Positions 1 to 64,000 of a stretch of 64,000 bases of DNA are shown in pieces. The stretch is from assembly GCA_030141605.1 (NCBI GenBank), contig JAQGDQ010000221.1, positions 1-64,000 on the forward strand. The letters run 5' to 3'. This stretch comes from Tubiluchus corallicola. Lineage: Eukaryota > Animalia > Priapulida. The stretch's first letter is position 1; the number at the start of each line of letters is the position of its first letter. The position numbers were made by a program, and so were the translations under genes. The notes beneath the pieces were generated by a model. It made no database searches. It was not told the DNA's origin and saw only the letters and a program-made list of their open reading frames with translations.

Positions 1-564
1 AGGGAGGTAGGAAGAGAGATAGTATATAAGGAGAAAGAGAGAGATAAAGACAGAGACGAAAAGGGACAAAGAGAATACAGTGGGAGAGAAAAAGGGGAAG
101 GAAGGAAGAATGAGAAAGCAGGCATGCAAAAAGAGAGATAATTTCGAAAATATTAGAGAAGATTACCCATGATGAAAATAGAGGATGACGTCATAAACAT
201 GATTCATTTTCACCACGCAGTGTCTGGCAAACATCTCAAAAGACAATTAAACCTTTTCGGGGAATTTAGAATGGCTGAAAAGAGTGGCTTTCACCGAGTG
301 TTTGTTGAGAACAATAGAACGCTTAATTTCTTTTACTTAAAATGGCGGCCACGTAACAGGGTGGTCAAAACTCCTTTCTCTTATTTACGCATTCGTCATG
401 TCACATTTTGTACGCTATCTTCTACTTACTAAGGGCCGCAAGTGTGGCTTCAAAGTAATGAAAGGGTTCGGGCAATGTTTAACGAAATTGCTGTTCTGGC
501 CTTTTTGGAGGCAGTGACGTCAGCAGACGAAGCCACTTGATCAAAATGCACAGAATTGTTTGAA

Positions 565-1182
565 GCAAGACAGGATGATTTTTCATATACTACCCCATTT
601 TAAAACCCAGTAAAAAGTGAACATTTTAACACAATTAATACTGCAAAAGCATTTCTGATAATTAAATAATAGATTAAAAACTTAATTAACGGCGGGCGAG
701 CCCAACTATTGATGACATCACAAACTAACAATTTTTATCAGCAAAAATGTACCACGAGCGTGTTGCAAGTGCTTGCGAAAGTGAAAATTGAAGTACAGTG
801 CTACTGTAAGATATACAGTGTGTTGTACTGAAACTCGAAAAGTTTTAAGATAAAAATTCAAATCTAAAATTCACCGCTGTGCTCACGGATAGCTGTCGAG
901 CGTGTGTAGTTCGTCACAAACTAACACATCTGAACCACGAGGTACAACATCTGTTTTTGTGCAATGCGTTTCCGAAATGCAGGCGGTAGTGCCCGTCTAA
1001 CTAGCGAATGGTGAAATGCAGGTAACAGTGAAGAACTAGTGGCGTGGGCGTGAAATTGTTTTTGTGTGGTAATAATTCTTTCGTCTAAGTCATTTTGAAA
1101 AAAAAACATTATGTTTCCTTTCAATATTTTAAAGATTAGACTGTCTTGACCAACAGTTTAAGGTTGGGTCCGGTTTTGCTTT
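565..1182 (-). mobile_element. Non-autonomous DNA transposon, family B (Kolobok-like ends); related copies at ~7463-7680, ~15841-16320, ~22910-23430, ~51697-52233
   Basis: Shared blocks (e.g. gggcgagcccaactatt, gctgtgctcacg, aactaacacatctg, aagtcatttttgaaaaaa) recur in both orientations; the copy at 15841 begins ttaa-aggaaac. Boundaries approximate. Confidence 0.6.
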
Positions 1183-2409
1183 AAGAACGTAGCAGCCTCA
1201 AATTATCAAAGGTATGTATGTTGATTATAACGTTGTTAAAGATGTTGTTTTTTATGAATATTTTGATGAATGATGTTCGTCCCAAAAATACTCCATGGTT
1301 CTAACAGCTGATAAAGCTCTATTGTAAGCAGAAGTCACCATGTAAATTTTCATTTGTGATTTAAAAACAATAATAATTTCTTTGTCTACCAACTTTATAA
1401 AAGCCAACATATATGTGTGCATATATATATATGCATACATATACAATAACTATAATATCTTTCTTTGTACATAATTTGTACACCTTGAGTAAGATATTCT
1501 GTCATTCTGTATTCTATTCCATTTCTAATTTCGATATACAATATATTTATATATGTGTGATAAACTTTTGACTTTATAAAGTTTGCTCCAAGCTGTTTGT
1601 TCTACTATGTTGCACAATACGATTATCAAATATATTTCTTGATTACAAAATTGGAATGGAAAGAGGTTGAAACTGAGGATTACATTAGAAAACGTATATA
1701 CCTTCAAAATTACATTAGAAAATTTTATATATAGAGAGTTTTCTATTTCAATTTGAAGGTATAAACGTTTTCTAATGTAATCCCGATGCTTCAGCCTTTT
1801 TCCATTCCAATTTTGTAATCAAGAAATCTATTTGATAATCGTATTGTGCAACATAGCACAACAAACAGCTTGGGGCAAACTTTATAGTCACAAGTTCATG
1901 AATTAGCACATTCTGGTACACAGAAAAAACGTTCTCGTTATACATGATCAACAATAGAAAAGCAATTTAATTTAACCCCTCCCAGGCTGCTATTAACACT
2001 TTCACACCGTGATCGTGCGAGGTGGTCAATAAAACATGACTGACTAGAAATTACGTTTCAATATCTATCCTTTTATTCGGAAACAAATCAAATTTTGACC
2101 ATCCATTGGCGAAAAACTGCCAATCAGAAACAACCAGCTGTGAAATTGAGCCGGATAAATCACATTACGTCTCCACGTTCAAGATTAAGACAAATAGGTG
2201 GGAAAAGCTAAGTGAATTACGGAAACCCAGTTGTGCTAAATAATAAATGAACCTAATTTGGATTAATGGGTCGGAGCTGGGTGATAGGATGGATATGATA
2301 CAAGAAGAACAGGAAGGTGAGAACAAATGAAAATAAGCCTCTTCACAGGTTCCTTGTGCGCACGCGCAGTTTCCGCAGGTCAACGGTTAGGTGTACCACA
2401 GCGCAGCGT

Positions 2410-2910
2410 CTTAACTACAACCGTCACGTAACGTGTGTGTAAAGCAAAGCCGACTGCCGCGTCAGTTCAGTAAGTTCAGTTGTTTTAAGTGGATTTTACT
2501 TAATTATTTATTAGTCTGTACGTAGAGTGGTTTGCTAGCAGGATCTTGCTTGGGAACAAGAAAAAATCAACTAGGTAAAGTTCTAGCTAGGTGTTAGAAC
2601 TGTTACTATTACAATAGTATGGGCTGCGAGACGTTGTCACGATCGCCATCAATTGCTGAGACTGCTGAAATTACAATGCGCCTTAACTACAACCGTTACG
2701 TGACATGTGTGTAAAGCAAAGCCGACTGCCGCATCAGTTCAGTAAGTTCAGTTGTTTCACGTGAACTTTGCTTAATTATGCATTAGTCGGCGCATAGGGT
2801 AATTTACTAGCAGGATCTAGTTTGAAAACAAGAAAAAATGAACTAGGTAAGGTGCTAGCTAGGTGTTAAAACTGTTTGTATTACAATAGCGTGGGCTGCG
2901 AGGCGTTGTC
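2410..2910 (+). repeat. Direct duplication, ~271-bp period (partial third copy ~17625-17770)
   Basis: cttaactacaaccg...aaagcaaagccgactgccgc...aactaggtaa...gggctgcgag occurs at ~2410 and ~2682. Confidence 0.85.
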
Positions 2911-4215
2911 AAATGAACACAAATGCGTTGTCTGGTTTACTTAACCTTTGCACTTTTCACGATCATCATCAATCGCGTGGAATTGTGAAAAGGCTTTTCC
3001 TACCATGAATAGATAATTGAAAAATAACACAATGAAAGGACAGAAGGCAACATGTCGGATGGACTTTTGGCCTACATGTAGTTGTCAAAAACTACACCTA
3101 TACAAAACAGTTTAGTCATTTTGTTGCGCACAAAAAAGACATCAAAAGGACAAAACGACTTAAGAATGACAAAAACCATAAGTGTTCTCTTAGCACCGAG
3201 AACCGAACTAGAATCTTCTGCATTCACAGCACTTATGTTAACCATTAAACACGGCAAAACTGTGATATCTCGAATTCAAAAACTTAGTATATTGACTATT
3301 TAGCAATGATGATAACCTTTTACAGGGCTAAATTTTGTCTCGAAGAATTAGCCATCTCCCCCCCCCCAAATAAATGCCTTCAAGAGAAACTGGTAGAACA
3401 AGAAAAGAACAAGAAAAGGGGTACCTGAAGTATGTTTCAGAAAAATCGCCTTAAGAAATTATATTACTTTGCAGCAATTCTGTGCGTATATCGTACTCGA
3501 GTTAAAAGGATTTTTGTTCGTTTTCATTTTAAATCTCTCGCAATACTGTTCCGACGCTAAATTATACGTTAAATTATGTCCCAAATTAAGTCCAGAAGTG
3601 TCACTCACACAGTTTGTTGTCAATTGTCACGTGCTCGCCGTGAATAGATCAAGCTTGGTGATTGTAACAGATTTTTTGAAAAAAGATTATCTTTAAAAAA
3701 TTCAGTGTTGCTTAACTTTCTAACAGAGTCTGAAAGCTTCTTGGAAGAAAGGTTCTAGCACAAACGACATTCAGTGTTGCTTAACTTTGGTTGCTACTCA
3801 GCTGTTCTCAGCACCTTAACTGGAAGTGTCAAATTGGACCAGAATTGTAAAAAGTAATTATTTACCTATTTCGGTCAACATTGCGTCGTGCACAGCGCCA
3901 TCTATAATAATTTAATGCATGTTTGTAAATGAAAGAGCTCATTAGATACTTGATTATGGCACACCTGAGCCAAGCAGCCGCTCTGATTACAGCTCATTAT
4001 CATGGCTGCAATTAACCTCGCAGATAAATCTTGTCAAAATGAACAGCGGTTGCTATGCAACGGTTTCTTACCGTCTTCTCGAGGACAGGTGCTAATTCTG
4101 CTATAACATATCTGCAGGTGACATATTATTGGAACATAATCAGCCGCTAAGAGGGGAAGAGGGGAAATTGTCTATTTCACACCAGTTTTTAGTACATGTA
4201 GAGACTACGCTTTAA

Positions 4216-5328
4216 AGGACAAGAAAAGGGGTACCTGAAGTAGACTTCAGAAAAATCGCCTTAAAAAAATTATAGTAATTTTATGCATATATCGTACTCG
4301 CATTGAAGTGAGTTTTGTTTGTTTTCATTTTAAATCTCCCGCAATACTGTTGCGACCGCGCCATTACATGACGTCATATACGCACAACGTAAATCAGGGG
4401 AGGAAGAGCAAACGTTAAATTATGTCCCAAATTATGTCCAGAAGTGTCGCTCACACAGTTTGTTATTTGTTATCACGTGCTTACCGTGAATAGATCAAGC
4501 TTGAGTTGCGACAATTTAAGCTACAAGTAAGGAAAAAATGTTTTTTTCTTTACGATTTTGTCAGGTTTATGCATGAACTTTCGTATGATGGTTTGTTTGA
4601 AATTACAGTTTCAAATTACAACATTAAAATTACATACCTTGTCTCATTTTACACACTATTTAAGCAATGGCTAAAAAATTTTCTGAAACAGCCCCCCCCC
4701 CACTAATTTTAGGTACGAGCCGCCACGACAAAGGACGTTACGCAATTATGTCCATCAAAGCAATATGGAATCTGCTAGATTTAAAGGATACGTCACTTTG
4801 CGGGGGGGGGGGGCATTCAGTAAGTTGCAGACGCACACAGACGAGCAGGGACTCGCTTTGTACGTAGAGCACATAGTTTGAAGATATTGCTTTTGTGACG
4901 TCCGTGACGTCAGTCTGGAATATAAGAACTATCGAACAGCATTGCAACCCTTTTTAATTTTCTGTTTATCGTATTTTATCTAGTAACGTTGTTTGTAACT
5001 AGTAACATCGGTTGTAACTTAATAACGTATTCTTATTAACAAGATACAGTAATTTAAAATTTCACTTAGTTAGTGACGTGTGTGCTACGAATGGTCTGAT
5101 TATTTTTTCAAACTTTACCCAATGTTATCTAAACTTGTTTGAAACGACTTATCACCCAAATGACTGCGTCTAACGGTCATCGTGGGGGTTTAAATTTACA
5201 TGTTATAAAACTGTATTTACATGTTACTGCCGACGCAAGTCCTGTATGCAAAAAGGCAGTGTATAAGTGGTATAAATTTTCAAGACGAATTTTTTAAGCT
5301 TTATGTAAGTGGCAGTTTTCTTGTACTT
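4216..5328 (+). mobile_element. Kolobok-like MITE family A, interrupted by a copied segment; partial copy also at ~3405-3660
   Basis: ttaa|aggacaagaaaaggggtacctgaag ... ttttcttgtact(t)|ttaa; TTAA flanks and a short TIR. Confidence 0.7.
4446..4957. repeat. Inverted near-identical copy of 11417-11929
   Basis: Reverse-complement match visible along the whole length; the spurious ORFs 4738..4947(-) and 11427..11621(+) translate almost identically. Confidence 0.9.
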
Positions 5329-5916
5329 TTAAGCGGCAGGCGTTTCCTTGTTGACCTTGAGATCAGGTGTCGAAGGTCAGTCACGGTCAGAGGAATTAAT
5401 AAAAACGTAAGGAAATTTCAGAGGTGTTGGTGCTTAAAAGCAAAACATTAAATTCTTATTACACATCTATTTAAAAATAAATATCTTGAATAATTTCCTA
5501 AAATCAGCATTAATAGTAAATTGTCAGAAAAATTGATTACAAAAATAGTAGAAACATTTCATCGTATTCATACGGTGTGAAATTTCAATTTAAAGCGAGT
5601 TTTTAGCTGTTTGTAAAAATTCAGTAACCTTGTCCTTTAACAGGAATACAAATTGATTAATGACTGCACCTGTTCCACTAATCTTACTAGCGTCTCTGTA
5701 AGTGTGGCCTCTCTGGGTGGCCAGGGTCACATCTGAATATAAGAAGCCTTTTACCATCGTAGTCAAGATCTGCTGTCTGATCATCACTAGGTTGAGTTTG
5801 AAGGGCATTCGTATACAAGCAAATTCTTCTTCCTTTTGAATACGCTGAGCACTGACACACATACAACTGTAGTTAAAACATTTTTAAAATATTAAAAACA
5901 TTGCCACACATGCACG

Positions 5917-5951
<35 letters not shown>

Positions 5952-6465
5952 ACGCACACGCAAAAAACATGCACACAAGCGCACGCGCGCACGCACGCGC
6001 ACACACACAACTGTAGCTGAAGAAAGTTCCCACTCAAACCGGTTTAACAATGTTTATCAATATACTTATACTTTTTTAAAATTCCACTTGCAAAATTGTG
6101 CAGACTGTCTACCATGCAAGAAAGCTGACACTGTTAACTCTGGCCAAGAACTGTTGCTCATGTACTCATGCAAAATAATGTTTTTCTGTTAAGCAAAAAG
6201 GGTTTCAATAAACTTAGGACCCCAATAACTTGATATGATACAATAAAAAGTAGCCGTCAGTTTCTTAGTTTGATTGTTCATTTGCATTCATTCGTTCGTT
6301 CATTCGTTCGCTCGTTCGTTTATTCACTCATTCACTCATCCAACTCTTTCACTCTTTCACTCACTCACTCTTTCACTCGCTCGCTCATTCGTTCGTTCGT
6401 TCGTTCGTTCGTTCATTCACTCATTCATCTCCCCTTTCCTTCTCCCACTCTCCCTCTCCCTCTCC

Positions 6466-6496
<31 letters not shown>

Positions 6497-8084
6497 ACCT
6501 TACAAGCTCTGAATAAAATGTATTAAAATTTTAGTTTTAGCTGGATTTGATGCTAATTTATTGATTTGAAACCAGTTTGTAAATTTACTGAGCATTATTG
6601 ACGATACTAGTGTCCAGTAGCTTTATAATTGATTTTTCAAAATGGCGCCTTTTCAATATTTTTAACTCTTTAGTTCACTTGTGCGATACAAGATTTATAT
6701 AAAGAATAGATTGCGTAGGTTAACTTTGCTCTCCATTCAAAGAGAATTGGTTACTGAGGTGAATAATTACAAAGTTGTAAATTACTTTGCTAGAATGAGT
6801 CATAGATGAAAGAGGTTGCTTTAAGATACTTTTTTTATAATGCTTTATTTTGTTTTCATTTTACGTTTAAAATTAAAATAATTAAATAACGTGTTTTTAT
6901 TACGTTTTGAGATTCAAGAGCTTACTGTAAAACTTTTTATTGTGTTTTAATTTTAAATACAAAATAACAATCTTCAAAACTTATCTTTCTCTTGTTTAGA
7001 TTTTAAACACAAAATTAAAATGTATAATCAAACCGTAATTGAACCTATGTTAATTACAAGAATCAAAGTTCCAGGAATGCTATCTTGCTTTCATGGCGTT
7101 TATTTGTCAAAGTTCTAAAACTTGACTACATTAAGTTGCGAGAAATTGATAACTTTTTTCCATTTATCGTTCGCGAAGCCAATTTTCGTTTCTCACTCAA
7201 TCAGACCTAAATCATTATCTTTATGCGGCGCCAAAGCCTGAATTACAGCTTGTAAATAAACTCGAATAGAATCATTCACGCGAAACGAATGAGCGTTTTT
7301 CAGATTTTAGCCGAAGATTATGCGCTCAAAATGGAGATTCGATCGTTCAATTTTTGAGCCAGAATTGTTATGCAAATGCTTCGGCATATTATTCATGTCT
7401 CCATTATAGGGAATTGGGTTTAATGAGATTGTTTTTAAAGCAAATCTACTCTTTAAAACATTGAAAGGAAACATGCTATTTTTTCAAAAATGACTTACAT
7501 GAAAGAATTATTAGCACACAAACACAATTTCACATTCGCCCACCAGTTCTTTGCTGTTACATGGATTTCGCCATTCTCTAGTTAGACGGGCGCTAGCGCC
7601 TGTATTTTGGTAACGTATTACACAAAAAATAGGTGCTGTACCACTTAGTTCAGACATATTAGTTTGTGACGAACTAGAAAACTACTTAAACGTATCAAAA
7701 TTCTAATTTGCTAACAGAGTTGTATGGATTGCTCTGGATTGTTATGTAATTCTTGCTACCAGTTTGTCAGTTTTCAGCAAAAAATTAGCTGATGTTAATT
7801 TACTGCCTTATTGCAACTTTATCCGAAACAAGAAAGAATGTCTTTGGCCTAATTGGTTCTCCCGTAACACGTATTATTGTATAAAAGATGTTGTATACAG
7901 TATATAATTCACATATAGGTACATTTTACTAGGAGCCTTTTAACGAGAGATATTCAATCATAGGGTCCTGTTTTTAAACAGATCTAGTTTTGCGCATAAT
8001 TTTATGTATTATAGGATCACCGTAAGTGCGCATGCGCTTGCTGATTCTTTTTCATACAATTTTAATGTATAAATGTCAATAAAA

Positions 8085-8126
8085 ATAATAATAACAACAA
8101 CAACAACACAACAGCAACAACAGCAA

Positions 8127-8157
<31 letters not shown>

Positions 8158-8163
8158 AGCAGC

Positions 8164-8194
<31 letters not shown>

Positions 8195-8222
8195 CAACAG
8201 CAACAACAACAACAACAGCAGT
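8085..8222. repeat. (CAA/CAG)n microsatellite
   Basis: Direct inspection. Confidence 0.95.
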
Positions 8223-8939
8223 AGATACAGCGCCATTTTACCAGTTCGCATGAAAATTTTAAATTATTAGACGTTTTCTTTTCCAATTACATAAGTCTTT
8301 CAAATAGGTAAGCGCAATGCTAAGTAATATTATATAATAACTTTCCTTTATACTTTACTTTCGTTTCACATACGTTAAGCTTCAATTTCCTTCCGGTTTA
8401 AATGTTTGTGCGAGATCACGAACAACTGCGCCATCTGTCGAGCAGAATGCCTCATGACTTGCCATTAGCAAATTATTTTTTCATCAAGGTCAGCAAGAGA
8501 TTTTGGGAAGAATCTCATCAAAGCAAGGACATTAATTGTTCAAGAAACGATAGCAGTTTGCATTCAAACGTCCTGATTAAAGGCGGCTCTACATTCATCA
8601 CCCCCCCCCCCCCCACAGACAACTGGCCACGCCCAACTGAATCCCCTAAGCGTTTTTCTGAAAATGTCAACTATGATTAAAAACCGCAACCGTTGCCGTT
8701 AGCCAGCTGTAGAGGTAATTACAAGAAACCGCTCTCCACTGTTAATTAGTTTCAGCAGGATAACTGCAGCTTCGTGGTTTCAGATTCATCACCCTATAGA
8801 GAATTGGGGCTATTAAAAGGGAAGAAAAGGGATTTTACATCAGAAAAAGAAGAAAATACATCACAAAGAACTTTTTATACAAACTTATATTATTTAGCAT
8901 TACGCTTATCCATTTGAAAGACTTGCGAAATTCTAAAAT

Positions 8940-9750
8940 ATCCTAGTAAACTATCAAAGATTTGTAAAAGTAAACTATTAAAGATCTGTACTAGTAAACT
9001 ATCAAAGATCTGTACTAGTAGACTATCAAAGATTTGCACTAGTAATCTATCAAAGACTTGCACTAGTAGACTATCAAAGATTTGTACTAGTAAACTATAA
9101 AAGATTTGTACTAGCAAACTAGCAAAGATCTGTACTAGTAAACTAGCAAAGATATGTACTAGCAAACTACCAAAGATCTGTACTAGTAAACTAGCAAAGA
9201 TCTGTACTAGTAAACTATCAAAGATTTGCACTAGTAATCTAACAAAGATTTGCACTAGTAGACTATCAAAGATTTGTACTAGTAAACTATAAAAGATTTG
9301 CACTAGTAATCTAACAAAGACTTGCACTAGTAGACTATCAAAGATCTGTACTAGCAAACTATAAAAGATTTGCACTAGCAGACTATCAAAGATTTGTACT
9401 AGTAAACTATAAAAGATTTGTACTAGCAAACTAGCAAAGATCTGTACTAGTAAACTAGCAAAGATATGTACTAGTAAACTAACAAAGATCTGTAATAGTA
9501 AACTAACAAAGATATCTACTAGTAAACTAACAAAGATTTGAACTAGTAAACTAACAAAGATCTCTACTAGTAAACTAACATAGATTTGAACTAGTAAACT
9601 AACAAAGATCTCTTCTAGTAAAGTAACATAGATTTGAACTAGTAAACTAACAAAGATCTCTACTACTAAACTAACAAAGATTTGAACTAGTAAACTTTGA
9701 TAGGTCTGCCCTAGTAAACTAACAAAGATCTGTACTAGTTATCTAACAAA
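8940..9750. repeat. 24-bp minisatellite (tgtactagtaaacta(t/a)caaagat(t/c)), about 33 copies
   Basis: Regular 24-nt period; gives the 8-aa periodic ORF LLVQIFDS on the minus strand. Confidence 0.95.
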
Positions 9751-9933
9751 GGACAAAAATTATCAGAAAGGGACAGTCTCAGTAGATATACTGTGCACTT
9801 GGCCTTTCTAGAAAAGTTTTGGGAGAACAAATTTTAGAAAATTGTTGAAACTGTCCAAAAAGCCTCCTGATGGTCATGTTTCAACTTATGTGGATGTAAC
9901 TGCCGTTAGCAACACTACTTGTAGACCGCTTAA

Positions 9934-10592
9934 GAAACAAGAGAATCCTCCACTTACTTGAAGCTTAAAAATTCGTCTTGAAATTTGTAACCACTTACAT
10001 GTTGCCTTTTTGCATACAGGGCTTGCATCGGCAGTAACGCTGTATAAAACATGTAAATTTAAACTCCCGCGATGACCGTTAAGCACAGCTATTTTAATGG
10101 TAGGTTGTTTGAAACAAGTTTAGATAACATTGTGTAAAGTTTGAAAAAATAATCAGAGCATTCGTTACGCACGCGTTACTAACTAAATAAAACTTTAAAT
10201 TACTGTATCTTGTCAATAAGAACAAAAATACGTTTTTTATTACTGAGTGGCGCACTCTGGAGGGTGAGCCAGCGACATTTTACCAATTGGCACAAACATT
10301 TTAAATGATTTTTTTCTAGTTACATAAGTCTTTCCAGTAGGTGAGCGAAATGCCAAGTAATGTAGATAAGCATGGAAAGTGTTTTGGGAGATAATTTAAC
10401 ATTTCCTTTTCTTCCCCTGATTTACGTTGTGCGTATATGACGTCATGCAATGGCGCGGTCGGTACAGTGTTGTGGGAGATAAAAAAATCCTTTCAACGCG
10501 AGTACGATGTGCGCATAAAATTGGTAGAAAGTATCATAATTTTTAAGGCGATTTTTCTGAAACCTACTTCAGGTACCCCTTTTTCTTGTCCT
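9934..10592 (-). mobile_element. Kolobok-like MITE family A, full copy
   Basis: TTAA at 9930-9933 and 10593-10596; terminus ...ggtacccctttttcttgtcct. Confidence 0.8.
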
Positions 10593-11647
10593 TTAAGACA
10601 CAAGCATCTGGGTACAGCAAGAGGTGAAGATCTTTGGTGGAAGGAAGTGTTCACAACTGTGACATCTGTGACGTCAGTCTGGAATATAAGAACTACCGAA
10701 ACAGCATTGCAACCCTTTTTAGTCTTCTGTTTATCTTATTTTATCTAATAACGTCGTTTGTAACTATAATAACTTTGCTGTTGTTCTGAATTAAAGTAAA
10801 TTGCTTTCAGGTCTTGTTAATTTATTAAAACAAGAATTTATCAGTAATATTAAAACGCTTTCGTTCGCTTCTATTTGGAATACATGTCTTAGAACTGTGC
10901 TTAAATGGAAAGATTCGCTGAACCCACATATCAAAAATTAATAGAAATAAGGTGTTTGTGGTGTCATAACGAAAGCGCCCCATACCACAAGTGGTACCCC
11001 ACATATCACAAATGGGGCGCTTTCGTTTGGACGACAAGGCATATTGGATGACTTCACTGGCATAGCACGTTCGACACACTGCTTGAACCTGGTTTCAATT
11101 TCTAGAAAAGGTAAAAGTGGATGGCCTTGTCCTTTAACACGACGGTTTATAAGCTAGTAGAGCGTACAACCAATCGCATGTCTTCTTGTAAAGGAGATCT
11201 AGGACAGACCATGAGGTGGGACCCTTCAGAGAGCTAACTAGATGCATGCTCATATGCCTACAGTCACGACTTGCTTCATTATAGTAGTTAAATTCGCTTA
11301 ATGAGTAATTAACTGAAGACTCATTTAATTAACATAAGCAATTAACTAAATTAAGCTATTAATGCAGCCTAAGTACGTGATATACACAAAATCACACTAG
11401 AATACAGCCAACGATATTAAAAGGGATTGCAATGCTGTTCGATAGTTCTTATATTCCAGACTGACGTCACGGATGTCACAAAAGCAATATCTTCAAACTA
11501 TGTGCTCTACGTAAAAAGCGAGTCCCTGCTCGTCTGTCTGCGTCTGCAGCTTACTGAATGCCCCCCCCCCCCCCCCAAAGTGACGTATCCTTTAAATCTA
11601 GCTGATTCCATATTGCTTTGATGGACATAATTGCGTAACGTCCTTTG

Positions 11648-12150
11648 TCGTGGCGGCTCGTACCTAAAATTAGTGGGGGGGGGCTGTTTCAGAAAATTTT
11701 AGCCATTGCTTAAATAGTGTGTAAAATGAGACAAGGTATGTAATTTTAATGTTGTAATTTGAAATTGTAATTTTAAACAAACCATCATACAAAAGTTTAT
11801 ACATAAACTTGATAAAATCCTAAACAAAAAAAACATTTTTTCCTTACTTGTGGCTTAAATTGTCGTAGCTCAAGCTTAATCTCTTCACGGTAAGCACGTG
11901 ATAACAAATAACAAACTGTGTGAGCGACAGTACTTTTCTACCTGGTCTCAAACATGTGTGCACAGCCGCATGCGCACAGCAGCCAAACACTACGTTGCTG
12001 GAGCGCACTGTGCTGCCCTCACGTGGTCTGGACCGTACAAGTATAAAGAACTAAAGAAAAAATAACTTATTATACTGAATATTATCGATTATATTGAATT
12101 AATATAGGGGGTGCTGCAGTTCCACAGTACCTATACACGAACTGCCGCTG
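11648..12150 (+). mobile_element. hAT-like MITE family C; further copy at ~14210-14718 (-)
   Basis: Ends tcgtggcggctcgt ... acgaactgccgctg; 8-bp TSD gtcctttg/gtcctgtg (7/8 match). Confidence 0.8.
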
Positions 12151-12679
12151 GTCCTGTGTCACTTTCATTAGTCTTCTCACGCAAAATCGACCAGTTTCCT
12201 CTATCCTCATAGGAGGCATTTGTCTAATGTCTTCATCCTTCTCTTCTTCGTGGAGTCATTTCGTTTAAAGCTGACAATCCCACCGGGAGGACATGTTTGG
12301 CGTTGTTTGTCATTTCTTTAAATTACCGCGCATTAATCCGGCTAAATTCGTGCGCGTTTTTGTTGCAGCATGTCACTTCGCATCCATTATTTAAATGGCT
12401 GCTAGATGACAGAGTAGTGTTTAGTAAGACAGTGAAAATGTTAACGGTGGAGTGGCAATATGTCATGTCGAAAACTAAGCCAGTATGGTATATCTCCAGT
12501 TAAAGTGATAAAGTTAATAAATCAAATCAATCAGATCATACCATGGCGGACAAACCAATTTGTAGTGTTCATTTGCTTGAGGGTATTAAGGGTCTGTTTG
12601 ACTAGTACAAAGCTAAAAAATAAAAAAATCGGAATCAATTTTCTATAGGCACTTAAAAACATTTATAGTTAAAAAGCAA

Positions 12680-13000
12680 CACAACTTTAATAAAGCTTTT
12701 ACTTTATATAGTTAAAATCATGCCAAACGTTTCGACTAGCTGCTGCTGTCATCATCAGTGGTAAATTTGCAAACAAACTATCAGTTTATATAGACAGATC
12801 TTATTGTGCACTAGTTAAGTATTTAGCAGAAGCCAAATAGGAAACGAATAAACAGACCAGTAGAGAAATTGATACAGTAATTTAAGTACTAATTAGGCAT
12901 CTGCAAAAAGCCAAATAGGTAATGAAGAAAGGCATATCTCGAGTTAAGGTGTTTTTACCCTGTTTGCATGGATCTGCCCTTGTAAACTGGTTCTTGAATG
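12680..13000 (-). mobile_element. Penelope-like retroelement 3' remnant
   Basis: Minus-strand KQGKNTLTRD resembles the GIY-YIG C-terminal motif of Penelope-like elements (recalled, not searched), followed by a minimal hammerhead motif. Confidence 0.55.
12723..12761 (-). ncRNA. Minimal type I hammerhead ribozyme motif
   Basis: CCA-CUGAUGA-U-GAC(AGCAGCAGCUA)GUC-GAAAC-GUU-UGG: core boxes, GAC/GUC stem II, palindromic ACGU stem III, CCA/UGG stem I. Confidence 0.65.
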
Positions 13001-13091
13001 TAAACGTAGTGTTAAATTTCCATCATAATCAATTACCCATTTAATTGTCATTCACATCTATAGTATAGCTGGCATCGACCCCAATTGGACA

Positions 13092-13593
<502 letters not shown>

Positions 13594-14897
13594 GTAATTT
13601 TTCTGTGCTAAAGGTCTAGCTAGCCAGGAGTCACATAGTGCTGGCAATCGGTATGTTCCTTTGCTCATTATTGAGAATGACTATGGGCACAGTATAACTA
13701 CGTATTTCTAAAGTCTTTTTGTATTAGACTTAACGTATTTATTTAGTGTAATCATGTTGTAATTTAGTCATATTGTAATTTCTTTTCTCTTTACTAAAAT
13801 GTAGAGGTCTCTTACTATAGACTAGTAAATCTTTATTACTAAACAAGTACTAATTACTCTTGTTTCGTCGTCATTGTAAATATCATTATTGTAAAAATGA
13901 TATTCATCAACAATTATGCGCTTATTTGAATTACTCGTTTTCGATATGAAAGCAAAAGTACATACATTTAGAAAATTGCTACAAATTAAGCTCAATTCTG
14001 TATCTGTTTGCATCGAAATTGCGTAAGTAATTGAATTCAGGGCATTCAGTCGCCCAAGTTTTACTCTCCCGCCTATTTTTACAAAAATTCAAACTTCTAA
14101 AATAAAGTTAGAAAGTAAAAAACATTCAATTAAATCGTTAAAATCAGTCAATCATCGAAACAAAATTAAGCGTTTTCGCCATGTCATCTGACTGCGAATT
14201 TGAAATTTCTGATATAGGTACTGAGGAACTGCAGCACCACCTATATTCATTCAATATTATCGATAATATTCAATATAACAAGTCTATTTTCTTTAGTTCT
14301 TTCTTTATACTTGGAGAAAACCAGAGCACGTGAGGGTAGTACTGTTTGCTTTACAGCCCGGCACAGTGCACTCCAGCAGCGTGGTGTTTGGCTGCTGCGC
14401 GCATGCGGCCGTGCACACATGTTTGAGACCAGGTAGAGAAAGTACTGTCGCTCACACAGTTTGTTGTCAGTTGTCGCGTGCTTGGATGAAGCTTAAACTG
14501 CGATAATTTAGGCTATTAGTGAAATACAAATATTTTTTTGTTTAGGATTTTATCAAGTTTATGTATAAACTTTCACATGTTTGTTTGTTTAAAATTACAA
14601 TTTCAAATTACAACATTAAAATTACATATTGTTTGTTTCGTGTTACACAGTATTAAAACGATGGCTAAAAATTTTATGAAGCAGCACTTCCACTAATTTT
14701 AGCTACGAGCCGTTACTGTACGCAGGGTTATAATTAGTGACCAATTAAATGCTAAATAGCACTTGTAATTAGCGCACAGTATATGAATGATGACACCATT
14801 TGAAACTTTTAATAATTATCCTGTTATAAGCCACCAGAAGTTGATTAATAGGAAGGTATATACGCCTAACCTGTTCTAATACAAGTTCTGTTTGCAA

Positions 14898-15297
14898 TAA
14901 GGGTGAGCATTCTCTACTAGAAAGCGAATTCGAATCGAATCTACTTTGTAAGTTTCGAATTCGAATCAAACCGAACTTCAGTACTTCGAACTCAGATTGA
15001 AAGATTTTCGAACAAGTTTTCGAAACACCATTAAAAATCAATCATACAAATGTCATGCATATTACACGATTTTGTTCTGCAGTGAAACCACTAATTTGTT
15101 AAAAAAATTTGTACAAAAATCACAGCTAAATTATGCTAATTGCGTGATGTTTCAAACGTTTTAATAATGAAGGACATATGTGGTTGAAGTGCTGAATTAT
15201 TCGAATCTATAGTTTTAGGTTCGAATCGAATTCGAACTAAAACAACTTCTTCGAATAAAACTCGAATTCGATTCGAACGTTCTACGCTCACCCCCTA
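14898..15297. mobile_element. TTCGAA-rich MITE with TA(A/G)GGGTGAGC terminal inverted repeats
   Basis: taagggtgagc ... gctcaccccct a; many subterminal ttcgaa motifs; TSD degraded. Confidence 0.6.
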
Positions 15298-16889
15298 TTA
15301 CGCAATAATACATAAGATATAAAATTTCAAAACGAATGTCGAGAATGGCAAATCTGGCATCAGGTCGAGAACGGGGAATTTATTTTGGTTCCTAGATGTC
15401 GCTTATTTCGTGTTTAGCTCAGAAAAGGTGGGAGAGTCGATGTACCAAAGTAAATGTTTCATCTAAAGTTTGTTCTTGAAAAGTTTTTTATTATATAGAT
15501 GTTAGTGTTTGTATATCCGAATTTGAATTAGAGATTTTTGAGACACACTCCCAAAGCCATATAAAATTCATCGTGCAAAATGTAGGGCGCGTGATGCAAT
15601 TCTTCAAAGCCTCCTCTATTAAACTCAACAAGATTTTGTATTCAGGTCATGAAAATAGTCGTCCCTAGAGAACGCTGAATGCTTTAATGACGTTAGACCT
15701 CTGAAGCCCTGCAGTATTGCAAAGCATATAAACTTGCTCAGCAATAGTTAAAGCTGGCTTCATGAAACATGCATTCATGTTGTGCAAACGCCTCATTAAA
15801 TTCACCCCCGCGAAAACCAAGGCCATCGTAAAACATTAATTTAAAGGAAACATACTATTTTTTCAAAAATGACTTACGTGAAAGAATTATTGCCACAAAC
15901 ACAATTTCACGTTCGCGCCACTAGCACAAAAACCAGGTGTTGTACCTCTCAGTTCAGATGTGTGACTTTGTGACTAGATCACAGCTCATGCGTGAGTACA
16001 GCGGTAAATATGAAATTTGAATTTGATCTTAAAGCTTCCCTTGTTTTAGTACAACACACTGAATATCTGACAGTAGTGCTGTACTTCAATTTTCGCTTTC
16101 GCAAACACGTGCAAAACGCTCGTAGAATATTTTTCCTGTTGAAAACTATGTTAGTCTGTGATGTCATCAATAATTGGGTTCGCCCGCCGCGTTAATTAAG
16201 TTTTTAATCTATTATTTGATTAACAGAAACGCTTGTGCAGTATTAATTGCGTTTAAATGTATACTTTTCATCAGACTTGAAAATGGTGTAGTGTGTGAAA
16301 AATCATCCTGTCTTTCTTTAATATTGCGCAAAGATCTCATTAAATTCACCACCGCGAAAACGAGGACCATCATAAAATATTAAGATTGACAAACTTAAAT
16401 TGAAAAACATGCGTGAATTGCAACTATTCTGATTGAAATGCAGCCATGTAATAGCGGATTTATTGGACTTTGCAGAAGGTTGATTGGTAATGGATTGTTT
16501 AGTGCAAAACTTATGAAAGGAATGTTTGTCTACATAAAGGAAAGGAGGTCAAGCCTTGTGGGAATTTAAGCTTATTTCAATGTTCTGAAAAAATGTTAGA
16601 AATCTGGAGTTCTCAATTTACAAATTTGAGAAAGAAATGAAAATTATTTGTTCAGAAACTACCGACTACCTGGGTTTTTGTGTTTTTTGTTTATTTTGTC
16701 AATATAAATTATATGTATGTAATGTATATCTTTGTCAATTATCATGCATGTCAATTATCGGCATTGTCGTCTATTATCTATGTTTTGATATGCAGTTGTG
16801 TAATGTATAATGTACCTATAAGTAATGTAATGTATATAGCTTATATGTATTTTGACAAACAGCGTATAATGTATAATATATGTATTATG

Positions 16890-17110
16890 TACGATTTGGA
16901 AGTAATTAAACCATTAATAAATTATGTTGAAAAAGCATTTTATGACATGATAAACAATATACTATATAATGATCATATCATTGAAAATGAGGCCTAATGA
17001 ATGACAATTTATTTTAAATACTACTCAGTAAACATTTCATTAAATAACTAACAGGTAGATTTAATAATATTTGTTTTATTAGTAATCGTTTTGTTTGTAT
17101 ATGTACACTT
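16890..17110 (+). repeat. Dispersed AT-rich repeat family E (also ~30740-31020 + and ~38970-39260 -)
   Basis: Shared aattatgttgaaaaagc...atgatcatat...ttgaaaatgag.cctaatgaa block. Confidence 0.75.
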
Positions 17111-18479
17111 ATAGAAGATCACCACGTAAGTTGATTTATTAATTTCTTAAATCTTGAACCTTTGTTTATTAAAAAGATTAGATTAATTTGACTAGAGATT
17201 AAATTTTATAATTTGCGTAAAGATTTGTTAAACTTAATTAGATCAATTTGGTTTAGATTTCGCCGTATTATTGAGCAAAATTATATAAAATTATCTTATT
17301 TGTTTTCAAATTAAACGATTTTTTTAGAAGAAGGTAGCACACAGCTATAGTACAAGCAAAGCTTCATAATAGATTTTTGGGTTTTACATTTTATCATTGC
17401 ATTTAACTCACCTCAGAGAAGCACATTTAATTACAGTTTTTACAGTTAAAGAGGGTGTTAAAAACTACACGTTCAGTCAGTGGCGGCTGCAGCACCCCTA
17501 TATTATCACACAATATTATACGAAACCAGAGCACGTGAGGGTAGTACTGTTTGCATCACAGCCCAGCAGAGTACGCTGACAGCTCAGAGTCTGAGCGCAG
17601 AGTGATTTACTAGCACGATATAACATGGGAACAAGAAAAAATGAACTAGGTAAGGTTCTAGCTAGCTATTAAAACTGTTACTATTACAATAGCATGGGCT
17701 GCGAGGTGTTATCAAGTGTACACAAATACGTTGTCTGGCGCTGTCATCTATCGCTGGAACTGTGAAAAGGCTTATTTAGCCTTATTTATGAAGCGCTTTC
17801 TTGTGCTTTAAATTTGAGTTCTCAAAAATTATACGATCTTCAAAACGACTTTTACTGTTCTCTAACACGATGAATTCATCGCGTCAGAGCTTTTGCGTGA
17901 GAGCTTCAACATGTGCACACTGTAAACAACTTGAGAGGGAAAGCCATTTAGCTTAGTCAAAACACTGGCTTCTGAAGCCATATACAACGTAACAGTCATC
18001 AACGTCTGTCGTGGTGATGGTTAAATTAAGCTTCGATGTTTGTAGTAAAACTCCAGTCAGCCACTAAACATGCTTTTGTAGCGCAAGGAAATACAAGAAA
18101 CCGATACCAAAGTGATTCACAACAGTTTAAGCAAACATTCAATAATGACAAAATATAGCTTAGAGAACATAATATACTAGCCTATAGTAGCTTTTAATAG
18201 CCTATACTAACCTATAAATAGCCTATACTAGCCTATAGAATAATCCGACCATGTCTGTATGTAGTAATTCTAAATTTCAAGACGATTTTACGTTTTCTTA
18301 GTACAAGAGAAGTAATTTAAACAGGTAACAAAATATACGGATCACGTGTTACGTACAAATGGAGACACTTCCTGTTAAACTGATTAGTTAACAGCAAATT
18401 TGTAAAGAAAGATATTTTTCTCCAGTGTTATTGACATGGTGTTTGACGTTAATCTATTCGTAGTGTTTCTTTCTCTTTC

Positions 18480-18602
18480 TAATGCTCTTCTTTGTTTTTC
18501 TCTTCCTTTCTCCTTCTCTCTGTATGTCTCTCTTTGCCTCCTCTCCCTTTTCTTCTCGGTTCTCCCCCTCTCTCGCTTTCCCTCTCTCTCTCTCTCTCTC
18601 TT

Positions 18603-18642
<40 letters not shown>

Positions 18643-18696
18643 CTTTCTCTCTCTCTCTCTCCTAGCTCTCTTTCTCTCTCTCTGTCTCGCTCTCTT

Positions 18697-18792
<96 letters not shown>

Positions 18793-18910
18793 TCTCGCTA
18801 TCCTTCGCTTTCTGTCTGTCTCTCTCGCTTTCTCTCTCTCTCTCTCCTCTCGTTCGTTCTCCCTCTTTTTCTCTTCCCACTCCCTCTCTTCCTCTTCCCT
18901 TTTTCTCCAG
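18480..18910. repeat. (CT)n microsatellite
   Basis: Direct inspection. Confidence 0.95.
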
Positions 18911-19391
18911 CATCTCCTTCAGCCTCTTCGTCTAATATCCGTTTCTTTTATATAGATCTTTATCTGATACATTCCCTTTCCCTATGTCTTCCGTTCAGTC
19001 ATCTAATAGTTTGTTTGCAACTTTTCTGTATTTTTTCCTGACAAGAGAATGATAGCTGCGGATCGTGTACAATGTGTCACATGTTAAAGGTTAAAAGGTT
19101 TCCCATGTCTCTCGTGTCTTGAGTGTTACAGTCAATGAAGACTGAAGCACGGCAGGCAATCTGATCTTGTAAATAGATCAACAGTATAAAGCAAACATTG
19201 GGGATGGCTTGAGCGTAGGATTCTTGATGGACCATGGAGAAGCTTGGCAGCCTTTGTCTAATTATATGACAGATAACTGGGATGCATGAGAAAACGAGGA
19301 GGCTGGAGCCTTCAAGAAAAGAAACTCCAAGAAATGAAAATTTTTTAATTTTGAAACCAACATGGCCAAAAGAAACGAAATCGGTAGTTTA

Positions 19392-19463
19392 CTTAGTCTA
19401 GATTTGAACTGGGCACCTTCGGATTACAAGTGCAATGTCGATGACAACTAGAACTACATAGCC
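19392..19463 (-). pseudogene. tRNA-derived sequence (TGT anticodon loop, Thr-like); SINE head or tRNA pseudogene; similar relic at ~22378-22432
   Basis: GGCTATGTAGTTCTAGTTG...GCACTTGTAATCCGAAGGTGCCCAGTTCAAATCT has A-box, anticodon loop and B-box, but the acceptor stem does not close. Confidence 0.55.
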
Positions 19464-20444
19464 ACTCTTTAACATGGCAGGTGTTTCACTGTTGCAGCGA
19501 TTCTGCACCTCGACTCCACCGTGGATTATCTCAGCTTAGAAATAACGTAGAGCAATGAACTTGGTATCAAAATGATCCTCATGAAATGGAGATTCAGGAT
19601 ACGTGAATAACTAGAAAAGCTTAATTGCCAATTTATTGACGTTTTTCTACACAAGCACACATATGGTGTTCACCACATTTAGTGAAGAAAAAAACTGACC
19701 GAAAATATTCACTTTGACGGCGTCTGCTCCTGTTTATCTCAGCTGTCCCAGAACTCTCCCAGAACTGCCCAAAATTGGAAGTGCTCTTCCGCGTCACACA
19801 CCTCACCCCTCCACAATCGTTTGTGAAAATCAGAGAAGTAGTCTTTGCATAGCTTGTTTACAAACTAATGAACTAGTGAACAATGATGAAAACGTAACCT
19901 TCTTGGCAGGGGAAATGAGGGCCGTTTAAGTAATTTTTCTCAAGGTAAGACTCCATGTGTAGCCCACTATATAATTGAAGTATTTTTTAAATTACAACAA
20001 TCAAAGAATTTCCTTTCTGAGTCTTGCTTCTTCGAAATATTTTAATTAAAAAAAATGGCGTTGCTTAGGCCTTTATGGACTACCTGTTTATTCAGTTTTT
20101 CCTTATTTAATTACTACTTAATTTATTCTTGTCTGTTAATAATAATTATTATTATTAATTAGACCAAATCAACACGGAAAGTCAGAAATAAAATATGAAG
20201 GAAGGAAACTAGTTCATCCACTTTTGCTGATTTAAATTGACTGGATTTTATGTTGGACGTAACAGTACTTGAGATGTCATGTAGTGTGGTGTGGCCAACA
20301 CAGTAACTATAATATCCAGGACAGGAATCATACACAGTTTCTCTTATTGCTCTCAGAAATGAATGAGAGCAGTAGGGGCCGGTTTCAACTTAATTCTGAC
20401 GTGAATGAAAATGGGTGAAGTGACTTTGTCAGTGAAAAATAATT

Positions 20445-20983
20445 GGTTGGCATCCTTCTGTCTCGGAAGACAATGGAGTGTGCGCCAGGAGAGTCAGTTA
20501 TTGATCACATTGATGGAGCTGCAGCGTCGACTATGGCTGAGCAGTGCGATCCTTGAACGTCTCCAGGGCGTACGCCTGGGAAAGGTGTATGGAGGTCCTG
20601 AGTTGCCCAGACAACAGGAACCCCCTCTCTTCCTCGCTGGTGTAGTCCAAAGGAAAGCGGAGCGCTACGTTTGGCACCAGGTTGGCTGCAGGAGCTGCCG
20701 GAGTCAGTGAGCATGCTGCACTGTCCGCCTTCGGGGCTCCACTCCTGATTTGGAAGGTTTACTCCTCTACACATGGCCGTTGGGTCACTTGACTTCCTCC
20801 GCCCTCTAGCCGTTGGTTGCTTGTGCAGCTCCTCCGCCTAGTGTCGAGATACAGTGTGGGCATCCCGCAAGCCTACAGCGCCTGGTATTCCTAGGCGGTC
20901 ACCCATCCAAGTACTAACCAGTGTTGCTTAACTTCTGTGATCAGACGAGAACCGGTGTTTTCAACGTGATTTGGCCGTAGTCT
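20445..20983 (-). mobile_element. 5S rRNA-headed SINE (SINE3-like), ~540 bp
   Basis: 5S-like head at 20869-20982 runs without a T-run terminator into a ~425-bp GC-rich body; flanked by a 12-bp TSD tgaaaaataatt (20433-20444) / tggaaaataatt (20984-20995). Confidence 0.8.
20869..20982 (-). pseudogene. 5S rRNA-derived sequence with a short internal deletion
   Basis: GACTACGGCCAAATCACGTTGAAAACACCGGTTCTCGTCTGATCACAGAAGTTAAGCAACAC-TGGTTAGTACTTGGATGGGTGACCGCCTAGGAATACCAGGCGCTGTAGGCTT. Confidence 0.9.
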
Positions 20984-21689
20984 TGGAAAATAATTATTTT
21001 CCAACAATATACGTGTATTTTCCAACAATACACGAAAATGCCATTATTGTCAAAAAACTTTAAAAACCAGGTAGTTGATACGTTTCTCTACACAAGAGAT
21101 AACTCCGTGAGGCGGAGTGCGACATGAGGTGAGCACAAGACTGCGAGCTTGGTTATGCTACTTTATGAGGTTCATATTCAGCGTAGAGTCCCAGAGGTAC
21201 CTAACAGAGAACATTACAGGGTTGTAAAAGCTTCAGTTATACGACTGCTGTTAACATCGCTGTTGAATGATGATGCATGGTTGTTAAAAATGCAAAAGGT
21301 TTTAAGAAATTACTGCCTTCGCACGAAAGGAAATTATTCGGTTAGAAAAGACCATGCATACTTAACGGTGAGAGAGACTAAACGCGGCGATAAAAGAGGA
21401 TATCCTGTCCTGGATGTGATAGTTACTGTGTTGGCCACACTACATGACAGCTCAAATACTATTCCGTTCAACATAAATTCCAGTCAATTTAAATCAGCAA
21501 AAGCAGGCAAACTAGTTTCTTTCATATATAAGTTTATGTATCAGCAAGGCCATTTTTTAATAAAAATATTTCCAAGAAGCAAGACCCAGAAAGGAATTGC
21601 TTTGATTGTTATAATTTAAAAAAAGATCTCAACTATATACTTTGCTTAAAAGGGAGGAAAAAAGTATTTTAAAGTATTTTTATTATAGC

Positions 21690-21790
21690 ACTGTATCACC
21701 ATCCCAAGATGCACCACTGTATCACCATCCCAGCATGCACCACTCTATCACCATCCCAGCATGCACCACTGTATCACCATCCCAGCATGT
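21690..21790. repeat. 26-bp tandem repeat, ~4 copies
   Basis: actgtatcaccatcccagcatgcacc repeated. Confidence 0.9.
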
Positions 21791-22629
21791 ACGACTGATT
21801 CACCAGAAAAAACACACGTTGTTGATATTACTCAAAGCATAAAGTAATTTAAACTTTTGCTTAGCTAACGAATAACAATGCTCTGATTGTTTTTTCAAAT
21901 TTTTTTTTTGCAATGTTGTCTAAACTTGTTTCAAACGACTAAAGGTACGACTCCATGTGTACGTAACGCGTGATGCGTGATCCGTAATGCGCAATGCGTA
22001 TACAACAGTTTATATCATCTAAACACGTGGAAATGTTTCCATGTGCACCTAATTCGTGATGCGTGATCCGAAATGCGTGATGCGTATGCAACAGTTTGTA
22101 TCTAAACACGTGAAAGTGTTTCCATGTACGCGTGATGCGTGATGCGTGATCCAAGATGCGTGATGCGTATATAACAGTTTGTACTTAAGCGATTATTAAT
22201 AATTTGTGAATTTTAATATTTATTACTTAAAAAAGATAGGCAGACTTGAAAAATGTGACCTACTCAGCACAATTCTTCCTGTGACAACATTAGCCAACGA
22301 CATTTATTCCAGATAAACGCAACGAATTAAATTTGAAGCCATGAAAGTTTGAAAAGGCGAAATGTGAAAAAGTTTAACACGGCCTGAATATGAACCTGCG
22401 ACCTCCAAATTACAAAGTAGCGGATTTTATCACTAATAATAATAATAATAATAATGCATGAAACAAAAGAAATAATATAATATTATATATAGTATATATA
22501 ATATTAATATAATAGTAATAATAATATAAATTATATATTATGATTATAACACTAGAGCTTCGTATATGTGTGCAGTGAACCGTAACCCACATTTCACTGT
22601 TGTAAGTAGAAACGCTGCTTATAATATCT

Positions 22630-22862
22630 GGTCAAGAGTCAACGAAAAAAGTGATAACTTCATGGTCAAGAATCAACGAAAACAGTAATAACTTAATGGT
22701 CAACAATCAACGGAAAAAGTGATAAGTTCATGGTCAAGAGTCAACGAAAACGTAATAACCTCGTGGACGAGAATCAACGAAAAACGTAATAACTTCGTGG
22801 TCAAGAATCAATGAAAGAAGTAATAACTTCGTGGTCAAAAATCAACGAAAAAAGTGATAACT
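22630..22862. repeat. ~33-bp minisatellite, ~7 copies
   Basis: ggtcaagaatcaacgaaaaa(a)gtaataacttc(a/g)t repeated. Confidence 0.9.
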
Positions 22863-23726
22863 TTATTATTAGTGGTTTTATTGCATGTATCTAACATAGA
22901 AGTCAAACTTCGTGTTACCACAGAAACGTAATTTCACGTTTGCACGGCTAGTTCTCGACTGCTACATTTCCTTCTCGATATTTTCTAGTCAGACTGGCAC
23001 TAGTGCCTGCATTTCGTAAACGCGCGTGTTGCACAAAAAACAGATGCTATACCTCTTAGTTTAGAGGTATTCACTAGTACACGGTTTCGACAGCTCATGC
23101 GTGAGCACAGTGGTAAATTTGAAATCTGAATTTTTATCTTGAAACTTGCCTAGTTTTAGTACAACACACTGAATATCTTACAGCAGCACTGTACTTCAAT
23201 TTTGCTTTCTCAAACACGTGCAACACGATCATGGAATACTTTTTCTGTTGTAAATTATGTTAATTTGTGATGGCATCACTAATTGCGCTCATCGAATGTT
23301 GATTAAGTTATTCAGTTAATTACTTAATTACTAGATTCATTCGGCATTATTACAGGTGTTAGAATGTACAGTTTTCACGATTTACTTCACAATGCGGTAG
23401 GATTAGAAATCATGGTGTTTTCCTTTAATTCGTTTCTCTTCTCCATCTCGTGTTCTTCTTATCTACATTCTGCAGCAACTCGTCTACTGTAACATCAACA
23501 TGCAACAGGAAACCACTCACCACAGTCGAGCGAATTGCAATAATGCGCATTACTATAGGAAGCCAGACAATGTGAAGCCATCAACTTCCTGTCTGCATCA
23601 ACTCTAATTGCGGTGGCGTTAAGATTTTGGAGCTACGAAGAAGGAGGTGGTTCGCAGCCTTCCCCACTAAGATATGAGTGCAATATCTTTAAAAAAAAAT
23701 TTCTTCCAAATTGTGCACTGCCTTAA

Positions 23727-24375
23727 AAGGACAAGAAAATGGGTACCTGAAGTAGGTTTCAGAAAAATCGCCTTAAAAAATTATGTTTTTGTTTGTTTTC
23801 ATTTTAAATCTCCCGCAATACTGTTTCGACAGCGCCTTTATCTTATATATTATCTTATCTTATCATTATACGCCATTACGTAAATCAGGGGAAGAAAAGT
23901 TTAATTATGTCCCAAAAACTTTCCATACAAGTTTATATTACTTAGCATTTCGCTTACCTGCTTGAAAGACTTATGTAACTAGAAAAGAAAATTATTAATT
24001 ATTTAAAATGTTTTCACCAATTGGCAGAATGTTCCTGACTCACCCCCCAGGGTGCGCCACTCACTAACCTAAAACGTATTTTAATCTTATTGGCAAGATA
24101 CAGTAATTAAATATTTTAAATAGCAACATGTGTACTACGAATGCTCTGATTATTTTTTCAAACTTTACTCAGTGTTATCCAAACTTGTTTCAAATGACTT
24201 ATCATCAAAATGGCTGCACCTAACGGTCATCGCGGGAATTTACAAGTTTTATGCAGCGTTACTGCCGACCCAAACCCTTCATGCAAAAATACTGCATATA
24301 TGTGGTATAAAATTTCAGGAATTTTTGAATTTCAAAAGTTTTAAAACTTTTCGTAGCCCGAGGTTTTCTTGTGAT
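23727..24375 (+). mobile_element. Kolobok-like MITE family A
   Basis: ttaa-aaggacaagaaaatgggtacctgaagtagg start; colinear with other copies. Confidence 0.8.
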
Positions 24376-24537
24376 TGAAGATGTTTACTGTTTTCGCAAA
24401 CACTCAATGACAAGGCCAACTTAGTCCACATATTCTCTCTCACCCCTTGTCATGATTAAGGTAACCCAAAAAATTATATGTCACAAAAATTAACTTCTCT
24501 TACATCTCTCTTCACCCCTCATACAAAATAAGCTTAA

Positions 24538-25204
24538 ATCGCAAGAACCCCTCCATATACATAAAGCTTAAAAAAATCGTCTCGAAATACAATACCACAC
24601 ATACTGCCTTTTTGCATACAGGACCTGCATCGGCTGTAACGCTGTATAAAACGTGTAAATTTAAATTCCAGCGATGACCGTTAGGCGTAGCCATTTTAAT
24701 GGTAGGTAAGTCGCTCGAAACAAGTTTAGATAAATTTGAGAAAAATAATCAGAGCATTCGTAGCACACATGTTGTTACAAAGAAGGAAAATTTTAAATTA
24801 CTGTACCTTCTCAATAAGATTAAAAATACGTTTTTGACTAGTGAGTGGTGCACCCTGGAGGGTGAGTCAGCGACATTTTTACCAATTGGCACAAACATTT
24901 CAAATTATTAGTCTAGTTACATAAGTCTTTCCAGCAGGTAAGTGAAATGCCAAGTAAAATAGATTTGCACGGAAAGTTTTTGGGACATAATTTAACATTT
25001 CCTTTTCTTCCCCTGATTTACGTTTTGCGTATATGACGTCATGTAATGATGCGGTCGGAACAGTATTGCGGGAGATTTAAAATGCAAACAAACAAAAATT
25101 CCTTTCAACGCGAATACGATATGTGTATAAGATTCCTGCTAGGTAGTATAATTTTTTAAGGGGATTTTTCTGAAACCTACTTCAGGTGCCCCTTTTCTTG
25201 TCCT
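24538..25204 (-). mobile_element. Kolobok-like MITE family A
   Basis: TTAA at 24534-24537 and 25205-25208. Confidence 0.8.
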
Positions 25205-25699
25205 TTAACCGAGAAACTTGCCAAGAAACCGCAGAACAAATTATCTTCGCCAACTCTTCTCCTCCCTCATCCTGCATGGGCTGAACGAACAAACATGCCA
25301 ATAAGTCACAAGGAGGTCTCTCAACCAACACCCTCCACCCCCACCCCACCCCCATCCCGAAAAGAGTAAATCGGGAAACATATGGGAACAGTCACGTGAC
25401 GTTAGTTATCCGTTTTCAAAATTTTCGACTTCTCGCGATCATCCCCCTCGGGTTAAGAGCTCAAACGAAGCCAATTAAATTATTTATTCAGAATCGTTGC
25501 TGCCGACTTTGCTGGCTTCAGTGCCATTTTAAAAATTCAGACGGTTTTCCAAAAATCAATGGATGACGCAGTGTGAACAGCGTGACCCCAGTGTGAACAC
25601 ATGCTAGTATAAAAATTTTAAGACCCAGCCGCCAATGTTGCGTTGTAACAGCTTTCAAGGTATTATGTTGTAAGTTTAAAGTCGTGTTTACTCTGATAC

Positions 25700-25940
25700 T
25701 CTGAACAATTTTTGTTTACGTTGAACCGTTTTTGTTTACGATGAACAATTTTTGTTTACGCTGAACAATTTTTGTTTACGATGAACAATTTTTGTTGGCG
25801 CTGAACAATTTTTGTTTGTGCTGAACATTTTTTGTTTATATTGAACAATTTTTGCTTGCGCTGAACAATTTTTGCTTGCGCTCAGCAATTTTTGTTTGCG
25901 CTGAACAATTTTTGCTTGCGCTGAGCAATTTTTGTTTCGT
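25700..25940. repeat. 20-bp minisatellite (ctgaacaatttttgtttgcg), ~12 copies
   Basis: Direct inspection. Confidence 0.95.
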
Positions 25941-26874
25941 TGAAATCATCAGTAAAGATTCGTCTGACAATGATCAAGTTAATTAATTTAATATCTAAAC
26001 TTTAACGCATGCGCAAAATTAAGATAATAATCAAAATAGAAGATATAATTTTCACTAGATATAATTCTTTATTAATTTCATTCATAATATTTCAGCAAGT
26101 CATTCATAAATACGTTAATATTTACACGATTAAAAATGATTAACACCGACACATTTACATTTCAACTAAATCAAACGAGTTTACAATAGGAGGGGAGAAG
26201 GCAAGGCTTATGCATTCGTTCATTATTTATTCAATTATTCGTTCATTAACTCATCCATTCATCCAATCTTTCCAGTTCCAAAAATACCTTTTAAATGACA
26301 AAATAAGTTATCTAAATTCCACCTTTTTTGAAACGAATTGACTTTAAACCAGTACGGGCCAAAATGGGACCTATTCTTCAGTGTAACTGATTGATTTTCC
26401 TTGATAGTTTGAAGTTGAAACTATTTTGCTGTGACTGTAGTTACAATACATGGTATTACCATTCTAGCCACCACCGTTCAGCATTTTTAAGATTAAGCAG
26501 AAGACAAAGTCTTGTTAATTTTCCAAGCATTATAAACGAAACTTAATAAAAACACTCATCTCGTGGTCTGACAGTCAATATTAGAAGCACCCGCAGAAAT
26601 TACATGCATAAAAATAGCAATCTTTTCATTTCAAAAACGAGTTAAACCACTTTTATTGCTTTTACTTATTTATGCTCATCTTCCACGGGCAGCTCAATGA
26701 AATATTCATGAAATGCCGATAAAAACACGGACAACACCGAGTTCTATTATTCTAGACAGCTTTATGACCTTCCGATAATCTCCAACGGCGCTGAGCTGAA
26801 TTATATAAGATGTTGTTCCCGAATGCAAATTAGATTAAGGAAACATTTCTGAATATTTTCTTTGGAACTTCAGC

Positions 26875-27291
26875 CAAGGGCGTATTAACCAATAGGCAAC
26901 ATAGCCTAGGGCGCCAAAGTTTGAGGGGCGTCACATTTCAGAAAAAATTCTTATTCTCCTCAGAAAATGTGTATACTTTCATATTAATGTAAAGGGCGCA
27001 TTTTATAACACACCACTGGCAGTTACTGAGCTCGACTTTTATATAAATGTCACATAACGCACAGGTGCAAGGTATAACGCAACAAGCAGTTGCGCAGCAT
27101 GCTTGAATATAAGCGCTACACAAATACATATAATTAATAATGACCACGTAGAGACTAGGTTAATAGTGTTTCTAATACACCACAAGTAATTGTTTAACCT
27201 TCTCATTACATAAATGATCATAAATTCAGAACAGAGAGAGGCAGGACAGAACTGTCAGCCTAGAGCGTCGTAAAGATTTAATACACCCCAG
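26875..27291 (+). mobile_element. hAT-like MITE; its interior recurs inverted at ~52440-52720 and ~61390-61670
   Basis: TIRs caagggcgtattaa / ttaatacaccccag; perfect 8-bp TSD acttcagc (26867-26874, 27292-27299). Confidence 0.85.
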
Positions 27292-27434
27292 ACTTCAGCC
27301 GTTAATCAACGGATGATCAGAATGTTAATCTAGCGGACAGCAAAAAGGTTCAGAAAATATTTTCGTTTTGTTGAACAAGACACTGAATAATGTTCATTTG
27401 GCATTGAACACCAAGCAGGCATTAAGGACTTTTA

Positions 27435-27640
27435 AATTTATTCAATAAACTGTCGTAAGTCTTTGAAAATACTTTTGCTGGACAAAATTATTCAATAAAA
27501 TGTCGTAAGACGTTGAGAATACTTTTTGCTAGATAAAATTATTCAATAAACTGCTGTAAGTCTTTGAGAGTATATTTTGGTAGATAAAATTAATCAATAA
27601 ACTGTCGTAATACGTTAAGAATACTTTTGCTGGATACAAC
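27435..27640. repeat. ~50-bp tandem repeat, ~4 copies
   Basis: aaattattcaataaactgtcgtaag...gaatacttttgctgga repeated. Confidence 0.85.
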
Positions 27641-27794
27641 TTAAACTATATTTTCTTGGAGTTAAAACACTTTTGTAAGTAACTACAAACACGGCTAAAT
27701 GCAGAAAAGGTGGCAAAAATAGCCACATACTGAGACTAAGTACACTATAAATCATGATTAAAAATTTTATTCATTAAAAACGACTAATTCTTTG

Positions 27795-27963
<169 letters not shown>

Positions 27964-29236
27964 GTTATGTTGCCCGTGAATTGAAAATATATGTGTAAAA
28001 CACCTCGGAAAAGGTTTAGCATTAATATTAAAATTAGAAACATTTTACTAATAGACCACATTACTATCTCTCAAGTAAATTGTCTAAAGACATTGCTCTC
28101 AACCTCCTCTCTTTGTATAGAAAAGTTTCCTGTCTGCAGATTTTTGTCTCGGGTTACGCCCACGTACTTAGCGTCTTTTACTAAGATATTTATCTATTAG
28201 TTCAAGGTAAATCCAGAGTCATCCACCAAGTGGCGTTTTTCTCTACTTTCAGCTACTGTACCTGCATTTGATTTCAGCAGGTCATTGCTGCACTACCGTC
28301 AGGTTTTAATCTTTTCTCGAAGCTTCTGTAACGTCGCTGGATACTGTTTCATTCAAACAGTTTTTGTGACGTTGGAGATCAATATGGGCTTATTACGTAT
28401 AGCTGGTTTATACTGTGTGTGCAAAGCTTGCAGAAACGGGATAGACTGGCATTTAAACGGGAAAGAAATCCAAATAAATGTTTAATGGAGTTTGGCTTCA
28501 ATATCGCGCAAAAGAATGTTGAATGGTCTGAGTAACAGTGGTAGTAGTAGTTGTTGTAGTGGTAGTGGTAGTGGTAGTAGTAGTTGTTGTAGTGGTAGTT
28601 GTAGTGGTAGTAGTAGTGGTAGTAGTAGTGGTAATAGTAGTGGTAGTGGCAGTAGTGGCGGCCACGTGAATGTGACAAAAAGGCGCCGTTGCCAATCTTA
28701 GTAAATTCACTGAGCCGCGCGTAGCTTTGAAAGTTTAACAAAATTTGAGTATCCGAGGTAATTATTATTTAATACAAGCTTTGATATAAAAAAAGCTATT
28801 GCAGTTTTCATATTTTAGAGCATTCTTTATTCTGAACTAATGTCTACAGAATCGTAAGGTTTTCCTTTAATAGAACCTTCGTTTTGATTGGATAACGGAT
28901 TGAAGCTGCGGCATTCATGAGCTTACTGTACCACGGCTTCAAAACCTTTAGCTCAGCTTATTTAACCAGCGTACAGCGTAACATGATCATTAATGTTACA
29001 TTAATTGTAATTAAATTACTGTACAGCCTCTACACGTGACATAATATTAAGTAGCACAAAATGGCAATGCCAGTTTTCACCAACAGGGGACGCAGCGTTG
29101 ACGACACAGCACTCGAAATAGTTCCAAGTGAACAACAATGAGGTTAGTTACAATGAGTTCCTATTCTTTGCTATTCTGTGTTCGCTTCGTATTTAATAAA
29201 AATGAACATTGACTAATGACTGTTTATTCTTACTAA

Positions 29237-29850
29237 AGGACAAGAAACGGGGTACCTAAAGTAGGTTTCAGAAAAATCGCCTTAAAAATTACATTACATT
29301 ATAGCAATTTTATTCGTATATCGTACTCGCGTTGAAAGGATTTTTTGTTTGTTTTCATTTTAAATCTCCCGCAATCCTGTTCCGGCAAGGCCACATTACA
29401 TAACGTCACTTAAGTAAACGTAAATCAGGGGAAGAAAAGGAAATGTTAAATTATGTCTCAAAAAACTTTCCATGCAAACTTATATCACTTAGCATTTCGC
29501 TTACCTGTTGGAAAGACTTATGTAACTAGAAAAGAAAATTATTTAAAATGTTTTCACCAATTGGAAAATGTCGCTGACTCACCCTCCAGCGTGCACCACT
29601 CACTAACCAAAAAACGCATTTTTAATCTTATTGACAAGATACAGTAATTTAAAATTTTACTTAGTCAGTGACGTGTGTTTTACGAATACTCTAATTATTT
29701 TTCAAACATTACACAATGTTATCTAAACCTGTTTCAAATAACATCATCAACATGGCTGCGTCTAACGGTCATCGCGTGTAGTATGTAAGTGGTATAAAAT
29801 TTCAAGGCGAATTTTTTAACTTTTATGTAAGTGGAGGATTTTCTTGTGTT
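29237..29850 (+). mobile_element. Kolobok-like MITE family A
   Basis: aggacaagaaacggggtacc ... ttttcttgtgtt|ttaa. Confidence 0.8.
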
Positions 29851-32800
29851 TTAAATGCTGCGCCTTGCCTTCTTAATTGATACTGACCACATTTTAGACA
29901 ACAACTGTTTGTGGTGTGTTAAACAATCTCCTAAAAATTTGATATAAAATTATATCTAATCGGTAATCAGTAATATTACTGATCGGAGTTTTTCTACTGT
30001 GCAACAAATACATTTTAGTTGAGAACAGATATATACAACTGGTTATTAAGAAACATAGATAGTTAGGTCAAAAACACAAATAATTCCTTAGTTATAGGTA
30101 TTTATAAAATTCTTCTAGCGTTGGGCATGGTAGAATTTTAGACCACAACTGTTTGTGGTGTGTTAAGTAATCTCCTAAAAAATTGATGTAAATTGGCGGT
30201 AATTAAATGATGTGGAGCTATATGTGATATTGTTCCCCCATTTAAACAGTTACAGAAACGATTTGTTAAATTTTACCATAGTTGCTTATATAGTGAAAAT
30301 CACATAGCCAATTTCTTCATACAATATTCTCGATTTCATGCTTCTTGTAATGGGTTGTAATTTGTTATCTATTTGTAACGAGTACCAAACGTTTTACACA
30401 AATGAAAATTCTCTTTCGAAAGTTTTTCTTGTACATTAGATGTAGGTAGTAATGTTAACAAAGAGCAAATACGGACTGTAAATTTCATTGAAGAAGTTAT
30501 ATGGTCTCTAGAACGTAATTGTTTTGATTTTTTGACAGGAATGTGTTGTACGCCATATTAACATATCATCCTCTCACTTAGTTGTGAAAAATCCCATTTA
30601 GAAAAGTCCCATGTAGCAAAATCCCTGCTGAGAATCGTATATGTTGATATTGTTTAAAAAATGAAATCGAAGACGAATTACACTTTGTTATAAAATACCC
30701 ATATTACAATGATTATAGAATAAAATTATATAAGCACGTCAATGTAATTATTCCGGAATTTTTTCTTATGAGCGATGCTGATAAATTTTTACTTTTGATG
30801 GGAAGTAATGATTTTGAAGTAATTATGGCATTTATTAATTATGTTGAAAAAGCGTTTTAAGACATGATGAACAACATACTATGTAATGATCATATAATTG
30901 AAAATGAGACCTAATGAAAATTTATTTTAAATACTAATCATTAAACTTTTCATTTAAATTACTAATATAACTAGCAGGAAGATTTAATAATATTTGTTTT
31001 ATTAGTAATTGTTTTGTTTGTATATAGTATCATTATATTTCAATGTTGAAATTGTATGTATGTTTTGTATGCATTTTTGACACTAATAAATAAATATCTA
31101 ATTGTAGATATTCACATTGCTTACCTATCTTGTCAATTAATGTTATTTTGATTGTTGATCTGTTTATTTATTTGATGTGACTGCACCACGAGTACGAATA
31201 AAAAATATATAATATATGTATTGATCTGTTTGTATATTTGATGTTACCACAAGTACAAATAAAAATGATATATATGTATTGATCTGTTTGTATATTTGAT
31301 GTTAAGGCGAGTACGAATAAAAATGATATAGATACATATATACGGTCTACGAAATAAACTACTAAATATACACATCAAAGAACAGTTAAAAAGAAGGATA
31401 ACGGAATTTGGATTCTGAACCATTGGCATTCGATGTTATTTTCATGTTAATGCTGAAATTTAATTTCGATTTGCGCTTTTGTTGACATGGTAGGTTTTTG
31501 TGAGCACCGCATTATAAATAAATATGCAAATTAAGCATTTGAAAAACACAGAAGTCACATCGTTTACTGATATTCAAAAATGATACACATTTGTAACACA
31601 CCACAAGCACTTAAAGCCGCTGTTCTCTTATAAACTCAAAAATGATGTCTACAGATTGCATGAAATGGTTTCTAATTGGTGATCTAAAATATTCCCACCT
31701 TAACTAATATGCGCCTCTTTTCTGCCTCTCTCTCCTATCCCTTTCTGTTATCTGTCTTTCTCACTCTTCTCTTCCTTTTTTCATTTTCCCTTCAATCTAT
31801 ATTGATCAGGTTCTTACTAAGCTTTCTTAGATTTTTAGAACCTCAGTTTGTCAGATTTATTCTAATTTCTATTATTATCATTATGTTTTTATCATGTTAT
31901 TTCATTCACCCAGTATTTAATTTCTATAAATTTTTATCAATTATTTTTCTGTCGTAATTTTAGATTAGTTTTGACATTTAAGAAAGCCAATATAGTTTCT
32001 CTAATCTTCAATACCCTTGAAAATCCTGGGGGGTTGAGTAGCGCATTTTGCATCAGTTTTGCTCAGACATCACAGGAGCAACGTTGCTCAAAACATTGGC
32101 TTAATATGATTTTCTAGAAATCAATTTTGTTGCTGTCAGACGCGCGGTCGTAACGTTAAGTCGCTAGAGATTTGATGCGCAATTACTCTAGCCACAGATT
32201 CGTGTTGTGTCTCAAGACAATTTGAGCCACTGATTCATTCTGCTCAGAAAGACTCGCTGGGACCTAGAAGCATGTGCTTTCATTAATTTATTAATAATCA
32301 TAATTTCGTGATTAATAATTAATGTTGGTTAGTTAATATTAATAATAATAAAAACAACAACAGCAGCAGCATCAATAACAACAACAACTACTACAACAAC
32401 AACAACAACAACAACAACAGCAACGCTTTATTTTACAAACATAAACACAAGTATAATTAACAAATCACAAGCTTACTATAATATAAATAACAACGCATAC
32501 AGGAACACCCTATAAATACATGGATCTTTTTAAGCGTCGTTTGTGAGCGAGAGAGAGAGAGAGAAGGAGAGGGAAAGGGATAGGGAGAGAGAGAGAGAGG
32601 GGGGAGGTAGGGATGGAGAGAGAGAGAGAGAGAGAGAGTAAAGAGAGGGGGAGGAAGAGAAGTAGGGAGGGAGTAAAAGAGAGGAGGGAGAGAGAGGGAC
32701 CAGTGGCGTGAGAGGTCCAAATAACAGTAAAAAAACAACGGAAAGAAAGACTACTGTCTCAAATGAGGGTTTTCCCAAAGAAGAAATTTCGTTTAGCGAA

Positions 32801-33270
32801 TAAAAAACAGAAACTGGCTTCACGTTTGGCGAAATGCAGGCTAATGATGCATCTGATGCGGACGCAGTGCCTCTTTTCTGCTTTGGAGACATTTTTAACA
32901 ACGAAGCTTTCATAATAATAATAATAACAATAACAAACATAAACAGAGCACAATTAACAAATCACACACTTAAATAAACAACGCATACAGCAACACCTAC
33001 AAATACTGGGCTCTTTTAAGCGAAGTTGGTATTTTAAAAATATCATAATTTATAACAAACACATTTACATCACAATGCTGATTGAATACATTAAATCTTA
33101 GCAAAATGAATTCGTACCTCTAAATTTAGAATCATGTATTGTTATAGAATCTAAATTTTTAGCTATATAAAGGATTCAGGATCGATTGCAGACGCAGACC
33201 CTACAGTTTCATACTTGCTTCCGTTCGGTTCATATTTAGCTTCGAAAACATGTGGTTCAACAGGGTGTTT

Positions 33271-33578
33271 TTCATATCCTACACCACTCTGAAGTACGGT
33301 AAAAGTGTACATTTGAACAGCTATAATAGTGCCAAAGTGTTTCGAATTTCATATCCTACACCACTCTGAAGTACGGTAAAAGTGTACATTTGAACAGCTA
33401 TAATAATGCCAAGGTGTTTCTGATTTCATATCCTACACCACTCTGAAGTACGGTAAAAGTGTACATTTTAACAGCTATAATAATGCCAAGGTGTTTCTGA
33501 TTTCATATCCTACACCACTCTGAAGTACGGTAAAAGTGTGCATTCTAACAGCTATAATAATGCCAAAGTGTTTCTGAT
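33271..33578. repeat. 77-bp tandem repeat, 4 near-identical copies
   Basis: ttcatatcctacaccactctgaagtacgg starts at 33271, 33348, 33425, 33502. Confidence 0.95.
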
Positions 33579-34489
33579 AATAAAATAATAGCTTAAAGGA
33601 AATGTCAAGCCTTCTAGGAAGTAGTCTTATTTCAATGTTCACGAAAAATGTCAAAAGGATTTAGTAACAAAACTGCAATAAGCGCCTCGTGTAACAAGTA
33701 AAATCACTTTAAAGTCGCGGTCACTTCATGCTTGGGTGCGCTCCCATTTTCAACACCCATTCTCCTCCCAATGACGTCATTTGTCTTGAACGAAGGTAGC
33801 GCACTGTCAATCTTCATGAAAGTATAATAAGTTTTTACAAAAAAATAAGACAGATAATTTTGCGATATTTTTGCATAAATATTAGGTAAGCTTCAAACAG
33901 CAACAAACAAGGACTTTAACTAAGGCAACTACAGCAACAACAACAACCACAGCAACAGCAACAACAAAGACATTAGCAACAGCAACGAACAAGGACATTA
34001 ACAACAGCAACTACTACAACAACGGCAACGACAACGGCAACAACTACAGCAACAACAAACATTAACAATACCAAATACAACAGCAACAAACAAAGACATT
34101 AACAACAGCAACAACAAGGACATTAACAACAGCAACTACAACAGCAACAAGAACACGAACAACAGCAACTACGGCAACAACAAGGGCATTGACAATGGCA
34201 ACTACAGCAACAGCAACAACAAGGGCATTAACAACGGCAACTACAGCAACAACAAGGACACCAACAGCAACAAACAAGGACATTAGCAACGGCAACTGCT
34301 ACAGCAGATTTGCTTGCCTAGCTGTCCGCCTGTTTGGAGGCATGCTAATTTGCTCGTCTAGCTGCCTGTCATTTGCTCGCGCGCCTAGCTGATGAAAACA
34401 ATAGACGTGTATAACAAACCACACTCCAGTGAATTCACGAAACTTGTAATAATTATTGAGTTTTTTATGACAACGAAGTAGTCCATTTT

Positions 34490-35142
34490 CGTCAAAAGTT
34501 TCACAGTGTTAACTCAAATGAAATGATAGCAAGCATTATCTAGGCGCCACGTCACAGTGATGTCATTCCAATCAATAGTTGCACAAACTCAACTAAGATG
34601 ACCTTTACAACGAAACGATGTTAAACATTATTTAGCGGAGACGTCACGCTGAGGTCATCTCCGTCAGAAATTTCACAAAACTCAACTTAAACGACCTCTA
34701 CAGAGAAATGATGATAAACATTATTTAGGCGCGACGTCACAATGATGTCATTTACATCAAAAGTTAGGCAAACTCAAATCAAACGATCACTACAAAAAAA
34801 TGATGTTCAACATTATGTAGGCGTGACGTCACTATGATGTCATTTACATCAAATATTTTGCAAACTCAACCCAAACGGCCTCTACAAAGAAGTGATATTA
34901 AACATGATCTGGGCATGACGTCACTATGATGTCACTTACATCAAAGTTTCACAAACTCAACTCAAATAATTACCATAAAGAAATAATATCCAACATTATC
35001 TAGACATGACGTCACCATGATGTCATTTCCATCAAAAGTTTGGCAAACTCAAATTAAATCAAATCAAGTCAAATCAAATCAAATCAAAACTACAAACGAT
35101 TGATGTCCAACATTATCCAGTCATGACGTCACAAGATGTCAC
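34490..35142. repeat. ~92-bp diverged tandem repeat, ~7 copies, rich in TGACGTCA
   Basis: aacattat.tag.c.tgacgtcac.atgatgtcatt...atcaaaagtt...caaactcaa recurs at ~92-nt spacing. Confidence 0.9.
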
Positions 35143-37209
35143 TCGTCAAGCTGTTATATAAATGGGTCGAAAAGATTGAAAAGGGATTAAAATCATTTGC
35201 CTCCCATTTGCCTGAGTGGTAAACAGAGGGCTTCGTCAGCTTTGCATGAATTCCGTCAATCCACAAACCAATTTCTAATGCAATCACAACAAATTCCACT
35301 GTATTGATTTCCACATTAGAGACTTTATTGTCGTTTGAAATTCTCCAATAGACTGACGATTTTGCTTCCTCAAAAACTAATGCAATTCTCAAACCCCGGC
35401 GGAACGAAATTATTTACGTTGTTGCTTTTGACTTCGGGTTTTTTGGCGTTTGATGTTTTATCTGGTAGTCATTGTGGGATGTAACGGAAGCGGTGATGGC
35501 AAAAACGGTACATAGAAACTAATGGACTTGATACATCGTATGTATCGTTACCACTACTGCTATTGCAACTGCTACTGTTACTCATTACTGTTATTAATGA
35601 CTGTTACTGTTGCAGTTACTGCTATTTTAAATAGTAGTCTACTACAGCTATTAGTGTTTCTGTTAATATTGCTATTACTGATGCTGTTGCTGTGGCTGTG
35701 GCTGTGGCTGTTATTGTTACTGTTATTGTAGCAGTTGCTGTTGTTGTTGCTGTCGCCGCTGCCACTGCCGCTGCCGCTACCACTGTTACTGTTACCGTTA
35801 CCGTTACTGTTACCAATACTGTTGCCGCTACTGTTACCATTACCATTACCATTACCATTACCATTACTATTACTAATACTATTACTATTATAGATATCTT
35901 TCATATTATTATCTCCATCCACGAACGATTTATCTCTCAAAGAGAATTTTTTAAAATTACAAAAACGATGCTCTTGTTCATTTTCATTGATCTGGTAACT
36001 AGGCATAAATCGTAACAGCGCAGATAAAGTCGTAAATGTTTTGCCTGCAATTCTATTATTTTATTGCAGCTTCTAATTCATTGCAATTTAATTAGATAAT
36101 GATGCGCCGGTAGATTTATTACAGCTACTCAGAGGAGCTCAGTTAACATCATTGACACAGAGTTTAGTGATACAAATGCACTAATCACAAATAACTGCTT
36201 TATATCATACGAGTGCGTAGGGAAAATAAATTTGTTAATCCCCCCCCCTCTTCGCAAGGCAGGTTTCTAACTCTAAACGGTCCGTGCCTTAATAATTTCG
36301 TGCACGAAGTTCGTAAGCTTTTTTAAATTCTTGCAAGCGTTAGGCATAAGGTCAAGGGCAACTGTCAAAATGAAATGTCAAAGTCACTGAGAAACTTGTC
36401 TTCACATAAACTTCAGTCTGTTACATGCTTTGGTAGAAAAACTAGATTAGTTGATCTGTATCAGTTGTAGCCCAAAGGTTACACTTATGGTCAAAAGTAG
36501 GCCGAGGTCAAGGTTGAGGTCAGTTGTTTACAATAAAACATCAAAAGCGCATGTAACTGCAAGACTAATAGATCTACACATTACGAGATGTGTCACCATA
36601 TGATTGCCCCCTCCTGTACAGGGAATGGTGTCATGACTCATTTCTCCAAAAACCTCCTTAATTTTTTATTTATCACAATAAGGAATGGAAAGATTTTATT
36701 ATAGATATCAAGATAAGAAACACTAAATAACGGAACTATAGAAATGTTTCGCAACTGAGCACAGCAGGGAGGCTCATCGCTTTCTAATACCCTGTATGCA
36801 CTCCATGTTTGCCCCCCCCCCTTCCTTGCACGTTCAAAATATGTCAGCTTTGCTCAGTTACATATGACATTGTAATGAAAACGGATATAGCTTAGGATGT
36901 AATTTACACAAGCTAGTTATAATTGCTGCAGTTGGCATGAAAAGAGGTACCCTCCGGGGCTCCAGGCGTTACACAAATATTGACGATGGAGGTAACCTTT
37001 CACTAGAGCTTGATAATCCTGGAAACGCATTGTGGTTTCGCTCTGGGATGAAGCCAAGTTGCTAGGTTCTGTAGATCTGTGTTTCATTAACTCGACTGTT
37101 TTTGTCTGGCTTGGTTGTGGTATGGTAGCCGCGAGGGGTCACAGTGTAATTCGATTCAGCTAGCTTCTCTACGCGTCCTGCAGGATGGAAGAATACCGCC
37201 TGCTTCAGT

Positions 37210-37710
37210 GGTGATGTTGATGATGACGATGGTGATGATGATCACAATGTAGATCGTGATGATGACGCGATGATGATGATTATGGTGACGATGATGACGA
37301 CGACGACGATGATGATCATGATGGTGATTATGATGGCGATGATGACGAAGATAACGAAAATGATGATGACGATGATGGTGATCATGATGGTGATGATGAT
37401 GGCGATGATGACGAAGATAACGAAAATGTTGATGACGATGATGATGATAATGATGATGATGAAGATGAAGAGGAGGAGGAGGAGGAGGAGGAGGAGGAGG
37501 ACGACGACGACGACGACGACGACAACGACAATGATTATGATGATGATTTAGTTGGTGATAGTGACAACATGAGGAAAACAGTAGTACGGATATTGCAGAT
37601 ATATTAGGACGACTGTCGAAAATGATGATCAGGATGAGGATGAAGATGTTGGCGATGGCGACGATGACGACGATGACGATGACGATGACAAAGATGGTGA
37701 CGATGGTAGT
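37210..37710. repeat. (GAT/GAC/GAG)n degenerate microsatellite
   Basis: Direct inspection. Confidence 0.9.
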
Positions 37711-40136
37711 GAAATCAACAACGGAATAGGCGATTTCTTGTTTATTAACGTAGTTTCCGAAAGGTCACCACAATCAATTTTATATTCGAAGTTATCTAAA
37801 AACAATTACTCAGTCGTTTTAAAGTGCCAATGTTAAACTAAAGCGAATCAAATCTAGAAAATGGAGAATAATACACTTGCCTGATTATCGAGATCTTCTA
37901 AAGATGAGAGTTTCTCGTTGGGTTTCTATCCCGTCTAAGATTCTTTCCAAACAATATCACAATTTCCAAAGACGTATTCTTCACAGCTTTCTTATACGAA
38001 ACTGCTAATGATAATCTTTCTATTAACGATAACAGTGGGTACAGTACATTACAGTACTACGTACAGTACTACAGTGTATACCACGGTAGGTATAACCACT
38101 ACAGTCGGTAGACGGCGCTTAATCACACTGTGAATTAATAATTATCACAGCGTCATGTGCTACACCAAATATAGAGTTGATCTTTGAAAATGAACCACGC
38201 TTACTAAAACCAACGCTCTGCTTTAGGAAGACCGTAAAAATATTCAACTTTGATCCAATCTTGATATTGTATTTGGCTTTCTTGCTGTACAATGTTCCCT
38301 TTTAAAATTTCTTTGCGTTTGTTTTGAATACTGACGACTCTTGGCACGTTAATGAATTCATCATTTTACTCAGCGAAACTACATGACGTCATTTATTACG
38401 TCAGTAAAAACACACAAACAGAACTATTTAGCGCACGATGTAGTTTTTACGTTCCACTCGGCTTCAGTGGTTTTCTAAACTGGTACTGATGCAGCAGCTG
38501 CGGCTCGCGCATCTCTTATAATCTTGAAAGATGCTGCCGTTGTCAAGACAACTCGTAAAGCTGGTTTCCGAGGTAACCGGACTCGAGGCCTGACAAATGA
38601 TTACATTACATCCTACATAACTGCTCTAGAGACAGCTAAATACCACACGAATTCAGGAAGCCAAGGACTTGACCATTTTGAGAAGGGGTGTGTGAAAGCC
38701 TTTCATAAAAGAAGAGAATTAAAATTATGTCAGGGGAAAGTTGAGCTGCTACAGACGCAAGTTTATTAATTATAAATTACACTTCATAAATAATAATGGG
38801 GCATTGGTAGAGACATAAAACGATGTGAAATTATTAAAATGAATGTAGATCAGTTTGTAAATTGAAAATATATTTACATTTATATTTATTAGTGCCAAAA
38901 ATACAAACAGTAAAAAAACAAGAAATACATACAATTCAATTTTAAAACATACTGACACTGCAGACAAACTAAACAATTACTAATAAAACAAATCTTCCTG
39001 TCACCTATAATTAGTTATTTAAATGAAATGAATAGTTAGAATTTCAAATAAATTGTCATTCATTAAGCCTCATTTTCAATGATAAGATCATAATATAGTA
39101 TATTGTTCATCATGTCATAAAAACGCTTTTACAACATAATTAATAAATGCCATAACTACTTCTAAATCATTACTTCCTATCAAAAGTAAAAATTTATCAG
39201 CATCGCTCATAAGGAAAAATTCTGGAATAATTACATTGATGTGCTTATATAATTTTTCTCTAAGATCATTGTAGTATGGACATAATCAATAATCAATAAA
39301 TGCCTTAATTACTTTCTAAATCATTACTTCTCATCGGGAATAATAATTTATCAGCATCGTTGATGAGTAAAAATTCCCGTATAATTCATGTAAGACATTT
39401 GACAGTATTATAGAGTGTGTTGTAGAATTGGCAAACAGTTTTGGCAATTTATAAGATGAAAAAGCTGTTTTGCTCAAAAGTATCTGTATGTGAGTATTTC
39501 TATGGATGTGAATGAAGTATAAGCAGTATTAATTAGAAGCTTAAATTACTTGTTCGATTGTGTGCTTTGTTGATCCTCCCCATTCATTTGTTGGTCGAAC
39601 GAGTGAATGAATGGACGAACGAACGAACGAACGAACGAATAAACGAATAACTGAGTATATGTACGAAAGAACAAACAAACAAAGAAACGACTGAATGAAT
39701 GAAAAAATAAATAAATGACTAAGTAAATGATTGAATTAATAAACGAACGAATGATTGAATAAGTGAATGAACAAATGATTGTATGAATGAATAAATGAAT
39801 AAATGAATGAACTAACGAACGAATAAATGAACGGAATTTAGGCCCACACGCCTAGCCAATGAGAAGTGAACAAACTTGCACTTGCAAGCAACAACTTTGT
39901 TACTTTCATGGCATTTCCTTGCAGAAATCATTGAAGTCTGCGTTAATTTGTCTATCTGTCTCTAGTACAAAGTCAATACAGTGTAGCATTAATAAGTAAT
40001 TTGGATCTCGTCAATGCCAGCGGTTAGTAAAGCTCCTCTCATCACTGTGTCAATACAATATGAACTGAGCAAATATTGGACCTATTGGCAATGTGGTTGA
40101 GACAGTTCATTGTTCATTATGGTAGGGGGTGGGTGA

Positions 40137-40570
40137 CAGTGGCGGCTCGTAGCTAAAATGAGTAGGGGTGCTGCTTCAGAAAATTTTTAGCTGTAAAGCG
40201 TCCATTATTAAATAATTTATGTTTTAAGCACACACGCTAAGTTTACACCTTATCACATCCAAGAATATGACGGTACACGGTAAGCACGTGGCAATTGTTA
40301 CTGTGTTAGAGACAGTACTTTCTGTATCTAGAAGCAGAAGCCAGAGTACAGCGTGTTATCTCAGACATGTGCGCATGGCCACATGCGCACAACAGCCAAA
40401 CACACCATTGTGCTGGGCTGTGAAGCAAATTGTACTTCCCTCACGTGTTCCTACAAAAGTGTAAGGAAAGAGCTCAAGAAAAAAACTTGTTGTATTAAAT
40501 ATTATCGATAAAAATGAGTCAAAACAGGGGGCGCTGCAGTACCACAGTACCTACACACGAGCCGCCACTG
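40137..40570 (+). mobile_element. hAT-like MITE family C, intact ends
   Basis: Perfect TIR cagtggcggctcgt / acgagccgccactg and perfect 8-bp TSD gtgggtga (40129-40136, 40571-40578). Confidence 0.92.
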
Positions 40571-40994
40571 GTGGGTGAGAGTGCGGGGGTGGCCATTTAA
40601 GGTACTTTTACCTTGCGGGTTTAACTGGTCTCGGTCATCGCTGTAACGTTGGCTTCTTTAACAATAATTACTGCAGTTAGTGTATGCGGGTATCTCCATC
40701 TATTGGTCATTCACGCAAGTAGATTTAAATCGTTGTTGTTTGGCGAAGGTGATTTTATAGATACAACCAAACGTGGTTGTGACACTGAACCAGCTGGAAA
40801 TCACTGTTGCTATTGTAATTGTTCTTGTTGTGGTGGTGGTGGTGAAAATTTAAATGAAGGAGTGAATAAATAGGTGAATGAAAACTGAATTAATAAATTA
40901 ATATCATATGAATGGATGAATTAACCAATGAATGAATGAATTAATGAAAGCACGAATGAACGAATGCGCCGATGAATGAACGAATAGATAGACT

Positions 40995-41215
40995 AATGAA
41001 TAAATGAATGATTGAATGAATGAATGAATGAATGAATGAATGAATGAATGAATGAATGAATGAATGAATGAATGAATGAATGAATGAATGAATGAATGAA
41101 TGAATGAATGAATGAATGAATGAATGAATGAATGAATGAATGAATGAATGAATGAATGAATGAATGAATGAATGAATGAATGAATGAATGAATGAATGAA
41201 TAAATGAATGAGTAA
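40995..41215. repeat. (GAAT)n microsatellite
   Basis: Direct inspection. Confidence 0.95.
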
Positions 41216-42137
41216 ACGGTTGATTGAACAAATGAACAAGCAATCTGCTGTTAACAATGTGAACTGATCAAACCAGCTGTGTTATGGTAGCCATATCACT
41301 ACAAACACATGAAGCTTTTTATATTAAACACACAAATTGATTCATCTGAGCACTTGACATTTACTGGCACTTTGTTAAAATTGCAATTTAGTCAAATGGG
41401 ATGCGTGTAAGCCTGCCATACTAAGGGCCATTGTATTGCACGTTCGTAATAAATGAGACAAAATTCAAAGCTTGTAACTTTCAAGAGTCGTTCAGCGTTC
41501 AAGCAAAACGCAATTTGCTTAATGTATCTATGGTCAGTGGAGTAGAAATCTATGACGCGGACGTAATTTATGGCTCGACAATGTCACGCAGGGGGATGTA
41601 GTCCATAGATCTGTAATCGGTCTGGGTTGTATGGCCGAGCAGTTTAGATTTCGGACTGCAACCAAGCAGTCTTGAGTTCGAAACTAGCGGCTGCAAATGC
41701 CAGGCATATACCCTACATGTTATTCGTTGTTTGTGTTGGAAGCTCATTTCCGAAGTAAGCAAGTTTATATTTGCTCTGTATAAATAAGTATGAAGTACTT
41801 GAAGAAAGAGTACATAACTACTTCTGTAGTTTTTGTGCAAGTATGTATATAGGAAACCTGTCTTATCGCATCATTAACCATGTAATTGTTTAATGGATAG
41901 GCCTGGTATAAAGTTCAAGGCAGGAAATAACTCGTTGGAAAAGATCTAGCGGCCGTGGTAGTTGACGGAGCAGGTCTTTCCCCACGTCTAGAGGCAAAGC
42001 TATCTGTTAACTTAATATGTACTAACTGTAGTTAAAGGGAAGTTAGCTTTTCCCTACGCGTCTAGAGGCAAATCTATCTCTAAACTTAGTAAAGACAGTA
42101 GGTTTGTGCTGTATAAATGACTGTATGAAGTACTTAA

Positions 42138-42509
42138 AGCACAAGAAAACCCTCCACTTTCTAAAAGCTTAAGAAATTCGTCTTAAAAATTTATACCGCT
42201 TACATACTGCCTTTTTGCACGCAGGACTTGCGTCGGCCGTAACGCTGTACAAAGCTTGTAAAGTTTTGATTGTTAGGCGCAGCCATCTTGAAGTTAAGTT
42301 TTTTGAAGAAGTTTATATAACATTGCGTGAAGTTTTAAAAAATAATCAGAGCATTCGAAACACACATGATATAACTTTGCATGGAGAGTCTTTTGGGACA
42401 TAATTTAGCATTTCCTTTTCTTCCCCAGATTTACGTTGTGCGTATATGACGTAACGTAATGGCGCGGTCGGAACGGTATTGCAAGTGATTTAAAATGAAT
42501 ACTTGTCCT
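42138..42509 (-). mobile_element. Kolobok-like MITE family A, internally deleted
   Basis: ttaa|agcacaag ... cttgtcct|ttaa. Confidence 0.8.
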
Positions 42510-42879
42510 TTAAAGGTTCTAACAATGTAAGTTATTATTAATTTATTCCAATATAGTCTATATAATTTTTTATAACGGTTCTTAGTTATAGCCATACCTT
42601 TTAATCATGCAATGAGTTCTCTTTTACCCAATGCAAATTAAACTAAATGTAAATACTTGTGTTTCAGAATAAAGAAACTTTTCGTCAACACGTTAAACTA
42701 GTGTTTGTATCCATTTCTACTCATATTTAGTTAAAATTTAGCTAACATTCTACGCGCACGCACACACGCACACACACACACACACACATACACACGCAAA
42801 TATACACATACACTTTAAAATGGACGTGGGTAAATAAAATTTGCGGATGAACATTAAATTATCATTAACATATGTAGGA

Positions 42880-43750
42880 TCTTCAAAACGATTTAATGTA
42901 TGTATTTTTAATTTTGATTTGAACTCGTAGAAAGACTTGATTCTGAGGGCATTCCAGAGTTCGACTCCTTGTTTAGTGATACAATTGTTGCCGATTTGTT
43001 ACTAGTGCGCGTTTGTTTGATATTGTGTGTTCTTGGACTTAATGTTGGCCCAAGGAGGATGTCGCAAAGTTCGTCTTAATTACTTCGCGTTTGATTAACT
43101 TGACTTGTGAATATTACATTGTTTGTCTTCTTGCTCATCTCTCTTTCATAATTTTTTACATCTCATTCTTTTTTAGGCTTGTTATAACATTGAAATAGCT
43201 TAAATAGGCTTGTTATAACATTGAAATAGCTTAAATAGGCTTGTTATAACATTGAAATAGCTTTAATTTCCCTCTAATCTTATTGTACGTATTTGCTTCT
43301 GAATGACCTTTTACATTAATAGTGTTCTAGTTTTCTGTATTTAAGCTGTGTAAAACAGATCTACCTTGAACATTTAGACCTGTGGGCTAGCCAGGCTAAT
43401 TGTTATCTGTGTTTTAGTATAGTGGTATTTTAGTATTGATAATAATTATGTTGTTTGAATCTTTGATTGTAAAAGCTAACAGGCTTAATAATTGTGGGCA
43501 AACTTTAATTCAGTATCAGCTCTCCCCCTTATTTCCTTACCCACAGCGGAGTGGAAGCTTATTTTTATGAATGGCGTGTTAATATTGTTGATATATTTGT
43601 ATAAACATAGGATTGTGTAGAAGTCTTTATGTGCTTGTAAAATTGGGATTTTAAATATTGTTCTTAATTATATTGCAGAAGTTTGTTTTGCGATGAAAAA
43701 CGTTTTATTTGAATAGTCAGAGACTAATCTTAAGCTATGATTTTGAAGAC
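42880..43750 (-). mobile_element. Decayed CR1/L2-group LINE, ORF2 3' end
   Basis: Minus strand ~42885-43000 reads IGNNCITKQGVELWNALRIKSFYEFKSKLKIHTLNRF, matching the G-x-x-LWN-x-L...FK-x-KLK C-terminal motif; 5' extent uncertain. Confidence 0.55.
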
Positions 43751-44114
43751 TATTTAGTTTATTATAGCTGTATCTTGAAATTTCATAAAAAGACATGCAC
43801 TCGTATAAAGAAGTGGGGTTGAATGAGAATTTAAAAAAATAATAGTTTAGTTAGTCGACCCTTTACCGGTCGTAAGCCTAGATAGAATAGTCTTATATTA
43901 AAAACAATAAAAAAACAAAAGTTTAGTTGCATTTAATATATTATAATTGTTGTGAATAAATTTAGGAATACGAATTTTGGTGAATAATTAATGGAGTTAT
44001 CAGATGAATTAGATTCAGATGATAAACTCACGCCTCCCTGATTTCGTTAATTTAATTTATACGGTTGAACAAGAAACTCCTCCAGCTGGCAGCTCGAATT
44101 TAATGAGTTAGAAT

Positions 44115-45146
44115 TGTCACACGATTTGTAGAAAGTGCAGGTGTAGTGTTCGAGAAGACTCTATTGTTTAACTAGAATACATGCAGAGTAGGAGATAATT
44201 AGGAGAAGGTCTAGAGCGATTAAGTTGTCGCGTGCAAATAAGTTAATGAAGAGAGACAAGGTCGAGTATCAGTGCTCATCGGACATTAGAAGGAAATCAA
44301 AAGTTATGCCGACCAGATGGTATGGAAGTCTCAAAAGCGACGGAATTTAAGAAACTCATTACTGGTTATAAAATCAGAAGTGAAAGGAAAGTCGCTGTCC
44401 AGGAGGTAGCAGATGTTGCCAGATGGTGCAATATCTGGAAGGTCAGCTCTCAGAAATATAGGCTCTAGGAAAATTTACCTAGACACACACATCGGGGTGA
44501 CGTAGGCGAGCGTCACACAACACGAGCAAGAGAGGGAGTCTGACAGTGGTTTGCTGCCATACCGTGTGTCCGGGACATCTTCTACAAGACAAGAAGTAAC
44601 GTTGGCCCAGCGTAGAGAGGAATCTGCGTACTTAGCAATCGACTGAGCACTGGTGCTACGTAGTCTCGAAAAGGAATCAGGATTTGACCAAGTGTAGGGG
44701 TACATTGGTCAATCCACAAGTTAAGTGGTTCAACTTATATATTTTGTATCAGTATCTGAATAGCTGTAACCGTTACGTTGTATTAAGCACCTTCAGTGCA
44801 GCACATCGAAATTGTTAGTCATTAAGTGAATAGCATCTTCTCTGGAGCTATACTCTAGTTGTAAACGCCCACCGGCGTATAAGACCAAATCTTATAGTAA
44901 AGCCAGAGTTGATTAAAGTGTAATTGTAAATTCAATAAAGTCTGTTCACTGTATTAGCGCAGACATCGAGTTTGTGAATGATTAGAGCGTTAACGGTAAT
45001 TTGCATACGCATCACTAAATCCTAGATACGAACTTGAGGAGATTCGCATTGTACTTAAAAGCTCAATTGCGGGAGCTAAGCTTGTAAACCTGAGGGATAA
45101 AGGCCTCACTCACAACGCACGGTCAAAGTGAAAGTCGTGTAGGACA
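44115..45146 (+). mobile_element. Probable LTR (solo or 5') of an LTR retrotransposon
   Basis: TGTCACACGA ... TCGTGTAGGACA termini, TATAAAA at ~44367, AATAAA at ~44934, higher GC than flanks; TSD not clean. Confidence 0.5.
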
Positions 45147-45771
45147 AGATCATTGCCTTAGCGACTTAACTAAAGCCCTCGGAGTCGGGCAGACGATATT
45201 CGATCAATTACCTGAGAGCGAACAATAAGCGAATCTATAAAATCTAAAATATCAATCAAATCAATTAATTCAAGATCACTCGACACGGCAAAATAACTAT
45301 ACGATCACTTTATCGAATGGAGAACTTGATATAATTAGTACAAAATTAAACTAACTGAGCAGGTGACCATGCGACTGAACTTTTGACTAAACAGCCTGTA
45401 TAAAAAACGTTCTAGCGGCGCTTGGTGGGTGGGACTCTCGGAAGGCGGTATATAGCTCTTTAGAAAGAGCAGGAACTGAGCTACACGGTAATGTGGGTGA
45501 GATTTTAGGACGCCTGTACTAAAAGAAGCTGCAGCGCGTTAATTGGAGGTTCCATTTTCCGCAATTCTCGCTTGGAAAACTGCTGACATTTTTCATTGCT
45601 CTGACGTCATCCCATTGTACTCAGTCTAAAACTTTATCTATCTATTCTATTATATTAATATTCTTGGTATATATATAAGATTCGAGGCTACAGCCCGGAC
45701 GAGGGCACCATTTGCGGCGATCTATACATCAAACGAAAGGTCTCGATCTAGTGTCGTGCCATTGATGGTTA

Positions 45772-45772
45772 C

Positions 45773-45817
<45 letters not shown>

Positions 45818-46478
45818 CTACCTACCTACCTACCTACCTACCTACCTACCTACCTACCTACCTACCTACCTACCTACCTACCTACCTACCTACCTACCTA
45901 CCTACCTACCTACCTACCTACCTACCTACCTACCTACCTACCTACCTACCTACCTACCTACCTACCTACCTACCTACCTACCTACTTACCTACCTACCTA
46001 CCTACCTACCTACCTACCTACCTACCTACCTACCTACCTACCTACCTACCTACCTACCTACCTACCTACCTACCTACCTACCTACCTACCTACCTACCTA
46101 CCTACCTACCTACCTACCTACCTACCTACCTACCTACCTACCTACCTACCTACCTACCTACCTACCTACCTACCTACCTACCTACCTACCTACCTACCTA
46201 CCTACCTACCTACCTACCTACCTACCTACCTACCTACCTACCTACCTACCTACCTACCTACCTACCTACCTACCTACCTACCTACCTGCCTACCTACCTA
46301 CCTACCTGCCTACCTACCTACCTACCTACCTACCTACCTGCCTACCTACCTACCTACCTACCTACCTACCTACCTACCTACCTACCTACCTACCTACCTA
46401 CCTACCTACCTACCTACCTACCTACCTACCTACCTACCTACCTACCTACCTACCTACTTACTTACTTACTTACTTACC
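45772..46478. repeat. (ACTT)n(ACCT)n(ACTT)n microsatellite, ~700 bp
   Basis: Direct inspection. Confidence 0.97.
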
Positions 46479-46483
46479 TTCTC

Positions 46484-46558
46484 AGTCACCCATCCAAGTA
46501 CTAACCCGCCTCGTCGTTGCTTAACTTCGGTGATCAGAGGAGAACCAGTGTCATCAAC
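46484..46558 (-). pseudogene. 5S rRNA internal fragment (box A to box C)
   Basis: GTTGATGACACTGGTTCTCCTCTGATCACCGAAGTTAAGCAACGACGAGGCGGGTTAGTACTTGGATGGGTGAC. Confidence 0.85.
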
Positions 46559-46867
46559 CTGTTTTGAACAACAGGTATCTTCAGCGCCGTAATCGCGTAT
46601 AAGCACCTGCTCGTCATGTACAAGAATTGCAAACTTGCTACATAGGAACACGTAGTCATGCGTATAAATTGTCCTCAAATACCAGCAAAATCCACACTAA
46701 GTTTCGTTTATTAACAATCAGTATGCAAATCAGTAACAACGGTATACAAACATGTTTAATATTAGCCTATATCGATTCGATTTTTTTTACTTTTTCAAGA
46801 ACGGTAGTGAACTAGTTAAAAAAAGACAAAAATTCGGATTTCCGTGATAAGTAATGTAGCTTGTCGC

Positions 46868-47091
46868 CTAGGATTCACAAATATACGGCAGTTTTGCTGT
46901 ATCACACGAGAAGTCATTCCACGTGTTCCCATTTGCCCTCAGGATGGCGCAGCTTTCGCCATCGCCGTAATTATCCGGTTGGCCATCTGCTACGTCCCAA
47001 GAAGTAAAAAGGGCAGGTCGACCTGTTGCAGACCACCTCCAGTCACCCTCCTCGTGTATGTCGGTTAAGCCAATCCAAAAATGCTCACCAG
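46868..47091 (-). CDS. C-type lectin domain, terminal exon (galactose-type QPD/WND); upstream exons not found
   Basis: Acceptor ttttaataaag|CT, open to TAG: GEHFWIGLTDIHEEGDWRWSATGRPALFTSWDVADGQPDNYGDGESCAILRANGNTWNDFSCDTAKLPYICES*; AATAAA at 46707-46712. Not in the ORF track because it has no ATG. Confidence 0.9.
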
Positions 47092-47635
47092 CTTTATTAA
47101 AAACAAAATGTATTTAATATTAAATTTGGTGATTTACCATTATATTTTCATATAATATAACTGTTATTTAACTTTTATACATTCCACAGCAATTATAACG
47201 TACTTTATCACTCCCATGAAACACTAAAATAACAAATATTATCAGTGATTTTTTTCCAAATTTTGACCAAACAGCCTGCGAAAAAACGTTATAGCCGCAC
47301 CTGGTGGGACTCTCGGCAGGAGCTATACGGCTCTTTAGAAAGAGGAGGAACAGGGCTACACGATGATGTCGCCTATATTTTAGGACACGTCCACCAAGAG
47401 GAGTACCGAGGAGTTAATTACATGTTTTATTTTTGGCAATTTTCGCTTGGAAAACTGCTGACGCAAAGCCATTGTTCTGACGTCATCCATTATACTATGT
47501 TTATAACCTTATTTTTAATTCAGTAAAAGCTTCTGGCTTTGTGCTAGGTAAGTAAACAAACACTAGGTAGGATGTTCGCGTATTATTGATTGTACGTGTG
47601 TTTATACGCAAAATTTTTTGCGGGGCCTTTGCTAG

Positions 47636-47875
47636 TCTCTTATATTAATATTCTTGGTATATATATAAGATTCGAGGCTACAGCTTCGACGAGGGCACCA
47701 TTTGTGGTGATCTATATATCAAACGAAAGGTCTCGATCTAGTGTCGTCTCATTGGTTTTTTTTTCGAATGGGGCCCACCACGAGGAACGGGGGGCGAAAA
47801 ACCTCCAAAAATGGCCCTTTTTCGGCCGTTTTTTGCAAAAAGTTATTTGCAAATCTTTTGCGGGGCCTTTGCTAG
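47636..47875 (+). mobile_element. Non-autonomous Helitron-like element, 240-bp minimal unit, joined head-to-tail to the previous unit
   Basis: Starts TCTCTTATATTAATA directly after CTAG; ends GCAAA-tct-TTTGC hairpin, ggggcctttg-CTAG|T. Confidence 0.8.
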
Positions 47876-48167
47876 TAACTTATTAATGCTGTTGGCTGTC
47901 GTAATTTAAGCTTATTAATAGTCGTCTATTACGATCGAAAGGAGCAATTTGCAAAAACTGCGTGGGAATGTCCGTGCACTATTGATCATTGGTGGATGGA
48001 TCTAAGAGCTATAGCATGCATATTAATATTAATAACCATTTAATGTGCTCATTCATGTACATTTACCGAAAGAATAGCTATTATCACATATTTGCTGCTG
48101 AAAGATTGTGTCTAACGACTAAAGTTTACAATTCCCCACACACACAAAATTAGTTCGTGAAGCGGAT

Positions 48168-48246
48168 TAGGGTTAGGGTTAGGATTTGAGTTTGGGTTAC
48201 GGAGCGTTGGGGAAGGATTAGGGTTTGGTTAGGGTTAAGGTTAGGC
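48168..48246 (+). repeat. Degenerate interstitial (TTAGGG)n
   Basis: ttagggttagggttagg...ttagggtttggttagggttaaggttagg. Confidence 0.7.
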
Positions 48247-48439
48247 CTGCAGGGGCATAATCTGGCCTAGGCATTTTACACCCTGGGTATAGTTTGGCCT
48301 TGAACAGTTTGTCGCCTGGTGAGTGAAATACACTAGCAACGGAGGTCCAAATTGTATGTACGTGTACTAATAATTGCGCGTTTATGTATGTTAATGCAGT
48401 CACAAAAGTACTAATAAAGATTCATTATTCTTTTTGCTG

Positions 48440-48516
48440 TTGTCGTCGTTGTCGTCGCCATCGTCGTTGATGTTATTATCATTATCATTATCATTATCAT
48501 TACTATTATTATTATT

Positions 48517-48601
<85 letters not shown>

Positions 48602-48782
48602 TCATTATCATTATCATTATCATTATCATTATCATTATCATTATCATTATCATTATCATTATCATTATCATTATCATTATCATTATCATTATCATTATCA
48701 TTATCATTATCATTATCATTATCATTATCATTATCATTATCATTATCATTATCATTATCATTACCATTATCATTATCATTAT
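48440..48782. repeat. Compound (ATCATT)n/(CAT)n/(CAG)n microsatellite
   Basis: Direct inspection. Confidence 0.95.
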
Positions 48783-48925
48783 TAATATATTATACTGCTA
48801 GCTTAAGCGTTAGTCTGTACTGTAATCATAAGCATTTTGGTTCAAATAATGTCTTAGATCAGTGAAGTTGACAGCTCAAAAAAGTGTCTACCTGTCATAA
48901 CCAGTAATAAGCAATCATAACCTAC

Positions 48926-49552
48926 CTGTCATAACCTAACCATCATTTGGATTAACATTTTTATGCAGTTTTGGCTCTTTCATTCGCTTCAGTCCATTGT
49001 CTTGAAGGTCAATATAATTGAACCTCGGACTGTTTGTCAAGTACAACTCCAAATGTTCCAGGTTCTTGCAGCCATGAATGGCAATGCGTTGCAGCTCACT
49101 GAATTCGTAAAACAACTCAGGTTCAATTTTATGCAAATTTTGCAATTCAATCAACCGGAAATTCTTAACTTTGACCACGATATTGCTTTCGCCTAAGCTT
49201 TCCAAATTTGCTCCCCAGAAGCAAATGCTAAGACAGCGACGGTCCTTCCAATTAAAAATCCTGGAGGTAGTATGGTTTCTGAGTACTGGTAAATAGAGAG
49301 ACCGTCCAAAAAGACAGGGAGTGCCTTCTCTGTGGCTACAAGTCGTGTCATGTCGATCTTATGGTTCACCCCGCATGACACGTGACATGTTGTAAGTCCA
49401 GTTGTCTTGTTGCATTCTTCTACGCTGGGTTCAAGTTCACATGGCTGGTTAGGAGCGGCTTCTACGAATGTTGTAGAAAATTCCTTGCAAACTGATTTTA
49501 AGAGAAAAGTTGCTACTACTTGCAAGATATGCCTTTTTAACAAAGCCAACAT
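48926..49552 (-). pseudogene. Divergent paralog of the signal peptide-LRR exon, disrupted
   Basis: Two overlapping ORFs join at a G4 run (49213-49216). Matches to the intact gene: CHVSCG~CKFQCG, YQYSETILPPGFL~PYYKSDAIPTNWL, PKLHKNV~PRLHENV. In-frame TAG at 48936-48938 just before a phase-1 donor ACAG|gtaggt. Confidence 0.75.
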
Positions 49553-49713
49553 GTTGCTTTCTAAATTACTTTATACACGAAAAGATTGGCAGCTTGGATA
49601 CAGAAAATCATTGCCGAACAATGTGAATATGTAATTATGTTAATGCGAGTTTTTTTTAAATATTCTATTCGGGGAAACAATGAAATAACAACAACGAGAC
49701 AATGGGTTCTTGT

Positions 49714-50981
49714 GTCACGTTCAACGCAGAGACTTGTCTCGCAATAGAAGTTGCCAAGTCGCTCACACGTTGAAACAAGTTGTGAAAGAAGTTGCCAAGC
49801 TGTCCACACGTTGAAACAAGTTGCGAGAAAAGTTGCCAAACCGTCCACACGTTGCAGCAAGTTGTGAGAGAAGTTGCCTAGCCGTTCACACGTTGCAGCA
49901 AGTTGTGAAAGAAGTTGCCAAGCCGTTCACACGTTGCAGCAAGTTGTGAAAGAAGTTGCCAAGCCGTTCACACGTTGCAGCAAGTTGTGGAAGAAGTTGC
50001 CAAATCGTTAACATGTTGCAACAAGTTGTGAGAGAAGTTGCCAAACCGTCCACGCGTTGCAGCAAGTTGTGAAACAAGTTGCCAAACCGTCCACACGTTG
50101 CAGCAAGTTGTGAGAGAAGTTGCCTAGCCGTTCACACGTTGCAGCAAGTTGTGAAAGAAGTTGCCAAGCCGTTCACACGTTGCAGCAAGTTGTGGAAGAA
50201 GTTGCCAAATCGTTAACATGTTGCAACAAGTTGTGAGAGAAGTTGCCAAACCGTCCACGCGTTGCAGCAAGTTGTGAAACAAGTTGCCAGGCCGTTCACA
50301 CGTTGCAGCAAGTTGTGAAAGAAGTTGCCAAGCTGTTCACATGTTGCAGCAAGTTGTGGATTGCCAAGCCGTCCACACGTTCCAACAAGTTGCGAGAGAA
50401 GTTGCCAAATCGTTCACATGTTGCAACAAGTTGTGAGAGAAGTTGGTAAAACGTTCACACGTTGCAACAAGTTTTGAGAGAAGTTGCCCAACCGTTCACA
50501 CGTTTCAACAAGTTGCGAGAAAAATTACCAAGCCGTCCACACGTTGCAACTCGTTGCGAGAGAAGTTGCCAAACCGTCCACACGTTGCAGCAAGTTGTGA
50601 AAGAAGTTGCCTAGCCGTTCACACGTTGCAGCAAGTTGTGAAAGAAGTTGCCAGGCCGTTCACACGTTGCAGCAAGTTGTGAAAGAAGTTGCCAAGCCGT
50701 TCACATGTTGCAGTAAGTTGTGGAAGGAATTGCCAAGCCGTCCACACGTTCCAACAAGTCGCGAGAAAAGTTGCTAAACCGTCCACACGTTGCAACAAGT
50801 TGCGAGAGAAGTTGCCAAACCGTTCACACGTTGCAACAAGTTGCGACAGAAGTTGCCAAACCATTCGCACGTTGCAACTCGTTGCGAGAGAAGTTGCCAC
50901 ACCGTTCACACGTTGCAACTGTACTCCCAGAAAGAAGTTGCGCAACAAGTTGTGAGACAAGTCTCTCCCTCTGAACGCGCT
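49714..50981. repeat. 41-bp satellite (~29 copies) enclosed by inverted repeats (MITE-like)
   Basis: Unit gaagttgccaagccgttcacacgttgcagcaagttgtgaaa; flanks agagacttgtctcgcaa / ttgtgagacaagtctct. Confidence 0.9.
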
Positions 50982-52906
50982 ATAATATAGTGATTGTAAT
51001 ATCAGAACCAAACTGAAGCTGTTAATTTGGTTAGAATTTGGTCAGATTACTTCTAGAGTAGGACCATCCCAATACAACAAATAACCCCTAAATCACAGCG
51101 ATGTGTTTGCAATCAAGATATGTGTTCGAAGTGGTGATCCGTAATAAATTCTTAGGAAAAAAGTCACAGGAAGTCACAATTTTGGTGAGGAAAATGTTAC
51201 AGAAAAACTAACAATTTTGGTTAGGAAAGAGTCACAGAAAAAAGTCACAGTTTTGGCTAGGAAAAAGTCAAGAAAAAGTAACAATTTTGGCTAGAAAAAG
51301 TCACAGAAAAAGTGACAATTTTGTCGTGAACTGATTCACGAGTTTGTTTATGAACTTTATAAACTTTAGCAACATTACAACTTTACAGCAAGTTAGACTA
51401 CAGTGAATCATTTTCTCACCTGACTGGTTTCTGATATGCATTACCCAAGGTTAACCAGTTTCAACTGATTTCAACTATTTTTAATCTAGTAGTCACAACG
51501 TAGAGTGCAGAAAAGACAGTCAATAATGAAGTGTTTGTGCCACTAAAGGAGTTAGGTTTATGAGTTTGGTTGCTACATATGTTGACAAAAGCCTTTTTCA
51601 CAAATTCTGGGTAGAAAAGAATGTTAGGTAATCAAACAAAGTATTCAAGTCATTCATAATTTATTTAGCGATCATAAAAACGGCAAATATTTTACAGGAA
51701 GACAGCAAGATTTTTCATATACTACCCCATTTTCATGTCCCATAAAAAGTGTACGTTTTAAACCAATTAATACAGTAAAAGCGCTTCTGGTAATTAAATT
51801 ATAGATCAAAAACGTAATTAAGGCGGGCGAGCCCAACTATTAATGGCATCACATCAAACTAACAAATTTTTCAATAGCAAAAATACTCCACGAGGGTGTT
51901 GCACTAAAACTAGGCAAGTTATAAGATGAAAATTCCAATTTCAAATTTAGTGCTGTGCTCACGCATGAGCTGTCGAACGTGCGTAGTTCGTCAGAACTAA
52001 CACATCTGTACTGAGAGGTACAGGACCTGTTTTTTGTGCAATGCATTTCCAAAATGCAGGCGCTAGAGCCCGTCTAACTAACGAATGGCGAAGTGCATGT
52101 TGTAGCGAAGAGCTAGTGGCGCCAACACTAAATTACATTGGTGTGGTAATGATCTTGCACATAAGTCATTTTTGAAAAAATAGTAGAGTGTTTTGACCTT
52201 CAGTTTTTAACATTGGGTCCGGTTTTGCTTTAAATCAGATATTAACTGACAATACATTTGTAACAGTGCGTTCAGACTAGCCAGTTTATGTCGCGAGTTT
52301 TCACACTGACAGTAAACTCACAAGTGTGAACTGCTTTGCGAGTTACTTTTAGCAAGAAATTGCAAGCTCTCCTAACAGTTGCTATCAGGAGAGTTTCAAG
52401 ACCTAAAGACATCCTAGGCTGATAGTTCTGTCCCACCCATGTAAATTTATAGTTGCTAATGTAATAAGCAGATTAAACAATTACTTGTGGTGTGTTAGAA
52501 ACACTTTTAACATAATTTCTACGTGGTCATTATTAATTACGTGTATCTGCATAGCACTTATATTCAGCAGGCTGCGCAACTGCTTGTTGTGTGATACCTT
52601 CCACCCGTTCGTTATGTAGCAATTATCTAAAGTTGCACTCAGTAACTGTCTGCAGTGTGTTATGAAATGCGCCCTTTACATGAATAAAAAAGTATGCACT
52701 TTTCTCGGGGAGAATAAGAATAACAATATGGGTAGTGGCATGAACTCCTGAGCATAGCAGTGCACGAATATTTTATTTCAGAGGCGCAATAAAACACATA
52801 ATTATAGCACACGGTTACATCACTACACACATTTTAGTTTAAATTAATTTTGTTTCACTCATAGTGATTTTTCTCTTGATGTTCAATGAAATGCGTCAGA
52901 TCAATT

Positions 52907-53025
52907 TTATTTTAAAGTATTTTTCTCTAGCCTTTCAACTGCTCTCCGTTGTTTCACTACTGTACCTTTGGATTCTCCTTGTATAGTTTTTTCACTGTCT
53001 GATTCTTCACTGTCTTTGCTAAAGC
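52907..53025 (-). CDS. Candidate alternative tail exon 9 (distal), ends ...RLEKNTLK*
   Basis: Phase-1 acceptor, open frame GFSKDSEESDSEKTIQGESKGTVVKQRRAVERLEKNTLK*. Confidence 0.5.
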
Positions 53026-53130
53026 CTGCAAAATGATAACAACAAATATTGTAAACATGTTTAGTAGACTAGTGTAAGTTGCCAAATGCGTACATGTATG
53101 AGTCATACAGTTAGTTTGCTAGCTACCACT

Positions 53131-53327
53131 TTAGTTAAAATTAAATTTTGTTTCACTTCTTGTGATTTTTCTCTTGATGTTTAATGAGATACATCGGTCA
53201 CAGATCAATTTTATCAGAGTATTTTTCTCTAGCCTTTCAACTGCTCTCCGTTGTTTCACAACTGTACCTTCGAATTCTCCTTGTTCAGTTTTTTCACTGT
53301 CTGATTCTTCACCATCTTCACTAAAGC
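53131..53327 (-). CDS. Candidate alternative tail exon 8 (long class), ends ...KITRSETKFNFN*
   Basis: TAG acceptor, open frame of 197 nt. Confidence 0.45.
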
Positions 53328-53513
53328 CTACAAAATGATAACAACAGATCTTGTAAACATGTTTAGTAGACTAGTGTCAACTGTCAATTGCATACATGTA
53401 TAAGCCATACAGTTAGCTAGCTAGCTAGCCACTTTAGTTAAAATTAAACTTTGTTTCACTCCTTGTGATTTTTCTCTTGATGTTTAATGAAATACGTCAT
53501 TCGCAGATCAATT

Positions 53514-53632
53514 TTATCTTAAAGTACATTTCTCTAGCGTTTCCACTGCTCTCCGTTGTTTCACTACTGTACCTTTGGATTCTCCTTGTTCAGTTTTTCC
53601 ACTGTCTGATTCTCCACTATCTTCACTAAAGC
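53514..53632 (-). CDS. Candidate alternative tail exon 7, ends ...ETLEKCTLR*
   Basis: CAG acceptor, open frame. Confidence 0.45.
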
Positions 53633-53804
53633 CTGCAAAATGATAACAACAAATATTGTAAACATGTTTAGTAGACTAGTGTCAGTTGCCAATTGCATAC
53701 ATGTATAGCCATACAGTTAGTTTGCTAGCTAACCACTTTAGTTAAAATTAAATTTTGTTTCACTCCTTGTGACTTTTCTCTTTATGTTCAATGAAATACG
53801 TCAT

Positions 53805-53935
53805 TCACACATCACTTTTATCTTCTAGTATTTTCTCTAGCCTTTCAACTGCTCTCCGTTGTTTCACTATTGTACCTTTGGATTCTCCTTGTTCAGTTTT
53901 TTCACTGTCTGATTCTCCACTATCTTCACTAAAGC
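53805..53935 (-). CDS. Candidate alternative tail exon 6, ends ...LEDKSDV*
   Basis: CAG acceptor, open frame. Confidence 0.45.
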
Positions 53936-54040
53936 CTGCAAAATGATAACAACAAATATTGTAAACATGTTTGGTAGACTAGTGTCAGTTGCCAATTGCA
54001 TACATGTATGAGTCATACAGTTAGTTTGCTAGCTACCACT

Positions 54041-54237
54041 TTAGTTAAAATTAAATTTTGTTTCACTTTTTGTGATTTTTCTCTTGATGTTTAATGAGAT
54101 ACATCGGTCACAGATCAATTTTATCAGAGTATTTTTCTCTAGCCTTTCAACTGCTCTCCGTTGTTTCACAACTGTACCTTCGAATTCTCCTTGTTCAGTT
54201 TTTTCACTGTCTGATTCTTCACCATCTTCACTAAAGC
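54041..54237 (-). CDS. Candidate alternative tail exon 5 (long class), ends ...KITKSETKFNFN*
   Basis: TAG acceptor; GFSEDGEESDSEKTEQGEFEGTVVKQRRAVERLEKNTLIKLICDRCISLNIKRKITKSETKFNFN*. Confidence 0.45.
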
Positions 54238-54423
54238 CTACAAAATGATAACAACAGATCTTGTAAACATGTTTAGTAGACTAGTGTCAACTGTCAATTG
54301 CATACATGTATAAGTCATACAGTTAGCTAGCTAGCTAGCCACTTTAGTTAAAATTAAACTTTGTTTCACTCCTTGTGATTTTTCTCTTGATGTTTAATGA
54401 AATACGTCATTCGCAGATCAATT

Positions 54424-54542
54424 TTATCTTAAAGTACATTTCTCTAGCGTTTCAACTGCTCTCCGTTGTTTCACTACTGTACCTTTGGATTCTCCTTGTT
54501 CAGTTTTTCCACTGTCTGATTCTCCACTATCTTCACTAAAGC
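54424..54542 (-). CDS. Candidate alternative tail exon 4, ends ...ETLEKCTLR*
   Basis: CAG acceptor; GFSEDSGESDSGKTEQGESKGTVVKQRRAVETLEKCTLR*. Confidence 0.45.
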
Positions 54543-54714
54543 CTGCAAAATGATAACAACAAATATTGTAAACATGTTTAGTAGACTAGTGTCAGTTGCC
54601 AATTGCATACATGTATAGCCATACAGTTAGTTTGCTAGCTAACCACTTTAGTTAAAATTAAATTTTGTTTCACTCCTTGTGACTTTTCTCTTTATGTTCA
54701 ATGAAATACGTCAT

Positions 54715-54845
54715 TCACACATCACTTTTATCTTCTAGTATTTTCTCTAGCCTTTCAACTGCTCTCCGTTGTTTCACTATTGTACCTTTGGATTCTCCTT
54801 GTTTAGTTTTTTCACTGTCTGATTCTCCACTATCTTCACTAAAGC
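54715..54845 (-). CDS. Candidate alternative tail exon 3, ends ...LEDKSDV*
   Basis: CAG acceptor, open frame. Confidence 0.45.
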
Positions 54846-55018
54846 CTGCAAAATGATAACAACAAATATTGTAAACATGTTTGGTAGACTAGTGTCAGTT
54901 GCCAATTGCATACATGTATGAGCCATACAGTTAGTTTGCTAGCTAACCACTTTAGTTAAAATTAAATTTTGTTTCACTCCTTGTGACTTTTCTCTTTATG
55001 TTCAATGAAATACGTCAT

Positions 55019-55149
55019 TCACACATCACTTTTATCTTCTAGTATTTTCTCTAGCCTTTCAACTGCTCTCCGTTGTTTCACTATTGTACCTTTGGATTCT
55101 CCTTGTTCAGTTTTTTCACTGTCTGATTCTCTACTATCTTCACTAAAGC
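55019..55149 (-). CDS. Candidate alternative tail exon 2, ends ...LEDKSDV*
   Basis: CAG acceptor; GFSEDSRESDSEKTEQGESKGTIVKQRRAVERLEKILEDKSDV*. Confidence 0.5.
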
Positions 55150-55322
55150 CTGCAAAATGATAACAACAAATATTGTAAACATGTTTGGTAGACTAGTGTC
55201 AGTTGCCAATTGCATACATGTATGAGCCATACAGTTAGTTTGCTAGCTAACCACTTTAGTTAAAATTAAATTTTGTTTCACTCCTTGTGACTTTTCTCTT
55301 TATGTTCAATGAAATACGTCAT

Positions 55323-55453
55323 TCACACATCACTTTTATCTTCTAGTATTTTCTCTAGCCTTTCAACTGCTCTCCATTGTTTCACAACTGTACCTTCGAA
55401 TTCTCCTTGTTCAGTTATTTCGCTGTCTGATTCTCCACTATCTTCACTAGAGC
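55323..55453 (-). CDS. LRR-EGF receptor, coding exon 3 (proximal cytoplasmic tail)
   Basis: Phase-1 acceptor matches donor ACGG|gtatgc; GSSEDSGESDSEITEQGEFEGTVVKQWRAVERLEKILEDKSDV*; the same intron and exon are conserved in the paralog at 62.8-63.2 kb. Confidence 0.8.
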
Positions 55454-55764
55454 CTGCAAAATGATAACAACAAATATTGTAAACATATTTAGTAGACTAG
55501 TGTCAATTGTCAATTGCATACATGTATAAGCCACACAGTTAGCTGGCTAGCTAACCAGCTAGTTAGTTGGCATTAGGCCACTCGCTCGCCTGTTTGTTCG
55601 TTTGTTCGTCTGCTAGGTAGTTATGTCGAAGTAGTTGTCGTAGTCTGCCCTTCATCCTCGATTGTGAAAATGATTCACTCTGAATAGCATACGCGCTCTG
55701 ATTAAACCAACGTGGTAACCAGACAACAGCGACTCAACTATTTTAAAGGAAAAACAAAGCATAC

Positions 55765-58188
55765 CCGTGATCGCCTTCCGGTGCTTTTGTTTTTGACATC
55801 TAAAAATTACATAAGTTGCTAGCAAAAACAATACAATCAGAGAAACTGCTGAGCCCACAAGTTTCCCGTTGCTAATTAAGTTTTCTTTGTCTTCAGTGTT
55901 AAATTGACATTGCGATCCATTATTTCCACTCAAGCATGTACACGTGTATTTATTAACAAAATCAAAACAATTGCCTCCATTCTGGCACGGATTAGAAGCA
56001 CACTCATTGTAATTTGTTTGACACTGGTTTCCCACATAACCTTGTATACAGTGACAATTGTAATTATTTATACCATGCAGACATGTGCCACCATTTTTGC
56101 ATGGATTGCTTGCACACTTGGTGTTATTCAGATTACACACATACTCCCCAAGTTCATTTATACAGACGCATGTGTAATACCCATCTTCATTAACACATAT
56201 TCCACCGTCTTTACAAGGATTATCAAGCAGGCATTCGTTAACATCAGTTTCACAAGTTTTTCCAGTGAATCCTGCTGTGCAGTCACACGTGTAATTGTTT
56301 ACCTTGTCTACACACGTTCCGCCATGTTTGCATGGCTTGTGCAGTTGCTGGCATTCATTAATATCAGTTTCACAAGTTCTTCCAGTGAATCCTGCAGTGC
56401 ATTCACACGTGTAATTGTTTACCTTGTCTACACACATTCCGCCATGTTTGCATGGCTGGTGCAGTTGCTGGCATTCATTAATATCAGTTTCACAAGTTCT
56501 TCCAGTGAATCCTGCAGTGCATTCACACGTGTAATTGTTTACCTTGTCTACACACGTTCCGCCATGTTTGCATGGCTGGTGCAGTTGCTGGCATTCATTA
56601 ATATCAGTTTCACAAGTTCTTCCAGTGAATCCTGCAGAGCAGTCACACCTGAAATCGTTTATCAGGTCCACGCAGGTTGCACCATTCTTGCACGGCTGAC
56701 GCAGATCTTCACATTCATTAATATTTATACTGCATTTCTCGCCTGTGTATCCGGGATCACACATGCATATCGCTGTTGGGTTACCAGGTGCACACGTTCC
56801 ATGACCACATGAACTTGGTTTACACAATTCAACTTCACAAGTGGTTCCATTGTAGTCATCAGTACAGTTACAAGTAAAACTGTTCACACCGTCTATGCAT
56901 GTCCCACCATTTCTGCATGGATTGCTTTCACACTCATCGATGTTTTGCTGACACAGCTGCCCCTCAAATCCAGACGCACAGTTACATTTGAAAGAGCCAA
57001 ATGAATTAACACATGTTCCACCATTTTTACAAGGATTAGCAAGCTGGCATTCATTAACATCCGTTTCACAAGTTCTTCCAGTGAATCCTGCAGTGCAGTC
57101 ACACGTGTAATTGTTTACCTTGTCTACACACGTTCCGCCATGTTTGCATGGCTTGTGCACCTGCTGGCATTCATTAATATCAGTTTCACAAGTTCTTCCA
57201 GTGAATCCTGCAGAGCAGTCACACCTGAAGTCGTTTATCAGGTCCACGCAGGTTGCACCATTCTTGCACGGCTGACGCAGATCTTCACATTCATTAATAT
57301 TTATACTGCATTTCTCACCTGTGTATCCGGGATCACACGTGCATTTCGCTGATGGGTTACCAGGTAAACACATTCCATGACCGTTGCACGATCTTGGGTT
57401 ACACCCTTCAACTTCACATGTAGCTCCACAGTAAACACCGGCACAGTTACAAGTAAAACTGTTCACACCGTCTATGCATGTCCCACCATTTCTACATGGA
57501 CTGCTTTCACACTCATCGATGTTTTGCTGACACAGCTGCCCCTCATATCCAGACGCACAGTTACATTTAAAAGAGCCAAATGAATTAACACATGTTCCAC
57601 CGTTTTTACAAGGATTAGCAAGCTGGCATTCGTTAATATCCGTTTCACAAGTTCTTCCAGTGAATCCTGCAGAGCAGTCACACCTGAAATCGTTTATCAG
57701 GTCCACGCAGGTTGCGCCATTGTTGCACGGCTGACGCAGATCTTCACATTCATTAATATTTATACTGCATCTCTGACCTGTGTATCCAGGATAACACCTG
57801 CATTTCGCTGATGGGTTACTAGGCAAACACATTCCATGACCGTTGCACAATCTTGGTTTACACCCTTCAACTTCACATGTGGCTCCAAAGTAAACACCGG
57901 CACAGTTACAAGTAAAACTGTTCACACCATCTATGCATGTACCACCATTTTTGCACGGATTTGACTTACATTCATCTATAGGTATGCAAAAAGGTACCTC
58001 ATCACCCGGGGGACAAGATGTACACTTAAAATCATCTATCTGCAAATTGGAATTGTGGGTCTTTCCTCGATTGTGGTCAGGATGGTAACAAGTATATTCA
58101 ATACTCCCGCCAGGTCTGATATATTTGTCCAGAAAAGTTGAATTAGCCACCCATCTTAGATAGCAGTTACATGTTAGCTGCTTGTTTC
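55765..58188 (-). CDS. LRR-EGF receptor, coding exon 2: LRRCT, 18 EGF-like repeats (mostly Ca-binding type), TM helix, basic stop-transfer
   Basis: Acceptor ttttgcag|GAAAC giving GNKQLTCNCYLRW; 2424 nt, phase 1-1; TM LVGSAVSLIVLFLLATYVIF then RCQKQKHRK; donor gtatgc. Confidence 0.95.
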
Positions 58189-58931
58189 CTGCAAAACAAA
58201 AAATCACAGACTTGGTTCATACCAAATACGTTCTCATCACAATGTAATGGAAACCGACAAGCTTATTTACTGGATAATTTCACCGTCGGATTTTTGTACA
58301 GTGGGGCTCTAAGCTCAAGATATTTGACCTCCATAGCAGTTAATTGACAACCTCGATGCTTGCCTGGATTCGTACTTTGAAACTGCAGCATACGTTGGTA
58401 GTTAACTCAGCTTCATTTCAAACTATGAAATGATGTTTCAGGAATTTGATTGGTTGACACCTGGTGTTAAAATATAATGGAAACACTTGATGTAAAAGAA
58501 TGTCAGTCTTTACAAAGACTATGTCACTAACGATGTGATGCCTCACCAGCTATGGTATTCAGTTATGGTTGGACATATTTAAAATTCAACCCAAACACAC
58601 CAAGTAATCATTAACAAGCGATAAATCTACAAGAAAATAACGCAACAGATTAAAATCTACCCAGACTACTTGACATAAGAAACCCTCTACAGTACTATAG
58701 TATTATGATTCGTAACAGTGACCACTTGGTGAAACGTGTCCACATTTTCTAAATAGATGTCAGCAGGCAGTACGTTTGCCTCATCTTTGGTTATTTTGTT
58801 TTTATGAAAGAAACTTTCCGTATACTGGATTAAAATGATTGTTCAACAATCACTTATTTTGTTCCCAAGTAACAGCATTATTTGTCTAGATTACTTGAAA
58901 CGTTTACCGTGCCAAATGAATGATTACATAC

Positions 58932-59604
58932 CTTTCAGGTTCACTCTCAAATTACGAACATTTTCATGCAGCCGAGGTGTTACGACATACTTTAGCAGAT
59001 TATTACCGGAAATTTGAAGGTTTGATAAAAAGGAGGACTTTTCCATTTTAACGTCAACTGTCTCAAGTTGAGGATTCGTCGTTATGATGAGGTCACGAAG
59101 CTGCTGACAATTTGAAAAGTCCAGAGAAAGTGAAGTAAGTTTCCACAGCAGCTTCAACTTCAAATATGTCATGGTGTTTTGATCTGCAAATGCATCATGA
59201 TGAATAGATTCTAGTTTCTTAGCATAATCAATTTCGAGATGTTCGACTTTTCCCCCAAATGTGTCTCTATCAATACTAACAATGCTAGTTAGCGCAAATT
59301 GAATCCATTTTAATTTTTTTCCTTGCAACCAGTTTGTAGGTATCGCATCACTTTTATAATAAGGCAGTTGGAGTATATCTCCATCTACAACGTTTCTGTC
59401 CAATTCACGCAAATCACTTTCTTTCAAATTGAGATGAGCATATATTTGTCCACACTGAAACTTGCAGTTAACGCCTCCTGCGATCTGTTTAATGCTGGAA
59501 CACTTGCCGCTTAAAAATATTTTAGGCTCTAGGTCTCGGCACCTAGCTTCTGTATCAAGAAACGTAATTAAGGCACTCAGAAGTAAAAAAAACGTGGTCC
59601 TCAT
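58932..59604 (-). CDS. LRR-EGF receptor, coding exon 1: signal peptide, Cys N-cap, divergent leucine-rich repeats
   Basis: ATG at 59604; MRTTFFLLLSALITFLDTEA; LRR-like segments (LESIHHDAF, LRDLIITTNPQL, LSNLQISGNNLL); donor AAAG|gtatgt, phase 1, completing VNLKG-N across the junction. Confidence 0.9.
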
Positions 59605-61164
59605 CAATATTTTCAGGGTTTTTTGGCGTTCTATTGATGTGTTAAGATATCACATTAAGAATGCATCACGGGTAATTATGAAGAAATTCATTGCGTCATA
59701 ATTACCATCAATGTAATTATCATTGTTATTCGTACCACATTCTTTATCCTAAACAATTAGAACTCCACCATTGTTATAGTACTATAGTAGGCTCACTTTG
59801 TAGAAAACTATCCTGGATCAAGACAATGAACTTCCGGGTAGATTACACTGTCGAGATCAAGAAAATTACAAAACTCTAAAAATTCTGCTGTTCCAAAGCC
59901 ATGCAGCATTTGTTTCCTAAAAAACTAAAGTAAACTAAAGAAAAAAACTAGACAATGTTGGGTCTATTCCTTTGCCATTGTCAGTATGAAAGCGTATAGA
60001 GGTCACTACAGCCTGATGTCTGACACATGTACTGCTGTTACTGAGTTAGTTAGTTATTTCTTTTGTGCACGTATATTTTGTTCCTTATTTTTATTAGTGC
60101 TGATAAGAAACTCCGTAAAGTGTAATTTTTGCGTTTTATTTTATGAGACTTAAATGACATGCTACAACACGTATATGTTATTAGTTTACAGACATTAACT
60201 CAGTATAACATTTGTAACTAAAATTAACACTTGTAGTTGAGTAATCAGTTACACAACGATACTGAAATGGACAATTATGAAGCACAATATCAAGTCCACC
60301 ATGTCATCTTGGAGTTCGACCCCCTGAGTCGAATTCAGGCCACTGTTATCACTTAAACCGAAAAAACGTAACAAAGAAATTTGAAAAAGCTATAGGTAAA
60401 GCATGAAGTTAATTCGTACTATAGCTGCATTTCAGCTGTAATCCAGACGAGGGTGAAGCTGCCATTGACTTAAAAATTATCATGTAACTGGCTCCGTTCT
60501 AGCCGTCTTGACCTTGTCTTGCTACTGCACAAAACGTTTCAGACACAGAGGGTAAGGCTAACTTTGTGCAAATCCTCATCAGTTTAAATCAAGTCGCATA
60601 CCAGTCACGACACTCCTGGCCAAGTCCTGTGACAGTGGGAGTCCCAAATTTTAATTTAAAGTTTGCACACCAGGAGCGAATATTGTATTTTTCTATTTTG
60701 CAGTAACTTGGATCATTTTTGTTTTTGTTTCAGCCCCTAGACGTGATTTTTCCACATTAAAGACAATGCTTGAGTTAGATCTTATTTTCGAAGCGAAGTT
60801 TTAGTGAAACGCTTCTTTGGAATGCACAAAGATAAGATATGTCTCACAACAGAGCAAAATTGCAGCAGCAGTTTATTAGAAATTCAAATAAACAGATTGA
60901 TGTTAGGCTGAAACTTTATACCTGCATCTAGTGGTACAAAATTTGTTATCTTCGTGTAAATAAGAGTAAATTGTTCGATCAAAGCTATTTTGTTGAAACT
61001 ACTAGCTTCTAACTTATTGTACACTTATTCATAAGACGTTAACCTTAGCCATCTAAATAGCATATACAATATGAATATGGGTAGCGGCATGTGACTCCTG
61101 ATCGTATCAGCGCACGAATATTTTATTTCATAGTAGAGTAGAGTATTTTAACCTACAGTTTGAC

Positions 61165-61762
61165 TATGGGTCCGGCTTTGCTTTAAATCAGATATTAACT
61201 GACAATACATTTGTAACAGCGCATTCAGACAAGCCAGTTTATGTCGCGAATTTTCACACTGACAGTAAACTCACAAGTGTGAACTGCTTTGCGAGTTGCT
61301 TTTAGCAAGAAATTGCAAGCTTTCCTAACAGTTGCTATAATGGGAATTTCAAGACTTTACGACAGCTAGGCTGATAATTCTGCCCCGCTAATGTGAATTT
61401 ATAGTTGGCAATGTAATAAGCACATTGAACAATTACTTGTGTTGTGTTAGACACACTTTTAACATAATTTCTACGTGGTCATTATTAATTACATGTATTT
61501 GCATATCGCTTATATTCACCAGCCTGCACAAATGCTTGTTGCGTGATACCTTTCACCTGCTCGTTATGTAGCACTTATGCAAAAGCTGCTCTCACTAACT
61601 GTCGCGATGTGTTATAAAGTGCGCCCTTCACATGAATATGAAAGTATGCGCATTTTTCGGGAAGAATAAGAAAAATAATAAGAATGTGGGTAGTGGCATG
61701 AATTCTTAAGCATATCAGCACATGAATATTTTATTTCTGGGTCGTAATAATACACATAATTA
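61165..61762. repeat. Paralogous 3' flank, duplicate of ~52213-52805
   Basis: tgggtccgg.tttgctttaaatcagatattaactgacaatacatttgtaacag... colinear in both places. Confidence 0.9.
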
Positions 61763-62816
61763 CATAAAATACTTCTTTAACAGATGAAGAGATGAAGCAG
61801 TTTAGTTTTGCATATGTACAGCTGTGAAATCGGCACAGGTAACATAGTTATGTTTAACGCATACTTGCCGCTTATTGGTTATTTTAAAAATGCATAAACA
61901 CAGGTGATTCCTACAGGTCGTGGAGCAGTGAAATTCTCGATCTAGCTAGACAGTTGTTACTTGATTTTTGAGCATATCGTAACGTGTGGCAAACACGTCT
62001 AAAGTCTGTCCACACTGCTCAGTTCAAACATCTCTAACGAGATTGAGATGTTTTGATTTATACTATTGTGGAACTTCCTCAAATGATATAAACGAGTAGA
62101 AACGGCTTGTAATATGGTCAATTGAATACGGAACTTAATCTAGACCTGTATTGGTGAGACTCCCAGCAAGTTGGCAGACGGAGTCAAGCAAGCTAGACCC
62201 ACGAGGAAGTTGTAGCGACCATGTCCGGTGATGAGGCGAAGAGGTGGCGATCCGTGAGGTGAGCTGCAAGCGGCTGTCGGAACTTGGTGGAATCGAATGA
62301 TGGATGTTATGGTATGAATTGACAAGGCATGGAATGGAATGGAATGTTGCAGATACGTTTACAAAGTCTAGTGATGAAACCATTGTCATGGAATGGAAAT
62401 AAAATGGTGACGCAGTTAATGTCAAGACTAGAACTCCGACGTGGTAAACCCGGTACCGGTATGCTTGTAGCCTCGTACACACATGTACAGTTTTGCTTAA
62501 ATGATCTGTGCACAGTTTTTTTCATGCATATTATATTTGTAATTAAATAAAGCAATTGAATTTAATGCCCAGTTTGTTTAGACTAATTGAGATTGTCAAT
62601 CAGTAATTTTTTTTCTAAATATTACATCACAACAGTGACGACGTTACACGTTAGGGAAATAACACAGAACCCATAACACGTGCTTTAGGAAGGACCGTCA
62701 CATACATCACTACACACACTTTAGTTAAAATTAAATTTTATTTCACTTCTTTTGATGTTCAATAAAATACGTCATTCACCAATCACTTTTATCTTAAAGT
62801 ATTTTTCTGTAGCCTT

Positions 62817-62905
62817 TCAACTGCTCTCGGTTGTTTCACTACTACCTTCGGATTCTCCTTGTTCAGTTATTCCACTTTCTGATTCTCCACTATCTTCACT
62901 AGAGC
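62817..62905 (-). CDS. Paralog 2, cytoplasmic-tail exon (single copy)
   Basis: ttttgtag|GC; GSSEDSGESESGITEQGESEGSSETTESS*; AATAAA at 62737-62742. Confidence 0.8.
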
Positions 62906-63197
62906 CTACAAAATGATAACAACAAACATTGAAACAAACATCTAGTAGTGTCAATTGTCAATTGCATACATGTATAAGCCAACAGTTAGCTAGCTAACTA
63001 GCCAGTCAGTTAGTTAGTTGGCAATTAGGCCACTTGCTCTCCTGTTTGTTCATTTGCTAGGTAATTACGTCTAGGTAGTTAGTCTGCCCTCCGTCCTCAA
63101 ATGTGAAAATGATTCACTTTGAATAGCATATGCTCTCTTTGGAAACCAAAGTGGTAACTGGTAACCAGACAACAGCAACTAGACTATTTAAGCATAC

Positions 63198-63344
63198 CCG
63201 TGATCGCCTTCTGGCGTCTTTGTTTTTGCCATCTAAAAATTACATAAATTGCTAGCAAAGACAACACAAACAGAGCAACTGAAACTGCTGAGCCCAAAAC
63301 TGTCGAGTTGCTGATTGACTTCTTTTGGTCTTCAGCCTTCAGTA
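63198..63344 (-). CDS. Paralog 2, transmembrane exon; upstream exons probably beyond the window
   Basis: cattttcag|TACTG acceptor, 147 nt phase 1-1, LKAEDQKKSISNSTVLGSAVSVALFVLSLLAIYVIFRWQKQRRQKAIT, donor ACGG|gtatgc identical to the main gene. Confidence 0.88.
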
Positions 63345-64000
63345 CTGAAAATGATTGAGTCAACATTGAAATTACTTGCAGAATATTTAAGCAACTACAA
63401 CAGACACAATTTGGGATTAGCATTAAATGATTTTTAAGAATCATTTTTAATATAATTGATTTTATTTTAACAGTTGATGGAAAAATTTAGTCACACAATT
63501 TGCATGTTAAGTTGAGCAAACGTCCTTTAATTTATACGAACACGTATCGGGCCTGATTACAAATTATGGTTTTCATGATAATCGCCACAGTGTACGGTAT
63601 GGTTGCAGTTTCGTTTTAAACTCTGAGGCTTGAAAAAGCTAGATGACACTAATGGATGTCCACCATCCATTGAAAGGTATCATTATTCCTTTTCTTGTTA
63701 AGCCGTTTTACTTTATATATATTGTAATTACTGTTATGTGTATTTTTAGATTGTTTGAAGTATCTACCATTGATACCTTTAATATCATTGTGATACTTTT
63801 CTTTTTCATCAACAATAGATGGTGACAATATTTTTTATCATCCATAAAAATGTCATTGTAGTTTAGCCTAAGGTATATATTGGCCAATGTTGAACTATGA
63901 AAATACTGAAAACCGAATATTTTGGAAACAGCATTTGTCATATTCAGCATTGACCTAAACTAGTGGAGAAACAATTAGCTTATGAGTATAACTAAAATGG

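Follow-up and report, generated by a model that had tools for sequence, protein, structure and literature searches.

The predicted last exon of a receptor gene with leucine-rich repeats (LRR), EGF repeats and a transmembrane helix in Tubiluchus corallicola is present in nine tandem copies. These copies change as freely as the surrounding non-coding DNA, and they are therefore likely leftovers of duplication rather than selectable signalling tails. The gene lies on the minus strand of contig JAQGDQ010000221.1 (assembly GCA_030141605.1), of which a stretch of 64,000 nt, called the window here, was analysed. We favour, with somewhat better than even confidence, an unselected amplification of the last exon by local duplication and unequal crossover, in a gene whose message would be spliced mainly to the nearest copy. 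The original prediction had kept a neutral amplification with the proximal copy in use as its fallback, and this fallback is the best fit.

Two exons precede the array. Exon 1 (58932..59604, minus strand) contains the ATG, a hydrophobic N-terminus (predicted signal peptide) and LRRs within 224 open codons, and it ends with a phase-1 GT donor; Pfam finds LRR_8 (E 1.1e-5) and LRR_5 (E 4.2e-5) in it, neither of which reaches its curated cut-off. Exon 2 (55765..58188, minus strand; 807 open codons) encodes the LRR C-terminal cap, 16-18 EGF repeats (16 stretches by Pfam, EGF E 3.7e-109; 18 by cysteine pattern), a transmembrane helix starting at 55861 (hydropathy 2.48) and a basic juxtamembrane stretch, and it ends at 55765 in phase 1 with its donor GT at 55764. 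This EGF exon is itself internally duplicated, the same kind of duplication as in the tail array. Continuity of phase and motif predicts that these two exons are spliced together. We also considered whether a broken exon lies between them, from 58930 to 58190, and dropped the idea, because a direct join of exons 1 and 2 keeps the phase and yields the complete LRR cap. The product would have about 1075 residues if it ended in the 43-residue tail of the first unit. By Pfam and hydropathy, it is a receptor with a signal peptide, LRRs and a single transmembrane helix, and without a TIR domain; the unit-1 tail matches no Pfam family. No further ORF of at least 120 codons was found between the array and a 41-bp minisatellite. 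Tandem repeats make up about 20% of the window, and the receptor gene belongs to a tandem cluster with a fast-evolving paralog.

Homology searches gave generic results. Protein searches returned no match among 2752 candidates for exon 1 (limited to longer proteins), 15 for the transmembrane region and 5 for the unit-1 tail, which is a weak negative. HMMER, run with the LRR exon against 1.84 billion representatives, gave 16 generic LRR matches; six of these were looked up, and both named ones are plant proteins, while no EGF domain occurred in the eight LRR matches that were scanned. In the ESM Atlas, recognition stayed below threshold, and the clusters returned were eukaryotic LRR ones of a generic kind. 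There were no matches in a PDB sequence search, in metagenome contigs searched for the acceptor/exon pattern, or in Rfam at 52000-56000. HyLRR proteins carry EGF domains. By architecture, the receptor can be likened to Hydra HyLRR-2 and an Amphimedon LRR/Ig/EGF protein, which have an LRR ectodomain and no TIR in the accessible part of PMC6043800, with EGF in the sponge protein.

Behind this intact gene, units of 302-305 bp follow each other head to tail; TRF reports 9.0 copies with a period of 304 at 52833-55557 (92% matches). What looks like a 303-bp satellite had been read in the original prediction as nine last-exon copies, each with the same pyrimidine-rich YAG acceptor in phase 1, and this reading is borne out. 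The acceptor motif on the minus strand is the same in all nine units (seven CAG and two TAG; pyrimidine fraction 0.71 in each), every acceptor fits phase 1 of the donor at 55764 behind the exon end 55765, and every unit is open in that frame. The remaining two phases hit a stop after 2 or 12-23 residues, and every unit, if read through, ends in a stop.

All units lie on the minus strand. Unit 1, the proximal one (55254..55557), comprises the intron end with its acceptor and an exon starting at 55453, whose stop ends at 55323 and whose 43 residues end in KSDV. The same length and ending are found in unit 2 (54950..55253; exon from 55149, stop ending at 55019), which is 99.3% identical to units 3 and 6, in unit 3 (54646..54949; exon from 54845, stop ending at 54715), which opens a three-unit higher-order repeat, and in unit 6 (53736..54038; exon from 53935, stop ending at 53805). 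Unit 4 (54343..54645; exon from 54542, stop ending at 54424) has 39 residues with a CTLR end and is 99.7% identical to unit 7 (53433..53735; exon from 53632, stop ending at 53514), whose 39-residue peptide is the same. The two TAG acceptors belong to unit 5 (54039..54342; exon from 54237, stop ending at 54041), with 65 residues ending in FNFN, and unit 8 (53129..53432; exon from 53327, stop ending at 53131), also with 65 residues; they are 99.3% identical, and their peptides differ by one residue. Unit 9, the distal one (52833..53128; exon from 53025, stop ending at 52907), has 39 residues with an NTLK end and is the sole unit with AATAAA. The tails thus have four kinds of C-terminal end, contain no tyrosine in any of the nine, and are nearly redundant, those of units 4 and 7 being identical and those of units 2, 3 and 6 lying 1-2 residues apart. 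As the original prediction had noted, the frame-changing indels among the units fall near the C-terminus, at exon nt about 103 and 111.

No signal of purifying selection on the copies was detected. Pairwise diversity among the nine units is flat, at 0.070 in the intron, 0.074 in exon nt 1-60, 0.077 in exon nt 61-131 and 0.076 in the UTR, and variable columns number 25/124 in coding versus 26/142 in non-coding positions (p 0.76). The pN/pS among units is 0.94 (33 codons; 5 synonymous of 19 distinct changes), compared with 0.25 for the control, the most diverged EGF duplicate of the same gene (119 codons, p 9e-5). An omega of 0.25 is rejected for the tail (p 0.024) and one of 0.5 is not (p 0.31), the power being low; among the eight overlapping EGF control pairs, four had non-significant pN/pS values of 0.52-0.76. 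The comparison of exon and intron divergence and of dN/dS, which had been proposed as a check on the tails, gives no sign of their selective maintenance. Likewise, the open frames and intact acceptors had been taken as a sign of function, and they are no more than chance expects at such divergence: the chance of no stop in 19 changes is P 0.33, and that of an untouched acceptor AG is P 0.65. Variable columns in the acceptor region (2/22) do not differ from those elsewhere (51/266; p 0.39). Speaking against the neutral reading, the deepest splits between units reach 12%, a depth comparable to the divergence from the paralog (9-15%), and the nine acceptors are intact nonetheless. The cytoplasmic part is wholly fast-evolving, so an omega near 1 cannot prove that the distal copies are unused; the single-copy juxtamembrane stretch differs from the paralog by five non-synonymous changes and one synonymous change.

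A neighbouring paralog with a single copy of the last exon, as predicted, is located upstream. Its 3' end (62737..63330, minus strand) includes the end of the transmembrane exon, a donor at 63197, one last exon from 62905 with 29 residues, and AATAAA at 62742, and it shares 85-90% identity with the array gene in the exon end, intron and downstream flank. The tail encoded by this one exon stays uniformly S/E/G/T up to its end, with AATAAA behind it, and the array is probably derived, as had been proposed. Relative to the paralog, 2 nt are inserted at exon nt 62 (codon 21) in each of the nine units, a feature absent from the original prediction. The last 9 residues of the paralog are 100% S/E/D/G/T and its first 20 residues 90%, against 35% in the last 23 residues of unit 1, and the paralog-like ending with its stop is still legible in the shifted frame in eight of the nine units. 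The +2 shift at codon 21 is common to all copies, so their C-termini are likely read in a different frame and from what used to be UTR, and the differences between tail ends likely stem from frameshifts into this sequence. Unit 1 is the closest to the paralog both in the intron (8/92 differences, versus 10-17 in the other units) and in codons 2-20 (3 non-synonymous differences versus 4-9), which suggests that its 5' part stayed in place. This closeness was also considered as a sign of selection, an idea that was dropped because unit 1 is equally the closest in the intron.

The copy relationships suggest more than one round of duplication. Five unit types, 5-12% apart, can be distinguished, and a recent block duplication is visible in the unit pairs 3/6, 4/7 and 5/8, at 99.3-99.7% identity. 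Judged by its variable columns, unit 1 is a mosaic: it agrees with units 2, 3 and 6 starting at exon nt 88 and not before. We infer that a short shared motif was the point at which a 303-bp segment, made up of the intron end, the exon and the first part of the UTR, was duplicated in head-to-tail orientation, and that subsequent crossovers likely copied single units and one block of three. Units 2-9 would then lie inside a 3' UTR of 2.4-2.5 kb, or past a weak poly(A) site, and the distal acceptors would give minor leakage at most.

The poly(A) signals bear on this outcome. AATAAA occurs in one of the nine units, at 52911 in unit 9, where it overlaps the stop; units 1-8 have none, with AACAAA at the position of the paralog's AATAAA. 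Among variants, ATTAAA is found in units 4, 5, 7 and 8 and CATAAA in units 1, 2, 3 and 6, each expected 0.3-0.5 times per unit from composition alone. The next AATAAA behind the array (52772..52777, minus strand), a candidate poly(A) signal, is 2546 nt past the stop of unit 1. The available text of PMC4666398 reports that terminal exons in human cells can lose out to an acceptor further downstream, and that mutation of the poly(A) signal strengthens this effect. By analogy, the array, with acceptors behind a weakened terminal exon, would match this situation, and this counts against splicing mainly to the proximal copy.

A modest possibility, not raised in the original prediction, is that the units are spliced in series. 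Unit 1 contains a donor-like AAG/GTACA (55388..55396, minus strand), a candidate splice site 60 nt into the exon, which recurs at 55089, 54785, 54482, 54177, 53875, 53572, 53267 and 52965. If used, it would turn units 1-8 into symmetric internal exons of 20 codons, with unit 9 as the last exon, and any subset of units would stay in frame. The receptor would then gain a repeat tail, acidic and rich in Ser, with a maximum of about 200 residues. The site lies at exactly 60 nt in all nine units, in phase 1-1 and 242-245 nt from the next acceptor, and of the 163 GT sites in the array these nine pair best with U1; nine copies of one site are, however, not nine observations, and each matches the consensus at 5/9 positions without a +5 G, compared with 6-7 matches in the other donors of the gene. 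The indels and the +2 shift all lie downstream of the site, AATAAA is missing from units 1-8 and present in unit 9, and codons 2-20 carry a net charge of -47 when summed over the nine units; yet these codons have a pN/pS of 1.15, with three charge changes of the E-to-K type among 11 non-synonymous ones. A precedent exists in the portion of PMC4666398 at hand, where a downstream acceptor woke a cryptic 5' site in the terminal exon in 40/107 human cases, with 19 more mixed. Against this stands the paralog, whose terminal exon holds an equal site with no further acceptor copy behind it, and the A/C-AGGTA word has a frequency of 0.5 per kb in the window. It is quite unlikely that the latent in-frame donor and the loss of poly(A) signals have made a combinatorial cassette, in which any subset of eight 20-residue acidic, Ser-rich modules would be followed by any of the four ends, including the one with a PDZ-binding motif, in tails of 39 to about 200 residues. 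If that were the case, the tails of one LRR-EGF receptor would vary in charge, phosphorylation sites and scaffold binding.

The original prediction put forward a regulated choice, in which the units are alternative last exons picked singly and a constant ectodomain is joined to varied signalling tails. The nine intact phase-1 acceptors and open frames are compatible with such a design, and so is the variety of C-terminal ends, which are of four kinds; one of these, KSDV (units 1, 2, 3 and 6), fits the class I PDZ-binding pattern. KSDV was dropped as evidence of function, since it was likely born of a second frameshift and the pattern has a background of 4.6% (207/4504 stop-terminated reads). 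The same design occurs in Drosophila pip and PGRP-LC, and Botryllus FcoR genes exchange tail motifs by splicing, so far as the excerpt of PMC12582321 goes. Regulated choice is nevertheless decidedly improbable here: there is no selection signal, units 1-8 have no canonical poly(A) signal, and the tails are nearly redundant, free of tyrosine and likely to end in frameshifted former UTR. Docking/selector pairing of the PGRP-LC type was not seen in one test, with unit 3 only, in which the 5' part of the intron paired no better than with shuffles (-74.1 versus -70.0 +/- 6.6 kcal/mol; 26/100 shuffles as low; longest complementary word 7 nt versus 8.1), nor did unit 3 fold better than shuffles (-50.3 versus -54.7 +/- 4.5). 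Selectable tails as a designed system find no backing in selection, canonical poly(A) signals or the one docking test.

It is very unlikely that the array represents maintained allelic variation, with unequal crossover altering the type or number of the proximal unit so that individuals differ. The mosaic units, the recent block duplication (0.3-0.7% divergence) and the tandem cluster with a fast-evolving paralog agree with it; the analysis covered a single haplotype, repeats cross over with or without selection, and the position of unit 1 nearest the paralog suggests that its 5' part stayed put. An assembly artefact is hardly credible: units at 99.3-99.7% identity could be miscounted, which makes the exact count of nine less sure than the array itself, but the five unit types differ by 5-12%, and a 274-nt contig of run X1 spans the junction of units 4 and 5 (54189-54462) without a difference or gap, which places this junction in read data, though not as independent support, as X1 is maybe the source sample. 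Of nine contigs from run X2, presumably RNA, none falls on the array, a result given no weight in either direction. With its coverage of introns and intergenic DNA, run X1 is probably genomic, and no splice of the receptor gene was present among the 15 of its 32 joints that were listed. Its summed depth over the array corresponds to about 12 units relative to the depth of exon 1, a depth that is no copy number.

If the amplification is neutral, the array is a clear snapshot of how the raw material for alternative last exons arises, as satellite-like repeats each of which has stayed a spliceable exon. It also calls for caution, as open frames and intact acceptors in young duplicates do not prove use. 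Serial splicing or the combinatorial cassette, if true, would show how a terminal exon can become, in a single step, a repeat tail of variable length on a lineage-specific receptor.

Tandem last-exon arrays are a kind already known, and all nine units, as homologous last-exon copies with an acceptor in the donor phase, belong to it. The "inverse design" of the original prediction is therefore not new: Drosophila pip has 8-10 tandem 3' cassettes (PMC6191721, PMC9013439, in the sections available), and PMC8373072, in the part accessible, counts 77/236 human C-terminal tandem-exon substitution events, with NECTIN2 and CapZ beta as examples. In these partial texts and that of PMC3228551, the isoforms of tandem terminal exons come from alternative poly(A) use, some steered by competing RNA pairings. 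As described there, pip, PGRP-LC, CG42235 and the human substitutions share with the array a constant 5' part and tandem homologous last exon(s) with their own acceptors; unlike pip, PGRP-LC and the human cases, the array has copies that are 88-99.7% identical, gives no selection signal, lacks AATAAA in eight of nine units, and consists of putative exons. Dscam1 and the protocadherins, the analogy drawn originally, resemble it as duplicated-exon arrays in a cell-surface receptor gene. In the available parts of PMC6191721 and PMC8373072, the Dscam1 arrays are internal, with constant exons behind them, and variable 5' protocadherin exons join constant 3' exons, whereas the copies here are terminal and stop-bearing. 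All units end in a stop, which separates them from mutually exclusive internal exons of the Dscam1 type (in serial splicing they would be internal but not mutually exclusive), and the array forms the 3' end of the gene, after its one transmembrane exon, not among variable 5' exons with their own promoters. A further comparison is with the unannotated tandem exon duplications in or near UTRs, which are frequent in UTRs according to the text available of PMC9013439; these too are exon copies behind or beside an annotated exon, but the array has nine copies, a three-unit higher-order repeat and a full acceptor in each. Intergenic Alu exonisation, as far as the excerpt of PMC4666398 describes it, likewise places an intact acceptor behind a last exon with a weak poly(A) signal and can lead to skipping of that exon or to a cryptic donor inside it, the same two outcomes that compete as readings of the array. 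There the acceptor comes from a transposon, whereas the array reuses the acceptor of the gene itself in eight additional copies, and its cryptic donor would preserve the frame.

The apparent 303-bp satellite consists of nine head-to-tail copies of a last exon with phase-compatible acceptors, behind a gene whose paralog has one copy, as the original prediction had correctly described. A tandem-repeat search of the window placed the array at 52833-55557 (9.0 copies, period 304, matches 92%). The gene is modelled as exon 1 (59604-58932 (-)), with a predicted signal peptide and LRRs, exon 2 (58188-55765 (-)), and a last exon, with phase 1 at both junctions; the modelled receptor has 1032 residues ahead of its tail. 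The LRR cap, 16-18 EGF repeats, and the transmembrane helix all lie within the single 2.4-kb exon 2. Each unit, numbered along the gene from 1 (proximal) to 9 (distal), contains roughly 105 nt from the end of the intron, an acceptor (CAG in seven, TAG in two), the exon, and some 70 nt of UTR, and the phase-1 reading is open in all nine, over 39-65 residues. The paralog, located upstream, with its last exon starting at 62905 (-), is 85-90% identical to the array gene across the exon end, intron, and downstream flank; about 940 additional bases separate its last exon from the shared flank. Dispersed repeats, with more copies within the window, occupy the downstream flanks of both genes (51696-52804 and 61137-61762), where the depth of X1, a sequencing run placed on the window, is in the thousands.

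The receptor is similar in layout to TIR-less LRR receptors described in Hydra and a sponge (PMC6043800, PMC1896004); protein and PDB sequence searches turned up no homology. A diverged LRR-exon-like frame at 48939-49561 (-), with a hydrophobic start and one frameshift near 49210, bears a weak resemblance to exon 1 (22% across 72 residues, E 0.004). It has no EGF exon behind it and is possibly a relic third family member. X1 contigs with many differences at the paralog end (62759-64000) and in the EGF exon (55971-56058) hint at further members elsewhere in the genome. Also present are a minisatellite at 49746-50917 (41-bp unit, 28.7 copies, matches 86%), a lone exon-like piece at 46873-47089 (-) matching the C-terminal portion of a C-type lectin domain (Lectin_C in Pfam, E 5.7e-12), and dispersed 5S rRNA-like copies at 20870-20982 (-) and 46460-46575 (-) (Rfam, 73.9 and 45.1 bits). 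The second copy continues into a 700-bp four-base repeat, as would a 5S-derived retroposon or pseudogene; together with the lectin fragment, it is bracketed by related copies (45378-45764 and 47258-47754, 75-92% identity) of a several-hundred-base element.

The locus is prone to duplication, and tandem repeats make up about 20% of the window (46 merged arrays). Divergence between units ranges from 0.3 to 12.3%. Identities of 99.3-99.7% in the pairs 3/6, 4/7, and 5/8 mark a three-unit block duplication, units 2 and 3 share 99.3% identity, and unit 1 is a mosaic that agrees with units 2, 3, and 6 solely from exon nt 88 on. Unit-unit junctions join two similar motifs, one from the UTR and one from the intron, a structure consistent with duplication at short shared sequence. 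The internal duplications of the EGF exon (55765-58188 (-); identity 92-97%) are nested, with offsets of 40, 153, and 192/193 codons, and thus ectodomain length, too, is altered by tandem duplication.

All nine units are two bases longer than the paralog at exon nt 62. The paralog tail (29 residues) is rich in S/E/D/G/T throughout (90% and 100%) and is followed by AATAAA; its type of ending and stop is still present, in a shifted frame, in eight of nine units, while unit 1, in the frame as read, reaches 35%. The paralog thus appears to represent the older state, in an unrooted comparison of the two genes, and array residues past position 21 would derive from another frame and former UTR. Further indels at about nt 103 and 111 produce four end types: KSDV (four units), CTLR (two), FNFN (two), and NTLK (one). 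The KSDV end matches the class I PDZ-binding pattern, also matched by 207 of 4504 background reads. Tyrosine-motif switching, as reported for Botryllus FcoR (PMC12582321), is excluded because none of the nine unit tails contains tyrosine. In place of the paralog's AATAAA, the units have AACAAA; downstream of unit 1, AATAAA appears first in unit 9 (52911) and next at 52777.

The exon-versus-intron and dN/dS comparison proposed with the original prediction gave no sign of selection on the units. Pairwise diversity was 0.070 for the intron part, 0.074 and 0.077 for exon nt 1-60 and 61-131, respectively, and 0.076 past the exon, and tail pN/pS was 0.94 over 33 codons. Among 19 distinct tail changes, 5 were synonymous, with about 4 expected under neutrality; a tail omega of 0.25 was rejected (p 0.024) and one of 0.5 was not (p 0.31). 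Eight overlapping pairs of EGF duplicates from the same gene served as a control and gave 0.15-0.76, including 0.25 for the most diverged pair (p 9e-5) and 0.52-0.76, not significant, for four. Open frames and intact acceptors, previously read as signs of use, match chance expectation: P is 0.33 for zero stops among the 19 changes and 0.65 for AG intact in all acceptors, and the acceptor region is no more conserved than the rest of the unit (p 0.39). This result should not be over-read: compared with the paralog, the single-copy juxtamembrane stretch shows five non-synonymous changes and one synonymous change, so constraint on the cytoplasmic part may be weak regardless of the copy used. The array is real and tidy, and most likely unselected.

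We rank highest, and consider somewhat more likely than not, a reading in which donor 55764 would splice mainly to the nearest acceptor, 311 nt away, with units 2-9 carried along as passengers. Second, though unlikely, is a serial chain, in which an in-unit donor-like site would join each unit to the next unit's acceptor. AAG/GTACA lies exactly 60 nt into every unit, which would define a symmetric phase 1-1 exon and a 242-245 nt intron; these nine sites are the top U1-pairing sites among 163 GT sites in the array, every indel falls downstream of them, and AATAAA occurs only in the last unit. There is also human precedent: with a downstream acceptor, the terminal exon was skipped in 48 cases, a cryptic internal donor was used in 40, and both occurred in 19, outcomes raised by poly(A)-signal mutation (PMC4666398). 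However, the +60 site matches the consensus at 5 of 9 positions, compared with 6-7 for the remaining donors of the gene; an equal site also sits within the terminal exon of the single-copy paralog; the nine sites are copies of one and count as a single observation; and pN/pS across the codons of the chain modules is 1.15. The combinatorial form of the chain, joining any subset of units in frame, is improbable. Regulated choice among last exons is improbable as well, RNA pairing as a selector of units having failed in the single test run, and maintained allelic tail variation is quite improbable. An artefactual array is hardly credible; one contig of X1, a probably genomic run possibly from the source sample, crosses the unit 4/5 junction without difference.

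The design had been put forward as the inverse of variable ectodomains; a constant front with tandem last exons is already described: Drosophila pip carries 8-10 tandem 3' cassettes and CG42235 five to seven, and three major 3' isoforms come from PGRP-LC (PMC6191721, PMC9013439). In mod(mdg4), more than 30 variable 3' exons are spliced to common exons (PMC6237743), and among 236 human tandem-exon substitutions, 77 affect the C-terminus (PMC8373072). Terminal-exon clusters of this sort have been assigned to the multiple poly(A)-site class rather than to exclusive exons of the Dscam type (PMC3228551). Searches of the open-access literature yielded no report of this gene or of a last-exon array in an LRR-EGF receptor. 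The array matches the tandem last-exon cassettes in anatomy but fails the selection test; its working as a cassette would be potential at best, and it should not be counted among the functional members of that group.
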